DNA of 64,000 bases, taken from Planctomycetota bacterium. GTDB taxonomy: Bacteria > Planctomycetota > JAJSAM01 > JAJVHW01. The notes beneath the pieces were generated by a model. It worked only from the letters and a program-made list of their open reading frames with translations. It was not told the origin of the DNA and did not search any database. The stretch covers positions 1,280,001-1,344,000 of the forward strand of contig CBDFJG010000003.1 of NCBI GenBank assembly GCA_965248445.1, written 5' to 3'. A program made the translations under genes and the position numbers. Each line of letters starts with the position of its first letter. The stretch's first letter is position 1. Shown piece after piece: positions 1 through 64,000 of the stretch.

Positions 1-1
1 A

Positions 2-97
2 GTGAACTGCGCGATCCGCGAGTTGACGACACAGGAGGACTCGCTCGAGGGCGTGTTTTTGCGTGCCGTCCAGGAGCCCGGGAGCGACGCGGGTTGA
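2..97 (+). CDS. 3' end of ABC transporter ATP-binding protein (partial, runs off window)
   Basis: Frame from position 2 reads ...IRELTTQEDSLEGVFLRAVQEPGSDAG*, resembling the 'SLExVFL' tail of ABC-2-type ATPases; its TGA overlaps the next ATG (TGATG at 95-99). Confidence 0.6.
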   Translation: MNCAIRELTTQEDSLEGVFLRAVQEPGSDAG

Positions 98-1002
98 TGC
101 CTGTCTTCGAACTCGGCTACCGGCGCTACGAGGGCGAGATCTCCCAGCGCTCGCCCGTGCCGGCGATGGCCTGGCAGGGCATCCGTCCGCGGCTGCGCTG
201 GTGGATCTGGGTGCTTCTGTTCTTCCTGCTCTTCTGGCCCTACGTCGTCTGGGGCGTGCTGATCTTCATCGTGCTGGTGATCGACACCGGGATGCCCACG
301 TTGGGGAACCTTCCGACGGAGGCGTTCGCCGAATTCGGCGCCCGCCCCGACATGGCGATGGCCTACATCACCTCCGGCAGCCCGTACCTCTTCTGGGAAC
401 TGATGCACTCGTCGTCGCTGGCGAACACCGTGATCCCGGCCGTCAGTTGCGCCGGAGTCTTGGCCCGCGACCGGTCGAGCGGCGCGATGCAGATCTACTT
501 CGCACGGCCGGTGACCCGCCTCCAGTACCTCCTCTCCAAAGTCCTCACCGTCTCTGCGTTCAGCGCCCTCGTGACGACGTTGCCGACCCTCCTCATCTGG
601 GCCGAGTGCTGCATGCTCGGTGACTTCGACTACGTCATGAAGACGTGGACGCTGCCGTTCCGCGTCATGGCTGCCGCGGGACTCTACGCGTTCTGGACGT
701 CCTCTCTCGTCCTCGCGCTCTCGGCGACCTTCCGGCGGCCAGTGCTGATCGGCATCGTGGGGGTTTTCTCGTTCATCTTCCTCTCCGTGATCGCGCAGAT
801 CATGTCGTTCAACCTCGGTGACAAGACCTACAGGGTCATCAATCCGGAGTTCGCGCTGGGCGGTGTCACGCCGCCGATCTTCGGCATCGACCTCCCCGAC
901 TGGCTTGCGACGCCCTGGCTGCCGATCGCCGCAGTCGGCGTGCCCGTGCTGCTGATCTTGTACGTGTGGGTCCGTCTGCGCTCCGCCGAGGTCTCCACGT
1001 GA
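97..1002 (+). CDS. ABC-2 type transporter permease
   Basis: Multiple hydrophobic segments and the 'DRSSGAMQIYFARPVTRLQYLLSK' permease motif; translationally coupled to ATPase genes on both sides. Confidence 0.85.
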   Translation: MPVFELGYRRYEGEISQRSPVPAMAWQGIRPRLRWWIWVLLFFLLFWPYVVWGVLIFIVLVIDTGMPTLGNLPTEAFAEFGARPDMAMAYITSGSPYLFWELMHSSSLANTVIPAVSCAGVLARDRSSGAMQIYFARPVTRLQYLLSKVLTVSAFSALVTTLPTLLIWAECCMLGDFDYVMKTWTLPFRVMAAAGLYAFWTSSLVLALSATFRRPVLIGIVGVFSFIFLSVIAQIMSFNLGDKTYRVINPEFALGGVTPPIFGIDLPDWLATPWLPIAAVGVPVLLILYVWVRLRSAEVST

Positions 1003-1967
1003 GCGACAGCGTCATTCATGCGAAGGACGTCTCGCGCTCGTTCGGAGCCGTCGTCGCGCTCAACTCGGTCACCTTCGACGTGCAGCAGGGCGTGACCGGG
1101 CTCCTCGGTCCGAACGGCGCCGGCAAGTCGACGCTCCTGCGCGTCCTGACGGGTGAACTGCGGCCGGGCCTCGGGGTCGCGCGCGTGTGCGGCCTGCAGC
1201 CCTTCGCGAACCCCGAGTTGTACCGGCACATCGGGATCTGCCCCGAGCAGGACGCCCTGATCGACGATCTCACGGGGCGGGAGTTCATCGCGCTCTTCTT
1301 GAAGCTCCGCGGCCATGAGCCCGAGGACGCGGAACGTCGCGCCGTCGAGTGGATGGAACGCATGGGCCTCGAGGACGCCATGAACCGCCGCATCCGCGGC
1401 TACTCGAAGGGCATGCGGCAGCGCACGAAGCTCGGATTCGCTTTCGCGCACGACCCGAGCGTGCTGTTCCTCGACGAGCCGCTGACGGGACTCGATCCGC
1501 TGTGGCGGCATCGCATCCAGAACGTCGTTCGGGACGCGGCCGACCGGGGAGCGACCGTGCTGTTCAGCTCGCACGTCCTGCACGAGGTCGAGCAGGTCAC
1601 GCGCGACGTCGTGCTGCTGCACCGCGGCCGCGTCGCCGCCGAGGGCAACGCTCGCGAGATCCGCGAGATGATCGACCGCTTCCCCCACCGCGTGCACATC
1701 GACGCCGACGCACCACGGAAGCTGGCTACCCATCTCGTCGCCTGGGACTGCGTGGAGAGCGTCCTCGTACGTTCGGACGGAGTGGACGTGACCACGCCCC
1801 GGGCCGACGTGTTCTACACGGCACTGACCGAGGCGTGTTCGGGGCAGGACCTCGGCGTCAACGGCATGAGCAGCCCGGACGACTCGCTGAAGGCGCTCTT
1901 CGACACGCTGGTCGCCGCACGTCCGAGCCGCGGGCTCGGGAACCGGCGGGGAGGCTCGGCGGCGTGA
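999..1967 (+). CDS. ABC transporter ATP-binding protein
   Basis: Walker A GPNGAGKST, signature YSKGMRQR, Walker B LFLDEP, H-loop SSH; GTG start overlapping the upstream stop (GTGA). Confidence 0.95.
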   Translation: MSDSVIHAKDVSRSFGAVVALNSVTFDVQQGVTGLLGPNGAGKSTLLRVLTGELRPGLGVARVCGLQPFANPELYRHIGICPEQDALIDDLTGREFIALFLKLRGHEPEDAERRAVEWMERMGLEDAMNRRIRGYSKGMRQRTKLGFAFAHDPSVLFLDEPLTGLDPLWRHRIQNVVRDAADRGATVLFSSHVLHEVEQVTRDVVLLHRGRVAAEGNAREIREMIDRFPHRVHIDADAPRKLATHLVAWDCVESVLVRSDGVDVTTPRADVFYTALTEACSGQDLGVNGMSSPDDSLKALFDTLVAARPSRGLGNRRGGSAA

Positions 1968-2776
1968 CGGACGGCATCGCACCGCCGCGCATGCGGACGG
2001 ACGCCGTGGAGACGGTGTTCCACGTGGCCGTGATCTCGCTGCGGCGGGCGCTGCGCGGAAAGCGCATCTTGTGGGTGCTCTTGATGGTCCTGCTTCCGGC
2101 CGCGCTCTCCCTGCTGATCGCGCACGTGGCGGATGGCGGCGACCAAGAGGACTACTTCTACAGCGCACTCGTGCTCTACCACTTCGGCATCGCCGTGCCG
2201 GCCACAGCGCTGATCCTCGCCACGGCCTTCCCGTGGCCGGAGTGCGACGAGGGCACGCTCACCTACTGGTTCACCGCGCCGGTCTCGCGCTGGGCAGTGC
2301 ATCTCGGCCGGCTGATCGCCGCGTATGTGCTGGGGTCCGTCACGCGGCCACTGTGCGTCCTTGCGATCGGGCTCCCGCTCGATCCGGAGCACGCACACGG
2401 CGAGTCGATCCGTGCCGCAGTCACCGCAACGCTGCTCGCGTACCCCGCGTACGTCGCCGTGTTCTCGGTGCTGACGACGATCACGCGCCGGGGGCTCGTG
2501 ATCGGCGTCGTGGGGATACTGATCGAGAACTCGCTCAGCTTCTTCCAGGGCACGATCCAGCAACTCACCGTCGTGCACTACGTTCGCGTACTGCTCTGGC
2601 CGTCGTCCTCGCGTCGCGGCCGCCGGGTCCTGGATGAGGCCTTCGGGATATCCGAGGCCAGCCCCACGTGGGAGGCGATCGTCGTGATGGCGTCGGTCAC
2701 CGTCGTCGGACTGCTGGCAACGTTGCTGCTCGTGAGCGTCACCGAGTTCCGCGGACGCCACGGACAGGCGGAGTAG
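1964..2776 (+). CDS. ABC transporter permease
   Basis: C-terminal part of ORF 1349..2776 from the GTGA overlap; about 6 TM segments and an 'EGTLTYWFTAPVSRWAVHLGR' motif. Confidence 0.85.
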   Translation: MTDGIAPPRMRTDAVETVFHVAVISLRRALRGKRILWVLLMVLLPAALSLLIAHVADGGDQEDYFYSALVLYHFGIAVPATALILATAFPWPECDEGTLTYWFTAPVSRWAVHLGRLIAAYVLGSVTRPLCVLAIGLPLDPEHAHGESIRAAVTATLLAYPAYVAVFSVLTTITRRGLVIGVVGILIENSLSFFQGTIQQLTVVHYVRVLLWPSSSRRGRRVLDEAFGISEASPTWEAIVVMASVTVVGLLATLLLVSVTEFRGRHGQAE

Positions 2777-2780
2777 ACGC

Positions 2781-3296
2781 ATGGCCGCCGAGAAGACAGT
2801 GGCGAGCAGCGAGAAGAAGCGCGCGATCGCCGTACTCGGGATCGTCGCGGCGTTCGTCCTCTCGTGCTGCACTGGCGGGTGGTTCTTCCTCGTCCGGCCC
2901 ATGTCACGCTTCGCCGACGCGAACGCAGCGTTCGGACGCGCGCTGCACGAGGAGGTCGACGGCGCGGTGTGGACGTTCGTACCGCAGCCGAAGGACCGCA
3001 CCTGGCTACTCGTGATCGGCGTGCCGGAGGAGCCGGCGGACGACGACGTGGGCGGCATCGCCGAGACGGCATGGCGGCTGCACGCGCGGGAACGCGCCGC
3101 CGGGAGCATCGTGATCGGCGGCGTCGCAGTCGGACGGGCAAATCGCAACGTCGCCGACGATGAGACGCACCACGGCACGTCGTCCGCGTGGCAGGAGAAC
3201 GTGATCTCCGTCGCCGACCTCATCGAGGCCACGGGGGTCCCCGCGCCTCCACCCGACGCGGCGCTCGAGCTCATCGGCGGCGCCACCGACGACTGA
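2781..3296 (+). CDS. hypothetical membrane-anchored protein
   Basis: ATG 4 nt after the permease stop; N-terminal hydrophobic stretch; coding-like composition. Confidence 0.65.
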   Translation: MAAEKTVASSEKKRAIAVLGIVAAFVLSCCTGGWFFLVRPMSRFADANAAFGRALHEEVDGAVWTFVPQPKDRTWLLVIGVPEEPADDDVGGIAETAWRLHARERAAGSIVIGGVAVGRANRNVADDETHHGTSSAWQENVISVADLIEATGVPAPPPDAALELIGGATDD

Positions 3297-3313
3297 CAGG
3301 TAGTCTCCGAGAC

Positions 3314-4831
3314 ATGGACGAGCTGCGCCTCGCGCCGCCCCCGCCCGATCCACCGCTGCCCCCCTCGGTCGCCGCGACCCTGTCGGAGAAGCCTCCGCGG
3401 GCGCCGCTGCGGCTGCGCCGCGAGCCGATTCAGCTGCGCATCTCACGGAGCGTGGCGTCGTCGATCGCCGTCCACCTCGCGCTCCTCATCCTCCTGACCG
3501 GCTACCTGTTCACGCTCCCGGCGGATGACGGCCAGGAGCCACTGCGCGTCTCGTACTCGTGGCCCTCGCCGGCGCTGGACGTGAACGCCGAAGCGAACGC
3601 CGGTCGCGGAGAGAGCGAGGAGAGCGGCGAGGACGAGATCGGCGACGCGCGGGACGCGCCCGCGTCACTCGATCCGTTCGGGGGATCTCGGGACGGAGAT
3701 CCAGGCGACGCCTCGGACCGCGAGCGGCTGGCGGACTCGCTCGGTGCCGGCGGTGCGCCGGCAGGCGCGCTCCTCGCAGCGCGCACGGGAGGCCGGGAGC
3801 GTCTGCTCCGTGAAGGTGGCGGCGACGCAGAGACCGAGGGCGCACTGAAACTCGCGCTCGAGTGGCTGGCGCGGCACCAGGCCGACGACGGCACGTGGCA
3901 GCCCGAGGAGTTCGCCTCCCGCTGTCGCGACGGTGAGCACTGCACGCACGCGGGCGAAGAGGGTCATACCGTCGGCGTCACCGCGCTGGCCCTGCTGCCG
4001 TTCCTCGGCGCCGGGCACACCCATCGCAAGGGCCCGTGGAAAGACACGGTACGAAGCGGCATCCAGGCTCTGCTCGACGCGCAGCGCACGAACGGGTCGT
4101 TCGGCACGGGCGAGCCCGGGGTGTACGAGGACGCGTTGGCGCTCCTCGCGCTCTCCGAAGCGTACGGACTGACCGGCTCTGCGCGCCTGCGCCCTCCCGT
4201 CGAACGCGCCGTCGCGCGCTTCGGCCGAACACAGGCCGAGGGTGGCGGCTGGCGATACCGCGCGCGAGCGCGCACGGCGGACACCTCGATCACCGGATGG
4301 GTCGCGGTGGCGCTGCGCGCCGCACGTCGCTCCGGTGTCGAGGTGCCCGACGTACTGTTCGCCCGCAGCCGCGACGTGCTGACCCGCCGCACCGACAAGC
4401 GGGGGAAGGTCGGCTACCTCGGCCGCGGCAACGGACCGGTGAGCCTGCTGGGCGTCGGCCTGTTCGTGCGGGCAGCGCTCGGGGAGGACGCCCGCGGACC
4501 GGGGTTGGCACCGGTGCGCGACCGGTTGCTGCGCCACCTCCCGCGGTGGGACGAGACACCGCTGACGGGCTTCCACCAGGGCGATCCCATGCACTGGACC
4601 TACGGCGCGTTGGCCGCCCACCACGCCGGCGGCGACCTCTGGGACGCGTGGCACGCGCGGCTCCGCCCGCTGCTCCTCGAGAACCAGCGGCGGGACGGCT
4701 GCGCGGCGGGCAGCTGGCGGCCCTCCGGCTCTACCGGCGCCGCCGGTGGGCGGGTCGCGCAGACAGCCCTCCTGGCGCTCTGCCTGGAGGTCTACTACCG
4801 CTACCCGCGAGCGCTCCTCGGACGCGAGTAG
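3314..4831 (+). CDS. membrane-anchored prenyltransferase/squalene-oxidase-repeat (alpha/alpha toroid) protein
   Basis: One TM segment (SSIAVHLALLILL), acidic linker, then repeats 'ALEWLARHQADDGTW', 'LLDAQRTNGSF', 'QAEGGGWRY', 'LLENQ...GSW' and the C-terminal 'LCLEVYYRY' typical of planctomycete members. Confidence 0.8.
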   Translation: MDELRLAPPPPDPPLPPSVAATLSEKPPRAPLRLRREPIQLRISRSVASSIAVHLALLILLTGYLFTLPADDGQEPLRVSYSWPSPALDVNAEANAGRGESEESGEDEIGDARDAPASLDPFGGSRDGDPGDASDRERLADSLGAGGAPAGALLAARTGGRERLLREGGGDAETEGALKLALEWLARHQADDGTWQPEEFASRCRDGEHCTHAGEEGHTVGVTALALLPFLGAGHTHRKGPWKDTVRSGIQALLDAQRTNGSFGTGEPGVYEDALALLALSEAYGLTGSARLRPPVERAVARFGRTQAEGGGWRYRARARTADTSITGWVAVALRAARRSGVEVPDVLFARSRDVLTRRTDKRGKVGYLGRGNGPVSLLGVGLFVRAALGEDARGPGLAPVRDRLLRHLPRWDETPLTGFHQGDPMHWTYGALAAHHAGGDLWDAWHARLRPLLLENQRRDGCAAGSWRPSGSTGAAGGRVAQTALLALCLEVYYRYPRALLGRE

Positions 4832-4957
4832 CCGCGCGCGGACTGGCTACGACCGTTCTCACTCGCGCCTGCCCCGGCGTCTCGCCGCCTCGGATCCGGC
4901 GACGCGGGAATTGGCGCGACAGTTGCGCTCTTCTCGCGTCCGAAGAGGAAGAGACCC

Positions 4958-5110
4958 ATGAGCACCATCGTTCGCAGCTGGATCAAGGCCCTGTGCGGCG
5001 AGTGTGGTGACCGTCAGATCTTCGAGCTGCAGCCCGGCTGGGTGCTGATCTGCTCGTGCTGTGGGCACGAGAAGCGGCTCGAAGAAAACGGTCTCCTCGC
5101 CGTAGCGTAG
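4958..5110 (+). CDS. 50-aa putative zinc-ribbon small protein (not in ORF track)
   Basis: MSTIVRSWIKALCGECGDRQIFELQPGWVLICSCCGHEKRLEENGLLAVA*; CxxC...CxxC pair; purine-rich GAGGAAGAG upstream; G/C-rich third codon positions. Confidence 0.65.
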   Translation: MSTIVRSWIKALCGECGDRQIFELQPGWVLICSCCGHEKRLEENGLLAVA

Positions 5111-5184
5111 AGAGCGCCTGACCGTCGATCCGCCCGTCCTCGGGCGGAGTCGATCGCGTCCCCCGGAGGGGACGCCGCTCCCGC

Positions 5185-6564
5185 TCAGTACTCGGTGAGC
5201 ACCCAGGCCTTCCAGTCCTTCTCGAGCTCTTCCACCAGCTCGTAGCCGAGGACGTTCCACGGCTCGTCCCTCTGCGCCCCGCGTGCACTGAGACCCGCAA
5301 ACAGCTCCGCGAACTTCTCGCGATCCTTCTGCAGGATGAACTCGAGCAGCGCGAGCGCGGCGCCCTCCTCGGCGGTCGAGAACTCGCCGAGCTGCATTCC
5401 GAGGAACTTGCGGAGTGACGGGAACTCGTCGTCGTTGAGCGCCTCGATCAGCTTCTCCTTGCGGTAGTTCACCTCTTTGGTGACGTCCTTGTGCTTCTTC
5501 TTCTTCTTGCGCCCCTGGTCGGACGTGTCGCGCGCGCCGCCCTTGGGTGCCTTGGTGCCGATGCACGACGCCATGTTCTCGCCCATGACCTCGTACTCGA
5601 CCCACTGACCGAGTCCCTCCGGCAGCCAGGCGGGTGGCATCTTGCCCCACAGCTTCCACGCGGCCAGGTGCCCCACCATGTGGACCTGCGAGAACCAGAG
5701 CGCCTCCTCGCCCTGGAACGGGAAACGAATCTGGGTCGGGGGATTCACGCGCCAGCAACCGCCGGCCGACTCGTGCTTCGCGATCGAGAGCCACGACTTG
5801 CTCGCGCCCCACTTCTTCCCGTACTCGTCAACCACACGCACGTAGTCGTCCCGGTCGTGCACCTGGATCGCCGCCGAACGCCCGCTCCAGAGCTGCTCGC
5901 GCTGCAACAGCTCGGCGAGCACGCTGTAGGCCTCGTCGAGCTGACCGATGCGTTCCGGCAGATCCACGTCGTCAAGGGCGCACACGATGACGAAGTGCTC
6001 GCCCTCCTCGACCTCCACTGCCATCCCGATGGTCTCGCCCCACTCCTTGGCGAGCCTCCGGCGGGATGCCTCGGCCTCGCGCCGGGCCAACTCCGACTTC
6101 TTGATCCACTCGCCCTCGAACCAGACGTCGCCGTTCGCAGCCCGCGCCTCCTTGTGATGCGGGTCCAGCGTGAGCACCTTCTTGAGGAGCTTGTCCCCCT
6201 CCTTGGTGAGCGACTTGTCGCCTTCGGCGTGCCGGCGCACGAAGCTGCAGAGGTCCCACACGGCGGCGGCATCCCTCTTGCTCTTGGCGACCGCACCCCG
6301 CAGCCGGGTCAGCATCTCGTAGGGCGACTCGCCCTCGGTCATGCTCTCGATGTCGGCCTTCTTGAACTTCTCCGTCGTCTTGATGGTCTTGACGAAGACG
6401 AAGCCGTCCTTCTCGCGGACGGTCTTGCCGTCGATCGTTCGACCGTCCTTGAGCACGTAGACGTCGGCTCAGGCGGGATCAGCCGGGGCCGGAAGCAGGG
6501 CGAAGAGGCTCAGGGCGACGACGGCCAGGAGCGTCCGCCGGGTGCGCTGCGGGGTCGGGAACAT
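5185..6564 (-). CDS. secreted DUF1570/gluzincin-like protein interrupted by an in-frame TGA at 6469-6471 in its signal peptide (intact part 5185..6456)
   Basis: ATG at 6564 with GGAG upstream encodes MFPTPQRTRRTLLAVVALSLFALLPAPADPA*ADVYVLKDGRTIDG..., in frame with ORF 5185..6456; later 'HMVGH...PPAWLPEGLGQWVE' resembles a degenerate HExxH...E motif. Confidence 0.7.
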
Positions 6565-6623
6565 CCAGTATCTCCAGAAAGCTGCGGGTGGCGCGCCGCC
6601 ACACCCCTCACGATAAACGTGCC

Positions 6624-7361
6624 ATGGACGGGTCGAGGTTGCGTTTCGCCGTGTTGTTCTCCGGACTGCTCTTGTGCCTCGCGGCTGCGGGGACGCTGGC
6701 GGCCTGCGAGGGGGACATCGTGCTCTCAGGCCGCGAGCTGGGCATCCACGCCTTCGAGCGGCCCGTCGGCGGGATCGCGTGCGCCGACTGCCACGGCGAG
6801 AGCGAGACGCCGCGGCAGAGCCCCGACTGGGTGCTGCCCGGCCACCCGCTCGCGGGTGTCGCCGAGCGGCCCTCGCTCTGGGGAGGCCGCTTCGAGGCGG
6901 GTGAAGTTGAGTCGGCCGTACTGTTTTGCGTGACGCGGTTCCAGCACCGGGCGCCCGCGGACTACCCCGCGCGCGAAGACGTGGACGAGTTCCGTCTCGT
7001 GCCGCACCGCGGTGACGACCTGAGCGCCCTGTTCGAGTACGTGCGGTCGTTCGCTGGCCCCGCCGACGCCGTTCCGCTGCGCCGAACCGACGACGTGTTC
7101 GCCGCGACGGAACTCGAGGGCGACTACGACCGCGGCGAGGCGGTCTGGGCGCGCTCCTGCGCGGTCTGCCACGGCGACGAGGCCGGAGGCGGACTGGGAC
7201 CTCCGCTCGACGGCGCCGACGTGCCGGATCCGTTCTCGCTGGCCGACTACGTGCGCCAGGGTGCGGACGTCGGCGCTAGGAAGGCGTGGATGCCCTGGTT
7301 CACGACGGACGACCTCTCCACACAGGACCTCGCGGACCTGATCTCACGCTGGACGGAGTAG
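6624..7361 (+). CDS. di-heme c-type cytochrome, probable lipoprotein
   Basis: Two CxxCH motifs (CADCH, CAVCH), distal Met candidate in 'WMPWF', signal peptide ending in LAAC. Confidence 0.8.
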   Translation: MDGSRLRFAVLFSGLLLCLAAAGTLAACEGDIVLSGRELGIHAFERPVGGIACADCHGESETPRQSPDWVLPGHPLAGVAERPSLWGGRFEAGEVESAVLFCVTRFQHRAPADYPAREDVDEFRLVPHRGDDLSALFEYVRSFAGPADAVPLRRTDDVFAATELEGDYDRGEAVWARSCAVCHGDEAGGGLGPPLDGADVPDPFSLADYVRQGADVGARKAWMPWFTTDDLSTQDLADLISRWTE

Positions 7362-7365
7362 CGCG

Positions 7366-7617
7366 ATGGCGATGAAGCTCACACCGGACGAACGCACGTC
7401 GGCGCTGGACTCGATCTCCCGTTTCTTCGAGGAGGTCCTCGACGAGGACATCGGCGAGCTGAAGGCGACGCTGGTCCTGAACTACGTCGTCAAGGAGATC
7501 GGCCCGTCGATTTACAACCACGCGGTCGCGGACGCGAAGCGGTGGTTCCTCGAGAGGATCGACGACGTCGACGGGTCGTGTTTCGAGCCGGAGTTCCCGT
7601 ACTGGCGCGACGACTAG
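7366..7617 (+). CDS. DUF2164 family protein
   Basis: 83 aa with the pattern 'SISRFFEEVLDEDIGELKATLVLNYVVKEIGPSIYNHAVADA' characteristic of this family. Confidence 0.8.
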   Translation: MAMKLTPDERTSALDSISRFFEEVLDEDIGELKATLVLNYVVKEIGPSIYNHAVADAKRWFLERIDDVDGSCFEPEFPYWRDD

Positions 7618-9032
7618 CGAAACCAGCGCGGGCCTTGTGGCGTGTCCTCGACCGTGATCCCGCGCGCCGCGAGCTCGTCGCGGATGCGGTCGGACTCGGA
7701 CCAGTCACGCGCATCGCGTGCTGCGTCGCGCGCGGACACCAGCGCATCGATCTCGGCGTCGTCGTCCCCACCGCTGTCCTGACTCAGCAGATCGAGACCG
7801 AGCACCTCGTCGAAGTGCGCGAACGTCTCGCGAAGCAGCGCAGCGTCCGCTCCTGAGAACGGGCCGTGGCGGTTGACGAGCGCGCGGTATCCGTGCACGA
7901 CGGAGAGCGCCTTGGAGATGTTCAGGTCGTCCTGCAGCGCCGCGACGAACGCAGCGCGGGCGGGCGCGCTCGCTTCTGCGAACTCCGAATCGTCGGCAGC
8001 GTCGCCGTCGGTGACCACGCCGCGCAAGCAGGCATCGAGGCCCTCCACGGCACTCACGGCCGCGTCAAGCCCCTCCCACGTGAAGTTGATCGGCAGCCGG
8101 TAGTGCGTGCTCATCAGCGCGTAGCGCATGGCGCGCATCGAGTACCCGCGGTCGACCACGTCCCCCAGTTCGTACTTCGTGCCCTTGGACTTGGCCATCT
8201 TGGCGCCGTCGACGAGGAGGTGGCGGCAGTGCAGCCAGAAGCGCACCCACGACTTGCCCGTGTAGCCCTCGGTCTGCGCAATCTCGCACTCGTGGTGCGG
8301 GAACACGTTGTCCTCGCCCCCGGTGTGGATGTCGAACTGCTCGCCCAGGTACTTGCGCGACATGGCGGAGCACTCGATGTGCCATCCCGGGAAGCCGCGA
8401 CCCCACGGTGAGTCCCACTGCATCTGGTGTTTGGGGTCGCGCTTCCATAGCGCGAAGTCGGCCGGGTGACGCTTCTCGTCGACCACAGCCACGCGGGCGC
8501 CCGCCACAAGTGCCTCGAGGGTGTTCCCCGAGAGCCGACCGTAGGCGGGGAACGACTCGACGGAGTAGTAGACGTTGCCCGCCTCCGTCACGTACGCGTG
8601 CTCGTTCGCCACGAGCCCCTCGATCATCTCGATCATCTCGGACACGTGGTCAGTGGCTTTCGGATACGCGTGCGCGCGGCGCAGGTTGAGCAGGGCCACG
8701 CCCTCGAGGAACTCCTCCGTGTACTTGCGCGAGATGTCCCAGGCGGTCAGCCCGGTAGCGCGGGAGGCCGCCTCCATCTTGTCCTCGCCGCTCTCGATGT
8801 CGTCGAGGGTCAGGTGCCCGACATCGGTGATGTTCATCACCTGCCGGACCTCGTAGCCACCGAGTTCGAGCGACCGCCGGAGCAGATCCCAGCACACGCT
8901 CGCGCGCCAGTTCCCGATCTGCAGCGTCGCGTAGACCGTCGGGCCGCAGTTGTACATGTGCACGCGGTCGGGCTGCAGCGGCTGGAACTCGCGCGTCGTG
9001 CGGGTCAACGAGTCGTGGAAGTGGAACGGCAT
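7614..9032 (-). CDS. cysS: cysteine--tRNA ligase
   Basis: CGPTVY, HIGH-equivalent QIGN, '[12 protein letters not shown]', '[17 protein letters not shown]', KMAKS, C-terminal 'SDRIRDEL...VED'. Confidence 0.97.
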
Positions 9033-9058
9033 TCGTGTGGGTCCCGTGCAGAGCGCGC

Positions 9059-9541
9059 TCAGGAGGAGAGGAGGACGACGGCACGCGCTTCGATCGCGCG
9101 GCCGGCACCGATCTCGCCGAGTCCCTCCGCGGTCTTCGCGGACAGTCCGACGCGATCCACGGGGAGGCCGAGCATAGCGGCGACGCTCTCGCGGATGCGT
9201 ACCTTCGCGGGGCCCAGCCGCGGCCGCTCCGCCACGACCACGGCGCTGACCGACGCCACGCGGAGGCCCAGCCGGGTGACGCGCTCGAGCGCGGCCGTGA
9301 CGAACGTGCGCGAGTCGGCACCCGCCGTGGCGGGGTCACCCGGCGGGAACAGGTCGCCGACGTCACCTGCGCCGCATGCCGAGAGGAGGGCGTCGGTCAC
9401 CGCGTGCAGCAGCACGTCTCCGTCGCTGTGACCGACCGCGTGCACCTCGGCGTCGATGCGCACCCCGCCCAGCATGAGTGGCCCGCCCTCTTCCAGGCGG
9501 TGCATGTCCACGCCCAGCCCGACGCGCGGTGCGTCAGTCAT
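9059..9541 (-). CDS. ispF: 2-C-methyl-D-erythritol 2,4-cyclodiphosphate synthase
   Basis: 'RVGLGVDMHRL', 'GHSDGDVLLHAVTDALL', 'AKTAEGLG'. Confidence 0.96.
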   Translation of the reverse strand: MTDAPRVGLGVDMHRLEEGGPLMLGGVRIDAEVHAVGHSDGDVLLHAVTDALLSACGAGDVGDLFPPGDPATAGADSRTFVTAALERVTRLGLRVASVSAVVVAERPRLGPAKVRIRESVAAMLGLPVDRVGLSAKTAEGLGEIGAGRAIEARAVVLLSS

Positions 9542-10265
9542 TGATGATCGTCAGCTTGGCCGTGAGGAACCGCACCACCATCTCCAGGTCCGTGGGCACG
9601 GTGATCTTCGCGTTCCAGCCTCTCGTCTCGACCACCTGCACGAACCCGCCGGTCTGCTCGATCAGGCACGCGTCGTCGCTGACCTCGGTTCCGGCGGCCA
9701 GAGCCTCTTCATGCGCCTTGCGCAGAAGGACGGTGTGGAACGCCTGGGGCGTCTCGGCGAGCCAGAGTCCGTCACGCTCTTCCGTCCCTTCGATCCGCCG
9801 GGTCGGGTTCACGCGCTTCAGCGTGTCACGAACCGGCCGCCCGGCGATCGCCGCTCCGCCGTCGTGCGCCGCCTGCACGACGCGCAACACGATCTCCTCA
9901 CGAACCAGGGGCCGAGCCGCATCGTGGACGGCAACCACCGGAATGCGGTCGGGGACTCCGGAAAGACCCGCGCGCACCGAGTCCTGACGCCGCACGCCGC
10001 CCGCGATCACGATGGTGTCCGCGAGGCCTGCTTCCTTGACCTCGGCAGTCACCTGCATGACGCGGTCGGCCGACGTGACGAGCACCAGTCGCTCGCATCC
10101 GGGAGTGCCGCGCAGGGTCTCTGCCGCGTGCCGCCAAACGGGCTTGCCCACCAGGTCGAAGAAGACCTTCGGGAGTCCCCCGCCGAACCGCTCGCCCCTG
10201 CCGGCCATGACGAGCACTGCAGCAAAGCGGACCGGCGACTGAGTGTCGGACGGCGTTTCTGGCAT
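9534..10265 (-). CDS. ispD: 2-C-methyl-D-erythritol 4-phosphate cytidylyltransferase
   Basis: 'AGRGERFGGGLPK', 'GGVRRQDSV', 'VHDAARP', 'ETPQAF', 'NAKITVPTDL'; upstream of ispF. Confidence 0.95.
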   Translation of the reverse strand: MPETPSDTQSPVRFAAVLVMAGRGERFGGGLPKVFFDLVGKPVWRHAAETLRGTPGCERLVLVTSADRVMQVTAEVKEAGLADTIVIAGGVRRQDSVRAGLSGVPDRIPVVAVHDAARPLVREEIVLRVVQAAHDGGAAIAGRPVRDTLKRVNPTRRIEGTEERDGLWLAETPQAFHTVLLRKAHEEALAAGTEVSDDACLIEQTGGFVQVVETRGWNAKITVPTDLEMVVRFLTAKLTIIND

Positions 10266-10338
10266 GGCGCGATGCTACCCCCGCAGGGTCCGGACCACGC
10301 CTCCCGGCCGCGGGGTCTCCCGCTGCTAACGTCCACAG

Positions 10339-10854
10339 GTGGCCGCCGCACCCGTCCGTCGCATTCTCGGGGTCGATCCGGGCACCCGTATCACCGGCTG
10401 GGGCATCGTCGACGTCAACGGGAATGCGGTCCGTCTGGTCGCCGCGGGGTACGTCAAGACCAAGGGCCCCGAGATGGCCAACCGTCTGGCCGAGATCCAG
10501 ACCGCCATCGCGGACGTCATCGCGAGGCACACCCCCGGTGGCCTGGCGGTCGAGACCCCGTACGTCGGGAAGAACCCGCGCTCGGCGCTGGCAATCGGCA
10601 TGGCGCGGGGAGCCGCACTCGTCGCGGCGGCGCTGGCGGACATGCCCGTGCACGAGTACCCACCCTCGACGGTGAAGAAGTCCGTCGTAGGGCGCGGCGG
10701 CGCGTCGAAGGAGCAGGTCTCTGCCATGGTGCGGGTCTTGCTCGGTCTCCAGGCGGTACCCGAGCCCGCGGACGTGACCGATGCGTTGGCGGTCGCCCTG
10801 GCGCACGCGCACCGGTTACGCTCCGCCGGTCCCCCGCCGCGCGCTCGCACGTAG
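10339..10854 (+). CDS. ruvC: crossover junction endodeoxyribonuclease RuvC
   Basis: 'ILGVDPGTRITGWG', 'VKKSVVGRGGASKEQV', 'DVTDALAVAL'. Confidence 0.95.
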   Translation: MAAAPVRRILGVDPGTRITGWGIVDVNGNAVRLVAAGYVKTKGPEMANRLAEIQTAIADVIARHTPGGLAVETPYVGKNPRSALAIGMARGAALVAAALADMPVHEYPPSTVKKSVVGRGGASKEQVSAMVRVLLGLQAVPEPADVTDALAVALAHAHRLRSAGPPPRART

Positions 10855-10901
10855 ATTCCCACGTAGTTTCCATCGGAGCACCCGACTCGAGCTCAGCCCA
10901 C

Positions 10902-11774
10902 ATGGCCTCCCGATCAACCCTGCTCGCTGGAATCGTCGGCATCGCGACGATCATCTCGCTCGGCCTCTACGCCGTTCTGGCTCCCCGCGTGTCGGACGAT
11001 TCTGAAGTGGGGACCGGCGGCGCTGACCCCGCGTCGGCACCGACGGTCGTGATGGTCGACGCGCACGAAGCGGCGCGCGCCCGCCACGGTCTGCCATGGC
11101 CGTTCGAGGCCTTCGCTCGCGAGATCGCCCTGGTGCGGCGGCCGGACGCAGACGCTGCCCGCGCGGAGTACAAGGCCAAGCTCCAGGAGTCCGGCGAGTC
11201 ATGGGAGAAGACGCGATTCTCCATCACCGTCGTGAACCAGCGTCTTCAGGACATCATCCCGGTCCTGGCGTCGCACTTCACGCACACGCCGACGAAGGTG
11301 TACACGCCGCCGCCGCACTTCGAGGACGAGATGCGCTTCAGCCTGGACATGCTGGACGTCACTCTCAAGGACGTCGTCCAGTCGCTGCACGCGCAGAGCT
11401 TGGAGCGCCTTCAGTACGACATCCTGCCCCACGGCATCGTGATCGGGACGCAGAACGCCGTGATCGAGGCTCGGATGAAGTCGCACGAGTGGCGAGCGCG
11501 GATCAAGGAGCGCAAGCCGGGCGCCGACGATCCCCTCTTGAACGTCTCGTACCGCCCCGACTTCGACGGCGCACACATCGGCGCCGTGATCCGCGACATT
11601 CGTGACAAGACCGACATCGAGGTGATCGTCGGCCGGATCGTGTGGGGCCGACCCGTCAAGCTGGAGTGGCGCAGCGACCCGATGCCGCTGCGGGACGCGC
11701 TGAACGCGCTCGCAAAGCGTCTGCGTTCGAACTGGTATCTGCACGAAGGCCGCATCTTCATCCTCGCGCGATAG
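10902..11774 (+). CDS. membrane-anchored protein with two secretin/TonB N-terminal (STN/N0)-like segments
   Basis: Real portion of ORF 9456..11774 starts at ATG 10902 (MASRSTLLAGIVGIATIISLGLYAVL, one TM); segments 'FSLDMLDVTLKDVVQSL' and 'WRSDPMPLRDALNALA...WYLHEGRIFI' resemble STN-type modules. Confidence 0.6.
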   Translation: MASRSTLLAGIVGIATIISLGLYAVLAPRVSDDSEVGTGGADPASAPTVVMVDAHEAARARHGLPWPFEAFAREIALVRRPDADAARAEYKAKLQESGESWEKTRFSITVVNQRLQDIIPVLASHFTHTPTKVYTPPPHFEDEMRFSLDMLDVTLKDVVQSLHAQSLERLQYDILPHGIVIGTQNAVIEARMKSHEWRARIKERKPGADDPLLNVSYRPDFDGAHIGAVIRDIRDKTDIEVIVGRIVWGRPVKLEWRSDPMPLRDALNALAKRLRSNWYLHEGRIFILAR

Positions 11775-11783
11775 GACGGTGAC

Positions 11784-12536
11784 GTGGCTGCGAGCGATTG
11801 CCGTGCACTGGTACTCCGGACGATCGAGTTCGCAGAGAACAGCCAGATCGCGCACCTGTTCACCGACCGCGAGGGTCGCGTGCACGGGATCGCGAAGGGC
11901 GCGCGCCGGCAGAAGAGCACCTTCCACGGAGGCATGGACCTCCTCCAACTGGGTGCCCTTCGACTCTACTCGCGGCGGCCGAACGCGGGCCTTCGCACGC
12001 TCGCGTCATTCCGGGTGGAGACGCACTTCCCCGGCGTGCGCCGCTCGGTCCCCCGCTTCCGCGCCGCGGAACACGTGCGCGCGCTGCTGCTCGGGTTCCT
12101 CCGCGAGGAGCACCCGGCGCCGGAGATCTTCGAGTTGTCGGTGTCGGCTCTACGCCTGATCGAGGTGGCCAGAGACACCCAGTGCGGCGGACTCGCGGCG
12201 GGCTTCGAGGCGATGCTCCTCGGCCTCGCGGGATTCGCACCCGAACTGACGCAATGCGTGCGGTGCGAGCGCGAGGCCCGCAACATCGTGACGGCCCGGC
12301 TCTCCGTGTTGCGCGGCGGCCTGCTATGCCGGAATTGCCGAGGAGAGGACCCGGGCGCTCCGGAGATGTCCGGACGCGCGGTCGCGTCACTCGTCACCCT
12401 CGGGAGCGGACCGCTCGCCCACGCCGTCCGACTGCCGGATGAACCGGGTTTGCGGCGTGAGATCCGCAGCGCACTCGCACGGTGGACGAGCGCCATACTC
12501 GACCGGCGGCTCGCGACGCACGACGCCGTCAGCTGA
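11784..12536 (+). CDS. recO: DNA repair protein RecO
   Basis: 'ALVLRTIEFAENSQIAHLFTDREGRVHGIAKGARR'; Zn finger CVRC...CRNC. Confidence 0.93.
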   Translation: MAASDCRALVLRTIEFAENSQIAHLFTDREGRVHGIAKGARRQKSTFHGGMDLLQLGALRLYSRRPNAGLRTLASFRVETHFPGVRRSVPRFRAAEHVRALLLGFLREEHPAPEIFELSVSALRLIEVARDTQCGGLAAGFEAMLLGLAGFAPELTQCVRCEREARNIVTARLSVLRGGLLCRNCRGEDPGAPEMSGRAVASLVTLGSGPLAHAVRLPDEPGLRREIRSALARWTSAILDRRLATHDAVS

Positions 12537-12628
12537 GGCGAGAGAGTCTCGATACGACGCGGCTGGGGTGAGGTAGGATCGCGGCCCCTTCGGAGAGGGC
12601 CACGAGGGGACGGAGGGGTCGTTCTCGC

Positions 12629-13621
12629 ATGCTGGATCGCACAGCACATCGGACTGGGACGAGCGCACGGCGCGCACGTGGAACGCCCCTGCGCGTGTTC
12701 GCGCAGATCGCCGTAGTTGTCGCACTTCTGGCGGGCTGCTCGATCTTCAGCGGATCCGACCCCGGGTCCGTCGACGCCGACTCTCGCTACGAAGAGGCCC
12801 GTGACCTGTTCCGGCGCGAAGAGTGGAAGGCGGCCGAGGGCGCGTTCGGTCGGATCTGGCGCGCGGACCCGGACGGTCCGCTCGCCGCCGATGCGCGCTT
12901 CTACGAAGCCGAGGCGCGCTACGGTCGCGGGAAGTACGACGGGGCGTTCCAGCTCTACAAGCAATACGTCGAGAACTTCCCTCTCTCACAACACTCCCCG
13001 CGCGTCCAGCAGCGGCTGTTCGACATCGGTACGTTCACGCTCGAGGGCGGGCAGGGCACGGTGCTGGGAGTCTTCTCCTCGACCGAAGGCGGCGTCGAGT
13101 ACCTCGAGTACCTCGTGTCCGCGTTCCCCAACGGGGACCTCGCGGACGACGCGCTGATGCGTCTCGCCGACTACGAGATCGGCAATCGAGGAGAGCAGTC
13201 GGCGATCACGCACCTGCACGATCTGCTCGACTACTATCCCGGCAGCGAGTGGCGCCTGCGGGCTCGACTCGAATTGGCGCGGGCCTACCGTCGCCTGACT
13301 CGAGGGACGAGCTACGACGGCGACGCGCTGAATCGGGCGGCCGCGCAGTATCGGACGTACATCGAGATCGTCAGCGCGGACCAGGCGCGCGCCGCGGACC
13401 ACGCTTCGGATCTCACCGCGGCTCGGTCCGAGTACGTCGAGATCCAGGAGTCACTGGCGCGTAAGCTGCTCGAGTCTGCCGAGTACTATCTGCGCACCGG
13501 AAAGACGGACGCGGCCCGCGCCCAGTATCGCAACGTGATCCGGGAGCATCCGGACAGTCCCGTCGCCGACGAAGCGCGTGCGGCGCTTGCCGGCATCCCG
13601 GGGGGAGGAGACGCGAAGTGA
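12629..13621 (+). CDS. bamD: outer membrane protein assembly factor BamD-like TPR lipoprotein
   Basis: Lipobox LAGC, TPR repeats, and the BamD-type C-terminus 'LARKLLESAEYYLRTGKTDAARAQYRNVIREHPDS'; exact start uncertain. Confidence 0.8.
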   Translation: MLDRTAHRTGTSARRARGTPLRVFAQIAVVVALLAGCSIFSGSDPGSVDADSRYEEARDLFRREEWKAAEGAFGRIWRADPDGPLAADARFYEAEARYGRGKYDGAFQLYKQYVENFPLSQHSPRVQQRLFDIGTFTLEGGQGTVLGVFSSTEGGVEYLEYLVSAFPNGDLADDALMRLADYEIGNRGEQSAITHLHDLLDYYPGSEWRLRARLELARAYRRLTRGTSYDGDALNRAAAQYRTYIEIVSADQARAADHASDLTAARSEYVEIQESLARKLLESAEYYLRTGKTDAARAQYRNVIREHPDSPVADEARAALAGIPGGGDAK

Positions 13622-14130
13622 GACTCCGCATGCAAGACGTCCTCGCGGGCCTGGGAGGCCTGCTGCTGAGCGGGATACTCCTGAGCGGTTGCGGCTACCG
13701 TGTCGGCTCGCTGGTTCCTTCGAACCACTCCACGATCGCCGTGCCGATCTTCGACAACACGACCGAGCGCCACGATCTCGAGTGGGAGGTGACGCGCGCC
13801 GTCGTCGAGGAACTGCAGTCACGCAGCCACCTCGTCGTCGTGAGCGAGCGGGACAATCCGGATCTTGTCCTCACCGGCACATTGGTCCGGGTCGACGAGG
13901 ACCTCCTCTCCCGACGGAAGTACCAGCGACCTCGCGAGAACGCGCTCTTCCTCTCCGCGGACATCGCCGTGACGGACGCGAAGACGGGACAGGCCGTGGT
14001 CGCGAAGAAGCGTGTCACCGAACGCGAGTCGTACTCACCGCTCGTCGGCGAGAGCATCAGATCCGCGCGGCAAGAGGCCGTGCGCACGCTCGCGGAGCGC
14101 GTCGTCCAAGCGCTCGAAGAGGGCTTCTGA
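13618..14130 (+). CDS. lptE: LPS assembly lipoprotein LptE family protein
   Basis: Lipobox 'LSGCGY', 'TIAVPIFDNTT', 'LAERVVQALE'; follows bamD. Confidence 0.8.
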   Translation: MRLRMQDVLAGLGGLLLSGILLSGCGYRVGSLVPSNHSTIAVPIFDNTTERHDLEWEVTRAVVEELQSRSHLVVVSERDNPDLVLTGTLVRVDEDLLSRRKYQRPRENALFLSADIAVTDAKTGQAVVAKKRVTERESYSPLVGESIRSARQEAVRTLAERVVQALEEGF

Positions 14131-14240
14131 CCAGCTCCCCGCAGCCCGCGTCATCCTCTCCGACGATCCCTCTCCGGCCGCGCCACGAGATTCCGCTGCC
14201 CGGGGGCGAGAGCCTCGTCCTGGGAGAGCGCACACTGCTC

Positions 14241-15065
14241 ATGGGCGTGGTCAACGTGACGCCCGACTCTTTCAGCGACGGCGGCGCTCACCTGGATCCG
14301 GAGACCGCGGTCACGCACGCGCTGCAGCTCGTGGACGAGGGCGCAGACCTGCTCGACATCGGGGGCGAGAGCACGCGCCCCGGCGCACGTCAGATCCCCG
14401 CCGACGAGCAGATCCGGCGCACGGTCCCGGTCATCCGGGCTCTCTCGGCGCGGGCCGCGCACGTCCCGATCTCGATCGATACGCGTAGCGCGGCGGTCGC
14501 CCGAGCGGCCATCGCAGCGGGCGCGTCGATCGTGAACGACGTCGCGGGTCTCGATCACGACCCGGACATGCGCGCGGCTGTCACGGAGCTGAGGTGCCCG
14601 GTCATCGTGATGCACATGCGGGGGACGCCGGAGGACATGCGAGCGCAGACGGTGTACGCGAACGTCGTCGAAGACGTCGCCGCGGAACTGGCGGCACTCA
14701 TCGAGCGCGCCCATCGGGCCGGGATCGAGCACGTCATCGCCGATCCCGGGATCGGCTTCTCGAAGACGGCCGAGCAGAGCGCCGCGCTCTTGGCCGCGAC
14801 CCCGCGACTGCTGGCACTCGGCGCACCGCTGCTCCTGGGGACGTCGCGCAAGAGCTTCCTCCAGCTTGCAACGGGCGATCGCGACGGGCCCCCGTCCGAG
14901 ACGAGGCTCCACGCGACGGTCGCCTCGGTCACGGCCGCCGCCCTCCTCGGGGCGCACATTGTGCGTGTCCACGACGTCGCCGCCTGCCGCGACGCAGTCC
15001 GGCTGGCCGACGTTCTCCGCGAGGCTGCCGGCGCCGACGAGAAGCTGGGTTCCGGCCGCTCGTGA
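14241..15065 (+). CDS. folP: dihydropteroate synthase
   Basis: 'MGVVNVTPDSFSDGG', 'DIGGESTRPG', 'SIDT', 'DPGIGF', 'GTSRKSF', 'RVHDV'. The frame is open upstream to 14127 (CTG overlapping the lptE stop), so the true start may be earlier. Confidence 0.95.
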   Translation: MGVVNVTPDSFSDGGAHLDPETAVTHALQLVDEGADLLDIGGESTRPGARQIPADEQIRRTVPVIRALSARAAHVPISIDTRSAAVARAAIAAGASIVNDVAGLDHDPDMRAAVTELRCPVIVMHMRGTPEDMRAQTVYANVVEDVAAELAALIERAHRAGIEHVIADPGIGFSKTAEQSAALLAATPRLLALGAPLLLGTSRKSFLQLATGDRDGPPSETRLHATVASVTAAALLGAHIVRVHDVAACRDAVRLADVLREAAGADEKLGSGRS

Positions 15066-15157
15066 TGCCGGCCGCGTCAGGGTAGACTCCGCGCCACGCC
15101 GAGGCGGGCCTGACGGCGAGAGGCCGGGCCCGCCGTCTGCGTTGGGGAGGCACCGGT

Positions 15158-16042
15158 TTGGATCTCAGTCAGTACCTGCCGCGTACAGGAAGCGACTGGA
15201 TCCAGCTTGCGGTCATCTTCGTCGCGATCTTCGGGCTCCTGCGGCTCGCCCGCGGAACCATCGCCGGGAGCATCCTCCGCGGTGCGATCCTCACCATGGC
15301 CGGCGTCTCGGTCGTGCTGTTCTTCGTCATCGACTTTTTCGAATTCGAGGTCCTGAAGCTCCTCCTCCAGAACTTGATCACCCTGATCGGTGTCGCACTC
15401 GTCGTCGTGTTCCAGCCCGAGTTGCGGCGAGGTCTCCTCGCACTCGGCGAACACAAGCTCTTCGACCGCTTTCGGGCGCGACCGAGGACCTGCATCGAAG
15501 CGCTGTCGAAAGCCGTCGCGAACCTCGCTCGCGAACGCCACGGCGCGTTGTTCGCAATCGAACGCCGCGCTGCCCTCCACCACATCGTCTCGACCGGCGT
15601 GCCCATCGACGCCCAGGCCTCTGCCGAGCTGCTGGCGAACATCTTCTGGTACGGGGCGCCGTTGCACGACGGCGGTGTGGTCCTTCGCGAGGATCGCGTG
15701 GTGGCGGGTGCGTGCATCTTCCCGCTGGCGGAGCGCCGCGACCTCTCCTCCCGCTACGGCACACGGCACCGTGCCGGCATCGGCATGTCGGAGGAGAGCG
15801 ACGCCGTCGTCGTCGTGGTGAGCGAGGAGACCGGGCGCGTGTCCGTGGCCGTCGAGGGGGATCTGCAGGTCGTCGATCCGCCTTCGGACATCGCGCGCGT
15901 CCTGCAGGGCCTGCTCGCATCGACGGCGTCGCCGAAGAAGCCGCCTGAGCCCGAGGAGCCCGACGGTTCAGACCCCGATCCGGAGGCGGAGACAACCGAA
16001 GCGCCCGGCGACATCGACGAGCGCGAAGGAGAAGCCGCATGA
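15158..16042 (+). CDS. cdaA: diadenylate cyclase, CdaA/DacA type
   Basis: Three N-terminal TMs, 'VVFQPELRRGL', DAC motifs 'PLHDGGV' and 'GTRHRAG', 'VVSEETG'. Confidence 0.92.
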   Translation: MDLSQYLPRTGSDWIQLAVIFVAIFGLLRLARGTIAGSILRGAILTMAGVSVVLFFVIDFFEFEVLKLLLQNLITLIGVALVVVFQPELRRGLLALGEHKLFDRFRARPRTCIEALSKAVANLARERHGALFAIERRAALHHIVSTGVPIDAQASAELLANIFWYGAPLHDGGVVLREDRVVAGACIFPLAERRDLSSRYGTRHRAGIGMSEESDAVVVVVSEETGRVSVAVEGDLQVVDPPSDIARVLQGLLASTASPKKPPEPEEPDGSDPDPEAETTEAPGDIDEREGEAA

Positions 16043-17100
16043 GGCATGACCACGGAGCCGCAGGCAGCCTGTATCTGGTCGTCGTCGCAGCCGTCCTCTC
16101 ATGGTCGCTCTGGTTCATCACGCGCCAGGAGATCAGTGACACGCACACGGTGACGGTGTCGGTGCAAGCCGTCGTCGAGGACGCCAACGACCTGCGCGCC
16201 ATGGTGACCAAGGGTCGTGAAGTCCGCATCACCGTCGAGGGCCCCGTCGGCGACATCAACGCTCTGCGGCTCCTCGAGTCCAAGACCGCTCGGGCCTACG
16301 TGGGCGAGGACGACATCGCCGCGGGCGAGGGCGAGGGCAACGTGCAGGTGCAGCTGGAGGATCTCCAGTTCGAGCAGCTGGACCAGTTCGAGAACACGCA
16401 CGCGATCGCGATGGAGCCGGACAAGGTCCACGTGCGGATCACGCGGTTCGTCGATCGAGAAGTCAACGTGCTCCCGCCGGTGATCCCCGACGCGGACTTC
16501 CCCGGCTTCGTGATCGATCTCGAGCACGTGCCCGCGAAGGTCCGTGTGCAGGGCCCGAAGCTCCGCTTCAAGTTCGCCGACCTGGCGACGTCGATCAACG
16601 AGGATCAACTGCGCAACGTCGTCGCGGACATGCAGGACGAAGCGATCCGCACGCAGGTGATCGACCTCTTGCCGATCAAGCAGGACGGCACGGTGTACGG
16701 CCCGGATGTCGTGCTCACCGAGCGGCTCGTCGCCACCGTGAAGATCACGCACGTGCGCAAGAGGGAGGTGTGGGTGAACCTCTCGATCCTCGCCCCCACG
16801 GGCGCAGCGGCGGTCTCCGGTGTCTTCAAGTTCTCGAACGTCAACCGCGTGAAGAAGGGCGACGCGTTCGATCCCGGCGGCGACGGCAAACCCGCGCGTC
16901 TCCGCGTGGAGCTGCAGGGGGCGACGCGCGCGCTCGAACAACTCCCGGAGGAGGGTCTCGAAGCCTTCGTCATGGCCGCCGAACTCCTGGACGAATCGGG
17001 GCAGCCGAAGGAAGGCGCCCGGAAAGTGCGCACGCTGGAACTGCCCGCCGGAGTGTCGCTCGCCGGGGTGTACCTACTCGAGATCGACGTCGAGAACTGA
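16039..17100 (+). CDS. CdaR/YbbR-like regulator
   Basis: One N-terminal TM, repeated beta-rich units ('EVRITVEGP', 'PAKVRVQGP', 'RVELQGA'); lies between cdaA and glmM. Confidence 0.65.
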   Translation: MRHDHGAAGSLYLVVVAAVLSWSLWFITRQEISDTHTVTVSVQAVVEDANDLRAMVTKGREVRITVEGPVGDINALRLLESKTARAYVGEDDIAAGEGEGNVQVQLEDLQFEQLDQFENTHAIAMEPDKVHVRITRFVDREVNVLPPVIPDADFPGFVIDLEHVPAKVRVQGPKLRFKFADLATSINEDQLRNVVADMQDEAIRTQVIDLLPIKQDGTVYGPDVVLTERLVATVKITHVRKREVWVNLSILAPTGAAAVSGVFKFSNVNRVKKGDAFDPGGDGKPARLRVELQGATRALEQLPEEGLEAFVMAAELLDESGQPKEGARKVRTLELPAGVSLAGVYLLEIDVEN

Positions 17101-17222
17101 GTTTCGCGGCGCACCCGCCGGGATCCGGCTGCCCCCTGGCCTCGAAGTCGTAGGATTCGAACCCCCCGTCGAACGTCCGCGGCATCGTCGCGGACCGATC
17201 CCCCGCGCCCCCACCCAACGCG

Positions 17223-18575
17223 ATGTCCCGCCTCTTCGGAACCGACGGAATCCGCGGCCCTGCCGGGGTCGGGAAGCTCGCCCCGCCAGCGCTGGCCCGC
17301 CTGGGCCTCGCCATCGCGGCGGTCATTGCGAAGGTGTCGGACCGGCCCCGCGCCCTGATCGGACGCGACACGCGGATCTCAGGTCCGTCGGTCGCCGGCG
17401 CGGTGACCTCCGGCCTGCTCGCCGGCGGTGTCGAGGTCCACGACGGCGGAGTCCTCCCCACGCCGGCGGTTGCGATGCTGACGCGGCGCCGGAAGTTCAG
17501 CGCGGGCGTCGTGGTCTCGGCCTCACACAATGCGTGGCGCGACAACGGACTCAAGCTCCTCGGCAGCGGCGGCGCGAAGATCGACGACGCCGTCGAGGCC
17601 GCAATCGAGGCGGCGTACGCGAGCGACGATCTCCTCGACGCAACCGTGCCCGAGGAGTTCGCGGCGCCACACCCCTATCCCAAGGCGCGCTCCCACTACG
17701 TCGACGGCCTCGTAAGGGAACTGGCTGGGCGACGACTGCGCGGTCTGCATGTCGTCGTGGACGCCGCGAACGGCGCCCAGTGCGGGCTCGCCCCGAAGGT
17801 GCTCCGCCGACTCGGCGCGAAGGTCACCGCGATCCACGACCGGCCGGACGGGCACAACATCAACGCGAAGTGCGGCGCGCTCCACACGCGACCGCTTGCG
17901 CGCGCCGTCCGCGAGCACGGTGCGGACGCGGGCATCGCGTTCGACGGCGACGCGGACCGCCTGCAACTGGTGGATGAGCGCGGCCGGCTGCTCGACGGCG
18001 ACACCGTCCTGGCGGCGCTCGCGCCGCGCCTCCTCGCCGAGCGCCGCCTGCCCCACCGCACGGTCGTCGGCACAGTGATGACGAACGCCGGCCTCGAGGC
18101 GTACCTCGCCGAGCACCGGATCTCGGTAGCGCGCACGGCAGTCGGCGACCGCAACATCGTCAGCGAGATGAGCGGACGCGGGTTCGGGCTCGGCGGCGAG
18201 CCGTCGGGCCACCTCATCGTCCCGCGACGCGGACTCCTGACCGGGGATGCGCTGTACGCGGCCGTGCTGTGCCTGCACATCCTAGTGGACGAGGATCTCG
18301 ACGCGTCGGAACTGGGCGGCGGGTTCCGGCCGTGGCCGCTCGAACTGGTGTCGTTCCGAATCCGTGAACGCGTCGAGCTGCGCCGGCTGCCCCGCGCGTG
18401 GAAGGCGATCTGCGACGGCCGCGCCGCTCTGGGCGATCAGGGCCGCGTGGTCGTGCGCTACAGCGGCACGGAACCCAAGGTCCGCGTGATGGTCGAGGCG
18501 CGCAAGCGAGCCCAGGTCAAATCCGTGCTCGCGCCCATCGTCACCGCGCTGCGCCGCGAAGTAGGTGCGTCGTGA
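17223..18575 (+). CDS. glmM: phosphoglucosamine mutase
   Basis: 'LFGTDGIRG', 'SASHN', 'FDGDADR', 'GGEPSGH', 'RYSGTEPKVRVMVE'. Confidence 0.93.
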   Translation: MSRLFGTDGIRGPAGVGKLAPPALARLGLAIAAVIAKVSDRPRALIGRDTRISGPSVAGAVTSGLLAGGVEVHDGGVLPTPAVAMLTRRRKFSAGVVVSASHNAWRDNGLKLLGSGGAKIDDAVEAAIEAAYASDDLLDATVPEEFAAPHPYPKARSHYVDGLVRELAGRRLRGLHVVVDAANGAQCGLAPKVLRRLGAKVTAIHDRPDGHNINAKCGALHTRPLARAVREHGADAGIAFDGDADRLQLVDERGRLLDGDTVLAALAPRLLAERRLPHRTVVGTVMTNAGLEAYLAEHRISVARTAVGDRNIVSEMSGRGFGLGGEPSGHLIVPRRGLLTGDALYAAVLCLHILVDEDLDASELGGGFRPWPLELVSFRIRERVELRRLPRAWKAICDGRAALGDQGRVVVRYSGTEPKVRVMVEARKRAQVKSVLAPIVTALRREVGAS

Positions 18576-19324
18576 TCACCCTCGCACTCGACACCAGCGG
18601 CACCGTCGGGAGCGTGGCGGTCGCTCGCTCCGACGACGACGGTGCGGCGGAGGTCGTCGCGTCCGTCACGATCGAGCGCGGAATGCGTCACGGTGTGGAG
18701 CTGTTCCCGGCTCTCGAACGCGCGCTGGAGCAGGCCGGAGTCGGAGCACGCGAACTCGATCTCGTCGCCGTGGGCATCGGACCCGGCAGCTACACCGGAC
18801 TGCGTGTCGGCATCACGGCCGCACGCGCGCTGGCGTACGCGTGCGGCGCGGAACTCCTGGGGGTCCCGACCTGCGACGCGCTTGCCGACAGTCTCACCCC
18901 TGGTGACCGGCCGCTCGCGGTCGTGATCGACGCGCGCGTGCGAGCCGTCTATCTCGCGATCTACGAACCGGTGCAGGCGGAGGGGCGCTGGGAGCGGAGG
19001 GACGGGCCGACGCTCCTGCCGCCGGTCGGCGCCGCGGACCGCGTACCCGCCGGGGCGCTGGTCGTGGGCGACGGACCGGACGCGCACGACGACGCGTTCC
19101 GGCGGTTCAGCCGCGCGACGGCGCCGCACGCCTCGCCAGCTGCGCACGTCGCGCGGCTCGCGCTCCTGCGCCACCGCGACGGTGAGCGCGGCCGCATCGA
19201 TGACGTCGTCCCGCTGTACCTGCGGCGCAGCTCCGCGGAGCTGCGTCACGAGGAGCGCGCCAACTCCGTTGGCTCGTCCGCTGACGCAGACGATGCGGGC
19301 GCACTCGGGGAGGAGACGACGTGA
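18572..19324 (+). CDS. tsaB: tRNA threonylcarbamoyladenosine biosynthesis protein TsaB
   Basis: 'TLALDTS', 'GIGPGSYTGLRVG', 'DAR', 'PLYLR'; GTGA coupling to glmM. Confidence 0.92.
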   Translation: MITLALDTSGTVGSVAVARSDDDGAAEVVASVTIERGMRHGVELFPALERALEQAGVGARELDLVAVGIGPGSYTGLRVGITAARALAYACGAELLGVPTCDALADSLTPGDRPLAVVIDARVRAVYLAIYEPVQAEGRWERRDGPTLLPPVGAADRVPAGALVVGDGPDAHDDAFRRFSRATAPHASPAAHVARLALLRHRDGERGRIDDVVPLYLRRSSAELRHEERANSVGSSADADDAGALGEETT

Positions 19325-20514
19325 AGGCAGCGCACGACGGCGACGCGGTCCTGCGACCGGACGAGTCCGAGTTCCCGGCCCCCCTGCCGGAACTCGATCC
19401 GCGGGCGCGCGCGTGGCGCGAGATCGACCTGGGCGCGCTCGAGCGCAACTATCGCTACCTGGTCCAGCGGCTCCCGGCCGACACCGACGTTCTGGCCGTT
19501 CTGAAGGCCGACGCGTACGGGCACGGCGCAGTCGTCACGGCCGAGCGCCTGATCCGGCTCGGAGTCAGCATGATCGGCGTCGGCGACTCGCGCGAAGCGC
19601 TCGAGTTGCGCGAGGCCGGGATCGCGGCCCCTCTGCTCATTCTGGGCGCCATCGTGCCGGGAGAGATGGAAGAGGTGGTCAAGAACGACATCGCGACGTG
19701 CATCCACTCGAGCAACCGCGCGAAGCTGCTCTCCGAGGTCGCCGCGGCGCTCGGCAGCCCCGCGCGCGTCCACCTGAAAGTGGACACGGGGATGGGCCGG
19801 CTCGGCGTCCGGCCCGAGGTCGCGTTGTCGCTGGCACGAACGCTGCACCACGACCCGAACGTCGACTTCGAAGGAGTCTGCACGCACTACGGCAGCGCCG
19901 CCTCGCCGGTGCCGTATCACACGTCCGAGCAGATCTCGGGTTTCGTCAAGCTGATCGAGGACATGCGCGCGGAGGGAATACGCCCACCCGTCGTGCACGC
20001 CAGCAACTCAGCCGCCGTGTTCTCCACGCTGTCCGAGCACTTCACGATGGTCCGGGTAGGTTTGGCACTCTTCGGGATCAACCCCGGCAACCTGCCGATC
20101 GGCACGCCACCCGTTGACCCGGTGCTCGCGCTGCGCACGCAGGTGGTGTTCCTCAAGGACCTGCCCGACGGATCGCCCGTCGGCTACAACCGGACATTCC
20201 TGACGCGGCGCGCTTCACGTGTCGCCGTCGTCCCGATCGGCTACAGCGACGGGTTGCCGTTCGCGCTGTCCAACCGCGCCGACGTCCTCGTGCGCGGTGA
20301 GAAGGCGCCGATCGTCGGTTCGATCTCGATGGACTACACCACGATCGACGTCACGGACATACCGGGCGTCAGCGTCGGCGACCAGGTGACGGTGATCGGC
20401 ACGTGCGGCAAGCGCCGCCTCTCCGTCGAAGCGCTTGCGCGCACGATCGGCACGATCCCCTACGAGATCACGGCCCGCCTCGGCCAACGCGTCGGCCTCC
20501 AGACCGTCGAGTGA
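19321..20514 (+). CDS. alr: alanine racemase
   Basis: PLP lysine motif 'AVLKADAYGHG', 'HLKVDTGMGRLG', 'GYSDG', 'IPYEI'. Confidence 0.96.
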   Translation: MKAAHDGDAVLRPDESEFPAPLPELDPRARAWREIDLGALERNYRYLVQRLPADTDVLAVLKADAYGHGAVVTAERLIRLGVSMIGVGDSREALELREAGIAAPLLILGAIVPGEMEEVVKNDIATCIHSSNRAKLLSEVAAALGSPARVHLKVDTGMGRLGVRPEVALSLARTLHHDPNVDFEGVCTHYGSAASPVPYHTSEQISGFVKLIEDMRAEGIRPPVVHASNSAAVFSTLSEHFTMVRVGLALFGINPGNLPIGTPPVDPVLALRTQVVFLKDLPDGSPVGYNRTFLTRRASRVAVVPIGYSDGLPFALSNRADVLVRGEKAPIVGSISMDYTTIDVTDIPGVSVGDQVTVIGTCGKRRLSVEALARTIGTIPYEITARLGQRVGLQTVE

Positions 20515-20577
20515 GGCTGCTGTCGTTCGGCGGGTGATACTCTTCCGTCGCGGCGGCCCCTGGCCGCCCTCTCCGTC

Positions 20578-23500
20578 ATGAGGAACCGCGCCCGAGTTGC
20601 CCTGACGTTCGTCGCAGTCGCCACGCTGGCCTCGTCGGCCTGGCTGACGGTCACGCGTGACAGCGCCGTGCTCGCGCGCGTGCGCGACCTGCTGGCCCGC
20701 AACGTGACGGCGCCGTGCACCATCGAGAGCGCGGAGTTTTCCTTCCTCGGCGGGCTCGTGGTTCGCGGAGTCACGGTCCACGACCCGGGCGACCCGCTCG
20801 GCCCACCCCTGGCGCGAGTCGCCGAGGCTCGTCTCGACTACTCGCTCGACCTGTTCGGTGCGGGCCCCCACATCACCGACCTCTACATGCGCCGGCCGGA
20901 GCTCCGCGTCGTCGCGCGCCCGGACGGCTCGTTCGACGCGCTCGACATCTTGCGGCCGCCGGCAGATGCCCCCGAGCCGGAAGTGCCTCCCAAGTTGCCG
21001 GCGCTCGTGGTCGACGGCGGCGTCGTCGAGTTCGGCCACCCGGACGTGCTCGCGCCGGGCCGCACGGTTCGCGCGACCGGGCTCGTCATGCGGGCGCAGA
21101 TGATCGAGGGCTGGGCGATGCACATCCGTGCGCACGGCACGGTCGAAGGGGTCGGCCAGGTCCAGGTCGACGTGCGAGCGGACCGCGAGGCGGAGAGCGC
21201 AATAGCCGACGTGACCCTCACCGACGTCGTGCTGAACGACGAAGTCGTCGACATGCTGCCCGAGATCGTCACGCGGACGCTGCGGCCGATCGCCCCCCGC
21301 GCACGCGTGAAGGGCGCGCTCTCGCTGAAGGCCGAGCAGGGTCGGGTGACGCACTTCAGCGGGGCGCTGGACGTCGAGGACGCCGCCGCGCTCGTGGGCC
21401 TGCAGGACGCTGACGGTCTTCCGACGCCGGAGCCGCTGCAACTGAGCCAAGGCGCAGGGCGGGTCGAGTTCCGTGAGGGAGCGATCTTCCTGCGGGACGT
21501 CAGCGCACGCGTGCTCGGCTCGCCGATCCGAATCGCCGGGTCGTTGCCGGTCCAGCTTCCGGGCGACGCAACGGCCGGCGATCGTGACAGGCAGGTAGAC
21601 GTGCAGGTGCATCTGGACCACGTGGCAATCGGTCCGGACTTGGATGCGCATCTGCCCCAGCACCTGCGTGTGATCCGATCGTCGTACGACCTCTCCGGCG
21701 GCGCCGAGATCGCGATCGCCCTGCGGGGACAGGCGCCGTTCCCGCGCGTGGATGCCACCATCACGGTGCGCGACACGTCTGCCTCGTACGTCGGCCAGGT
21801 GCTTCCCAGCGGTGAGCAGGTCGGATTCCCGTGGCGGGTGGACGGACTCGACGGACGCATCCAGGTGGTCGGCCCACGCGTGGACATCGACGTCCGCGGA
21901 CGGCACGGCGAGGCACCCGTGAGCGTGCGCGGCACGACGGATCTCACTCTGGGCAACCTGCCCGTGACCGACGTGCTGATCTCCGCGGAAGACGTACCGC
22001 TCGACGCTGATCTGCGCGCCGGATTCCGGGAACGTGCGGACGCGATCTGGGGCCGGTGGTCACCGTCCGGTGTCGCGAAGGCCGTAACGGTGCGCGTGGC
22101 GCAGGGTCACTCGCTGCCGCCGCGGGCCACCGCGACGGACGTGCGAATCGAGCTCGACGGTCGCGCGGCGTTCCGGCCGGAAGTGCTTCCCGCGCCGCTG
22201 TCCGGCGCGCGGGGACAGGTTCAGGTGTTCGAGGCGCCGGGACTGTCGCGGATCTGGATCGACGGGTTCACCGCGCGCGGTGACGCGTTCGACATCAGCG
22301 CGAGCGGAAGCGTGGTGACGCGGCGGGGGCAGGCGGAAGAGACCCTGGTTGTCACGATCGACGCGAGCGCGGCGGAGCGGAGCGCCATTCCCGCGTTGCA
22401 CGCATCTGCCAGCATCGGCGAGGGCGTCAAGCGGGCGCTCCGGCTCCTCGACCCTCGCGGATCGTTACGCGCGGTAGTGCGTCGTACTGGTGACCCGAGA
22501 GGGCAGCCCGTCGATGTGGATGTGGAATTGCGTGGCGCCGCCGTGTCCGGCTGGGAAGGCGTCCCCCTCGCTGCAAGCGGTCTCGTCGGGCACCTCCAGG
22601 TCAGCGACGACTCCATCAGCACCGACGGACTGACCGGCTCGGTGCTTGGAAGCACGCGGTTCAACGCGATCGGACGGCTCGACGGGCTCCGCGCAGGCCG
22701 CATCCGTCCCCACGTCACCGTCCGTGCCGACGAGCTCCCTCTCGGAAACGAACTTCGCACCGCGCTCGGGACCCTCGCGAACCCTGCCGCTGCATTCTGG
22801 GAGACGTTGGCGCCCGCACCGGACACCAGCGCCGACGCGCTGGTCGTCATTCGCCCGGATGGTGATCCCGCGGGACCGGTCGATGTGGATCTCGACGAAT
22901 TCAGCGGTCCGGCCCGCGTCCTCGGATTCGATCTTCTCGTGGACCGGGGCTCGCTGCGATATCGCAAGAGCGGCGTGGTCGCAGTACTGCGCGGACGCCT
23001 GGGTCGCGGCGCGATCGACGTGTCATCGGCCCACGTCGATCCGGAAACGGGTGTGGTCACCCTGTCGCTCAGCGCTCGGGCTCTCTCGTTCCCCCGTGAT
23101 CTATCTCCACTGCTCTCTCCGTCGGCGATCGAGTCGATCGCTGCTGCGCTTCCCGGCCGCGTCCTGCACGTCCCCGACGCGGAGATCTCGTATGACCCGC
23201 GCGCGCGGAAGATGACGATCGCGGGGCGCGTGTCGCTGCGTCCGGTCGACCGCAACGCGCACGATCAGCAACTCGACGCAGAGGGCGACCTGCAGATCGG
23301 CACGGCCACCATCTGGCTCCCGGAGGGAGAGCCGGCGACGTTCCAGCTCACCGGCGTGCTGGACGATGCGCGGTTCCACGCGGGCACGCGGCTGAAGATC
23401 GATGCGGCCGAGGTCTCGGCAAGCGGGGCGTTTCCGCCGGAAGGGGCCGTCATCGACGCGAAGATCCGCGAAGCCGATATTACGGCGCTGGACCACATGA

Positions 23501-24252
23501 TCACGAAGACCGCGCTCGACCTCAGCGTGCGTGGGCGGCACGTGCGTCTCCGAGACATCGAGGGCACTCTGCACGGCGGCCGATTCACCGGGCGCGTCGG
23601 GTTCGGGGGGCCGAAGTTCGCATACGCCGGCGAGTTCGAACTGCATGACTCGAAGCTCGTCCCCTTCATCGGTTCCGGTGCCGACGGCCGACGACGCGGC
23701 GTGCTCCACGCGGGAGTGACGTTCAGTAACGAGACCGGCAAGCCGGGCGCACTGCGCGGCAAGGGCCGGGCAGACGTCCGCGACGGACGTCTTGCGCGCG
23801 TCCCGGGGCTCACACCCGTGATCAACGGCATCAACACAGCTCTGCTGGGCGTCACGAAGGTCGAGGGAGAGTTCCACGAAGCCGAGATGAGTTTCGACCT
23901 GCGGGGGCACCGCATCCAGATCCGGGACCTCTACCTCGGCGGTCCCAACCTGCTGGGACTCGGACCGGTGGAGATCCGCGACGGCGAGGGCACGATCAGC
24001 CTCGACGACGGACAACTGGACGTCGCCGTCTATCCGCGGATCCGCTTCGACCCGCTGGGACTGGACCCTCTGGGCATCCTCGACCGCGTGATGAGTGCGT
24101 TCCAGGTCTTCATCGGACGGCTCCGGATCGAGGGATCACTCCGCAATCCGCGCGTCGCGCGCGAGAGGGTGTACGGAGAGCAGGACGAGCAGTTGAAGCC
24201 GCGGCCCCAGCCGTCGGGCGAAACACTGCCGTACGGCCCGCCCCCGTGGTGA
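20578..24252 (+). CDS. AsmA/TamB-like bridge-type lipid transfer family protein
   Basis: 1224 aa; N-terminal TM, long repetitive beta-strand pattern, AsmA-like C-terminus ('GKGRADVRDG...F.E..M.F...G.G.I.LD...I.GSL.NP'). Confidence 0.75.
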   Translation: MRNRARVALTFVAVATLASSAWLTVTRDSAVLARVRDLLARNVTAPCTIESAEFSFLGGLVVRGVTVHDPGDPLGPPLARVAEARLDYSLDLFGAGPHITDLYMRRPELRVVARPDGSFDALDILRPPADAPEPEVPPKLPALVVDGGVVEFGHPDVLAPGRTVRATGLVMRAQMIEGWAMHIRAHGTVEGVGQVQVDVRADREAESAIADVTLTDVVLNDEVVDMLPEIVTRTLRPIAPRARVKGALSLKAEQGRVTHFSGALDVEDAAALVGLQDADGLPTPEPLQLSQGAGRVEFREGAIFLRDVSARVLGSPIRIAGSLPVQLPGDATAGDRDRQVDVQVHLDHVAIGPDLDAHLPQHLRVIRSSYDLSGGAEIAIALRGQAPFPRVDATITVRDTSASYVGQVLPSGEQVGFPWRVDGLDGRIQVVGPRVDIDVRGRHGEAPVSVRGTTDLTLGNLPVTDVLISAEDVPLDADLRAGFRERADAIWGRWSPSGVAKAVTVRVAQGHSLPPRATATDVRIELDGRAAFRPEVLPAPLSGARGQVQVFEAPGLSRIWIDGFTARGDAFDISASGSVVTRRGQAEETLVVTIDASAAERSAIPALHASASIGEGVKRALRLLDPRGSLRAVVRRTGDPRGQPVDVDVELRGAAVSGWEGVPLAASGLVGHLQVSDDSISTDGLTGSVLGSTRFNAIGRLDGLRAGRIRPHVTVRADELPLGNELRTALGTLANPAAAFWETLAPAPDTSADALVVIRPDGDPAGPVDVDLDEFSGPARVLGFDLLVDRGSLRYRKSGVVAVLRGRLGRGAIDVSSAHVDPETGVVTLSLSARALSFPRDLSPLLSPSAIESIAAALPGRVLHVPDAEISYDPRARKMTIAGRVSLRPVDRNAHDQQLDAEGDLQIGTATIWLPEGEPATFQLTGVLDDARFHAGTRLKIDAAEVSASGAFPPEGAVIDAKIREADITALDHMITKTALDLSVRGRHVRLRDIEGTLHGGRFTGRVGFGGPKFAYAGEFELHDSKLVPFIGSGADGRRRGVLHAGVTFSNETGKPGALRGKGRADVRDGRLARVPGLTPVINGINTALLGVTKVEGEFHEAEMSFDLRGHRIQIRDLYLGGPNLLGLGPVEIRDGEGTISLDDGQLDVAVYPRIRFDPLGLDPLGILDRVMSAFQVFIGRLRIEGSLRNPRVARERVYGEQDEQLKPRPQPSGETLPYGPPPW

Positions 24253-24316
24253 TCCAGCAATCGGCCCGGCGATAACTACGGGCCGCCCGGCGCCTCGCTC
24301 CTCCTATCATCCCCAC

Positions 24317-25396
24317 GTGACCACGTACGTCGCGATCCTCGCCGGCGGCTCGGGCACGCGCTTCTGGCCCGCCAGCACGCGCGACCTCCCGAAGCAGATG
24401 CTCCCCCTCACTGGCGGAGCGCCCTTGCTGCGCGAGACCGTCGATCGCCTGGCCGGGTTCGCGCCCCCCGAGCGCATCTTGGTCGTGACGGGCGCACGGC
24501 ACACCGAGTCCGTGCGGCGGCTGCTGCCCGAACTCGTGCCGGACGCGGTCCTTTCCGAGCCGCGTGCTCGGAACACATCCGCCGCGTGCGCGCTCGCCGC
24601 GCACCGCGCGCTGCGCGACGACGCGGATGCCACCGTCGTGACGCTCTCCGCGGACCACGTGATCTCGCCGGCCTCCGAGTTTCGCGACGCGCTGGCCGCG
24701 GCCGCCGCGCGAGCTGACGCCGCGGGCACCCTGATCACGCTCGGCCTGACCCCGACGTTCCCCGCCACCGGACTCGGTTGGATCGAGAAAGGCCCGGCGG
24801 CCGCGGAGGTGCTCGGGCACGCTGTCCACGCGATAGCGAGTTTCGTCGAGAAGCCCGACCGCGCGCGCGCGGAGGTGTTCCTGGCGCAAGGGCTGCACCT
24901 CTGGAACCTCGGCATGTTCGCGTGGCGCGCCGACGTCTTCCTCGCGGAACTCGCGGCGCACGCCCCGGGAGTCGCCGAGCCACTCGCGAGCATCAGCGCC
25001 GCGCTCGGTACCGACGACGAGGGAGCGGCGCTGGCGACCGCCTTCGACGCGTGCGAGTCGATCTCCGTGGACTACGGAGTCCTCGAGCGCAGCGATCGCG
25101 TCGAGTGCGTGCCGTGCTCGTTCTCGTGGGACGACCTGGGCAGCTTCGAGGCGATCGCTCGCCACGTGTCGGCGAGCGACGACGGGCATCACTCGATCGG
25201 CGAGATCGTGTCGATCGACGCGGAGAACTGCGTCAGCTGGTGCGAGGACGGCGGGCTCGTGGCGCTCCTCGGCGTGAAGGACCTGATCGTCGTGAACGCG
25301 AACGGCGTCACGCTCGTGGCTCCCCGCTGGCGATCCGAGGAAGTGAAGAAGATGGTCGCGCGACTCGAGGCGGAGGGGCGGGAGGCGTTCCTGTGA
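24317..25396 (+). CDS. manC: mannose-1-phosphate guanylyltransferase
   Basis: 'ILAGGSGTRFWPAS...PKQ', 'EP.ARNT', 'FVEKP', 'SVDYGVLE', 'WDDLGS'. Confidence 0.92.
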   Translation: MTTYVAILAGGSGTRFWPASTRDLPKQMLPLTGGAPLLRETVDRLAGFAPPERILVVTGARHTESVRRLLPELVPDAVLSEPRARNTSAACALAAHRALRDDADATVVTLSADHVISPASEFRDALAAAAARADAAGTLITLGLTPTFPATGLGWIEKGPAAAEVLGHAVHAIASFVEKPDRARAEVFLAQGLHLWNLGMFAWRADVFLAELAAHAPGVAEPLASISAALGTDDEGAALATAFDACESISVDYGVLERSDRVECVPCSFSWDDLGSFEAIARHVSASDDGHHSIGEIVSIDAENCVSWCEDGGLVALLGVKDLIVVNANGVTLVAPRWRSEEVKKMVARLEAEGREAFL

Positions 25397-25812
25397 CGCC
25401 TCCGGTCGCCGTGGGCGTCGACTACGGCGAGAAGCGCATCGGAATCGCAGCGACGGACGTCCTCGGCATCGCCGCACGGCCCGTCGAGGTCATCCGGCTC
25501 CCGCCCGGTCCCGAGGCCGCCGCGCGCATCGCGGCGATCGCGGCCGACCGGGAAGCAGAGATCCTGGTCGTCGGCATGCCGTTCAACATGGACGGCAGCG
25601 AGCACGCATCGAGCAAGCGTGTGCGTCGCTTTGCCGACCTCTGCGCGGAAGCGTCGGGACTGCCGGTCGAGTTCGCCGACGAGCGATTGACCACGCACGA
25701 GGCCGAGCGGCACCTGGCGTCAAGGGGGATCGGGTGGCGCGAGGGCAAGCAGACCGTGGACATGATCGCTGCGGCCGTGCTCCTCCAGGACTGGCTCGAC
25801 GCGCAAGGCTGA
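25393..25812 (+). CDS. ruvX: RuvX/YqgF family nuclease
   Basis: 'GVDYGEKRIGIA', 'VVGMP', 'DERLTT', 'VDMIAAAVLLQDWL'; GTGA overlap with manC. Confidence 0.92.
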   Translation: MTPPVAVGVDYGEKRIGIAATDVLGIAARPVEVIRLPPGPEAAARIAAIAADREAEILVVGMPFNMDGSEHASSKRVRRFADLCAEASGLPVEFADERLTTHEAERHLASRGIGWREGKQTVDMIAAAVLLQDWLDAQG

Positions 25813-25813
25813 G

Positions 25814-26034
25814 CGCTTCCCGTTTTGGACCTCGCCGAGGATTGAGCCCGAGCGATTGAGTGCCGGGGGCCGCCCGGCCGATGAGGGGGTGGAAGACACG
25901 CGGCCCGCGAGCCTGGCTCGCACGGACCCGAATAACGGGAAGCGGCCACGACAGGGGACCTACGATCCCCCGCTTGGGACCAGGTCCCAGCCGCAGGTGA
26001 CCCCTGCAAAGAGGCGGACCCCGGAGGCGGCCTC
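25814..26034 (+). other. highly structured intergenic segment (candidate ncRNA or long 5' leader)
   Basis: 11-bp perfect long-range pair CGCTTCCCGTT (25814-24)/AACGGGAAGCG (25934-44) enclosing several hairpins, followed by four consecutive short hairpins. Confidence 0.35.
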
Positions 26035-26093
26035 AGGCCATACAGAAGCGGACTCAGAACGAGTCCGGACCCGGCGCGTGCCGGGAGGCCTGA
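26033..26093 (+). promoter_or_regulatory. candidate S15-binding autoregulatory leader (three-way junction)
   Basis: TCAGGCC/GGCCTGA closing stem with inner hairpins CGGACTC/GAGTCCG and CCCGGC/GCCGGG, ending 35 nt before the rpsO start. Confidence 0.45.
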
Positions 26094-26128
26094 CCAGCTG
26101 CGCCGAGGGCGACTGACGGTAGGTAGGA

Positions 26129-26404
26129 ATGTCGATCACGAAGGACGAGAAGGACACTCTCATCGGAGAGTACGGTCGAAGCGACGGAGACACCGGGTCG
26201 ACCGACGTGCAGGTGGCGCTTCTCACGACGCGCATCCGGAGCCTCACGGAGCACCTCAAGACGCACAAGAAGGACCACGCCTCTCGCCGCGGGCTGCTCA
26301 AGCTCGTCGGCCGCCGGGCGGCGCTCCTCAAGTACGTGGCGCGCACGGATCGCGCGAGCTACCTCGCACTTGTGGGGCGGTTGGGCATCAGGTTGAAGCA
26401 CTAG
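26129..26404 (+). CDS. rpsO: 30S ribosomal protein S15
   Basis: '[39 protein letters not shown]'. Confidence 0.98.
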
Positions 26405-26428
26405 GCCGGAGGCCTAGCACTTCAACGA

Positions 26429-26492
26429 TCTGCCAGCCGTCTTTTGGCGTCAACAGCTCACGCTGTTGACGCGATTGCAGCGAGGCGGCAGA
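26429..26492 (+). promoter_or_regulatory. long stem-loop in the pnp leader (possible RNase III site)
   Basis: Perfect 11-bp stem GCGTCAACAGC/GCTGTTGACGC (26447-26472) extended by TCTGCC/GGCAGA. Confidence 0.4.
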
Positions 26493-26704
26493 GCGTGCGC
26501 ACGGTTGCCTGGCCGACTCGGCAGGTGACGCGTCTTCATCGCGCGTGACGGACATCGTCACGGCGCGGGCTGTCTCCTCCCCCACACACAACTGAACTTG
26601 CGTGTCCGAATGATCGGGCGCGCCACACCACGCGGCGCAAGAGAGCGCCGCATCTGCCCGGGCGCTGGAGGGTTGCCTCCGCCGGGCGAGACGAAGGAGT
26701 AGGA

Positions 26705-29017
26705 ATGTCTCACGAAGTGAGCGTGCCCATCGGGGCACATGACATGAGTTTCGAGATCGGGAAGCTGGCACGCATGGCGGCCGGTTCCTGCCTCATCAGG
26801 TACGGCGACGCAGTTGTCCTGGCCGGGCTGTCACACGGCACGCCCCGCGCGGGCCTCAACTTCCTGCCGCTGACGATGGACTACCGCGAGAAGATGTACG
26901 CGGGCGGTCGCGTTCCCGGCGGGTTCTTCAAGCGTGAGGGCCGCCCCTCCGAGAAGGAAGTCCTCACGATGAGGATGATGGACCGCCCGATGCGGCCCCT
27001 CTTCCCGGACGGCGTCGGACGCGACATCCAGGTCCAGGCCTGGGTCCTGTCGAGCGACTGCGAGATCGACTGCGACGTCCTGGCGATCAACGCCGGTTCG
27101 TGCGCGGTCGTCACGAGCGATCTGGCCTTCAACGGCCCGGTCGGCGCAGTGCGCATGGGCCGCGTGGACGGCCAGTGGATCGTCAACCCGACCAACACCG
27201 AGCGCACGGAGTCCGACCTGGACCTCGTCGTCGTCGGCACGGTCAAGGCGATCACGATGGTCGAGGGCTCCGCGAAGGAGGTCCCCGAGGCCGAGATGGT
27301 CACGGCGCTCGAGCTGGCGCACGTCGAGGTCATCAAGATCTGCGAGGCGCAGCTGCAACTCGCCAAGGAGGGCGGCAAGCCGAAGCGCGCGTTCGATGCT
27401 CCAGTCGTCGACAGCGACCTGATCGCCGGCATCCGCAAGGACTCCACGAAGTCCCTCGAGGAAGCCCACCGGCGCGACGGCACCAAGCTCGAGCGCAAGG
27501 CGCACCTCAAGGCCGCGGTCAACGAGGTCGTCGAGAAGCTCGTGCCCGAGGACGCGAACGGTGAGCGCGACAAGGAACGCGTGTCGTTCGTCTACCGCCA
27601 CGTCGTCGACGTGAGCATGGAGATCTTCCGGCGCATCTGCCTGTCCGGCAACCGTTACGACGGACGCAGCCCCACCGACGTGCGCGACCTCGCGTGCGAG
27701 GTGAGCTTCCTCCCGCGCACGCACGGTTCGGCGCTGTTCCAGCGCGGCGAGACGCAGATGATGTCGACCGTCACGCTCGGTACGAAGCGTGAGGAGCAGC
27801 TCATCGAAGGGCTGCACGAGACCTACTACCGCAAGTTCATGCTGCACTACAACTTCCCGAACTTCTGCGTCGGCGACACCAGGCCGATCCGCGGAACGTC
27901 CCGCCGCGAGGTGGGTCACGGAAAGCTCGGCGAGCGCGCGATTCAGGCCGTGCTGCCGGATCACGAGTCGTTCCCCTACACGATCCGCATCGTGTCCGAG
28001 ACGTTCGAGTCGAACGGCTCGTCGTCGATGGGTAGCGTCTGCGCCGGCACGCTGGCGCTGATGGACGCGGGTGTCCCGATCAGTCAGCCGGTGGCGGGCA
28101 TCGCCATGGGCCTGATCATGGGCACGGACGGCAATGAGGTCATCATGACCGACATCGCCGGCAACGAGGACTCGTGGGGCGACATGGACTTCAAGGTGGC
28201 CGGCACGCAGCGCGGCATCACCGCGCTGCAGATGGACATCAAGATCGACGGCGTCTCGAGCGAGCTCATGCAGCGCGCTCTGGACCAGGCGAAGGACGCG
28301 CGCGTCCACATCCTGAAGAGCATGCTCACGGCCCTGCGCCGGCCGCGCGAGGAGCTCAACCCGTTCGCGCCGCGCCTCGAGAAAATCATGATCGACAAGG
28401 AGAAGATCGGCGCGGTCATCGGGCCCGGCGGCAAGGTCATCCGCGGACTGCAGGAGCAGTTCGAGGTCACCATCAACGTCGAGGACGACGGTGGTGTGAC
28501 GATCTACTCCGCCATCGGCGCGAACATCGAAGCGGCCAAGGAGACGATCCTGGCCATGACGAAGGAGATCCAGATCGGCGACGTCTTCGAGGGCAAGGTG
28601 ATCTCCATCAAGGAGTTCGGCGCGTTCCTCGAGATCGGACCCGGTCGCGAGGCCCTCTGCCACGTCAGTGAGCTGGACGACGGTTACGTCGAGCGGCCCG
28701 AGGACGTGGTCAACATGGGCGACGTCATCAAGGTGCGCTGCATCAACGTCGACCCGTCGGGCAAGGTGAAGGTGTCGCGCAAGGCCATCATCCGTGAGGA
28801 GAAGGGCCTGCCCCCCGCCGAGTCGAGCGGCTTCGGTGGACGTGGTGGTGGTCGTGATCGCGGCCCGCGCCGTGACGGTGGAGGCCGCGGACGCGGCGGA
28901 GACCGGGGCGGACGCGGTGGAGATCGCGGCGGACGCGGCGGTCCTCCCCGAGGGGGAGATCGTGGCGGAAGCGGTGGCGGCGACCGTCGCCCGCGCCGCA
29001 GCAGCAGCCGCGACTAG
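26705..29017 (+). CDS. pnp: polyribonucleotide nucleotidyltransferase (PNPase) with Gly/Arg-rich tail
   Basis: 'PGGFFKREG', 'HGSALFQRGETQ', 'ESNGSSSM', 'GDMDFKVAGT', KH and S1 domains; AAGGAG RBS. Confidence 0.98.
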   Translation: MSHEVSVPIGAHDMSFEIGKLARMAAGSCLIRYGDAVVLAGLSHGTPRAGLNFLPLTMDYREKMYAGGRVPGGFFKREGRPSEKEVLTMRMMDRPMRPLFPDGVGRDIQVQAWVLSSDCEIDCDVLAINAGSCAVVTSDLAFNGPVGAVRMGRVDGQWIVNPTNTERTESDLDLVVVGTVKAITMVEGSAKEVPEAEMVTALELAHVEVIKICEAQLQLAKEGGKPKRAFDAPVVDSDLIAGIRKDSTKSLEEAHRRDGTKLERKAHLKAAVNEVVEKLVPEDANGERDKERVSFVYRHVVDVSMEIFRRICLSGNRYDGRSPTDVRDLACEVSFLPRTHGSALFQRGETQMMSTVTLGTKREEQLIEGLHETYYRKFMLHYNFPNFCVGDTRPIRGTSRREVGHGKLGERAIQAVLPDHESFPYTIRIVSETFESNGSSSMGSVCAGTLALMDAGVPISQPVAGIAMGLIMGTDGNEVIMTDIAGNEDSWGDMDFKVAGTQRGITALQMDIKIDGVSSELMQRALDQAKDARVHILKSMLTALRRPREELNPFAPRLEKIMIDKEKIGAVIGPGGKVIRGLQEQFEVTINVEDDGGVTIYSAIGANIEAAKETILAMTKEIQIGDVFEGKVISIKEFGAFLEIGPGREALCHVSELDDGYVERPEDVVNMGDVIKVRCINVDPSGKVKVSRKAIIREEKGLPPAESSGFGGRGGGRDRGPRRDGGGRGRGGDRGGRGGDRGGRGGPPRGGDRGGSGGGDRRPRRSSSRD

Positions 29018-29039
29018 TCGCTAGCAAGACCGAAACGGC

Positions 29040-29069
29040 AAGAGCCGGGACCGCGAGGTCCCGGCTCTT
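29040..29069 (+). terminator. intrinsic terminator-like hairpin after pnp (possibly bidirectional)
   Basis: AAGAGCCGGGACC-GCGA-GGTCCCGGCTCTT, a 13-bp stem with a GNRA loop between convergent genes. Confidence 0.75.
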
Positions 29070-29087
29070 CGCATTGCGCCCGTCCCG

Positions 29088-30636
29088 CTACTCCGGGGTG
29101 TGCGCCAACCAGTCCCGTTCGAGGCGATCCATGTCGATGCCTCGGATCGCCTCCTTCAGGGCGGCCTCGTGACATCGCCCGCGTTCGACGGTCTCGGTGC
29201 CTTCAGCGACCGGCGGCGCGGGCTCCTCGCCGGCCAGCGCCCTCTCGACCGCCTTCCGGGCCTCTTCGACGAGCGAACGCAGCGCGTCGAAGTAGCGCGG
29301 CAGAATCTGCGCGTAAGCCTCGTCTTCCGTGGTGCGCAGGAAGTAGACGAAGCTCCATGCGAGCGCGACGGAGACCCCGCCCGGCACGCCCCACGCATTC
29401 CGGCCGAAGTGCTGCTTCCGGTTCCACGTCAGCCACTCGGAGAGTCGCAGCGCCAACGCTCCACCGCTCGGAGCGTCCTCGCGACGCACGATCCCGCCGC
29501 GCCACTTCGTCTTGCACTCCGCGGCGGGCTCCGCGCGAGAACCACGCGTGCGTCGGTGCGCCGCGGAGAACCGCATCCAGGTGTTGCTCGACAGCCAGAC
29601 CCAGGGCCGTACGCACGGCGTCCTTCTTGTCGTTACGGTCTTGGTAGAGAACGAGTTCCTCGGTGTGCCGCGACCAGTACCCGGCCGAGCCGCCCGGGCC
29701 GCCGTACGCCAAGTATTGCTCCCGCGACTCACAGATGCGCACGATCGCGATCGACTCTACGTTGCTTGCCGGCGCGAACGTCGGCACGAGAAGCTGATCG
29801 CTAAGGGCCTCGAGTTGGTTCGCGATCCGATCGACGACCTTCTTCTGGTCGACGTCGTCGTCGTAGACGAGGAGGTACCGCGATGTCCGGCGGGTGCTCC
29901 ATCCGCGGATCACCCTCTCCTTCACGAACTTGGCGATCTTCCGCTCCGCCGGCGTGTCCTGCACGTCGGTGGCGGGCACATCGGCAGCCGGGGCATCGCC
30001 GGACGCGTCGGCCGAAATCAGCGAGAAAGACGCGACCGTCTTCTCGAATCGCGTCCGGAACTCGCGTGCGAACTTGACGTCGACGTACCCGTAGAAGCCG
30101 ACGTCGATCCTGGCCTCGGCGGTCTCCCAACCCGTCCGGGCGACCCACATCCACCAGGTCGCGTTGGTGCCCGCCGGTCGCTTCTCGTGGCGATTCACCT
30201 CGAGAACCTGAACGTCATGCCCTGATTCGGTCCGGAGCACCTTCGGCTCTGTCCCTTCCCACCGTTCAGCGAGCGGAACGTACGGCCCGAAGAGACGCGC
30301 GTTGTCCTTCATCTTCGCGTCGACCTCTCCGGCGAGCGTGTGCTCCGGGTCGGCGGCCGCGTCCTTGCGAGTCACGGTCCAGGTGATCCAGAACGTCGGC
30401 TGGTCGCTTGAGAAGCGCCGGTACTTCGGACCCGCGTCCTTCCACTCACCTGCGATGTGCGGATCGACGCTCCCGGGCTTCGGCGGCACCTGCTCGAAGC
30501 TCTGCTCGATCCGGCACGTGAAGCCGCGAATCTCGTCGCGGTGCGTCTTCTCGCGCGCGACCGCGCTCGTCGACGTGAGCGCGAGCACTACGGCCAGCGC
30601 GAGTACGACCGCAAGACTCCGCACCTTCGTCCGCAT
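29088..30636 (-). pseudogene. secreted DUF1570/peptidase-like gene split by a frameshift near 29525-29535
   Basis: ORF 29203..30636 has a signal peptide and 'GGPGGSAGYWS...ELVLY...HAWFSRG', then drifts into Arg/Gly-rich text; the expected C-terminus ('LSEWLTW...ALAWSFVYFLR...DMDRLERDW') is in ORF 29088..29732. Confidence 0.7.
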
Positions 30637-30690
30637 CTGACACCTCGTCTCCGAAGACGCCCAAGGGTACCTGCACGCTAGTCTGAGCTG

Positions 30691-31827
30691 ATGAGGAGCG
30701 ACGTCGCATGGGCCGTGGGACTCTCGGCTGTCGTGCTGGCGGCCGTCGGCGGTGGGATCTGGCTCGCGTCGTCGCCGTTCGAGGACGGTTCATCGAGCGG
30801 GTACGCGAGCGACGGTGCCGTGGCGACCACAGCGCAGGACGCCGGTGGGACGGACGTCGCCCGCGACGGGCGGCGGCAGGCGGCGCCATCGAGGACCCCA
30901 CGCAGCGAGGTCGGGGAGCCGGCGCGAGCGCCGGGACAGCGCAGCGTCGAGCGCGACTCGCGCCCCGCGTTCGACGAACTCCTCGGACACCTCGCCGTGT
31001 GGGATGCCGCCACGGCGAAGGAGCGCGGGCTCGCCGGGCGGCGCGTCTCCCGCCTGGTAGAGGGACTCGAACTCACCGGCCTCGAGACGTTCACGCTCGA
31101 CGACGAGACCCACGACATCGCGGTATACGCCGAGAGCAAGACCGGGCTCGAGTTCGTGCTCGTTCCCGCAGGGTCGTTCCTCATGGGTGTACCGCGGTCC
31201 GACGAGTGGGCAACGGACGCGGACACGGCACACGTGGTCACGCTCACGAAGGCGTTCTTGATCTCCCGCACGGAGGTCACGGTCGACGCCTGGAATCGCA
31301 TCATGACCGACGCGAAGCGCCCGGGCCGGGGCGGGAGTCCGAAACCGAGCCCGGGCCAGGGCGCGGGCGACCGTCCCGTCGTGCGAGTCTCCTGGAACGT
31401 CGCAACCGCGTTCTGCGAGCGTGCGGGCATGCTCCTTCCGACGGAGGCGCAGTGGGAGTACGCATGCCGCGCGGGGACGAACACCCGGTTCTACTCGGGT
31501 GACACGGAGGACGATCTGGCCCGCATCGCGTGGTGCAAGCAGAACGCCGACGGGCGCAGTCATGCCGTGGCGCAGCGCCCCCCGAACGCGTTCGGGCTCT
31601 ACGACACGCACGGAAACGTGCTCGAGTGGTGCCGCGACGGGTACGCGCCCTTCGACGAGGAGGCGGCGACCGATCCGACCGGCGCGATCGGTTCGTTACT
31701 CCGGCTCATCCGAGGCGGGAGCTTCGAGCACAGCGGTCAATCGTCTACGGCCGGGAACCGCCATCGCCAGGGTCCGCAGGGCACGTTCCACCACGTCGGA
31801 TTCCGTCCCGTGATCGAGTTCCCGTGA
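30691..31827 (+). CDS. formylglycine-generating enzyme (FGE-sulfatase/SUMF1) domain protein
   Basis: 'FVLVPAGSFLMG', 'TEVT', 'PVVRVSW', 'LPTEAQWEYACRAG', 'NAFGLYDTHGNVLEWC', 'GFR'; N-terminal TM. Confidence 0.9.
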   Translation: MRSDVAWAVGLSAVVLAAVGGGIWLASSPFEDGSSSGYASDGAVATTAQDAGGTDVARDGRRQAAPSRTPRSEVGEPARAPGQRSVERDSRPAFDELLGHLAVWDAATAKERGLAGRRVSRLVEGLELTGLETFTLDDETHDIAVYAESKTGLEFVLVPAGSFLMGVPRSDEWATDADTAHVVTLTKAFLISRTEVTVDAWNRIMTDAKRPGRGGSPKPSPGQGAGDRPVVRVSWNVATAFCERAGMLLPTEAQWEYACRAGTNTRFYSGDTEDDLARIAWCKQNADGRSHAVAQRPPNAFGLYDTHGNVLEWCRDGYAPFDEEAATDPTGAIGSLLRLIRGGSFEHSGQSSTAGNRHRQGPQGTFHHVGFRPVIEFP

Positions 31828-31877
31828 GTCTCACCGGTCGGCAGTTCCTGACTCAGTTCTGACGGGAGATCGACGAC

Positions 31878-32756
31878 GTGACCGCACCCACGATTCTGAG
31901 CGATGAGGAGTGCCGGCGGCGGGCGGACATGGGCGCGCTCGTCGAGGTCATCGAGAGTGCGCTGCGCGCCCACGCGGACGGGCGGCTGGTGGCGCCCCCG
32001 CGGTTCCACGTGCCGTTCGGCGACCGCGGCGACCTCGCGTTCACGTGCGGCGGTGAACTGGGAGGCACCGACGCCGCCGGGTTTCGCGTGTACGACCGGT
32101 TTCACGCGGCGTCGCCCGATCGGAGCCAGCTCGTGGCCGTGTTCAACTCCCGGACGGGCGCATTCGTGGGTGCTGTCGTGGGGTCCGCCCTCGGCGCGCT
32201 GCGGACCGGCGCGATCGGTGGCACTGCAGTTCGCGCCATGTCCCGTCCCGAATCCCAGCGGCTGGCCGTGATCGGCACCGGTACGCAAGCACGCACGCAG
32301 ATACTGGCGGCAGCCTACGTACGCGAAGTCACCGACGTGCGCGTCTTCGGGCGGGATCCCACGCGACGGGCGCAGTTCTGCGAGGCGCTCTCGGTGGAGA
32401 CGGGCCTCGCCGTGAACCCGGCGGCGAGCGCGCGCGCAGCGATTGGCGGAGCCGACATCGTGATCACGGCGACGAACAGCGGCGAGCCGGTGATCGACCC
32501 CGAGTGGCCGGTGGAACTGGCCGACCGTGCGGCGAGCATCGTCTCGGATGCACCCGGCCAGCTGGCGGCCTACGGCGACACGTTCCTCCTCGCGGGCCAC
32601 CCCGCTCTCGGCCGGCTGCGCGCACTGAGTGAGATCGTCGCGGATCCCCGCGGGCTCGGACGGCGCGGCGACGATCTCAGCCTGTTCATCTCGACCGGGC
32701 TCGCAGGCACCGAGGTCCTCGTCGCAGAGGCGCTCCTGCGCGTCGACGTCCCCTAG
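31878..32756 (+). CDS. ornithine cyclodeaminase/mu-crystallin family protein (apparent internal gap)
   Basis: 'LGALRTGA', Rossmann motif 'IGTGTQA', 'ADIVITATNS', 'FISTGLAG'. Confidence 0.85.
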   Translation: MTAPTILSDEECRRRADMGALVEVIESALRAHADGRLVAPPRFHVPFGDRGDLAFTCGGELGGTDAAGFRVYDRFHAASPDRSQLVAVFNSRTGAFVGAVVGSALGALRTGAIGGTAVRAMSRPESQRLAVIGTGTQARTQILAAAYVREVTDVRVFGRDPTRRAQFCEALSVETGLAVNPAASARAAIGGADIVITATNSGEPVIDPEWPVELADRAASIVSDAPGQLAAYGDTFLLAGHPALGRLRALSEIVADPRGLGRRGDDLSLFISTGLAGTEVLVAEALLRVDVP

Positions 32757-32766
32757 CGCGAGACGG

Positions 32767-33495
32767 CTAGCGCGCGAACAGGGCGTCGGCGGCGCGCAGC
32801 GTGTAGGGCGGCTGGTCCGTCGCCCGCTGTCCGTAGATCCCGAACAGGCGGTATCCGGAAGGTGCCAGCGCTTCCACGACCCGGTCGATGTGCACCAGGC
32901 GGGGGCGGTCGGCCGAGAACCCGACCTCGACGGCGATGAAGTCGATGCGTCTCGCCTCGAGGAGCGGCCGTGCGCCTTCGATCACGGCGATCTCGTGCCC
33001 CTCGGTGTCCGTCTTCACGAACTCGGCGTGCTGGATCCCGGTGCGGTCGAAGAACTCGGTGAGCGTGGTGCGCTCGACCTCCTCTGCGCACCCGGCCCGA
33101 GCGTCCTCCTCGATCCGGCTCTTGACGCTCCGCGACGCCACGTGCATGACGGCCGTCCCACGGCGATCGCTGATCGCGAGATTGTGGCACGTGACACGCT
33201 GTCCCTTGACCGCGCCGCAGAGGCGGTCGTAGGTGGCCCGCACCGGCTCCACCGAGTGGATCAGGGCAGCCGGAAAGTGGTGGCGGAACGCGAGCGCAGA
33301 CTGACCGACGTTCGCACCGACGTCGACGATGGTCCGCGGCTCGCCGCCGTAGCGCCGCAGATCGTCGAGCAAATCCAGCCCGTGCGGGGCGCGGCGGAGG
33401 ACGCGCACCCCGGTCGCTCTGGTGATCCAGCGGTTGATCCGTCGCAGCATGAACCCGTGCTGCGAGACCGTACGGCGCCCATTCGACGCCGTCAC
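32767..33495 (-). CDS. FkbM family methyltransferase
   Basis: 'IVDVGANVGQ', 'SVEP', 'FVKTDTEGHEIAVIEGA'; start may be the ATG at 33450. Confidence 0.88.
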   Translation of the reverse strand: MTASNGRRTVSQHGFMLRRINRWITRATGVRVLRRAPHGLDLLDDLRRYGGEPRTIVDVGANVGQSALAFRHHFPAALIHSVEPVRATYDRLCGAVKGQRVTCHNLAISDRRGTAVMHVASRSVKSRIEEDARAGCAEEVERTTLTEFFDRTGIQHAEFVKTDTEGHEIAVIEGARPLLEARRIDFIAVEVGFSADRPRLVHIDRVVEALAPSGYRLFGIYGQRATDQPPYTLRAADALFAR

Positions 33496-33846
33496 GCCAT
33501 GCCGGACCGACCCGCCGCTCAGCCCGGCCGTTCAGCCGGCACAGGATCCGACAGACGGGCGACGTCGTATCCGACGTGCCATGGCGCACACGGCTTTCCG
33601 CCGTGGCCTCCCAGAGCGAGTCCGCCAGCTTTCGCCACGGCCAGGCGAGTGGGCGGCTTCGCGGGCTACGATCCCGCCTTGGCGCATCGTCCGAACAGGC
33701 TCAAGCTCAGGCTCCGTGCGGCGTATTCCGGCGTCCGATCCGCCTGATCGGCCAACGAGCCTGTCCCGTGAAACTGACGGCTCGTGGATTCGTCATGGAG
33801 CGACGGAACAGCGCGTGTCACACAGAATCCCGTCTACTATTCCGCC

Positions 33847-36800
33847 ATGGGATCGGGGATGCGCCGCCTCTTCGTCGGATTCAGCCTCGCGGCCGTCTCT
33901 GTATCCGCCATGAGCGGCGGTACCGCGGCGGAAGCGCAGGAGGCCCGCCGTCCGGCCGTGCGGTGCCCGCCGACCGAGGGCGTGATCCGGGTGGACGGGC
34001 GGCTCGACGAGTGGTCTGCCTCCGCCATGCTCACGCTCGGTGAAGCGCAGCTGGTCCGGCGCGACCCACAGTACTTCGGACCCGGGGACCTCTCCGGTGA
34101 GATCTTCGTCGCCCGGGACGCCACGTCTCTCTACGTGGCCGGCCGGATCAAGGACGACACGCTGTTCTGGAACGCGCGGACGTCGTTCCGGGGGGACGGT
34201 GTCGAGCTGTTCCTCGACTTCCACCCGGACCCGGACAGCAGGGCTCCTGACGACGGCTACGACGGGCACACCCACCAGCTCCTCCTGCACCCGCTCGCGC
34301 CGGAGGTGAAGTGGAACTTCGGCGCTCTGTCGGGACGGATCTCACGACCGGATGATCCCGTCGACGGTCTCGAACTGGCGGCCCTGCCGATGCGGGACGA
34401 GAAGGACGCGACCGTCGGCTACACGTTCGAGCTGGCGCTTCCCCTCCACAACCTGACGGATGAGACGCTCACCGACGGCCGCGTGCTCGGGTTCGACGTG
34501 GCGCTCTCCGACTCCGACGGCCTGCCCGAGCAGAAGAACTACGCCACCTGGAGCGGCAACGAGCAGCTCTCGCAGTTTCCGGCCCGGTTCGGGCGCCTGG
34601 TCCTCGGCGAGGACCCAGCCGCTCCCGCGCAACCGGGTCACCAACGCGGGTCGCAGGCCGCCCCGCTCGCCATCCTGCTCGCGATCCTCGGCGCGCTGCT
34701 CTTCGCCTGGCTGGCGCGCCTCGGCACACCGGGCGGCCGCCGTCTCGCGGGGATTTTGGATGCCGTGCGGCGGGTCCGTCTCCGCACGAAGCTGATCGCC
34801 GGCGCCGTGCTGGTCGGATTGCTGCTGGTCACCCACTTCGGCGCGGGGTGGCTGGAACGGCGCCTGACACGCAGCGAGGTCGAGACGCGGCGCCTACTCG
34901 CGGCGGATGTGCTCTCCGCGGCGCGCGAGGCCGGGCGACTACGGCTGCTCGAACCGGACCCGCCCGAGGAGCCGGCACCGCTGATCTCGCTGCTCTCCGG
35001 ACGCACGCTCGCCCCGCCGGTCGACTACGACTTCACACTGCTGCCTCCGCAGGAGGAAGTGCCCCACCAGACTCTCGACGGCATCCCATACATGCGTCGC
35101 GACGTGCCCGTCATGACGCGATACACCGGTCAGTTCCTCGTGCACCCCCCGGCGCGGGCGCAACGCGCCACCGTGGTCTACTCGTACCGGCTGGACGATC
35201 CCGCGACGCGACCCGAGCCGGACACGGTCGTCGCGGAGTTTCGTTTCGTGCATCGGGACGGTCGCGTCCCGCCTCCGACGCTGCTGCGATTCGGGCGCCA
35301 GGTGGATGCATTCGATGACGCCGTCAGCACCGCGGGCGCAACGGCACCGAACGCCCCGGAGGCCCGCGTGGCGATTGCCTGGGAGGCCGACGACGGCGCT
35401 GCGCGCCACGCACTCTCTCTCGACGTCGAATTGCCGAGCGGAGAGAACCTGGCGCCCCTCGTGCGCATCGAGGTCGAGCCACGGGGCGCCGCCGGAACGC
35501 TGGTCATTCACGGCGTTGCCGTGCTCGAAGATTCAGCCGCCCCACCACGACCGCTGTCGCTCGGCCGCGCGACGCGGGCCGGCACGCCGACGGCCGCTGG
35601 GCCGTTCCCCGGCGACGGCGCAGTGCTCGAGATGTCCCGCGACGCCGACTGGCACGTGCTACGCGACCTCGACATCCGCGCCGACGCACTCTGGATCGTG
35701 ACGGGGCTGCGGCGAGAGTTCGCGCGGCATCGCTACCGGGCGCGCGTTGCGATTGTCGACATCGTGCTCGACGACGGCTCGGTGGAGGGTCCGTTCGCGC
35801 TCGAGAACGGTGTGTCGATCGACGCCGAGACAGCGCCGGCGCGCCAGCACGTGGACGGGTACAGAGGGGAGGTCGCGTACGAGTGGGGCGTGCCCGGCGA
35901 GTCCCGGAGACACGCAGACGTCGTCGCGCTGCCCTTCCAGAAGACGGGTCGCCGCATCCGCGAAGTCCAGCTGCAATTCACGGGTGAGGACGAAGTCGTG
36001 CGCGTGTTCGCGATCACTGCGGGCGCCGTGCGGCCGCGTGCAGACGAGGATGATGCGTCCCGCGCACACCTCGAGCGCACCGATGCGGGATACCGCATCC
36101 CCGAGCAGAGCCTCGCGCCGTTGGCAGATAGCGTCTTCACGCTGTTCCGCAACGGCGAGGCGGTCGCAACGACACGCCCCGGTGCGTCGCGCGACCGTGT
36201 GCTCGCCCGCCGGCTCAGCGCCGAGATCATCGAGGAGATCGGAGGCAACGACCAGGGCGTTGTGCGCACGCGTGTCGTCGACAAGCGGACCCAACACTCG
36301 CTTCTCGTCCCGGTTCGCGGCGGTCCGATGGGCGAGGTCCTCGAACTGACGTGGCCGAGCGAGGTCGAGACCCAGCTGGCCGGGATGCTGACGCTCGTGC
36401 GCGGCGTGCTGCTGGCTTTGCTCGTGCCGCTCCTGGTGCTGCTCGCGTCGGATCTGCTGCTCCTGGTCGCGTCGCTGCACGCGCGACTCGTGCTCGCAGT
36501 CGCGACGACCGCGGCGATTCCGATCGTGCTCGCGGCGTTCGCCGTGCCGCAATTCGTGGAGACGAAGATCGAGGGCGCGGAGTCCGACGCGGTGATCGAG
36601 AAGGCGCAGGCCGTGCGAAGGCGCCTCTCCTCTCTGCGCTCACTGGCGCGTACGCAGGCCGAGGCCGTCATGCGCGACGAGGCGCTGGCCGAGGCGTTGC
36701 GGAGACGGGGAGACGAGGACTTCCGGCCCGCCGTAGCGGCGGCGCTGCGCGACGCGGAACGCCAAGTCGCCGCCGCCGTCGGATTCGAGGCGCGCCTCGC

Positions 36801-39522
36801 CATCGAGGTCGCGCCGCTTTCCGAGGGACCGGACGAGCCGGTGGTGATCCCGGACGGCGCGAAGTGGACCGTGTTCAACAGCCCGATCGTCAACATGACC
36901 AATCCGCTGGCGTACAGGCGCGGGCGCCTGCTGGCAACGGGCGTCGCGAAGACGAATCTCGACGTCGCGGGCGACTGGCGCGCGACGCTCGTCGTCGAAG
37001 TCCCCCTCGGGCGCACGGCAATCGAGGAGGCGGCGCGTGCCGCCGGGGGCCGGACCCAGGCGATGCTCTACACGCCCCGGGGGTATCCGCTCGCGGGCAC
37101 ACTCGAGATGCGCAGCGAGCGCGCTCCGCAGGAGATGGAACGCAAGCGCGACCTGTTGCGCCAGGTGCTCGCGGCACGGCGCCCGATTGCGCTGCCGCTG
37201 ACTCTCGAGGGCTCGAGCTACACGGTCGCGTACGACGTGTTGCGCGAGGGCAACGACCCGGTGTGCATCGTCGCAACGGCGCTGCCTCGCGCCGAGACAG
37301 ATGAACTGATCGGCCGCGTCCAGGGAGTCTCGCTGCTCGTGTTCGGCGCCGGGATCCTCATGCAGTTTCTGCTGACGGGACTCGTGGTGGGCAGCACGTC
37401 GGGTCACTTCCGCCGCACGCTGGGACGTGCACGCCTCGCGGCACCGGATTCGGATGTCCATGTAGCAGACGAACTGGGCGTGCTCGACGGGGCCTTGCGC
37501 GATCTGCGCCGCGACCGCGACCTCTACCGCGGCGAGTTGCAGGGATTGCACGACGCCACCGCCAGCCTCGGAGACGCGCGCGGTCCGGCGGACGCCGTCG
37601 AGCGCGCGCTCAGCGTTGTCAAGACGACGCTGACACCGTGGGGCGCCGTGCTCATCGGGCCCGCCGAGTCCGGCGCGACCTGGATACTCGGCGGTCACCA
37701 CGGCGAGATGGAGATCGCGCCGGGTGCTCCTCCGAGCGCCGCGCTCGACTTGCTGGAAGCGACTCTGCACGGCGGAGCTCCCACGGAACTCGACCTGCAG
37801 GACAGCGAGGAGTTCGACGCGGAGTTGCTGGCGCCCCTCTTCGGCGGCGCCCGCCGCGTGAGCGCCTATCCGCTCGCAGCGGACGGACCCGGCGCTCTCG
37901 TGCTGCTCGAACAGTCCGAGGGCCGCGCCCCGCGCCGACACCATGCCGAGTTCGCAGCCGCCCTGGCGCGGCACGCCGGCCTCGCACTGCGAAGTGCGCG
38001 GCTAGTTCGCATGGCGGTACACGACCTCGACACGGGCGCGTACGTCGCGAACTACTTCGACCGGCGTCTGGCAGAGGAGGTCGACCGCTCGTCGGCGACG
38101 CGCCACCCGATCGCGCTGTTGCTCGTCCGCGTGGAGGGCCTCGGCGAAGGCGCCACCGGACGCCGCCGGCGACGCATGGTCGCTGACGTGCTGCGCGAGC
38201 GCTCGCCCGGCCGCGCCTTCGTCGGTGTTCGCGACGGCGGGGTGCTCGCCGTGGCGATCCCCGAGAGCGACCGCGAGGCGGCCGAAGCGCTCGCCCGCGA
38301 CGTGACGCGCACCGCCGCCGGCCGCGGACTCGCCGACGCGCGGCTGTTCATGGGCAGCGCCGCGTGCCCGGAGGACGCCGGCAGCGCCGAGTTCCTCTTC
38401 ACCGAGGCCCGCAAGCGGCTCAGCGAGGCAGTCTCCGGCCCGGCCGAGTCCGGACGCAGATCCGACCGCCGGCGACGGCTGATCGAGGACGCGCTCGCAC
38501 TCGGCGTCGTGTTCCGTAGCGAGAAGGGCATCCAACTCCTGGAGACGATCGAGCGAATTGCTGGCAGCGACCTGACGATCCTGATCGAGGGCGAAACCGG
38601 CACGGGCAAGGAGATCGTCGCCGAACTGACCCACCGCAAGAGCCCGCGCGCGGGGCGGCCGCTGGTGAAAGTCAACTGCGCCGCGATCCCCGAGTCGCTG
38701 CTCGAGAGCGAGCTGTTCGGTTACGAGCCGGGCGCGTTCACCGGTGCGGAGCGCCGCAAGCCGGGACGCTTCGAGCTCGCCGACGGCGGAACGCTGTTCC
38801 TCGATGAGGTCGGAGAGATGTCACGGGCCGTGCAGGTGAAGCTGCTGCGCGTGCTCGAGGACCGCGCCGTCGAACCGCTCGGCGGAACGCGGCCGCTACC
38901 AGTGGACGTGCGCATCGTCGTGGCAACCAATCGCGATCTCCGCTCCGAGGTGGCTGCGGGCCGTTTCCGCGAGGACCTGTTCTACCGTCTCAACGCTGTG
39001 TCGGTCGTCATCCCGCCGCTGCGCGCGCGCAAGGACGACATTCCGGCGCTGGCGGGTGAGTTCTTGCGCCGTGCCGCCGAGGCGGCGGGCCGCGCCGTGC
39101 CGACAATTGCGCCCGATGCGATGGACCTCCTGTTCCGTCACCCGTGGCCCGGCAACGTGCGCGAACTGCGCAACGCAATCGATCAGGCAGTCGTTCTGTC
39201 GCCGGACGACACGCTGCGCGCACGCGACCTGACACCGGCTATCGGCGCTGCGCGGACCCGGCGCGGCGAGTCCCCGATCACACCCGGCGGGCTGTTCCCG
39301 CGTCCTGCGGCACCGCGCGCAGGTGCGGGTGGCGGGCTGACGGACCGTCAGCGCCGCTTGCTCGCCCTTCTCGCCGAGCGCGACATCCTCACGAACGGCG
39401 AGTACTGCGCGATCGTCAAGGTGTCGACGCGGACCGGCCTGCGCGACCTGCAAGACCTGCTGCGTCGAGGCCTGATCGTGATGGAAGGCAAACGCCGCGG
39501 CGCTCGCTATCGGCTCGCTTAG
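33847..39522 (+). CDS. giant membrane-spanning sigma-54-dependent activator (CBM9-like / extracytoplasmic domains / GAF-like / degenerate GGDEF / AAA+ / wHTH)
   Basis: Signal peptide; 'VDGRLDEW...[10 protein letters not shown]...GDGVELFLD...GYTFELALP...[10 protein letters not shown]' (CBM9/DOMON-like); five TM segments; '[12 protein letters not shown]', '[16 protein letters not shown]', GAFTGA, 'LFLDEVGE', 'FREDLFYRL', 'WPGNVREL'; C-terminal winged helix '[13 protein letters not shown]'. Start set at the ATG 6 nt after TACTAT. Confidence 0.88.
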
Positions 39523-39706
39523 CACGGCACTCGAATCGCGAAGCGATCCTCGCGCCGTGCGTCGCTCGCATGTCCCCCCCTACGCGTCCTCCGGACGCTA
39601 CGGAGGGCTGCGGTCACGGTGCTTGCTGCGCAACCCCCGCGCCCTCGCGTTCGCTACGTCGGCAACGGACCGGGCTGCGCGGGGGCGGGCATCACTAGCC
39701 TCGGGG

Positions 39707-40924
39707 CTACTCGCTCTTCGGGGCGGCGACGCGGTCGAGTTCGGCGGGCGGCAGGATCAGGCGTCCCTCGCCGGGGTGCAGGATCGTGAACGTCACGAAG
39801 ATCACGAGCTCTGTCTTCTGTTCACGTTCGGTCGTCGAGCCGAACAGGCTCCCGATCAGTGGGATGTCCTTGAGCAACGGGATGCCCTTGCGTTCGGACA
39901 GTTTCTGCGTCTGCTGAAGCCCGCTGATGACGACGGTCTCGCCGTCCGGGATCATCACCACCGTCTTCGCGTTGCGCGTCGAGATCACCGGGTTGATCAC
40001 GTCGCGTTCGGTCGACGTGCTGGTGATGCGGAACTCGGAGACGCGCGAGACCTCGGGCTCGATCGAGGCGCGGACGACGTCCCTCCCGATCTGCAGCGGC
40101 ATCACACGAAGCGTGAGACCCAGGTCCTCGAACTTCGTCGCGGCAACGACGTTCGTACCCGAGAGCGTCTGAGTGACGATCGGCTCGCGCTCGCCGACGT
40201 TGATCGTGGCCACTTCACCGATTGACGCAACGATGCTGGGCATCGACAGCACTTCGGCCTTCGCACCGGAAGCGCCGAGCTGCAGCACGTAGTCGAACTT
40301 CACGAACTTGTCGGCGCTGCCGAGCGCCAGCGTCGAGGCCACGTCCACGCCGATCTGGTTCGCGAACACCGCGTCGAAGCGCTTGAAGAACAGGTCGCCC
40401 ACCGGGCGGTCGGTGCGAACATTGGAACTTTCGATACCGATGCGCAGCTGGTCGTCGAGAGTGATCTCGACGATCTTCGCCTCGACGTGCACCTGCGGCG
40501 GCGGCACGTCGATCATGGCCAGCACCTTCTCGAGGATCGGCCAGTTGTCGACGTGCTCTTCGATCCGCAGCGTCGTCTGGGCGAGCACGGTGGTCTTGTC
40601 GACCGGGACCCTGTTGTGGTCGCTCTCCTTGCGGAACTTCACGGGGGCGCCCATGAGGACGACGGTTGCCGGCTTCGTCTTCCACTTCGTGAGCTCGTCG
40701 ATCACCAGTTTCGGGTCGACGGCGTTGACGCGGTGAAAGCGGATCTCCATCCCGTCGGGCTTTCGAATGGTCGTGGCGTTCACGAACTCGAGGGCGCGCT
40801 CCGGCTCAGCGCCGTCCGGCTCTTCGTCGCCCACTGCGGGCGGGTCCTCCGCACGGGCGGTGGGCGGTGCCGGCATGGCGAGAGCCAAGCAGACGACGAG
40901 GAGAGAGCGTGCCGTGAGTCTCAA
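39707..40924 (-). CDS. secretin (type II/III secretion or type IV pilus GspD/PilQ-like), short form
   Basis: Signal peptide; 'IDVPPPQVHVEAKIVE', 'GLTLRVMP', 'DGETVVISGL', 'GIPLLKDIPLIGSLF', 'ELVIFVT'. Confidence 0.9.
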   Translation of the reverse strand: MRLTARSLLVVCLALAMPAPPTARAEDPPAVGDEEPDGAEPERALEFVNATTIRKPDGMEIRFHRVNAVDPKLVIDELTKWKTKPATVVLMGAPVKFRKESDHNRVPVDKTTVLAQTTLRIEEHVDNWPILEKVLAMIDVPPPQVHVEAKIVEITLDDQLRIGIESSNVRTDRPVGDLFFKRFDAVFANQIGVDVASTLALGSADKFVKFDYVLQLGASGAKAEVLSMPSIVASIGEVATINVGEREPIVTQTLSGTNVVAATKFEDLGLTLRVMPLQIGRDVVRASIEPEVSRVSEFRITSTSTERDVINPVISTRNAKTVVMIPDGETVVISGLQQTQKLSERKGIPLLKDIPLIGSLFGSTTEREQKTELVIFVTFTILHPGEGRLILPPAELDRVAAPKSE

Positions 40925-40966
40925 CCGGGTCCTCCGCAGGTCCCAACCGACTAGAGAAGTCTGCGA

Positions 40967-41425
40967 CTAGAGCTTCTGGATGACCGCGTCGGTGATGTCC
41001 GGGACGTCGTCCACGTTCTCCACCGCGCCCTTGCGGGCGACCAGGTCGTACTTGCCGGCGCGGGCGGCCTTCTTGACCGCAGCGACGAACCGGCGACTGG
41101 CCTTGTTCATCAGGAGCTGGTACTTCGCGTCGTCGGGCCCGAGTCCCTCGGCCAGGATCTGCTTGTACTCCGGTATTTCGGCATAGACGGCGTCGGCATC
41201 CACCTCGGCCGGCTTCTTCCAGTGGGCGGCGTCGCCGTAATACACGGCGGATGCCTCCACGCTGGGCTTCGGCTTCTTCTCGACGTCGCCGGCCTCGACC
41301 GGCTCGTCCGCGCGTGCGGGTGCCGGGGGGGCCAGGGGCAAGAGGAGGATGGCTGCGGAGAGCGCCAGAGGGAGCGACAGCCGTCGTCCGCCTGCCGGGA
41401 TGCGGGAAGTGAATCCGTCTCGCAT
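40967..41425 (-). CDS. secreted Skp/OmpH-like small protein
   Basis: AGGAGG RBS, signal peptide ending ARA; 'VDADAVYAEIPEYK' and 'AVKKAARAGKYDLV...DITDAVIQKL' resemble the Skp N- and C-terminal body. Confidence 0.6.
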   Translation of the reverse strand: MRDGFTSRIPAGGRRLSLPLALSAAILLLPLAPPAPARADEPVEAGDVEKKPKPSVEASAVYYGDAAHWKKPAEVDADAVYAEIPEYKQILAEGLGPDDAKYQLLMNKASRRFVAAVKKAARAGKYDLVARKGAVENVDDVPDITDAVIQKL

Positions 41426-41516
41426 CTCACCCTCCTGCCGTTCGCACCGATCCGCTGCGTCCTTCGCGGCGGACATCCGTGATCCATTGGACGGCCCGAC
41501 CGTCCGCTGGATCCCA

Positions 41517-41532
41517 CGCTCATTGCGTGCCG
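41517..41532 (-). promoter_or_regulatory. candidate sigma-54 (-24/-12) promoter for the Skp-like/secretin operon
   Basis: Minus strand CGGCACGCAATGAGCG: GG-N10-GC spacing with a GGCACG -24 box, about 90 nt upstream of ATG 41425; the -12 box is non-consensus (GAGC rather than TTGC). Confidence 0.35.
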
Positions 41533-41742
41533 TGGCGCAAATCGGCGTGTCCAAATGCGAGGATACTCACAACCTCAAGTGAAATAGGGGCTTAGGGCGG
41601 TTTCCGCCTCGGCGGGATTCCGCCGCGAATCGGCTGTGGTTATCCGCCGTCGCGGCAATGGCGCGATCGACAGCAGCGCGGTGGCGGAATCGGACCGCGC
41701 ACCGGCGCGATCCCCGGTGGGCCCATCGAGTAGCCTCCCGCG

Positions 41743-43479
41743 GTGACCGAGCGCGCACCGCCGCCGCCCCCGGAGGACAGCCAGCACGGTGACAGCCAAC
41801 CCGGCGACGACCCGCCGTCGGAGGAGGTCACCACCGCGGAGTCGCGGCCCGGCGAAGCGGCATCGGATCAGCCGGCACCGGAGTCCCCGGACACACCGAC
41901 GGCACCTGACACACCGACGGGACGAGCCCGCGCGTGGTTGAGGGCCCGGCACGAGGTGCTCTGGCTGTTCCTGCTCGCGCTGGCCGTCCGCGCGCTCGCC
42001 GCCGCGTTCTCGCAGACCCTCCCGCGGGACGCCGTCGGCCTCTTGGATGCCGCACGGGCGATCGCGTCGCGGGGAGCCGCGGCGATCTTCGAGCTGCCGC
42101 TGCACCCGCTGTCCCCAGCGGCGATCGCGGCGGCCGGCACGTGGGTGGACGAAGAGATGGCCGCGACAGCTCTGGCCGTCGTCTGCGGCGCCCTCGCCGT
42201 GTGGCCACTGCACGCGCTGGCACGGCGGGCCGTCGGACGCCACGCCGCGGGAGCTGCCTGCTTGCTCTACGTCGCTCTGCCCAAGGCGGTCCAGCTCAGT
42301 GCCGTGCCGATGACCGAGGCGTTGCTGCTTCCGGCGTTCCTGTCGTCGCTGGCGTTCGCTGCGTGGGCCTGCCAGGGCACGACGCGCGGCGCCCGGCGGG
42401 CTAGTGCGGCCGGTCTCTTGGCGGCAGTCGCGTACCTCATCCGGCCGGAAGGCCTGATCGCCGCCGCGGTGGCCGGGACCGCTCTCCTACTCGCCCGCGG
42501 CCGCCGCGTGCGTCGGGTGGTCGCTTTCACGCTCGTGTTCCTGCTGGTAGCGGCTCCCTACGCCGTCGGTCTGTCCCGCGACCGGGGACGTCTGACGCTC
42601 AGCCCGAAGAAGGACGTCGCACGCTTCGTCGGTGTGGACGGCACGCGTCCGACGCGTGCCGCGGTTCCCGTCCCCTCCGACGCGCGACTGGCGACCACAG
42701 CGGCTGAAGCGATCGGCGGGACGGCGTCCGCACTCGAGGGCGCGCTCACGCTGCCCGTGCTGCTGCTCGCGCTGGCGGGGCTGCTCACGCCGCGGGGTTG
42801 GCGGCGGCGGCACTCCCGGCTGGGCCGTGCGTTCACCGCGGGTACGGCACTGGTCCTCGTCGCCCTCGTCGTGCGACTGCAATTCGGGTGGGGCTACGGC
42901 GGAGGGCGGCACCTGATCACCGCGGGCGTGCTGCTGCTGCCATACGCAGGCGCCGGGTTGTTCGTCCTCGCCCGGATGTTCCCGCGCGTGCGCTCCCGCC
43001 GCCGCTTCGCGTTGTTCGTCGCACTGATCATCGCGATCCCGCTCGCAGCGCGTGCGGTCCTCCGCTCACCAGGGCAGGGCGGTCTCTCGGTGGAGCGCCT
43101 CGGAGCGGAAGTGGCGCGCGCGTCGCAGGGCGACCGCGAACTCGTCGTCGCCAGTGTGGCCGAACCCCGCGTTGCGTACTACGCGCGACAACACACGGCG
43201 CTCGGCGTCACCGTCAGCGACCTCCCGCTGTTCGGACCCTATGTGGACCCGCTCGAACGGGGCGCGCCGCTCAAGGTCGTGAGCGAGCAGCTCAGCAACG
43301 CGCTCGTCGAACGTCGCGCGGACTGGATCGTGCTCGATCTCTGGCGCACGCGCCGCGGCGAGAACGGTCCGGAGCATCCGCACCGCGCGCTCTACGAAGA
43401 ACTCCTCCAGCGCGGCCGGATCGAGCGGCGTGCGCTGCCCTCGGGCACCGGCCTCGCCGCGTACCGCGTCCTGCGCTAA
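41743..43479 (+). CDS. GT-C (PMT/ArnT-like) multi-pass membrane glycosyltransferase
   Basis: About 11 TMs, acidic motif after TM1 ('RDA'), 'HPL', 'TEAL', 'YLIRPEG', 'RHL'. Confidence 0.7.
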
Positions 43480-43622
43480 CGCAGCCGCTGAGGATTCGGT
43501 CGCGCCCGGGGTGGTATCGTGCCGAACGGCTGACGACGCCGCGGAGGGGGTCCGCTGCGGGAACCGCGGCCGAGCGGTGTTCAGGCAGGCGACGGGATGC
43601 CTGCACAAAGGAGGGACACACC

Positions 43623-44468
43623 ATGACGTTCGACGTCAGAGGTCCGCGGACCGCACGCCGCGGTGGATTCACACTGATCGAGTTGCTGGTCGTGATCGCG
43701 ATCATCGCGATCCTGATCGGACTGCTCTTGCCGGCCGTGCAGAAGGTGCGCGAGGCGGCCAGCCGCGCGGAGAGCACGAACAACCTCAAGCAACTCGCGA
43801 TTGCGGTACAGGGCTACGCGGATCAGAACTCGGGTCAGATCCCGACGGACCTGATCCAGGTCCGTCTGCCGACACCGTTCATCGTCGGTCCGGACGAGAC
43901 GTACCACGCCACCGGATACAGCTACAAGCTGGTGCCGACGACGGGCGGACCCAGCAGCGGCGACAACTGGATCGCCGTGGGCACGCCGACCTCCCAGAAG
44001 TCAGGCGCGTTCCTGCTGTCCATCGACCCGAACGGGCGCGTTCGCAGCAAGGGGCTGCGCGACAACAAGCGCGCGATCAAGAACGAGCTCAAGGGGATCC
44101 GCAAGACCGGCGAGCAGGGCATCGACCCGCTCTTGCTCTCGCCTCCGGTGACGCGGACCGCGAAGGCCGGGGCTGCCGGACGCAAGGAAGTCCGGACGCA
44201 GCTGAAGTCACTGGCAGCCCGTCGGGGCGTGTTCGACCACCTCGACATGAACCAGGACACGTACGTCTCGCTCCGGGAGCTCATGGACTTCGCCAATCCG
44301 GACGTGGCTCGGATGGTGACGATCGACGTGTCGCTCGCGCGGATGTTCGTTCAGACCGCGATCCAGCAGATGGAGTTCGGCGCCGGTTTCGAGGACGTCG
44401 ACGCGATCGGCGTGGACATCGACGGCAAACCGATGCCGCAGCGTCCGGGGCTGCCGGACGACCGGTAG
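43623..44468 (+). CDS. prepilin-type N-terminal cleavage/methylation protein (DUF1559-like N-terminus) with an EF-hand-like loop
   Basis: AAAGGAGG RBS; '[35 protein letters not shown]...NNLKQLAIA'; '[12 protein letters not shown]'. Confidence 0.88.
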
Positions 44469-44489
44469 GCGGATCAGACCGTTCGCTGA

Positions 44490-45866
44490 CTAGCGGTCCA
44501 GCCGCGAGCGGATGGCGCGCATGGTGCCGACGACCTCATCGATGGTGGGGTCGTCGCTGTGCGTCGTCTTGATGAAGCGGTCGTAGTGGGCGTACGCCTT
44601 CTTCAGATCCCGGTGCGTGGGCTCGCTCTGATAGAAGCGGCCAAGCGACAGATGCGCGGGGGCGTAGTCGGGCTCCTCCACGACGATGCGCTCGAGGATC
44701 GCCAGTTCCTTCTGCGGCGCGCGCTCCGGACGCTCGGCCAGCAGCACGACCAGGTTGTGAGCCGCCTCGACGTTCTCGGAGTCCAGATCCGCCGCGCGCT
44801 CAAAGCTCGCCACGGCCTCCGTGAGCATGCCCTGCGCGGCCTGCGCGCAACCGAGGTTGTAGTGACCTAGTGACGAGTCCGGCGCGAGCTTGACCTCGCT
44901 CTCGAACGCGGCGCGCGCTTCGTCGTAGCGCTCGCCGCGGTACAGCACGAGACCCAGGTTGTCATATGCCTTGGCCATCTCCGGCTCCTTGGCGAGACAC
45001 GCGCGCAGCACACGCTCCGCGGCGCGATCACTCTCGGTCAGGAAATACAGGACGCCCAGGTTGTTGAGCGTCTCGGCGTGATTCGGACGCATCGCATCGG
45101 CGTTCTGCAGGCACTCGAGGGCGCGCTCAATGTCACCCTTCCTGTAGGAGAAGATGCCCAGGTTGAACCACACCTCGGCCGTCGCACGGCCGGCGCCGAT
45201 CAGTTGCTTGAGCTTCACCTCGGCGACGGAGGCCCTGTTGCCCTCGAAGTCCATCACGGCGTTGTTCACGAGGGGCGACACGTAGGTCGGGTCGAGTTCT
45301 GCGGCCTGGGCCCAGTGGCGGGCCGCGACGTCGCGGCGGCCGATCTCGTAGTACCAAGCGCCGAGGTTGTTATGCGGCGCCGCGTACTTGGGGTCGAGCT
45401 CGATTGCCTTCTCGAACGACTGCGAGGCCTGCTCGCCTTCACCCAGCTTGTCGAGGGTAACTCCGCGGTTGTTGTGGGCGGGTGCGTACGAGGGGTTCAG
45501 CGTGACGGACCGATCGTAGGCAGCCAGCGCGCGGTCGTACTGGGCCATCTCGTCGAGAGAGGCGCCGAGGTTGTTCCAGGCCCGCGCATCGTTCGGCCGC
45601 AGCTTCACGACGTCCTCGTAGGCCGCCGCCGCTTTCTCGTGCTCGTTGCGCTCGGCCTCGGCCCACGCGACGCAGAAGCGCGCATCGGCGTGCCAGGGAT
45701 CGCCCTGGGGCACCATCTCGGCCGCGGCGATCGCCGCATCGAGGTCGCCCGACTTGGCCGCCTCGAGAGCGCGGTCAAGGTGGTTGCGAGCGTCGGCAGC
45801 AGCAGGGATCGCCAGGGCGAGCGTGAGCGCGCCGGCGAGCACTGAAAAGCGGGTGCGATGGGACAT
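44490..45866 (-). CDS. secreted tetratricopeptide repeat protein
   Basis: Signal peptide; about 10 TPR units ('AWNNLG', 'AHNNRG', 'PHNNLG', 'VWFNLG', 'TLNNLG', 'AYDNLG', 'GHYNLG'); GGAGG RBS. Confidence 0.9.
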   Translation of the reverse strand: MSHRTRFSVLAGALTLALAIPAAADARNHLDRALEAAKSGDLDAAIAAAEMVPQGDPWHADARFCVAWAEAERNEHEKAAAAYEDVVKLRPNDARAWNNLGASLDEMAQYDRALAAYDRSVTLNPSYAPAHNNRGVTLDKLGEGEQASQSFEKAIELDPKYAAPHNNLGAWYYEIGRRDVAARHWAQAAELDPTYVSPLVNNAVMDFEGNRASVAEVKLKQLIGAGRATAEVWFNLGIFSYRKGDIERALECLQNADAMRPNHAETLNNLGVLYFLTESDRAAERVLRACLAKEPEMAKAYDNLGLVLYRGERYDEARAAFESEVKLAPDSSLGHYNLGCAQAAQGMLTEAVASFERAADLDSENVEAAHNLVVLLAERPERAPQKELAILERIVVEEPDYAPAHLSLGRFYQSEPTHRDLKKAYAHYDRFIKTTHSDDPTIDEVVGTMRAIRSRLDR

Positions 45867-45988
45867 CAGGACCTCCGATCAATGCCAGCAGGGAAGGCAG
45901 CGCCACGGACGGAGCCTTCCCATCATCGTCATCGGCCGTGACCAGGCTCCCGCTGGACCCCGTTCCACACGCCCGCTCACGAGGCGAA

Positions 45989-46987
45989 TCAGGCCCAGTC
46001 GGTGTGGGCCGCGCGGTTCCGGACGAACCACCCGTGCAGGAGCTGCCGGTAGGTGTGCGGCGGATGCCCGATCCCGTCCCAGAACGGTCGGAGCAGGCGG
46101 TTCAGCCGCGGCAGGTTGTAGAGGGGCACGGACGGGAAGTAGTGATGCTCGAGATGGAGGTTCGAATTGAGGAACAAGAGGTTCACCAGGAGGCCGCCGT
46201 CCATGCGGGTCCCCCACTTGGCAGGGTTGGCCGGATCCACCCAGTAGTGCTGCCCGAGCCGGTTGACCATGAAGGCGACCGGGAACGCCAGGAACAGCGG
46301 CACGAGCCACACCCGAATCACCACGTCGCCGCCGAGCTGCGTCCAGAGCAGCGCCACGAGGGCGCCGTGCAGCAGGACGTTCGTAAGACGCTCGAGCGCG
46401 ATCGTGCGGCGGAGCGCGGGCGGGTAGGTCTTGGCCTCGGTCCCAGCCGCGCGTGCGTAGATCAGGAACAGCACCGGCGTCATGTAGAGCGCCTTCAGCC
46501 AGCGCGCGTTCCGCTTCGGCGAGAGGTGCGCGCGCTTGGGGTCCCTGTCGGTTGAGCCCAGTTCCTTGTGATGGTCCAGGTGCCAGCGGGAGAACTGCGT
46601 GGCGGCGATGGCGCTGGGCAGCGCATAAAGCCGGGCCAGCCACCGCTCCGCCACCGGCCGGCGGCGGCTGAACACGCAGCCGTGGATCACGTCGTGGAGC
46701 AGGATGATGAACGAGAGGACGACGAACCCCTGGAACACCGCTGCGGGCACCCAGATCCACGGCTCGGTGAAGCTGAAACCGGCCCAGCCCAGCGCACCCA
46801 GCAACACTGCCTGCCGCGCAGCGATCAGCGCGTGCCGGGCGGCGCTCCGGTGGTGGAGATCGCGCAGGGCGTCGTGGTCGAGCGCCCCGCGCAGACGGTG
46901 GGCCAGGTCGCCGCGATGGGCGTGGAAGTAGCCGCGTGAGGGGGCGCCGGCAACCGGCGGTTCGGGAGGAGCCTCAGCGGCCGTCAT
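45989..46987 (-). CDS. membrane fatty acid desaturase family protein
   Basis: Three His boxes HDVIH, HLDHH, HLEHH plus TM segments and 'PSVPLYNLP'. Confidence 0.9.
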   Translation of the reverse strand: MTAAEAPPEPPVAGAPSRGYFHAHRGDLAHRLRGALDHDALRDLHHRSAARHALIAARQAVLLGALGWAGFSFTEPWIWVPAAVFQGFVVLSFIILLHDVIHGCVFSRRRPVAERWLARLYALPSAIAATQFSRWHLDHHKELGSTDRDPKRAHLSPKRNARWLKALYMTPVLFLIYARAAGTEAKTYPPALRRTIALERLTNVLLHGALVALLWTQLGGDVVIRVWLVPLFLAFPVAFMVNRLGQHYWVDPANPAKWGTRMDGGLLVNLLFLNSNLHLEHHYFPSVPLYNLPRLNRLLRPFWDGIGHPPHTYRQLLHGWFVRNRAAHTDWA

Positions 46988-47004
46988 CGCGCTCAGTCTA
47001 CTGA

Positions 47005-47286
47005 GCGCGTTTCAGAGTTGGCGGCGAACCACGATCGTCCGAGGCCGAAGCGCCGCAACGAGGGCCGACGAGGAGGGTCCGTAGACCCGCCCAGGAGGCA
47101 CGAGGCAGTGCCGCGAGCCCTGGGACGACCTGCCAAGGACGCAGCGGAAGGCTGCGTCCCGCGCGGCGACGACGGCCGGAGTCGAAGCGCGCCGGAGTGC
47201 GTGCACGTCAGCGTACGGCGCGCCGGCGCCGCGATGCGGGAGGCTGACGGCGCCATGTCGTGGTCGCCGCCAACTCTGAATCGCGC
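47005..47286. mobile_element. MITE-like non-coding element with ~24-30 bp terminal inverted repeats
   Basis: TTCAGAGTTGGCGGCGAACCACGA (47011-34) versus TCGTGGTCGCCGCCAACTCTGAA (47258-80): 17 bp perfect, a 1-nt bulge, then 6 bp; extends outward by 5 bp after one mismatch; internal palindromes; no clear target-site duplication. Confidence 0.55.
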
Positions 47287-47338
47287 GGTGACTGCCCGGG
47301 TCACGTTTCGACTCCCCGAAGGGGTATCCTCGCCCTCC

Positions 47339-47980
47339 ATGACGCCGCTCGGCGCCGCCGCCCTCGCGCTCTTCGGGTCCTACCTGATCGGATCCCTGCC
47401 GTTCGGGCTGATCCTCGCGCGCATCGTGGCCGGCGTAGATCCGCGTCGCGCCGGCAGCGGCAACGTGGGGGCGACCAACGTCGCCCGTCTCGCGGGCAAG
47501 AAGTGGTTCCCCGTCGTGTTCCTGCTCGACGCCGCGAAGGGGTTCATCCCCCCCATCTTCATCGCGGGTCTGGCTCCGGTCGGCGAGGGCTGGGCGGACA
47601 TCCTGGCGGTCGGCTGCGCCGGGGCCGCGGTCCTCGGACACATCTACAGCGTGTTCCTGGTGTTCAGCGGCGGAAAGGGCGTGGCAACCGCATGCGGTTC
47701 GCTCGCCGCGCTGGCGCCGAAACCGCTGCTCGGTGCGCTCGGCGTGTTCGTGCTGGTGCTGCTGTTCTCCCGCTGGGTCAGCCTCGCCTCGATGCTGGCC
47801 GCACTGGCGCTGCCGGCGATTGCGTGGTGGCTGGAGGCGCCGACGGAGATCATCGCCCTCTCGATGGCGCTGGCCATCGTGATCGTGGTCCGCCATCGCA
47901 GCAATGCAGTGCGGATCATCCGCGGAAACGAGCCGCGGGTGGATGCCCCGACGGAGACCGAGGAACCGACGCATGTCTGA
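47339..47980 (+). CDS. plsY: glycerol-3-phosphate acyltransferase PlsY
   Basis: 'YLIGSLPFG', 'GSGNVGATN', 'DAAKG', 'GH...GGKGVAT', 'RHRSN'. Confidence 0.95.
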   Translation: MTPLGAAALALFGSYLIGSLPFGLILARIVAGVDPRRAGSGNVGATNVARLAGKKWFPVVFLLDAAKGFIPPIFIAGLAPVGEGWADILAVGCAGAAVLGHIYSVFLVFSGGKGVATACGSLAALAPKPLLGALGVFVLVLLFSRWVSLASMLAALALPAIAWWLEAPTEIIALSMALAIVIVVRHRSNAVRIIRGNEPRVDAPTETEEPTHV

Positions 47981-48980
47981 CGCCTTCAAGACGGTCGGTG
48001 TGCTCGGCAACGGCGGCTGGGGCACGGCGCTCGCGATCGTGAGTCTCCGCAACGGCGCAGAGACGCGGCAGTGGGGAATCGAGGACGAGTACGTCGCGGA
48101 GTGCGCGAAGAAACGCACCAATCCGCGCTACCTCGCCGGCGTGGAACTGCCTGACGAGCTGTTGCTCACGAGCAACTCCGAAGAAGCGTTCCAGGGGATC
48201 GACCTGCTCGTGAGCGTGGTGCCGACGCAGTACCTCGCGGCGACCCTCGACCTGGTGCTCGAGCACGTTCCCGCAGGCGTGCCGGTCCTCTCGTGCAGCA
48301 AGGGCATCGAACGCAGGACGCAGCGGCGCCCCACCGAGGTGCTGGCGACCGCGCTTCCGCGCCATCCGCTCGGCGTCCTCTCCGGACCCAACCACGCCGA
48401 GGAGGTGGCGATCGGCCGCCCGGCGACGGCCGTTGTCGCGAGCAAGGACGCCGACATGGCGCAGAGCGCGCAACGGCTGTTCTCCGATCCGCGCTTCCGC
48501 CTCTACGCCACGGATGACGTTCTGGGTGTGGAACTCGCGGCCGCGGTGAAGAACGTCATCGCGCTCGCCGCGGGAATGGTGGACGGCCTCGAACTCGGCG
48601 ACAACGCGAAGGCCGCGCTCATCACACGCGGCGCCGCCGAGATGTCGCGCCTCGGCGTCGCGCTGGGCGCACGCCAGGAGACGTTCTCGGGACTCGCGGG
48701 CATCGGCGACCTGATCGCGACGTGCGTGTCGCCCCACGGCCGCAACCGCGGCGTCGGCGAACGCCTGGGTCGCGGCGAGTCGCTCGACGACATCCTCGCG
48801 TCGATGGTGCAGGTCGTCGAGGGCATCGCAACAACGCGCGGCGTCATCGAACTCGCGCACGCGCACGACGTCGAACTTCCGATCTGCCAGGCGGTGCAGC
48901 GCATCCTTTACGACGGTCTGTCCCCCGCCGGCGCGCTCGACGAGTTGATGACCCGCGAACTGCGGGATGAACGCGAGTAG
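47973..48980 (+). CDS. gpsA: NAD(P)H-dependent glycerol-3-phosphate dehydrogenase
   Basis: 'GNGGWGTALA', 'CSKG', 'SGPNHAEE', 'KNVIA', 'GLAGIGDL', 'RNR', 'EG'. Confidence 0.96.
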   Translation: MSDAFKTVGVLGNGGWGTALAIVSLRNGAETRQWGIEDEYVAECAKKRTNPRYLAGVELPDELLLTSNSEEAFQGIDLLVSVVPTQYLAATLDLVLEHVPAGVPVLSCSKGIERRTQRRPTEVLATALPRHPLGVLSGPNHAEEVAIGRPATAVVASKDADMAQSAQRLFSDPRFRLYATDDVLGVELAAAVKNVIALAAGMVDGLELGDNAKAALITRGAAEMSRLGVALGARQETFSGLAGIGDLIATCVSPHGRNRGVGERLGRGESLDDILASMVQVVEGIATTRGVIELAHAHDVELPICQAVQRILYDGLSPAGALDELMTRELRDERE

Positions 48981-49374
48981 CCCCCCACCGCCGACCCGTC
49001 CACGCCGCTGGTGGCACGGGTTGCGGTGGATCACGGTGATCGTCCTGGTACCCGCTGTTCCGCTGCTGATCGCTGCTCCGCAGGCGACGGCAACGATCAC
49101 CATCGGCGCGAGCATTGTGGTGACGCCGGTGGGACAGGAAGTCCCGGGGGAGCCCGTCTACGAGACCGTCGAGGCGCGAACCGAGCTGCGGCGACGGGAC
49201 GGACTCGAGGTCTGGTTCCCCGCGCTACCGCCCTCCCGCGTCTGGCACGCTCCGCAGTGGTGGTCAGGGGAGTGCATGTTTCGCGACTGCTCCCGCTCTC
49301 CCAGGCACAAACGCGGTCGCGACGGCGACGCCGATCTGACGGACCGTTTGGCCCAGTGGCTCCGTCGGAGATGA
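48967..49374 (+). CDS. hypothetical membrane protein
   Basis: Overlaps the gpsA stop and fills the gap to the next gene; one hydrophobic segment. Confidence 0.45.
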   Translation: MNASSPPPPTRPRRWWHGLRWITVIVLVPAVPLLIAAPQATATITIGASIVVTPVGQEVPGEPVYETVEARTELRRRDGLEVWFPALPPSRVWHAPQWWSGECMFRDCSRSPRHKRGRDGDADLTDRLAQWLRRR

Positions 49375-49381
49375 TGTGCAG

Positions 49382-51784
49382 ATGAAGCAGAGCCTCCGCC
49401 TCACCCTCGCGCTCGTCCTTGCAAGCCTCCTGGTCGGCGTCCCGGACGCGGCCCATGGCGACATGAAGGAGCTCGGCAAGAAGCTCAAGAGCAAGGACGT
49501 GTCCGAGCGCCTCGAGGCGGTCGCCGACCTCAGGTCCGAGAAGGGTGAAGAGGTCACGAAGCTCCTGATCAGCGCCCTCGACGACAGGGACTGGGAGGTC
49601 ATGGAGGAAGCCGTCACGGCGCTCGGCGAGGTCGGTGGCGACGACGCGCCGGACGCCCTGGCGAAGATGGCGCTGACCGGTCCGGTGCGCCGGGTGCGCA
49701 TCGCCGCTGCGAGGGCGCTCGTCAAGACCGAGCCGTTCATCGGAGCGGAGGCGCTCTCGAAGAAGGTGTCGGGCAAGAACGCGGAGCGGGCGTGCGAGGC
49801 GCTCGCCATCATCGCGCTGGGCGCGCCGGACGCACGCGACGGCGCCGCACCGGGCATCCGCCGCGGGCTCAAGAACGCCGCGAGCGAGGTCAAACGCTCG
49901 GCCGCCCGCGGGCTGATCGCGCTGCCGTCCGACGAGCGGTCGGAAGCGCTGACGAAGCTGCTCGGCGACGAGGACGTAGCGGTCGTGACAGCAGTGATCG
50001 ACGGCGTGCGTGCCGCACCGGACATCGAGCACATCCAGCCGCTCATCGCGGCGATGCAGGAGAAGGACGTGCTCGACATCGTGGAGCGCCGGCTGCGGGC
50101 CGCGCTGCGCGACATGGTGGCGACTCAGGACACCGTCGAGATGGCGACCGAAGCCGCCGGGCCCGTCGCTGACGCACTCGGCTGGGCCGCCACACCGGAA
50201 GCCGCGGCGCGACTGACGCGCACAATCGGCTGGATCGCCCGCGATCCGGTGCAGGAGGGCATGACCGGCGAACTTCTCGAAGAGGCGAAGAAGCGGGAGC
50301 GTCTGGTGGATCCGCAGTGGGCGGTGGACGTTCTCGCGAGGGTGCTCGAGCACGACGACCCGGCGCCCCGCTCCGCTGCCGCCCACGCGCTGGCAGGGAT
50401 CCGCACCGACGCGGCACTGGACCTCGCAGCCGCGACGGCAACGGCGGATCAGGACCCCCGCGTGCGTCTGCACGCACTCCGCGCGGTGACCAAGAACCGC
50501 GGCGTGCTGCACGACGGCACCCGCACGCTGGCGTCCTCGCGCCTCGAGTACGACGACAGCGCGCGCGTCCGCGAGCACGCGGCCGTCGCCCTCGGCACGA
50601 AGGGCGCCCCCGGTGTCGTTCCGATCCTCGAGAAGGCACTCAAGGACTCGGACTGGTCGGTGCGCGTCTGCGCCGCCGTCTCCCTCGGCAAGACGCAGGA
50701 TCCGGACGCACTGGCACCCCTCACGGTCTGGCTCGAGAAGGAGAAGGACTGGCGGCACCGCGGTGCGGCGGTCATCGGTCTCGGACATCTGCAGATGCGC
50801 GAGGCCGTGCAGCACATCATCGCGTCGCTGGGACTCAAGGACACGGCGATCGCGCGCAGCGCTTACGAGATCCTGCGCCGTCTGACCGAGAAGGAGATCC
50901 CGCCGAGGGTGCCCGCGTGGCGCGACTGGTGGGAGGCCAACGGCAAGGACTACGAGTTCCTGGATCTCGAAGAGGAAGCGCGGAAGGCCAAAAAGTTCGG
51001 CTACGCGCCGGACCGGCGCGGCGTGTACGAGGGTCAGGACATCATCGTCCTGCAGAGCCGCGGCGACCACATCGAGCAATTGCTCGAGCGCATCGACATC
51101 GAGCACCGGCTGTCCCGCGCGGGCAGCGTCGAGAAGTCGGAACTGCACCCGTACGCCGTGTTCGTGTCCAACTGCACGGGCGAGATCACCTCCGAGGACG
51201 TCGAACGGTTGGCGTGGTTCGTACGCGTCGGCGGCTATCTGTTCTGCTCGTGCTGGGCGCTGAAGCACACGGCAGAGCTGGTTTACCCCGGCATGGTGCA
51301 GAAATTCGCGACCAAGGGCGGCCAGGTGCTCGACAACGTGTATTCGGAAGAGTGCCCCACCGACAGCCCGTACATCGATGGCGTGTTCGACGGCGTCACC
51401 CGCCCGATTTACGTGCTCTACGGTGCGCACCTGATCGAAGTACTCGATCCCGAGGGCGTCGAGGTGCTCATCGACAGCCCCGACTGCGCGACGCGCTGGG
51501 GCGGCGGCAACCTGGCGGCGTGGTTCGACGCGGGCCACGGCACGATCCTCGACTCCGCCAACCACTTCGACCTGCAGGGACTCGAGAAGGCGATGGGCGT
51601 CAAGGGCATCGAAGGCCGCAAGGCGTACGCCATGGACCACATGGGTCTCAGCTACGACGACGTGCGCGCGATCCCGGACAAGGTCTGGAAGAGCGGCACC
51701 AAGGCGAACAAGGAGGCCCGCGACATGTCGGCCTTCCGCCTCATCACCAACTTCGTGCGCCAGAAGCGGCGCGAGAATCGATAG
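49382..51784 (+). CDS. secreted HEAT-repeat protein with C-terminal class-I glutamine amidotransferase-like domain
   Basis: Signal peptide; HEAT/PBS repeats ('ALDDRDWEV', 'DSDWSVRVCAAVSLG'); C-terminal 'DHIEQLL...FVSNC...FVRVGGYLFCSCWAL...GHGTILDSANHF'. Confidence 0.75.
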   Translation: MKQSLRLTLALVLASLLVGVPDAAHGDMKELGKKLKSKDVSERLEAVADLRSEKGEEVTKLLISALDDRDWEVMEEAVTALGEVGGDDAPDALAKMALTGPVRRVRIAAARALVKTEPFIGAEALSKKVSGKNAERACEALAIIALGAPDARDGAAPGIRRGLKNAASEVKRSAARGLIALPSDERSEALTKLLGDEDVAVVTAVIDGVRAAPDIEHIQPLIAAMQEKDVLDIVERRLRAALRDMVATQDTVEMATEAAGPVADALGWAATPEAAARLTRTIGWIARDPVQEGMTGELLEEAKKRERLVDPQWAVDVLARVLEHDDPAPRSAAAHALAGIRTDAALDLAAATATADQDPRVRLHALRAVTKNRGVLHDGTRTLASSRLEYDDSARVREHAAVALGTKGAPGVVPILEKALKDSDWSVRVCAAVSLGKTQDPDALAPLTVWLEKEKDWRHRGAAVIGLGHLQMREAVQHIIASLGLKDTAIARSAYEILRRLTEKEIPPRVPAWRDWWEANGKDYEFLDLEEEARKAKKFGYAPDRRGVYEGQDIIVLQSRGDHIEQLLERIDIEHRLSRAGSVEKSELHPYAVFVSNCTGEITSEDVERLAWFVRVGGYLFCSCWALKHTAELVYPGMVQKFATKGGQVLDNVYSEECPTDSPYIDGVFDGVTRPIYVLYGAHLIEVLDPEGVEVLIDSPDCATRWGGGNLAAWFDAGHGTILDSANHFDLQGLEKAMGVKGIEGRKAYAMDHMGLSYDDVRAIPDKVWKSGTKANKEARDMSAFRLITNFVRQKRRENR

Positions 51785-51793
51785 GACCCCCTC

Positions 51794-52648
51794 ATGCGCC
51801 GCACAGCTCTGGCGCTCGCACTCGGCGCCATGATCGCGACTCCGGGATGCCTGAAGCTCAAGGACCGCACGATCGTGCTCCCCGACGGTTCCGGGAAGAT
51901 CGAGATGCGCGTCGGCTTCCCGAACTCCTCGATGAAGGAGATGCACAAGGTCTCGGAGGAGGAGAGCTTTGATCTGGCCGCGGAGCAGCTGAAGCAGATG
52001 CGCCGTGACTGGAAGGGGTTCAGCGCCTTCACGCGCCCGGTCAAGTCCGAGGACGGCGGCTGGACGTACGTGACGTTCGACGCCTACTTCGACGACCTGA
52101 ACGCGGTGCAGGTCTGGAAGGAAGACTTGACCACGGAGGAGCGCGTCCTGCAGAAGTCGTTCGAACTCGAGGCAATCGAGGGCGGCGGATTCGACCTCAC
52201 CTTCCGCCACCAGACGCTCGTGGACATCACGGCGAAGTTCGCGAAGCAGGCGGACGAGCGCAGCGGCGACATGTCCGAAGAGGATCGCCGCACGGCGAAG
52301 GTCCTGACCGACGCGATGCGCCTGGCGTTCGACGGGCTCGCACTCGACTTCGCGGTCGAGATGCCGGGCGACGTCACGCGGGCGACGGGTTTCTCGAACA
52401 CCACCACCGGTTCCGCGGCGCTGCACGTCACCCTCGACGACCTTCTCGACGAGAAGAAGGTGAAGAAGCTCGCCGAGGTGAAAGAGCTGACCGTTCGCTG
52501 CGGCCCCTCGAACTGGAAGAAGTCCGACATCGAGGACTTCAAGGAGGAGCTCGCGGACGCGAAGGCGGAGTGGAAGAAGCTCCTGGCCGAGGTCGAGGCC
52601 AAGGAGAAGTCCGACAAGGTTCCCGCCGGGGCCGGAGGCGGCAAGTAG
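51794..52648 (+). CDS. lipoprotein (LppM-like)
   Basis: Lipobox TPGC followed by 'DRTIVLPDGSG' and 'VEMPGDV...'. Confidence 0.7.
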   Translation: MRRTALALALGAMIATPGCLKLKDRTIVLPDGSGKIEMRVGFPNSSMKEMHKVSEEESFDLAAEQLKQMRRDWKGFSAFTRPVKSEDGGWTYVTFDAYFDDLNAVQVWKEDLTTEERVLQKSFELEAIEGGGFDLTFRHQTLVDITAKFAKQADERSGDMSEEDRRTAKVLTDAMRLAFDGLALDFAVEMPGDVTRATGFSNTTTGSAALHVTLDDLLDEKKVKKLAEVKELTVRCGPSNWKKSDIEDFKEELADAKAEWKKLLAEVEAKEKSDKVPAGAGGGK

Positions 52649-52674
52649 CCCCTCGGCGGAATTCCGAGATCGCC

Positions 52675-52703
52675 GCAAACCGCGGCCCCCCGTTTCGCGT
52701 CTA
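52675..52703 (+). promoter_or_regulatory. candidate ECF-type (auto)promoter
   Basis: GCAAAC-N17-CGTCTA (AAC in -35, CGT in -10), ending 9 nt before the sigma ATG; no SD before that ATG. Confidence 0.5.
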
Positions 52704-52712
52704 GGCCGGCAG

Positions 52713-53240
52713 ATGGAGTCCGGAGACGACCCCCTCACGGCCCGCTTCAAGGCGCTCGGCGAGCGCCTGATGGGCACGGCGTACTTCGCCGTGGGACATC
52801 GCGAAGACGCGCGTGAGGTCGTCCAGGAAGCGTTCGTCCGCTGCTGGCGGCACCGCAAGAAGGTGCCGGAGCTGCGCGACCTCGACGCCTGGATCTTCTC
52901 CGTGCTCCTGAACACGGCTCGGGACCGGCGGCGGCGCAATCGCGTCCGCCGCTCCGAGTCGCTGCCGACGGAGGACGCGATGCCACAGGCCACTGACAAT
53001 CCGGTCCGCCGCGCCGGCGCCCGCGAGGCGCTCGGACGTGTTCGGGCCGCGATCCACACGCTCCCCGAAGCGGAGCGTGAGGTGTTCCTGCTGCGCCAGA
53101 ACGGGGACGCGACGTACGAGCGCATCGCCGAACTGGTGGGCTGCCCCGTCGGAACCGCCAAGACGAGGATGCGCTCTGCACTGATCCGCTTGCGCCGGGC
53201 AATGGAGCCCGCGCGCGGTGCGGTCGGGCGGGGCGCCTGA
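52713..53240 (+). CDS. ECF RNA polymerase sigma factor
   Basis: Region 2 'EDAREVVQEAF...AWIFSVLLNTARD', region 4 'LPEAEREVFLLR...TYERIAELVGCPVGTAKTRMRSAL'. Confidence 0.93.
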   Translation: MESGDDPLTARFKALGERLMGTAYFAVGHREDAREVVQEAFVRCWRHRKKVPELRDLDAWIFSVLLNTARDRRRRNRVRRSESLPTEDAMPQATDNPVRRAGAREALGRVRAAIHTLPEAEREVFLLRQNGDATYERIAELVGCPVGTAKTRMRSALIRLRRAMEPARGAVGRGA

Positions 53241-53258
53241 CGCCCAGGAGGTCCGACG

Positions 53259-56200
53259 ATGACCACGGACCGCGACCGCGACGACCTGCTCTCTTACCTG
53301 TACGGCGCGCTGCCCGACGAGGAGCGCACCGTCCTGGAGAAGCGACTGGCTGACGACCCCGAACTGCGCGCACGGCTCGACGCCGCCCGCGCGGAGAAGG
53401 ATACGCTCGCCAAGGCCGCGGAGATCTCCGATCCGGGCGTGTCTCTTCGGCCCCCACGCGCCAAGGTGTTCACGATGCGCAAGTTCGGCATGGCCGCCGG
53501 CGTGCTGCTGGCGCTCGGACTGGGCTTCACCGGGTTCCGCGCATCGCACCGCGCCACCCTGGCCGGCGACAACCCGGTCCTCGTGGCCAAGGGTCCCGGC
53601 AGCTTCGTGCCCGGCACCCCCGCGGAGTACGAACTCCTGCTCACCGACGCAGACGGTGACGCAATCGACGGCACCGTCACGGTCCACGTCCTCGGCGCGG
53701 GGAACGAGATCCGCGCGAAGACGGACGCGACACTCGACAACGGCCGCGCGACAGTGCAGCTCGAACCCGAGACCGGCGACCCCGGCGAGCGGGTGCGCGT
53801 GCAGTTCGTCGCAACGACGAAGGACGGCGAACGCATCACACAGACTCTGCCGCTCAAGGACGGCACCCGCGTGGTCGCACGCGTCAGCACGGACAAGCCG
53901 CTCTACCGGCCCGGCGAGACCGTGCGCATCCGCAGCATCGCGCTCGAGGCGTTCCGCTTACAGCTCCCCGGCGACGTTCCCGTCAAGATGACGATGACGG
54001 ATCCACGCGGCGGCGTCGTGTTCGACCACGTGCTCGACACGCAGAACGGCGCCATCGCGTGGGAGCACGCGCTTCCGCGGGACGTGGCCGGCGGGACATA
54101 CACCGTCTCGGTCACCGGCACCAAGGACGACGGTCTCGTCGCACCGGCGAAGCGCACGTTCGAAGTGCGTTCGTACCGCGTGCCGCGCCTGCGCTTCGAC
54201 ATGGAACTCGATCGCGACACGTACGGACCCGGCGACGCGGGCACGGCCCAGCTCAGCGTCGAGCGCGCCGAGGGCGGCAGCCCCACCGGCGCGACCGCCG
54301 AGGCGGTGCTGCGCGTGGACGGCGAGGAGATCGCCCGCGAGACACTGACCGTCGGTGCGGACGGCGGCGTCGTGGTTCCGTTCACTCTTCCGATGCAGAT
54401 CGCCGAGGGGCGCGGCCAGCTGAGCGTCACCGTCGAGGACGGAGGCGTGGTCGAGACGACCGCCAAGACCGTTCCGATCGCGCTGGGCCGCCTGGACGTC
54501 GAGCTGTACCCTGAGGGCGGCGAGCTCGTCGCCGGTATCCCGTCGCGCGTGTACTTCCGCGCCCGCACCCCCGCCGGTGAGCCGGCCGACGTCGCGTTCG
54601 AGGTGCTCGACGGCGACGAGGTCGTCGCAGCGGCCAACGTCGACGTGCGCGGCATGGGAGTGTTCGAGCTGACCCCGCGTGACGGCGCGAACTACACGCT
54701 CGCGGCGATCTCGCCACTCGACGTGGACCTCGCGTGCGAGATCCCCGCCGTCCTGACGAGCGGAGCCGTGCTCCGCGCGCTCGACGAGGCGACGGCGGCC
54801 AAGGCGCCCATTCGCGTCAATCTGCAGGCCGCTGCGAGCGGCACGTATGCCGTCGAGGCCTGGTGCCGCGGCGGCCGTCTGGCGCGCATGCGCGTCGAGC
54901 TCGACCGGTTCCGTGATCGCGAGATCGAGATCCCGACGGCCTCCGAGGTCGGCGGCGTCATCCGCGTGACTGTCTTCGGTCCGGACGGCAACCCGCTCGC
55001 CGAGCGCCTCGTGACGCGTCAGCCGCCGCGCAGCCTCTCGCTGACGGCCGTGGCCGCGAAGCAGAAATACGCGCCGCGCGAGCGCGTCGAGGTCAAGGTC
55101 CGCGCATTCGGCCCGGACGGCCCCGTCGCGAACGCGATCCTGGGCGCAAGCGTCGTCGACGAGTCGGTGCTCGCGCTGGCGAACGACGAGGACACAGCTC
55201 CGATGCCGATGCACTTCCTGCTCGGCATGGAGGTGGATGAACTCGAGAAGACCGAGGTCTACGCCGAGGGTCCGGACGCGCAGCACGCAGTGGATCTGCT
55301 GCTCGGCGTGCAGGGCTGGCGCCGCTTCGGGTGGAAGAACGTCGATGAGTTCCTGGCAGCGCATCCCGAGGACGGCCTGCGGCTCGTGGCGGTCTCCGCC
55401 GACGCGCAGACCGTTGCCCGCGACAACCGAGCCGGTGCGGATCAGGCGGTCGCGTACGGCATGGAGAGGTTCGACGAACGCTCGATGGAGCGCGGCTGGG
55501 CCGGCGGCATCCTGCTGATCGTCATCGGCGGCGTGCTGCTCTCGATCCGGTCGCTCTGGCAGCGACGCATGCTGCCCGCGATCGTCGGCGTCGTACCGGC
55601 GCTCTTGCTGGCCGCCGCGTTCGCGTTCTCGCGGTCTGACATGCAGTACGCGATGGCGCCGGGCATGGACGCCCGCGTGGAGATGGAAGCCGGAGGATGG
55701 CCCGCCGACGCCGTCGCCATGGGCGGCGGGGCGGCGGGTGATCCGCTCGCGGACTGGCTCGGAGCCGACGGCGCCCCCGCGCCGCGACGGGCCGCGCCCG
55801 CGCTCGTCGAACCCAACGTGCTGCGCCTGGCCGACGCGGAAGCGAAGAAGAACGCCGACGCCCGCGTCGTCGGACTCGCCGATCTCGCCGGGAGGCTCCG
55901 CCGCGCCAAGCGCCCGATGGAGGGCGCCGAGAAGGAACTGCTCGACAAGTTCGCCGACATGGATCTCGAGATGGAGGAACTCCGCGTCATGAAGGACGCG
56001 AAGCAGATCCTCGTTCGCGAGTACGCGTACCAGGCGCAGAAGAACGACGGCACGCGCAGCGACTTCACCGAGGTCCTGTACTGGAACGCTCTCGTCATCA
56101 CCGACGAGAAGGGCGAAGCGACCTTCGCGTTCGACACGTCGGACTCGATCACTTCGTTCCGCGTTGCCGTGGACGGCCACGACGGAAAGGGAGCGCTCGG

Positions 56201-58130
56201 CGCGGCCGACTCGCTGTTCGAGAACCGCGTGCCGTTCTACGTAGAGCCGAAGTTCCCGGTGGAGCTGTCCGCCGGTGACGAGCTGTTCCTACCCGTCGTC
56301 GTCGCCAACGACACCGACGCACCTATGCCCGTGACACTCAGCATCGTGGCCGGCGACCCTCTGTTGCAGGTCCGCGGAGACGCGACCTTCACGACCGAGG
56401 CCGCGGCCGGTGCGCGCACGCGCATCCTGGTGCCGTTCACGGTCGCCCAGGGCACCGGTAACGGGACGATCACACTTCGCGCCGTGGCCGGCTCCGGACA
56501 CGACGACGTCACGATGCGCGCGATCCCGGTCGTGCCCCGCGGCTACCCGCGCACGGTTGCCAGGAGCGGCGTGATCGAGGAGCGAGACGGCACCGAGTTC
56601 ATGCTGCCCGCCGACCTGAACCCCGTGACGGTCACTGGCGCGCTGAAGCTCTATCCCTCCACTCTGGCGACACTCGTCGACGGCCTCGAAGGCATCCTGC
56701 GCGAGCCGAACGGCTGCTTCGAGCAGGCGTCGTCGTCCAACTACCCGAACGTGCTGGTCATGCGCTACCTTCAGGACCAGGGCGCGGCGGCCCCGGCCGT
56801 GGCGCGCCGGGCGCGCGATCTCATGAAGTCGGGCTACGCGAAGCTCGCCGGCTACGAGTGCAGTGAGCTCGGCTACGAGTGGTTCGGCGGTGATCCAGGC
56901 CACGAGGCGCTCAGCGCCTACGGACTCATGGAGTTCGTGGACATGCGCGCGGTCTTCGACGTCGACGAGGAGATGATCGGCCGCACGCGCAAGTGGCTGC
57001 TCGAGCGCCGCGACGGCGACGGCGGCTTCAGGCGCAATGCACGGGCCCTCGACTCCTTCGGCGCAGCGCCGGACGAGATCACGAACGCCTACATCACGTG
57101 GGCACTCACCGAGGCCGGCGAGAATGCCGAACTCGGCAAGGAACTGAACAAGCTGATCGCGGACGGCAAGACGAGCGAAGACCCCTACGTGGTCGGACTC
57201 GCCGCCAACGCCGCGCTCAACACCGAACACGCCGACAAGGGCGCACTGGTCAAGCGGCTGGCCGGCATGCAGCAGGCGGACGGACACTTCGACGGGAAGA
57301 CCACGTCGATCACGTCGAGCCGTGGCAGCAACCTGCACATCGAGACCACCTCGATCGCCGCGCTGGCGTTCACGAAGAGCGGCACGCACCTCGCCGACGG
57401 CGAGGAGGCGATTGCGTGGCTCCTCCAGCAGCGCAGCGGCGGCTCGTTCGGCACGACGCAGGCGACGATCATGGCGCTCCGCGCTCTGGTCACCCACGCG
57501 CAGAACGCACGCAAGACGTCGACGTCGCACGACGTGGCCGTCATCGTGAACGGCGAGCAGGTGGCCACCCGCCACGTGGCGGAAGGCTCCACCGGCGTCA
57601 TCCTGTTCGAGCGCACCGTCATCGACGCACTGCGCCCCGGCGAGAACACGATCGAGGTCACCGCCAGCGGCGACGAGACGCTGCCGTGGGCGCTCACGCT
57701 GTCGTACGCGACGGCGCTGCCCGCCAGCAGCCCGGACTGCCCCGTCACGGTCGCGACCTCACTCGACACCGACACGGCGGTCGAGGGCGACACCGTCGGC
57801 CTGCACGTCGAGCTGACGAACACGACCGCCGAGGGCATCCCGATGACACTCGCGCGCGTCGCGCTGCCGGCCGGTCTCGAGCCGCGCACCGAGCAGCTCG
57901 AGGAGCTCAAGAAGGCCGGCGACATCGACTTCTGGGAGACCCGCCCGCGCGAGATCACGCTCTATTACCGGGCGCTCGCACCGAGCGCGCAGAAGGTGCT
58001 CGATCTCGACCTGACCGCGGCGGTGCCCGGCAAGTTCGAGGGCCCCGCGTCCTCGGCGTACCTCTACTACGGCGACGACGCCAAGCAGTGGGCGGCGCCG
58101 CTCGGGATCACGATCCAGCCGCGGCGCTGA
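53259..58130 (+). CDS. alpha-2-macroglobulin family thioester protein with N-terminal anti-sigma-like domain and internal TM hairpin
   Basis: AGGAGG RBS; 'LLSYLYGALPDEERTVLEKRLADDPELRARL' then a TM; MG2 'STDKPLYRPGETV'; 'RSDFTEVLYWN...DSITSF'; thioester 'PNGCFEQ' (CFEQ at 56715-26); 'GSFGTTQATIMAL'; C-terminal 'A.VPG.F.GP.S.AYLYY'. Confidence 0.9.
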   Translation: MTTDRDRDDLLSYLYGALPDEERTVLEKRLADDPELRARLDAARAEKDTLAKAAEISDPGVSLRPPRAKVFTMRKFGMAAGVLLALGLGFTGFRASHRATLAGDNPVLVAKGPGSFVPGTPAEYELLLTDADGDAIDGTVTVHVLGAGNEIRAKTDATLDNGRATVQLEPETGDPGERVRVQFVATTKDGERITQTLPLKDGTRVVARVSTDKPLYRPGETVRIRSIALEAFRLQLPGDVPVKMTMTDPRGGVVFDHVLDTQNGAIAWEHALPRDVAGGTYTVSVTGTKDDGLVAPAKRTFEVRSYRVPRLRFDMELDRDTYGPGDAGTAQLSVERAEGGSPTGATAEAVLRVDGEEIARETLTVGADGGVVVPFTLPMQIAEGRGQLSVTVEDGGVVETTAKTVPIALGRLDVELYPEGGELVAGIPSRVYFRARTPAGEPADVAFEVLDGDEVVAAANVDVRGMGVFELTPRDGANYTLAAISPLDVDLACEIPAVLTSGAVLRALDEATAAKAPIRVNLQAAASGTYAVEAWCRGGRLARMRVELDRFRDREIEIPTASEVGGVIRVTVFGPDGNPLAERLVTRQPPRSLSLTAVAAKQKYAPRERVEVKVRAFGPDGPVANAILGASVVDESVLALANDEDTAPMPMHFLLGMEVDELEKTEVYAEGPDAQHAVDLLLGVQGWRRFGWKNVDEFLAAHPEDGLRLVAVSADAQTVARDNRAGADQAVAYGMERFDERSMERGWAGGILLIVIGGVLLSIRSLWQRRMLPAIVGVVPALLLAAAFAFSRSDMQYAMAPGMDARVEMEAGGWPADAVAMGGGAAGDPLADWLGADGAPAPRRAAPALVEPNVLRLADAEAKKNADARVVGLADLAGRLRRAKRPMEGAEKELLDKFADMDLEMEELRVMKDAKQILVREYAYQAQKNDGTRSDFTEVLYWNALVITDEKGEATFAFDTSDSITSFRVAVDGHDGKGALGAADSLFENRVPFYVEPKFPVELSAGDELFLPVVVANDTDAPMPVTLSIVAGDPLLQVRGDATFTTEAAAGARTRILVPFTVAQGTGNGTITLRAVAGSGHDDVTMRAIPVVPRGYPRTVARSGVIEERDGTEFMLPADLNPVTVTGALKLYPSTLATLVDGLEGILREPNGCFEQASSSNYPNVLVMRYLQDQGAAAPAVARRARDLMKSGYAKLAGYECSELGYEWFGGDPGHEALSAYGLMEFVDMRAVFDVDEEMIGRTRKWLLERRDGDGGFRRNARALDSFGAAPDEITNAYITWALTEAGENAELGKELNKLIADGKTSEDPYVVGLAANAALNTEHADKGALVKRLAGMQQADGHFDGKTTSITSSRGSNLHIETTSIAALAFTKSGTHLADGEEAIAWLLQQRSGGSFGTTQATIMALRALVTHAQNARKTSTSHDVAVIVNGEQVATRHVAEGSTGVILFERTVIDALRPGENTIEVTASGDETLPWALTLSYATALPASSPDCPVTVATSLDTDTAVEGDTVGLHVELTNTTAEGIPMTLARVALPAGLEPRTEQLEELKKAGDIDFWETRPREITLYYRALAPSAQKVLDLDLTAAVPGKFEGPASSAYLYYGDDAKQWAAPLGITIQPRR

Positions 58131-58175
58131 CGTCGTCGGCGATTGCGACGTGCATGGGCTGATCGCGCTTCAGCG
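57958..58175 (+). repeat. copy 1 of ~215-bp diverged direct repeat (intact A2M 3' end plus remnant of kinase 3' end)
   Basis: Aligns by eye to 58731..58945, e.g. shared GTGCCCGGCAAGTTCGAGGG, GGCGACGACGCCAAGCAGTGGGC and CTCGGGATCACGATCCAGCCGCGGCGCTGAC. Confidence 0.9.
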
Positions 58176-58613
58176 GATCGCGACATGCACCCGCACCCGA
58201 TCCGGCGCCACGTGGTGGTCGAAGTCGCCGCTGTACGTGCGATCGAGAGGTGCCTCCCAGATCTGCTGCCACGCCTGGATCAGCGTGTCCGGTTGCGGGC
58301 CGCTCACGTCGTGTACGGCGTAGCGCGCAGCAGGCACGGTCGTCGCCACGAGTCCTTCAGGCAGGTCGTCCACGTCCACGTCGTCCGCGACACGGCATCC
58401 CAGGAGCATCGTGTAGGGCTGCGTGTGGTCGCCCTCGTACTCGTAGTAGAGCGAGTAGAGGTCGTCGTTCACGCGGCCCGGGATCTGCGCCGCACCGCCG
58501 CCGCCGAAGAACGCGCCCCACAGCGCTCCGATCGGCGCCGGGTCTGCGTTGGACGCGCGGCAGGTGCGCCCGACGAGCACGAATCTGGGCAGGGACTCGA
58601 TCTCGTGCGACAT
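58170..58613 (-). CDS. GyrI-like small-molecule binding domain protein
   Basis: 'LVGRTCRASN...IGALWGAF...LYSLYYEYEGD...MLLGCRV...LPEGL...VPAARYAV...AWQQIW...RTYSGDFD'; GGAGG RBS. Confidence 0.88.
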   Translation of the reverse strand: MSHEIESLPRFVLVGRTCRASNADPAPIGALWGAFFGGGGAAQIPGRVNDDLYSLYYEYEGDHTQPYTMLLGCRVADDVDVDDLPEGLVATTVPAARYAVHDVSGPQPDTLIQAWQQIWEAPLDRTYSGDFDHHVAPDRVRVHVAIR

Positions 58614-58730
58614 GGCGGCTCCTCCCGTGACTGGTATCGGTCTGGACGCAGACATGCGAGCAGACGTGCGCGTCCAGCACCAGGTCCCGCTCGCCGGTAC
58701 GGGAATCCGTCGGCGTCTGGGCGCGCACGC

Positions 58731-58945
58731 CGCTCTACCACCGGTCCCTCGCTCCGAACGCGCGGAAGGTGCTCGATCCGGAGCTCCTGGCCGCGGCCGT
58801 GCCCGGCAAGTTCGAGGGTCCCGCGTCCTCGGCGTACCTACGGCGACGACGCCAAGCAGTGGGCCGCGCCCTCGGGATCACGATCCAGCCGCGGCGCTGA
58901 CATCCTCCGCGATCGCCCGGTGCATCGGCTGGTCGCGCATCAGCG
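58731..58945 (+). repeat. copy 2 of direct repeat (frameshifted A2M remnant plus intact kinase 3' end)
   Basis: The A2M-derived part carries indels (e.g. TACCTCTACTACGGC becomes TACCTACGGC); the distal part encodes the kinase C-terminus on the minus strand. Confidence 0.9.
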
Positions 58946-61900
58946 ACTCGCGGTACTCCGCGGGAGCGTTGTCGCGCAGGAACTGCAGCCGCCGCCACGC
59001 CTCGTCGAGGTGCTCGCGCTCGCCGGTGACGCGCCACATCAGGTGTTCCGCGTGCATGCGCACGCGGTAGCCCATCCTGTCGCGGTAGCGTTCGTGGGAT
59101 GCACGAGCCTCGCTCGCCACGCTCTCCTCGCCGGCCGCAGCCCGCAGCAGGAGCGAGATCGTGCTCTCGTTCGCCAGCCCACTCGCGTCGCCCAGTTCGT
59201 GCGCGCGCGCGAGGTGCGCGGCGGCTTCCTCCTCCCGCCCGAGCGCATTCAAGCAGTCGCCCAGCGCCTGCTCGGCGGCTGCCTCCAGGTCCTTCGCCCC
59301 GCACTCCCGCGCGATTTCGATCGCTTCAAGCGCACTCCGCTCCGCGTCGGCATACCGACCCTGATAGGTGCGTGCGATCGTCGTGCCCCCGAGCGCATGC
59401 GCGACGCCGCGGCGGTACGCCACGTCCTCGCTGAGCGCGATCTGACGCTCATGCATCTCGCAGGCCTCGTCGAAGCGTCCCATGACCGCTAGGGCGAGCG
59501 CGAGGTTGCCCAGGCCGATGGCCTCCCCGCGGCGGTAGCCGATCTCGCGGGCGAGCCGCAGCCGTTCGTCCTGCAGTTCCATCGACCGCGCGTACATGCC
59601 GGCCGCAGTGTAGCTGCCCGCCAGATTGCCGAGGGCGACGGCGGCGTAGCGCACGTCGCCGACCTCGCGTGAGATCGCCAACGCGCGCTCGTCCCACTCG
59701 AGCGCCGCCGTGAAGTCGCCGAGCGTCCACATCGCGACCCCCAGACCGCCGCAGGCCTTCGCCTCCAGCTTGCGATCGCCGATCTCTCGCGCGATCGCAA
59801 GCGCGGCGTGCTGATGCTGTGCGGCCGTCTCGTTGTCGCCCAGATAGCCCGATGCTGCGCCGAGGTGCCCCTCGATCGCGCTCTCGAGCCGCTGGTCACC
59901 CAGCTCCCGTGCGGCCTCGAGCGCCGACGCGAGAACCTCGATTGCCTCGGCCGGGCTGCCGCGCATGACGAGCGACCAGCCGCGCTGCGCGAGGATGTCC
60001 GTCGCCGACTTCCGGTCGCCCAGATCGTTCGCGAGTTGCAGCGCCTCGGCGAGCATGGCGTCTCGCTCATCGGTCCGCCCGAGGTGTTCGAGTGATGCGC
60101 TCACGCGGCGCTGGATGGGCAGCCGCGCCGCACCCTGCAGAGCCGTGCCGGCGCCCAGAGCACGGTGACCGAGTCGGGCGGCTTCGTCACGTGACCGCGG
60201 CTCCAGGTGCTCGAGCGCCGCGGTCAGATACGGCACCGCCCTGACGCCCGACTCGGCCTCCAGGAAGTGCGACGCCAGCTTCGCGGCGGTGGCTCCCCAA
60301 ACCTCCGCCGGGGTGACGGACTCCGCGAGCGCCCGGCGCTCGAGCGCATCTCCGAGCACTGCGTGGTACTCGCGACGCAGCGCCGGCGAGAGCCGCTCGT
60401 AGAGCAACTCCTGCACCTGGTGATGATCGAAGACGAACCGCGGACCTGCAGCATGGACCAGCGCGTGACGCTGCTCGATGCGCCCGAGCGCGCGCAACAC
60501 CGGGATGCGCGCCTGACCGAGCGCCTCGGTCACGAGCAGCGGATCGAACTCGAAGCCGCAGCATGCAGCGACGTCGAGAATCTCCTGATCGGACTCATCG
60601 AGTGCGGCGAGACGCGTCTCGAAGATGTCCTTCACGGACGCCGGCAGTTCGATTCGCTCGATGATCCCCGTGGTGGACCACGATCCGTCGTCGCCGCGGT
60701 GCAACAAGCCCGACTCCCGCAGCGTGCGGATGATCTCGAATACGAAGAAGGGATTGCCGTCCGACGTTCGGGCCAGTCGCCAGCCGAGTTCGTCGGCGAG
60801 CCGCTCCGAGTGGAACGCCTCGACCAGAAGCTCACGGAGGTCGCGCGGCCCGAGTCGCGAGAGAGTCACGCGGCTCACGTGCTGAAGGCGATCGAGTCCC
60901 GACAACCATCGCTCCGGCAGTCCCGGCCGCGTCGTTCCGAGTAACACGATGCGGTGCCCGCGCGCCCCGAGAGCCAGCGCCTGAAACAGCGCACGACCCT
61001 CCTGTGGCGCGAAGTGCAGGTCCTCCACCACGAGCACGACAGGTCGGATCCGCGCGAGCCCGCGAAGTGCCCCGACGACCACCGCCGCCAGCGAGTCCGG
61101 CGTCAACGGCGTGGCGTCGTCGGGCGGCGGCAGCCCGCGCACGAGCGCCGAGATGCTCCTCACCAGAGAGAGCGAGCCGGGAAGGAGTGCCGACAGCGAA
61201 CGCTCGACCGCGTCGGCGCCGAAGTGATCCCGCAGCGCTGAAACTACGGCGCCGTTCGCCATCGCCGCGCCGAACGGAGGATAGCCGCCGAAGAGCCAGT
61301 CGAACTCCGTCCCCGCGCGCTCGAGACGCAGAGCCAGTTCGTCCAGCAGACGGGACTTCCCGATACCCGGCTCGCCCTGCACGAGGACCACGCCCCCATC
61401 GCCACGTTGCGCCGCAGCGAATGCGGCGTCGAGTGCAGCGCTGGAATTGTCGCGGCCGTGCAACGCCGTCGCGGCGGGCGCGCGGCGACGGCGGGCCGCC
61501 AGCCGTTCACCGAGCCGCGCACGGCGCTGTGTCCACCACGCGCTCTCCTCGCCGTCATCGAACAGTCGGCACAGTTCCTCCGCCGTCTGCACGCGTTTGT
61601 CAGGGTCTTTCGCCAGGAGTGTGTGGACCACCTCCTCGAAGAACCGCGAGACGCCCGGGTTGATCTCGCCGAGGCGGCGCGGGACCGTGGTCAGGACGCT
61701 ACGGACGACCGTCGCGACGTCGTCCCCGCGAAACAGGTGGGTACCCGACGAGAGCTCATAGAGGACGATCCCCAGGGCGTGGAGATCGGCGCGCCCGTCC
61801 ACGGCCTGCTCCGCCGAGAACTGCTCGGGCGATGCGTAGTGGAGCGACCCGACGAACGCGCCGGTCCGCGAGAGTTCGTGCGTCGCATCGATGACGCGCG

Positions 61901-62564
61901 CGACTCCGAGGTCGAGCAGCTTGACGGTGTGATCGGGTGTCACCAGCACATTGGCCGGCTTGACCTCGCGGTGCACCGCGCCCGCCGCGTGGATCGCACC
62001 CAGAGCGGATGCGATGTCGCGCCCGAGCTGACGGCAGAGTTCCTCGGGCACCTGCCCGAGTTCCTCCGACAGCGACTGCAGCGGCTGGCCTTCGACGTAC
62101 TCCATGACCAGGAACGGAGCGTGTGCATCGCCCTCATCGGCCCGCGCATCGAGCACGCGCACGACGCCGGGATGCTGCACACCGGCGCCGATTTGCGCCT
62201 CGCGCAGAAAGCGGTCCCTGTGCGTGCCGGTCCTCACCAGGTGCGGATGCAGGAGCTTGATTGCGACCACCTCCCCGCCCCCGGTGGGCTGGGCGCGGAA
62301 CACGGCGCCCATGCCGCCTTCACCGATCGGCTCGAGGAGCTGGTAGCCCTCGACTTCCGTCGGCGTCGCAGACGGTGCGTCGGACGCGTCCTCGGAGAGC
62401 ACGGCCGACTCGGAGTCGTGGTGGCGCAGCAGTTCTTCGACCTCGGCGCGCAGGATTGCATCGCCCGAGCACGCCGTGTCGAGCGCGCCGGCCCGGTCGG
62501 CAGCCGAGACCCCCCGCAAGGCCTCGAACACTTCGGCCATGCGCCGAAAGCGGTCGTCGCTCAC
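58878..62564 (-). CDS. Hanks-type Ser/Thr kinase - AAA ATPase - TPR protein (catalytic loop HRE)
   Basis: 'IGEGGMGAVF', 'VAIK', 'HREVKPANV', 'DLG', 'GSLHYASPEQ'; Walker A 'GEPGIGKS', 'VVEDLH', 'GNPFF'; C-terminal TPRs; GTG overlaps the ECF stop. Confidence 0.9.
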   Translation of the reverse strand: MSDDRFRRMAEVFEALRGVSAADRAGALDTACSGDAILRAEVEELLRHHDSESAVLSEDASDAPSATPTEVEGYQLLEPIGEGGMGAVFRAQPTGGGEVVAIKLLHPHLVRTGTHRDRFLREAQIGAGVQHPGVVRVLDARADEGDAHAPFLVMEYVEGQPLQSLSEELGQVPEELCRQLGRDIASALGAIHAAGAVHREVKPANVLVTPDHTVKLLDLGVARVIDATHELSRTGAFVGSLHYASPEQFSAEQAVDGRADLHALGIVLYELSSGTHLFRGDDVATVVRSVLTTVPRRLGEINPGVSRFFEEVVHTLLAKDPDKRVQTAEELCRLFDDGEESAWWTQRRARLGERLAARRRRAPAATALHGRDNSSAALDAAFAAAQRGDGGVVLVQGEPGIGKSRLLDELALRLERAGTEFDWLFGGYPPFGAAMANGAVVSALRDHFGADAVERSLSALLPGSLSLVRSISALVRGLPPPDDATPLTPDSLAAVVVGALRGLARIRPVVLVVEDLHFAPQEGRALFQALALGARGHRIVLLGTTRPGLPERWLSGLDRLQHVSRVTLSRLGPRDLRELLVEAFHSERLADELGWRLARTSDGNPFFVFEIIRTLRESGLLHRGDDGSWSTTGIIERIELPASVKDIFETRLAALDESDQEILDVAACCGFEFDPLLVTEALGQARIPVLRALGRIEQRHALVHAAGPRFVFDHHQVQELLYERLSPALRREYHAVLGDALERRALAESVTPAEVWGATAAKLASHFLEAESGVRAVPYLTAALEHLEPRSRDEAARLGHRALGAGTALQGAARLPIQRRVSASLEHLGRTDERDAMLAEALQLANDLGDRKSATDILAQRGWSLVMRGSPAEAIEVLASALEAARELGDQRLESAIEGHLGAASGYLGDNETAAQHQHAALAIAREIGDRKLEAKACGGLGVAMWTLGDFTAALEWDERALAISREVGDVRYAAVALGNLAGSYTAAGMYARSMELQDERLRLAREIGYRRGEAIGLGNLALALAVMGRFDEACEMHERQIALSEDVAYRRGVAHALGGTTIARTYQGRYADAERSALEAIEIARECGAKDLEAAAEQALGDCLNALGREEEAAAHLARAHELGDASGLANESTISLLLRAAAGEESVASEARASHERYRDRMGYRVRMHAEHLMWRVTGEREHLDEAWRRLQFLRDNAPAEYRESLMRDQPMHRAIAEDVSAAAGS

Positions 62565-63139
62565 GCGTCCGGGCCCGCGCCCAGCTCGCGGCGCAGCCAA
62601 GCACGCGCCATGTACCAGTCCGCCTCGACGGTCTTTCGGGCGATGCCGACGACGTCGGCGGTCTCCTCCATCGTGAGCCCCCCGAAGAACCTCAGTTCCA
62701 CGACCCGGGCCTTGCGCGCGTCACTCTCGGCAAGGCGCTCCATGGCGGCGTGCAGATCGAGCACATCCAGCCCGCGCTGCTCCTGCGCGTCGAGCACCCC
62801 GTCGAGAGTCACTCGCACGCGGTCACCGCCTCGCTTCAGCGCCCCCCGTGTGCGCGCGTGGTCAACGAGGATCTGTCGCATGAGACGTGCTGCAATTCCG
62901 AGGAAGTGCCCGCGGCCCTGGATGTCCGGCGGGGCTCCGCCGAGCAGTCGCAGGTACGCTTCGTGAATGAGAGCCGTGGCCTGCAGCGTGTGTCCGACTC
63001 TCTCGCGGCGCAGGTAGCCGTCGGCCAGCCGGCGCAACTCCGCGTACAGGTGCGTGGTCAGTTCGCTGGTGGCCGACTCGTCGCCGAGCCTGGCACGATC
63101 CAGGATCTCCCTCGTGAGCGAGGGCCGCGCTTCCGACAT
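62561..63139 (-). CDS. ECF sigma factor of the kinase-associated (ECF43-like) type
   Basis: 'YAELRRLA...HTLQATALIHEAYLRL...HFLGIAARLMRQILVDHAR...KRGG...VVELRFFGGLT..ETA...DWYMARAWL'. Confidence 0.93.
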   Translation of the reverse strand: MSEARPSLTREILDRARLGDESATSELTTHLYAELRRLADGYLRRERVGHTLQATALIHEAYLRLLGGAPPDIQGRGHFLGIAARLMRQILVDHARTRGALKRGGDRVRVTLDGVLDAQEQRGLDVLDLHAAMERLAESDARKARVVELRFFGGLTMEETADVVGIARKTVEADWYMARAWLRRELGAGPDA

Positions 63140-63157
63140 CGTTCGCCTTTCACTCCC

Positions 63158-63186
63158 CGCGCCCCAGTCTCCCAGACCGGGGCGCG
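63158..63186 (-). terminator. GC-rich hairpin between the upstream gene and the ECF gene
   Basis: Minus strand CGCGCCCCGGTCT-GGG-AGACTGGGGCGCG, a 13-bp stem with one G-T pair; no U tract. Confidence 0.35.
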
Positions 63187-63206
63187 AGAGCAAACGGCTC
63201 CAGGTT

Positions 63207-64000
63207 TCACTCCACCCAGTAGTTGAGCACCTCGAACTCGGCGCCCGAGGTCGGGTCCTTGTAGAGGTACGTGAAGAGGCCGAAGCCGAACGCGTTGGCC
63301 TGGAAGTCCCCGAAGTCGGGGATCTGGCCGACGAAGCCCTGGTAAATGGTCGAGGTGCCGTTCGTGATCTTGAGCGTGCTGTTCTCGGCGACGCCGATCC
63401 CGAAGCCTGCCATCACCGTCGCGCCGGTCGTCTCGACGTCGAGCGAGAAGCTGCCTCCCAGGCGCCCGCCCGTGGTCCGTTCCTGCGAGACCTCGAGCGA
63501 CACGTCCTTGGTCAGGCTTCCCTGGTCGACCTGCACGAGTGCCGACTCCAACCCGCTGAACTGATTGAGCAGCGTGTTCTTCTGCCCGCGCGTCGGGTAC
63601 GTCGACACGTCGCCGACCGTGTGCTGGAGGATCGAGTCGTCGATCTTGATCGCGTCCGCGGGCGTGGACTGGTTGTAGAGCTTGCGATCGACCTTCACCG
63701 TGATCGGCGAGCGAGGCAGCGAGATCGTGACCTCCTTGCCGACCAGCTCCGGATCGGGGTGCGACAGGATCGTGTAGCGGTACACGTCGAATGGGATGCT
63801 GCTGAACACGACGCCGTCGTCTTCCGCACCGCTGTTGAACACGATCGTCTTCTTGGTGCTGTACGAGCGGCCGTCGATCTTGCCGACGGTCACCTCGGCC
63901 GTCGCCTTCAAGTTGAAGGCGGTCTGCGTGATGAACCCACCGTCAACGTTGATGCCGAGGTGAGATCGCACGCTGACCGAGAGTTCCTTCTCCGTGGCGT
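63207..64000 (-). CDS. C-terminal part of a large, probably secreted beta-rich protein (partial)
   Basis: Open frame to the window edge; Thr/Ser/Gly-rich beta-strand pattern ending 'FEVLNYWVE*'. Confidence 0.75.
   Translation of the reverse strand, partial: ATEKELSVSVRSHLGINVDGGFITQTAFNLKATAEVTVGKIDGRSYSTKKTIVFNSGAEDDGVVFSSIPFDVYRYTILSHPDPELVGKEVTISLPRSPITVKVDRKLYNQSTPADAIKIDDSILQHTVGDVSTYPTRGQKNTLLNQFSGLESALVQVDQGSLTKDVSLEVSQERTTGGRLGGSFSLDVETTGATVMAGFGIGVAENSTLKITNGTSTIYQGFVGQIPDFGDFQANAFGFGLFTYLYKDPTSGAEFEVLNYWVE

Follow-up and report, generated by a model that had tools for sequence, protein, structure and literature searches.

A two-gene sigma factor and anti-sigma/macroglobulin module of Planctomycetota as a possible self-regulating protease sensor

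Bait cleavage, plug retraction and thioester capture are established for the macroglobulin family. YfhM-type A2Ms, for which we know of no regulatory domain described, are represented by YfhM/ECAM of E. coli and Salmonella A2M, both of which combine a membrane anchor with a CxEQ thioester, a bait and an MG/CUB/TED layout. Class I anti-sigma factors such as RseA, RsiW, RskA and RslA are encoded at +1 of an ECF sigma gene and carry an N-terminal helical domain followed by a transmembrane (TM) helix with Ala-Ala. An anti-sigma head joined to a large outside sensor is found in RsgI/SigI of Clostridium thermocellum, and likewise in the vWA-DUF3520 anti-sigma factors of ECF226 and ECF289; for RsgI, release by RseP and ClpXP is shown in the part of PMC12203970 used here. 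Sequence counterparts of an anti-sigma head and of a thioester macroglobulin stand together in a single two-gene locus within the 64,000-nucleotide stretch of Planctomycetota DNA analysed here (the window):

52674..52703, + strand: conserved ECF promoter (-35 AAACC 52677-52681, 16 nt, -10 CGTCT 52698-52702)
52713..53240, + strand: ECF sigma factor gene, 175 aa (sigma2 aa 13-77, sigma4 aa 109-161)
53246..53252, + strand: AGGAGGT, a strong Shine-Dalgarno for the macroglobulin gene (-11 kcal/mol)
53259..58130, + strand: fusion of an anti-sigma domain and a thioester macroglobulin, 1623 aa, predicted to cross the membrane three times

Judged by its profiles, the product of 52713-53240 is an ECF sigma factor: PF04542 and PF08281 match over their cut-offs, TIGR02937 scores 78.9 (cut-off 42.9), and sigma2 and sigma4 are its only domains. 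The initial annotation had placed the thioester protein 18 nt after this gene, which the two open reading frames bear out, and the locus is identical, with zero differences, in short-read contigs from two runs of one sample. That annotation knew of no characterised protease trap coupled to a sigma factor; our literature search likewise found no description of an anti-sigma/macroglobulin fusion with an ECF, and the searched part of the Casas-Pastor 2021 ECF classification supplement returned 0 matches for 'macroglobulin' and 'A2M', with no such pair described in the Planctomycetes passages covered (22 of 23).

The ECF-like promoter proposed earlier, GCAAAC-N17-CGTCTA, is present (GCAAAC at 52675-52680, CGTCTA at 52698-52703) and conserved, although the -35 element shared by the relatives is better given as AA(A/T)C(C/T), with a spacer of 15-16 nt before CGTCT (AAWCY-15/16-CGTCT). 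A matrix trained on the same upstream regions on which it was scored exceeded 12 bits in 46 of 48 orthologous regions, as against 0 of 144 shuffles, and a sigma-70 scan found no promoter. Since the sigma ATG sits 10 nt past CGTCT, the mRNA would be nearly leaderless. The promoter is probably autoregulated, and the operon itself is the only evident target of the motif; no third gene widely conserved beside the pair emerged from the neighbour survey. A genome-wide regulon scan at 14 bits gave 234 sites, inflated by a repeat, against 144 in the shuffled genome and was rejected as not discriminating.

The N-terminal part of the fusion contains the following element:

53268..53423, + strand: anti-sigma domain resembling class I (aa 4-55), three helices, without zinc ligands here

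The string quoted for this region in the initial annotation is present in the translated frame, and its description as zf-HC2-like without Cys/His ligands agrees with the absence of HxxxCxxC from the window copy, which therefore falls outside the ZAS definition; the motif is present in 19 of 64 relatives, so that the fusion family, like class I anti-sigma factors, includes forms with and without it. Profile matches are weak: NF052375 (E 2.4e-6) and PRK13920 (E 9e-6) both stay below their cut-offs, while of 48 relatives just 6 have a zf-HC2 hit and 2 an RskA_N hit. When the domain profile was searched against PDB sequences, RslA (3hug_B, E 0.008) and RskA (4nqw_B, E 3.2) came up, which is weak evidence in that designed helical proteins ranked above RslA, and Foldseek found no match for a low-confidence single-sequence model of the N-terminus (pLDDT 61).

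Relatives were collected by alignment search, a single-protein scan of genome contigs having given none, and reveal a conserved Planctomycetota module in which the linkage runs both ways: the same ECF clade lies upstream in 46 of 47 anti-sigma macroglobulin loci, and the fusion lies downstream in 62 of 80 loci of this clade. In three cases (P0182, P0189 and P0232) sigma factor, anti-sigma domain and macroglobulin form a single chain. Some sigma loci (L192, L203) have this anti-sigma domain attached to different ectodomains. At L029 the middle gene has HxxxCxxC, with no match to Pfam or to the anti-sigma domain profile, and was set aside as a motif-only candidate.

A modelled complex of the sigma factor with the N-terminal domain scored 0.84, the best control reaching 0.00; separate runs share at least 96% of contacts, and the partner pLDDT is at least 87. 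Of 157 solved complexes, 116 reach the mark applied to this score, as do 2 of 215 mismatched pairs. Resemblance to solved sigma/anti-sigma pairs may contribute to such a pass. In the model, aa 7-19 and 46-58 lie on sigma4 and some contacts reach sigma2, in keeping with passages of PMC7406223 that describe class I contacts to both regions, but sigma4 dominates the interface. By DSSP the domain has three helices, the last of 22 residues; the class I arrangement has four, helix 1 lying on sigma4 and the last helix on sigma2. Taken with the reciprocal linkage and the single-chain fusions, the model supports the earlier reading as a class-I-like anti-sigma domain, and the domain is very probably the anti-sigma factor of the adjoining ECF. 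The opposing reading, in which the domain is a mere anchor, vestigial or structural, and the ECF does no more than express a membrane-bound trap, could draw on the weak family scores and on the domain-less relatives, which have signal or lipoprotein N-termini (lipobox-like in 38 of 50). It is nevertheless very improbable, since conservation of the domain (0.40) matches that of the MG core (0.41), domain-less macroglobulins mostly lose the ECF neighbour, the complex model passes and the zinc motif survives in part of the family.

The membrane segments and the domains outside are arranged as follows:

53484..53537, + strand: TM1 (aa 76-93); Ala79-Ala80 is conserved and a candidate for a cryptic ClpXP degron
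53571..55424, + strand: MG domains and linker region outside the cytoplasm (aa 105-722)
55500..55628, + strand: TM2-basic loop-TM3 hairpin ahead of the bait (TM2 aa 748-766, TM3 aa 772-790)
55638..56009, + strand: bait-position region (aa 794-917), disordered and hypervariable, pLDDT mostly <50, 11% identity
56055..56066, + strand: Arg933 and Phe936, by motif equivalent to alpha'NT R732/F735 of human A2M
56664..57491, + strand: thioester domain, CFEQ at 56715-56726 (aa 1153-1156)
57726..58127, + strand: C-terminal MG domain, conserved Met1529 and Tyr1601/1603/1604

The initial annotation had described one TM segment rather than a lipoprotein signal. No lipobox occurs in aa 1-200, but TM2 and TM3 add two further helices, more hydrophobic on the Kyte-Doolittle scale (2.1 and 2.4) than TM1 (1.5), and a three-pass topology is predicted with high confidence. 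The hairpin is present in 63 of 65 relatives and in 0 of 50 forms without the anti-sigma domain, and its loop holds more K/R than D/E in 58 of 59; P0044, P0049, L080 and L138 are fusions without it. The relatives are not independent, as one or two events may have removed anti-sigma domain and hairpin jointly; the tree bearing on one origin versus two losses has a support of 79, a long-branch outgroup and 54 of 203 rows in use. An Ala-Ala pair stands early in TM1 in 51 of 60 relatives, compared with 17 of 60 for TM2 and 24 of 60 for TM3. Ala-Ala is a frequent pair in GC-rich TM helices. XAA motifs of anti-sigma TM helices act as ClpXP degrons once RseP has cleaved, according to the part of PMC12203970 used here, and peptidase M50 genes and clpX are present in this genome.

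The earlier report of MG domains and an intact CFEQ thioester holds, with MG2, A2M_BRD, A2M, TED and bMG10 all detected. The fusion has the A2M superfamily layout of MG domains, linker, bait inside MG6, CUB, TED and C-terminal MG, where structure prediction covered the residues before 1101 and aa 1101-1623 were judged from sequence. Cys1153 and Gln1156 are invariant (46/46), the thioester domain is the most and the bait the least conserved region, and the trap apparatus is conserved in full, from the thioester and the long variable bait to the Arg/Phe pair of alpha'NT and the Met and Tyr residues near the C-terminus. The protein is predicted, with good confidence, to be a reactive thioester trap.

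Its nearest solved relatives are the animal A2M/CD109/TEP proteins rather than YfhM. Profile matches gave human A2M 252 bits, CD109 229 and TEP1 222, with YfhM and Salmonella A2M far below at 94-97 bits, although such scores are not a phylogeny; the top Foldseek matches were C3, CD109 and A2ML1. The alpha'NT Arg/Phe pair is shared with the animal thioester proteins (A2M, A2ML1, CD109, TEP1, C3/C4), from which the fusion differs in being a bacterial, polytopic protein whose linker and bait are separated by a membrane hairpin and whose anti-sigma head faces the cytoplasm. Relative to YfhM it is without a lipobox and apparently without the extra N-terminal MG pair; no match to PBP1c (TIGR02073) exceeded the cut-off in the genome, which is 92% complete, and pbpC is not a conserved neighbour. 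In comparison to class I anti-sigma factors, its sensor is a 1500-residue thioester macroglobulin held by three TM helices and its modelled interface lies mostly on sigma4, whereas RsgI and the vWA-DUF3520 proteins are single-pass, with another sensor and no covalent trap.

In combination, these features lead us to lean towards a two-gene, self-regulating protease sensor. The fusion would sit in the cytoplasmic membrane by three helices, its anti-sigma domain holding the ECF sigma inside, as modelled, and its macroglobulin body, bait and thioester domain lying outside by predicted topology. A protease cutting the bait would cause the alpha'NT plug to retract and the thioester to capture the protease. 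Because the bait follows TM3, this cleavage cannot act as a simple site-1 cut: some 650 extracellular residues stay on TM1, and an extra step is required. The collapsed, protease-bearing protein could be cut near or in TM1, starting with a juxtamembrane clip by the tethered or a host protease or with the unshielding of TM1 by the hairpin; an RseP-type cut would come next. The freed fragment, ending in Ala-Ala, would be degraded by ClpXP, and the released sigma would transcribe its own promoter, replenishing the spent trap.

That protease cleavage is the signal is, in our judgement, slightly favoured. The evidence for the anti-sigma function stands whichever signal applies, and a different input to a true anti-sigma factor, such as envelope stress, a bound ligand, thioester-breaking amines or a dedicated host protease with the macroglobulin body as its substrate, would fit both the occurrence of the same domain on other ectodomains and the large vWA/DUF3520 ectodomains of the ECF226 and ECF289 anti-sigma factors (described in part of PMC7826278). 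We consider this rather unlikely given that the whole trap apparatus is conserved and that, in the part of PMC4498604 drawn on here, methylamine alone causes no large change in Salmonella A2M. The topology raises a second alternative, as the TM1 ectodomain is predicted not to be shortened by bait cleavage: quality-control proteases might clear spent or misfolded trap whole, slowly freeing sigma for refill with no specific bait signal. An operon that is its own only evident target would suit such a gauge of consumption, but the Ala-Ala pair conserved where TM1 begins suits a defined intramembrane cut, and we regard this alternative as improbable.

The sigma gene also contains a candidate internal start, overlooked earlier:

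52970..52982, + strand: internal Shine-Dalgarno GGAGG (52970-52974) and in-frame ATG 52980 (Met90), in the sigma2-sigma4 linker
52980..53240, + strand: predicted sigma4-only product, 86 aa, from ATG 52980

The site is kept in 46 of 48 relatives and in 43 of 71 held-out loci. An explanation without a functional short protein is conceivable, in which acidic residues and Met form a sigma-finger motif or ribosome loading shields the mRNA: Glu/Asp codons resemble a Shine-Dalgarno, ECF linkers behave like region 3.2 (part of PMC7826278), the other 28 of those 71 held-out loci do not pass the strict test, and the site is missing from many divergent members; of the 41 top representatives at 50% identity, only 17 have the internal Met. 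The Shine-Dalgarno excess is, however, tied to the start codon. Where that codon is present, silent sites appear selected (mean -8.2 kcal/mol vs -5.8 expected from synonymous recoding) and 45 of 53 sequences lie above the median, compared with 16 of 29 where it is not; eight shifted control positions show no comparable excess. Likewise, Val in the start-codon column is GTG in 7 of 8 cases, Leu is rare (2/84), and among the genome's 37 other sigma genes a similar site occurs in only 4, even with a wider search interval. The linker explanation is thus unlikely, and from these sequence signals the short product is likely to be made. It would retain most of the modelled anti-sigma interface, and could compete for the anti-sigma domain and so set a threshold. 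For the macroglobulin gene, a conserved second start ahead of TM1 was dismissed in the main clade, where it is scattered (13 of 51) and the window's own site has just -3.9 kcal/mol.

Shortened or separate sigma parts serve regulation elsewhere, PhyR being a sigma-mimic and SigE and SigR having isoforms. SigO-RsoA is a split sigma (part of PMC7826278). Unlike these, the predicted sigma4-only chain would here arise from a start lying within an intact ECF gene, which, if true, would be a new mode of ECF regulation. More tentatively, the module may be a complement-like receptor, a three-pass thioester protein in which cleavage by any intruding protease leads to covalent capture and transcription in one molecule, with a nested sigma4-only anti-anti-sigma decoy to tune it. 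The fused, membrane-threaded form may then be ancestral to the family's secreted bacterial members, whose resemblance to animal A2M is greater than to YfhM. The individual parts are known, and we found no description of their combination; if correct, bacterial macroglobulins would gain a part in signalling, as a broad-specificity protease sensor wired to transcription, and exchanging the bait could yield a programmable protease reporter. The membrane hairpin on the bait side would be a new architecture for the macroglobulin superfamily. Cultured carriers of the module include Stieleria sedimenti and Saltatorellus ferox Poly30.

The ECF sigma gene and the anti-sigma/alpha-2-macroglobulin fusion gene form a real and conserved variant of ECF transmembrane signalling, which is apparently undescribed. 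Wiegand 2020 reportedly classified ~6000 planctomycete ECFs. The literature searched contained no description of the fusion or of the nested sigma4 product discussed below, with the proviso that Wiegand 2020 and Budd 2004 could mention the pair; likewise, the word "macroglobulin" is absent from the main text and part of the supplement of PMC7826278, the remainder of which could mention it. Both open reading frames and the 18-nt gap between them, the N-terminal string of the macroglobulin, its CFEQ motif and the promoter-like site before the sigma gene were found where the initial annotation had located them, and short-read contigs from two runs of one sample carried the identical locus (0 differences). 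The fusion gene is present once in the genome. The locus and its surroundings comprise:

49376..52648 (+), upstream: secreted HEAT-repeat protein (802 aa) and probable lipoprotein (284 aa), not kept beside the pair elsewhere
52713..53240 (+), ECF sigma gene (175 aa)
52980 (+), internal ATG (Met90) in the sigma gene, the nested start
53259..58130 (+), fusion gene (1623 aa)
58170..58655 (-), GyrI-like/Cass2 gene
58731..58952 (+), flanking the preceding gene: 228-nt frameshifted copy, 85% identical, of the 3' end of the macroglobulin gene plus the bases after it (57958..58182); also on short-read contigs
58878..63193 (-), separate ECF (Sigma70_ECF), then a kinase-AAA-TPR protein of ~1240 aa, the planctomycete ECF/kinase type

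Conservation of the pairing was borne out from both sides. An intact ECF gene of one clade lay directly upstream in 46/47 domain-bearing loci that had 750 nt or more of upstream sequence, the ECF copy being broken in the lone exception (L061); edge loci with the domain had an ECF upstream in 2/4. Among the 44 evaluable loci without a profile match, a count that leaves out 21 N-terminally cut rows, an ECF lay within 900 nt in four, and a fifth, L138, overlaps one. By inspection, the macroglobulins of L080, L106, L114 and L138 bear a different anti-sigma-like head, and in L029 a separate candidate anti-sigma gene stands between ECF and macroglobulin. Starting from the sigma factor, 80 loci (nine repeating earlier ones) showed the fusion downstream in 62, a broken fusion in two, the domain but no visible macroglobulin in the flanking sequence in eight, and no domain in eight, of which four are at contig ends. 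Three database proteins (P0182, P0189, P0232) combine sigma, the domain, a TM segment and MG domains in a single chain; in P0232 (1060 aa) and P0189 nothing matches the thioester half. The pair occurs in 5/7 genomes of the same family, with an end-to-end match in at least 21/401 genomes of the phylum, and almost all named fused-type relatives belong to the Planctomycetota. No third gene widely conserved beside the pair was found. The A2M proteins of E. coli and Salmonella match at 97-94 bits only, far below solved animal proteins (252-222 bits). In trees, two well supported domain-less clades are nested inside a paraphyletic fused group, with weak deep nodes, at least one re-fusion and one ECF/domain swap in Gemmata. 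The counts of co-occurrence thus reflect a small number of events.

Some loci depart from this layout. At L029:665-6802 (-) three genes stand unfused: an ECF, a membrane protein with HxxxCxxC and a macroglobulin with the bait hairpin. In L080 and L114 (P0044 and P0049 at protein level), with their other heads, a Shine-Dalgarno (SD) sequence and ATG (or Met) are kept immediately ahead of TM1 and may be the former start of a secreted form. In L048 the sigma2 half runs straight into mid-macroglobulin, apparently by deletion or misassembly.

The N-terminus, suggested to be of class-I anti-sigma character, gave two NCBIfam anti-sigma matches, both weak and below cut-off (E 2.4e-6 and 9e-6). Foldseek with a single-sequence model of the domain gave no match, and a PDB search ranked designed helices above RslA, which counts against anti-sigma identity. 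The AlphaFold2 model of aa 1-1100 (pLDDT 85, 69 sequences) has three helices at aa 4-55, and ESMFold2 scored the proposed sigma/domain complex at 0.84 vs 0.00 for the highest-scoring of three controls, a mark reached by 116/157 solved complexes and 2/215 mismatched pairs (approximate, as the alignments here were self-made). At least 96% of contacts agreed between runs, with partner pLDDT of at least 87. This pass may reflect likeness, because sigma/anti-sigma complexes have already been solved. With a profile derived from proteins of this same group, the domain was called present in 65 and absent in 50 of the 120 listed of 218 homologues, the other 5 being truncated proteins. Members of the group go by "zf-HC2 domain-containing" or "MG2 domain-containing" in databases. 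The HxxxCxxC zinc motif occurs in 19/64 main-type domains; for class I domains it is normal that a single group contains members both with and without zinc (PMC7406223).

The promoter AA(A/T)C(C/T)-15/16-CGTCT scored above 12 bits in 46/48 training regions, 54/70 held-out regions and 0/144 shuffles. Autoregulation is established for many ECF groups and is the usual reading of such a promoter; by analogy, the sigma factor would autoregulate its own operon. Scanning the whole genome with the matrix defined no regulon. Dozens of copies of one repeat, probably an insertion-sequence end, match it at many places.

Two features go beyond the first reading, a membrane hairpin before the bait and a nested start in the sigma gene. 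The single TM segment originally described proved too few: TM1 (aa 76-93) is joined by two helices of greater hydrophobicity, at aa 748-766 and 772-790, and the AlphaFold2 model has a long helix at 724-767, a helix at 771-791 and disorder at 794-917. Within the same 120 homologues, two hydrophobic stretches between linker and bait occur in 63/65 domain-bearing proteins (at least one in 64/65); the 50 domain-less proteins have one stretch in a single case and two in none. The TM2-TM3 loop is basic in 58/59 and therefore, by the positive-inside rule, cytoplasmic. Conservation is lowest in the disordered 794-917 (0.11) and highest in the thioester domain (0.55). Asp1265 aligns to an Asn of human A2M, at the site of the catalytic His in C3, which makes amine capture the likelier chemistry. 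Cys1153, Gln1156 and Arg933 are invariant in 46/46, and Phe936 in 45/46. Arg933/Phe936 match by motif R732/F735 of human A2M, where retraction of the plug holding these residues triggers collapse (PMC9352918). Outside the thioester, Cys536 (54864-54866; 38/46) and Cys1201 (56859-56861; 43/46) are conserved. The distant macroglobulins of L024 and L025 combine 4-6 hydrophobic helices at the bait position with an anchor at the N-terminus.

An in-frame start with SD of -3.5 kcal/mol or stronger was present in the sigma2-sigma4 linker of 46/48 genes (36 ATG, 7 GTG, 3 TTG), against at most 16/48 in non-overlapping 7-codon control windows, and in 43/71 held-out loci; other sigma genes of the genome have such a site in 4/37, in a wider window. 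A start codon occupies the Met90 column in 53/84 representatives (<75% identity). In these 53 the mean SD is -8.2 vs -5.8 expected by synonymous recoding, 45/53 exceeding the median (shifted controls at most 32/53), and the 29 representatives without a start codon show no excess. Selection thus acts at the DNA level and not on protein alone. The 16S tail of the genome is intact, the first sigma start is no more than 20 nt from the -10 in 66/89, and the internal SD is stronger than that of the first start in 69/78. Against universality, Met falls in the window in 17/41, 6/35, 6/28 and 3/11 of 50%-identity representatives, taken in order of decreasing score; 35/150 lacked the anchor, and protein sequences do not reveal GTG/TTG starts. 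The predicted 86-aa product corresponds to sigma4 and includes 22/32 residues of the modelled interface, along with each of the 25 lowest-error pairs. It could stabilise the anti-sigma domain, or act as a competitor at the -35 or on polymerase; our preferred reading is that it could titrate the domain.

Sequence and modelling together support a linked pair, a promoter, a three-pass layout, intact trap motifs, predicted sigma binding and a selected internal start. In the mechanism we propose, a protease would cut the bait, and the cut trap would collapse and capture it; a second cut near TM1, or loss of TM1 shielding by the hairpin, would permit RseP-type cleavage, ClpXP would remove the anti-sigma fragment via Ala79-Ala80, and the released sigma factor would autoinduce. 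We lean slightly towards this whole chain, whose weak link is how cleavage beyond TM3 would be transmitted to TM1. PMC12203970 offers a precedent for ClpXP removal through Ala-Ala after an RseP-type cut. Ala-Ala occurs in TM1 in 51/60 vs 17/60 for TM2 and 24/60 for TM3, and the genome encodes M50 peptidases and ClpX.
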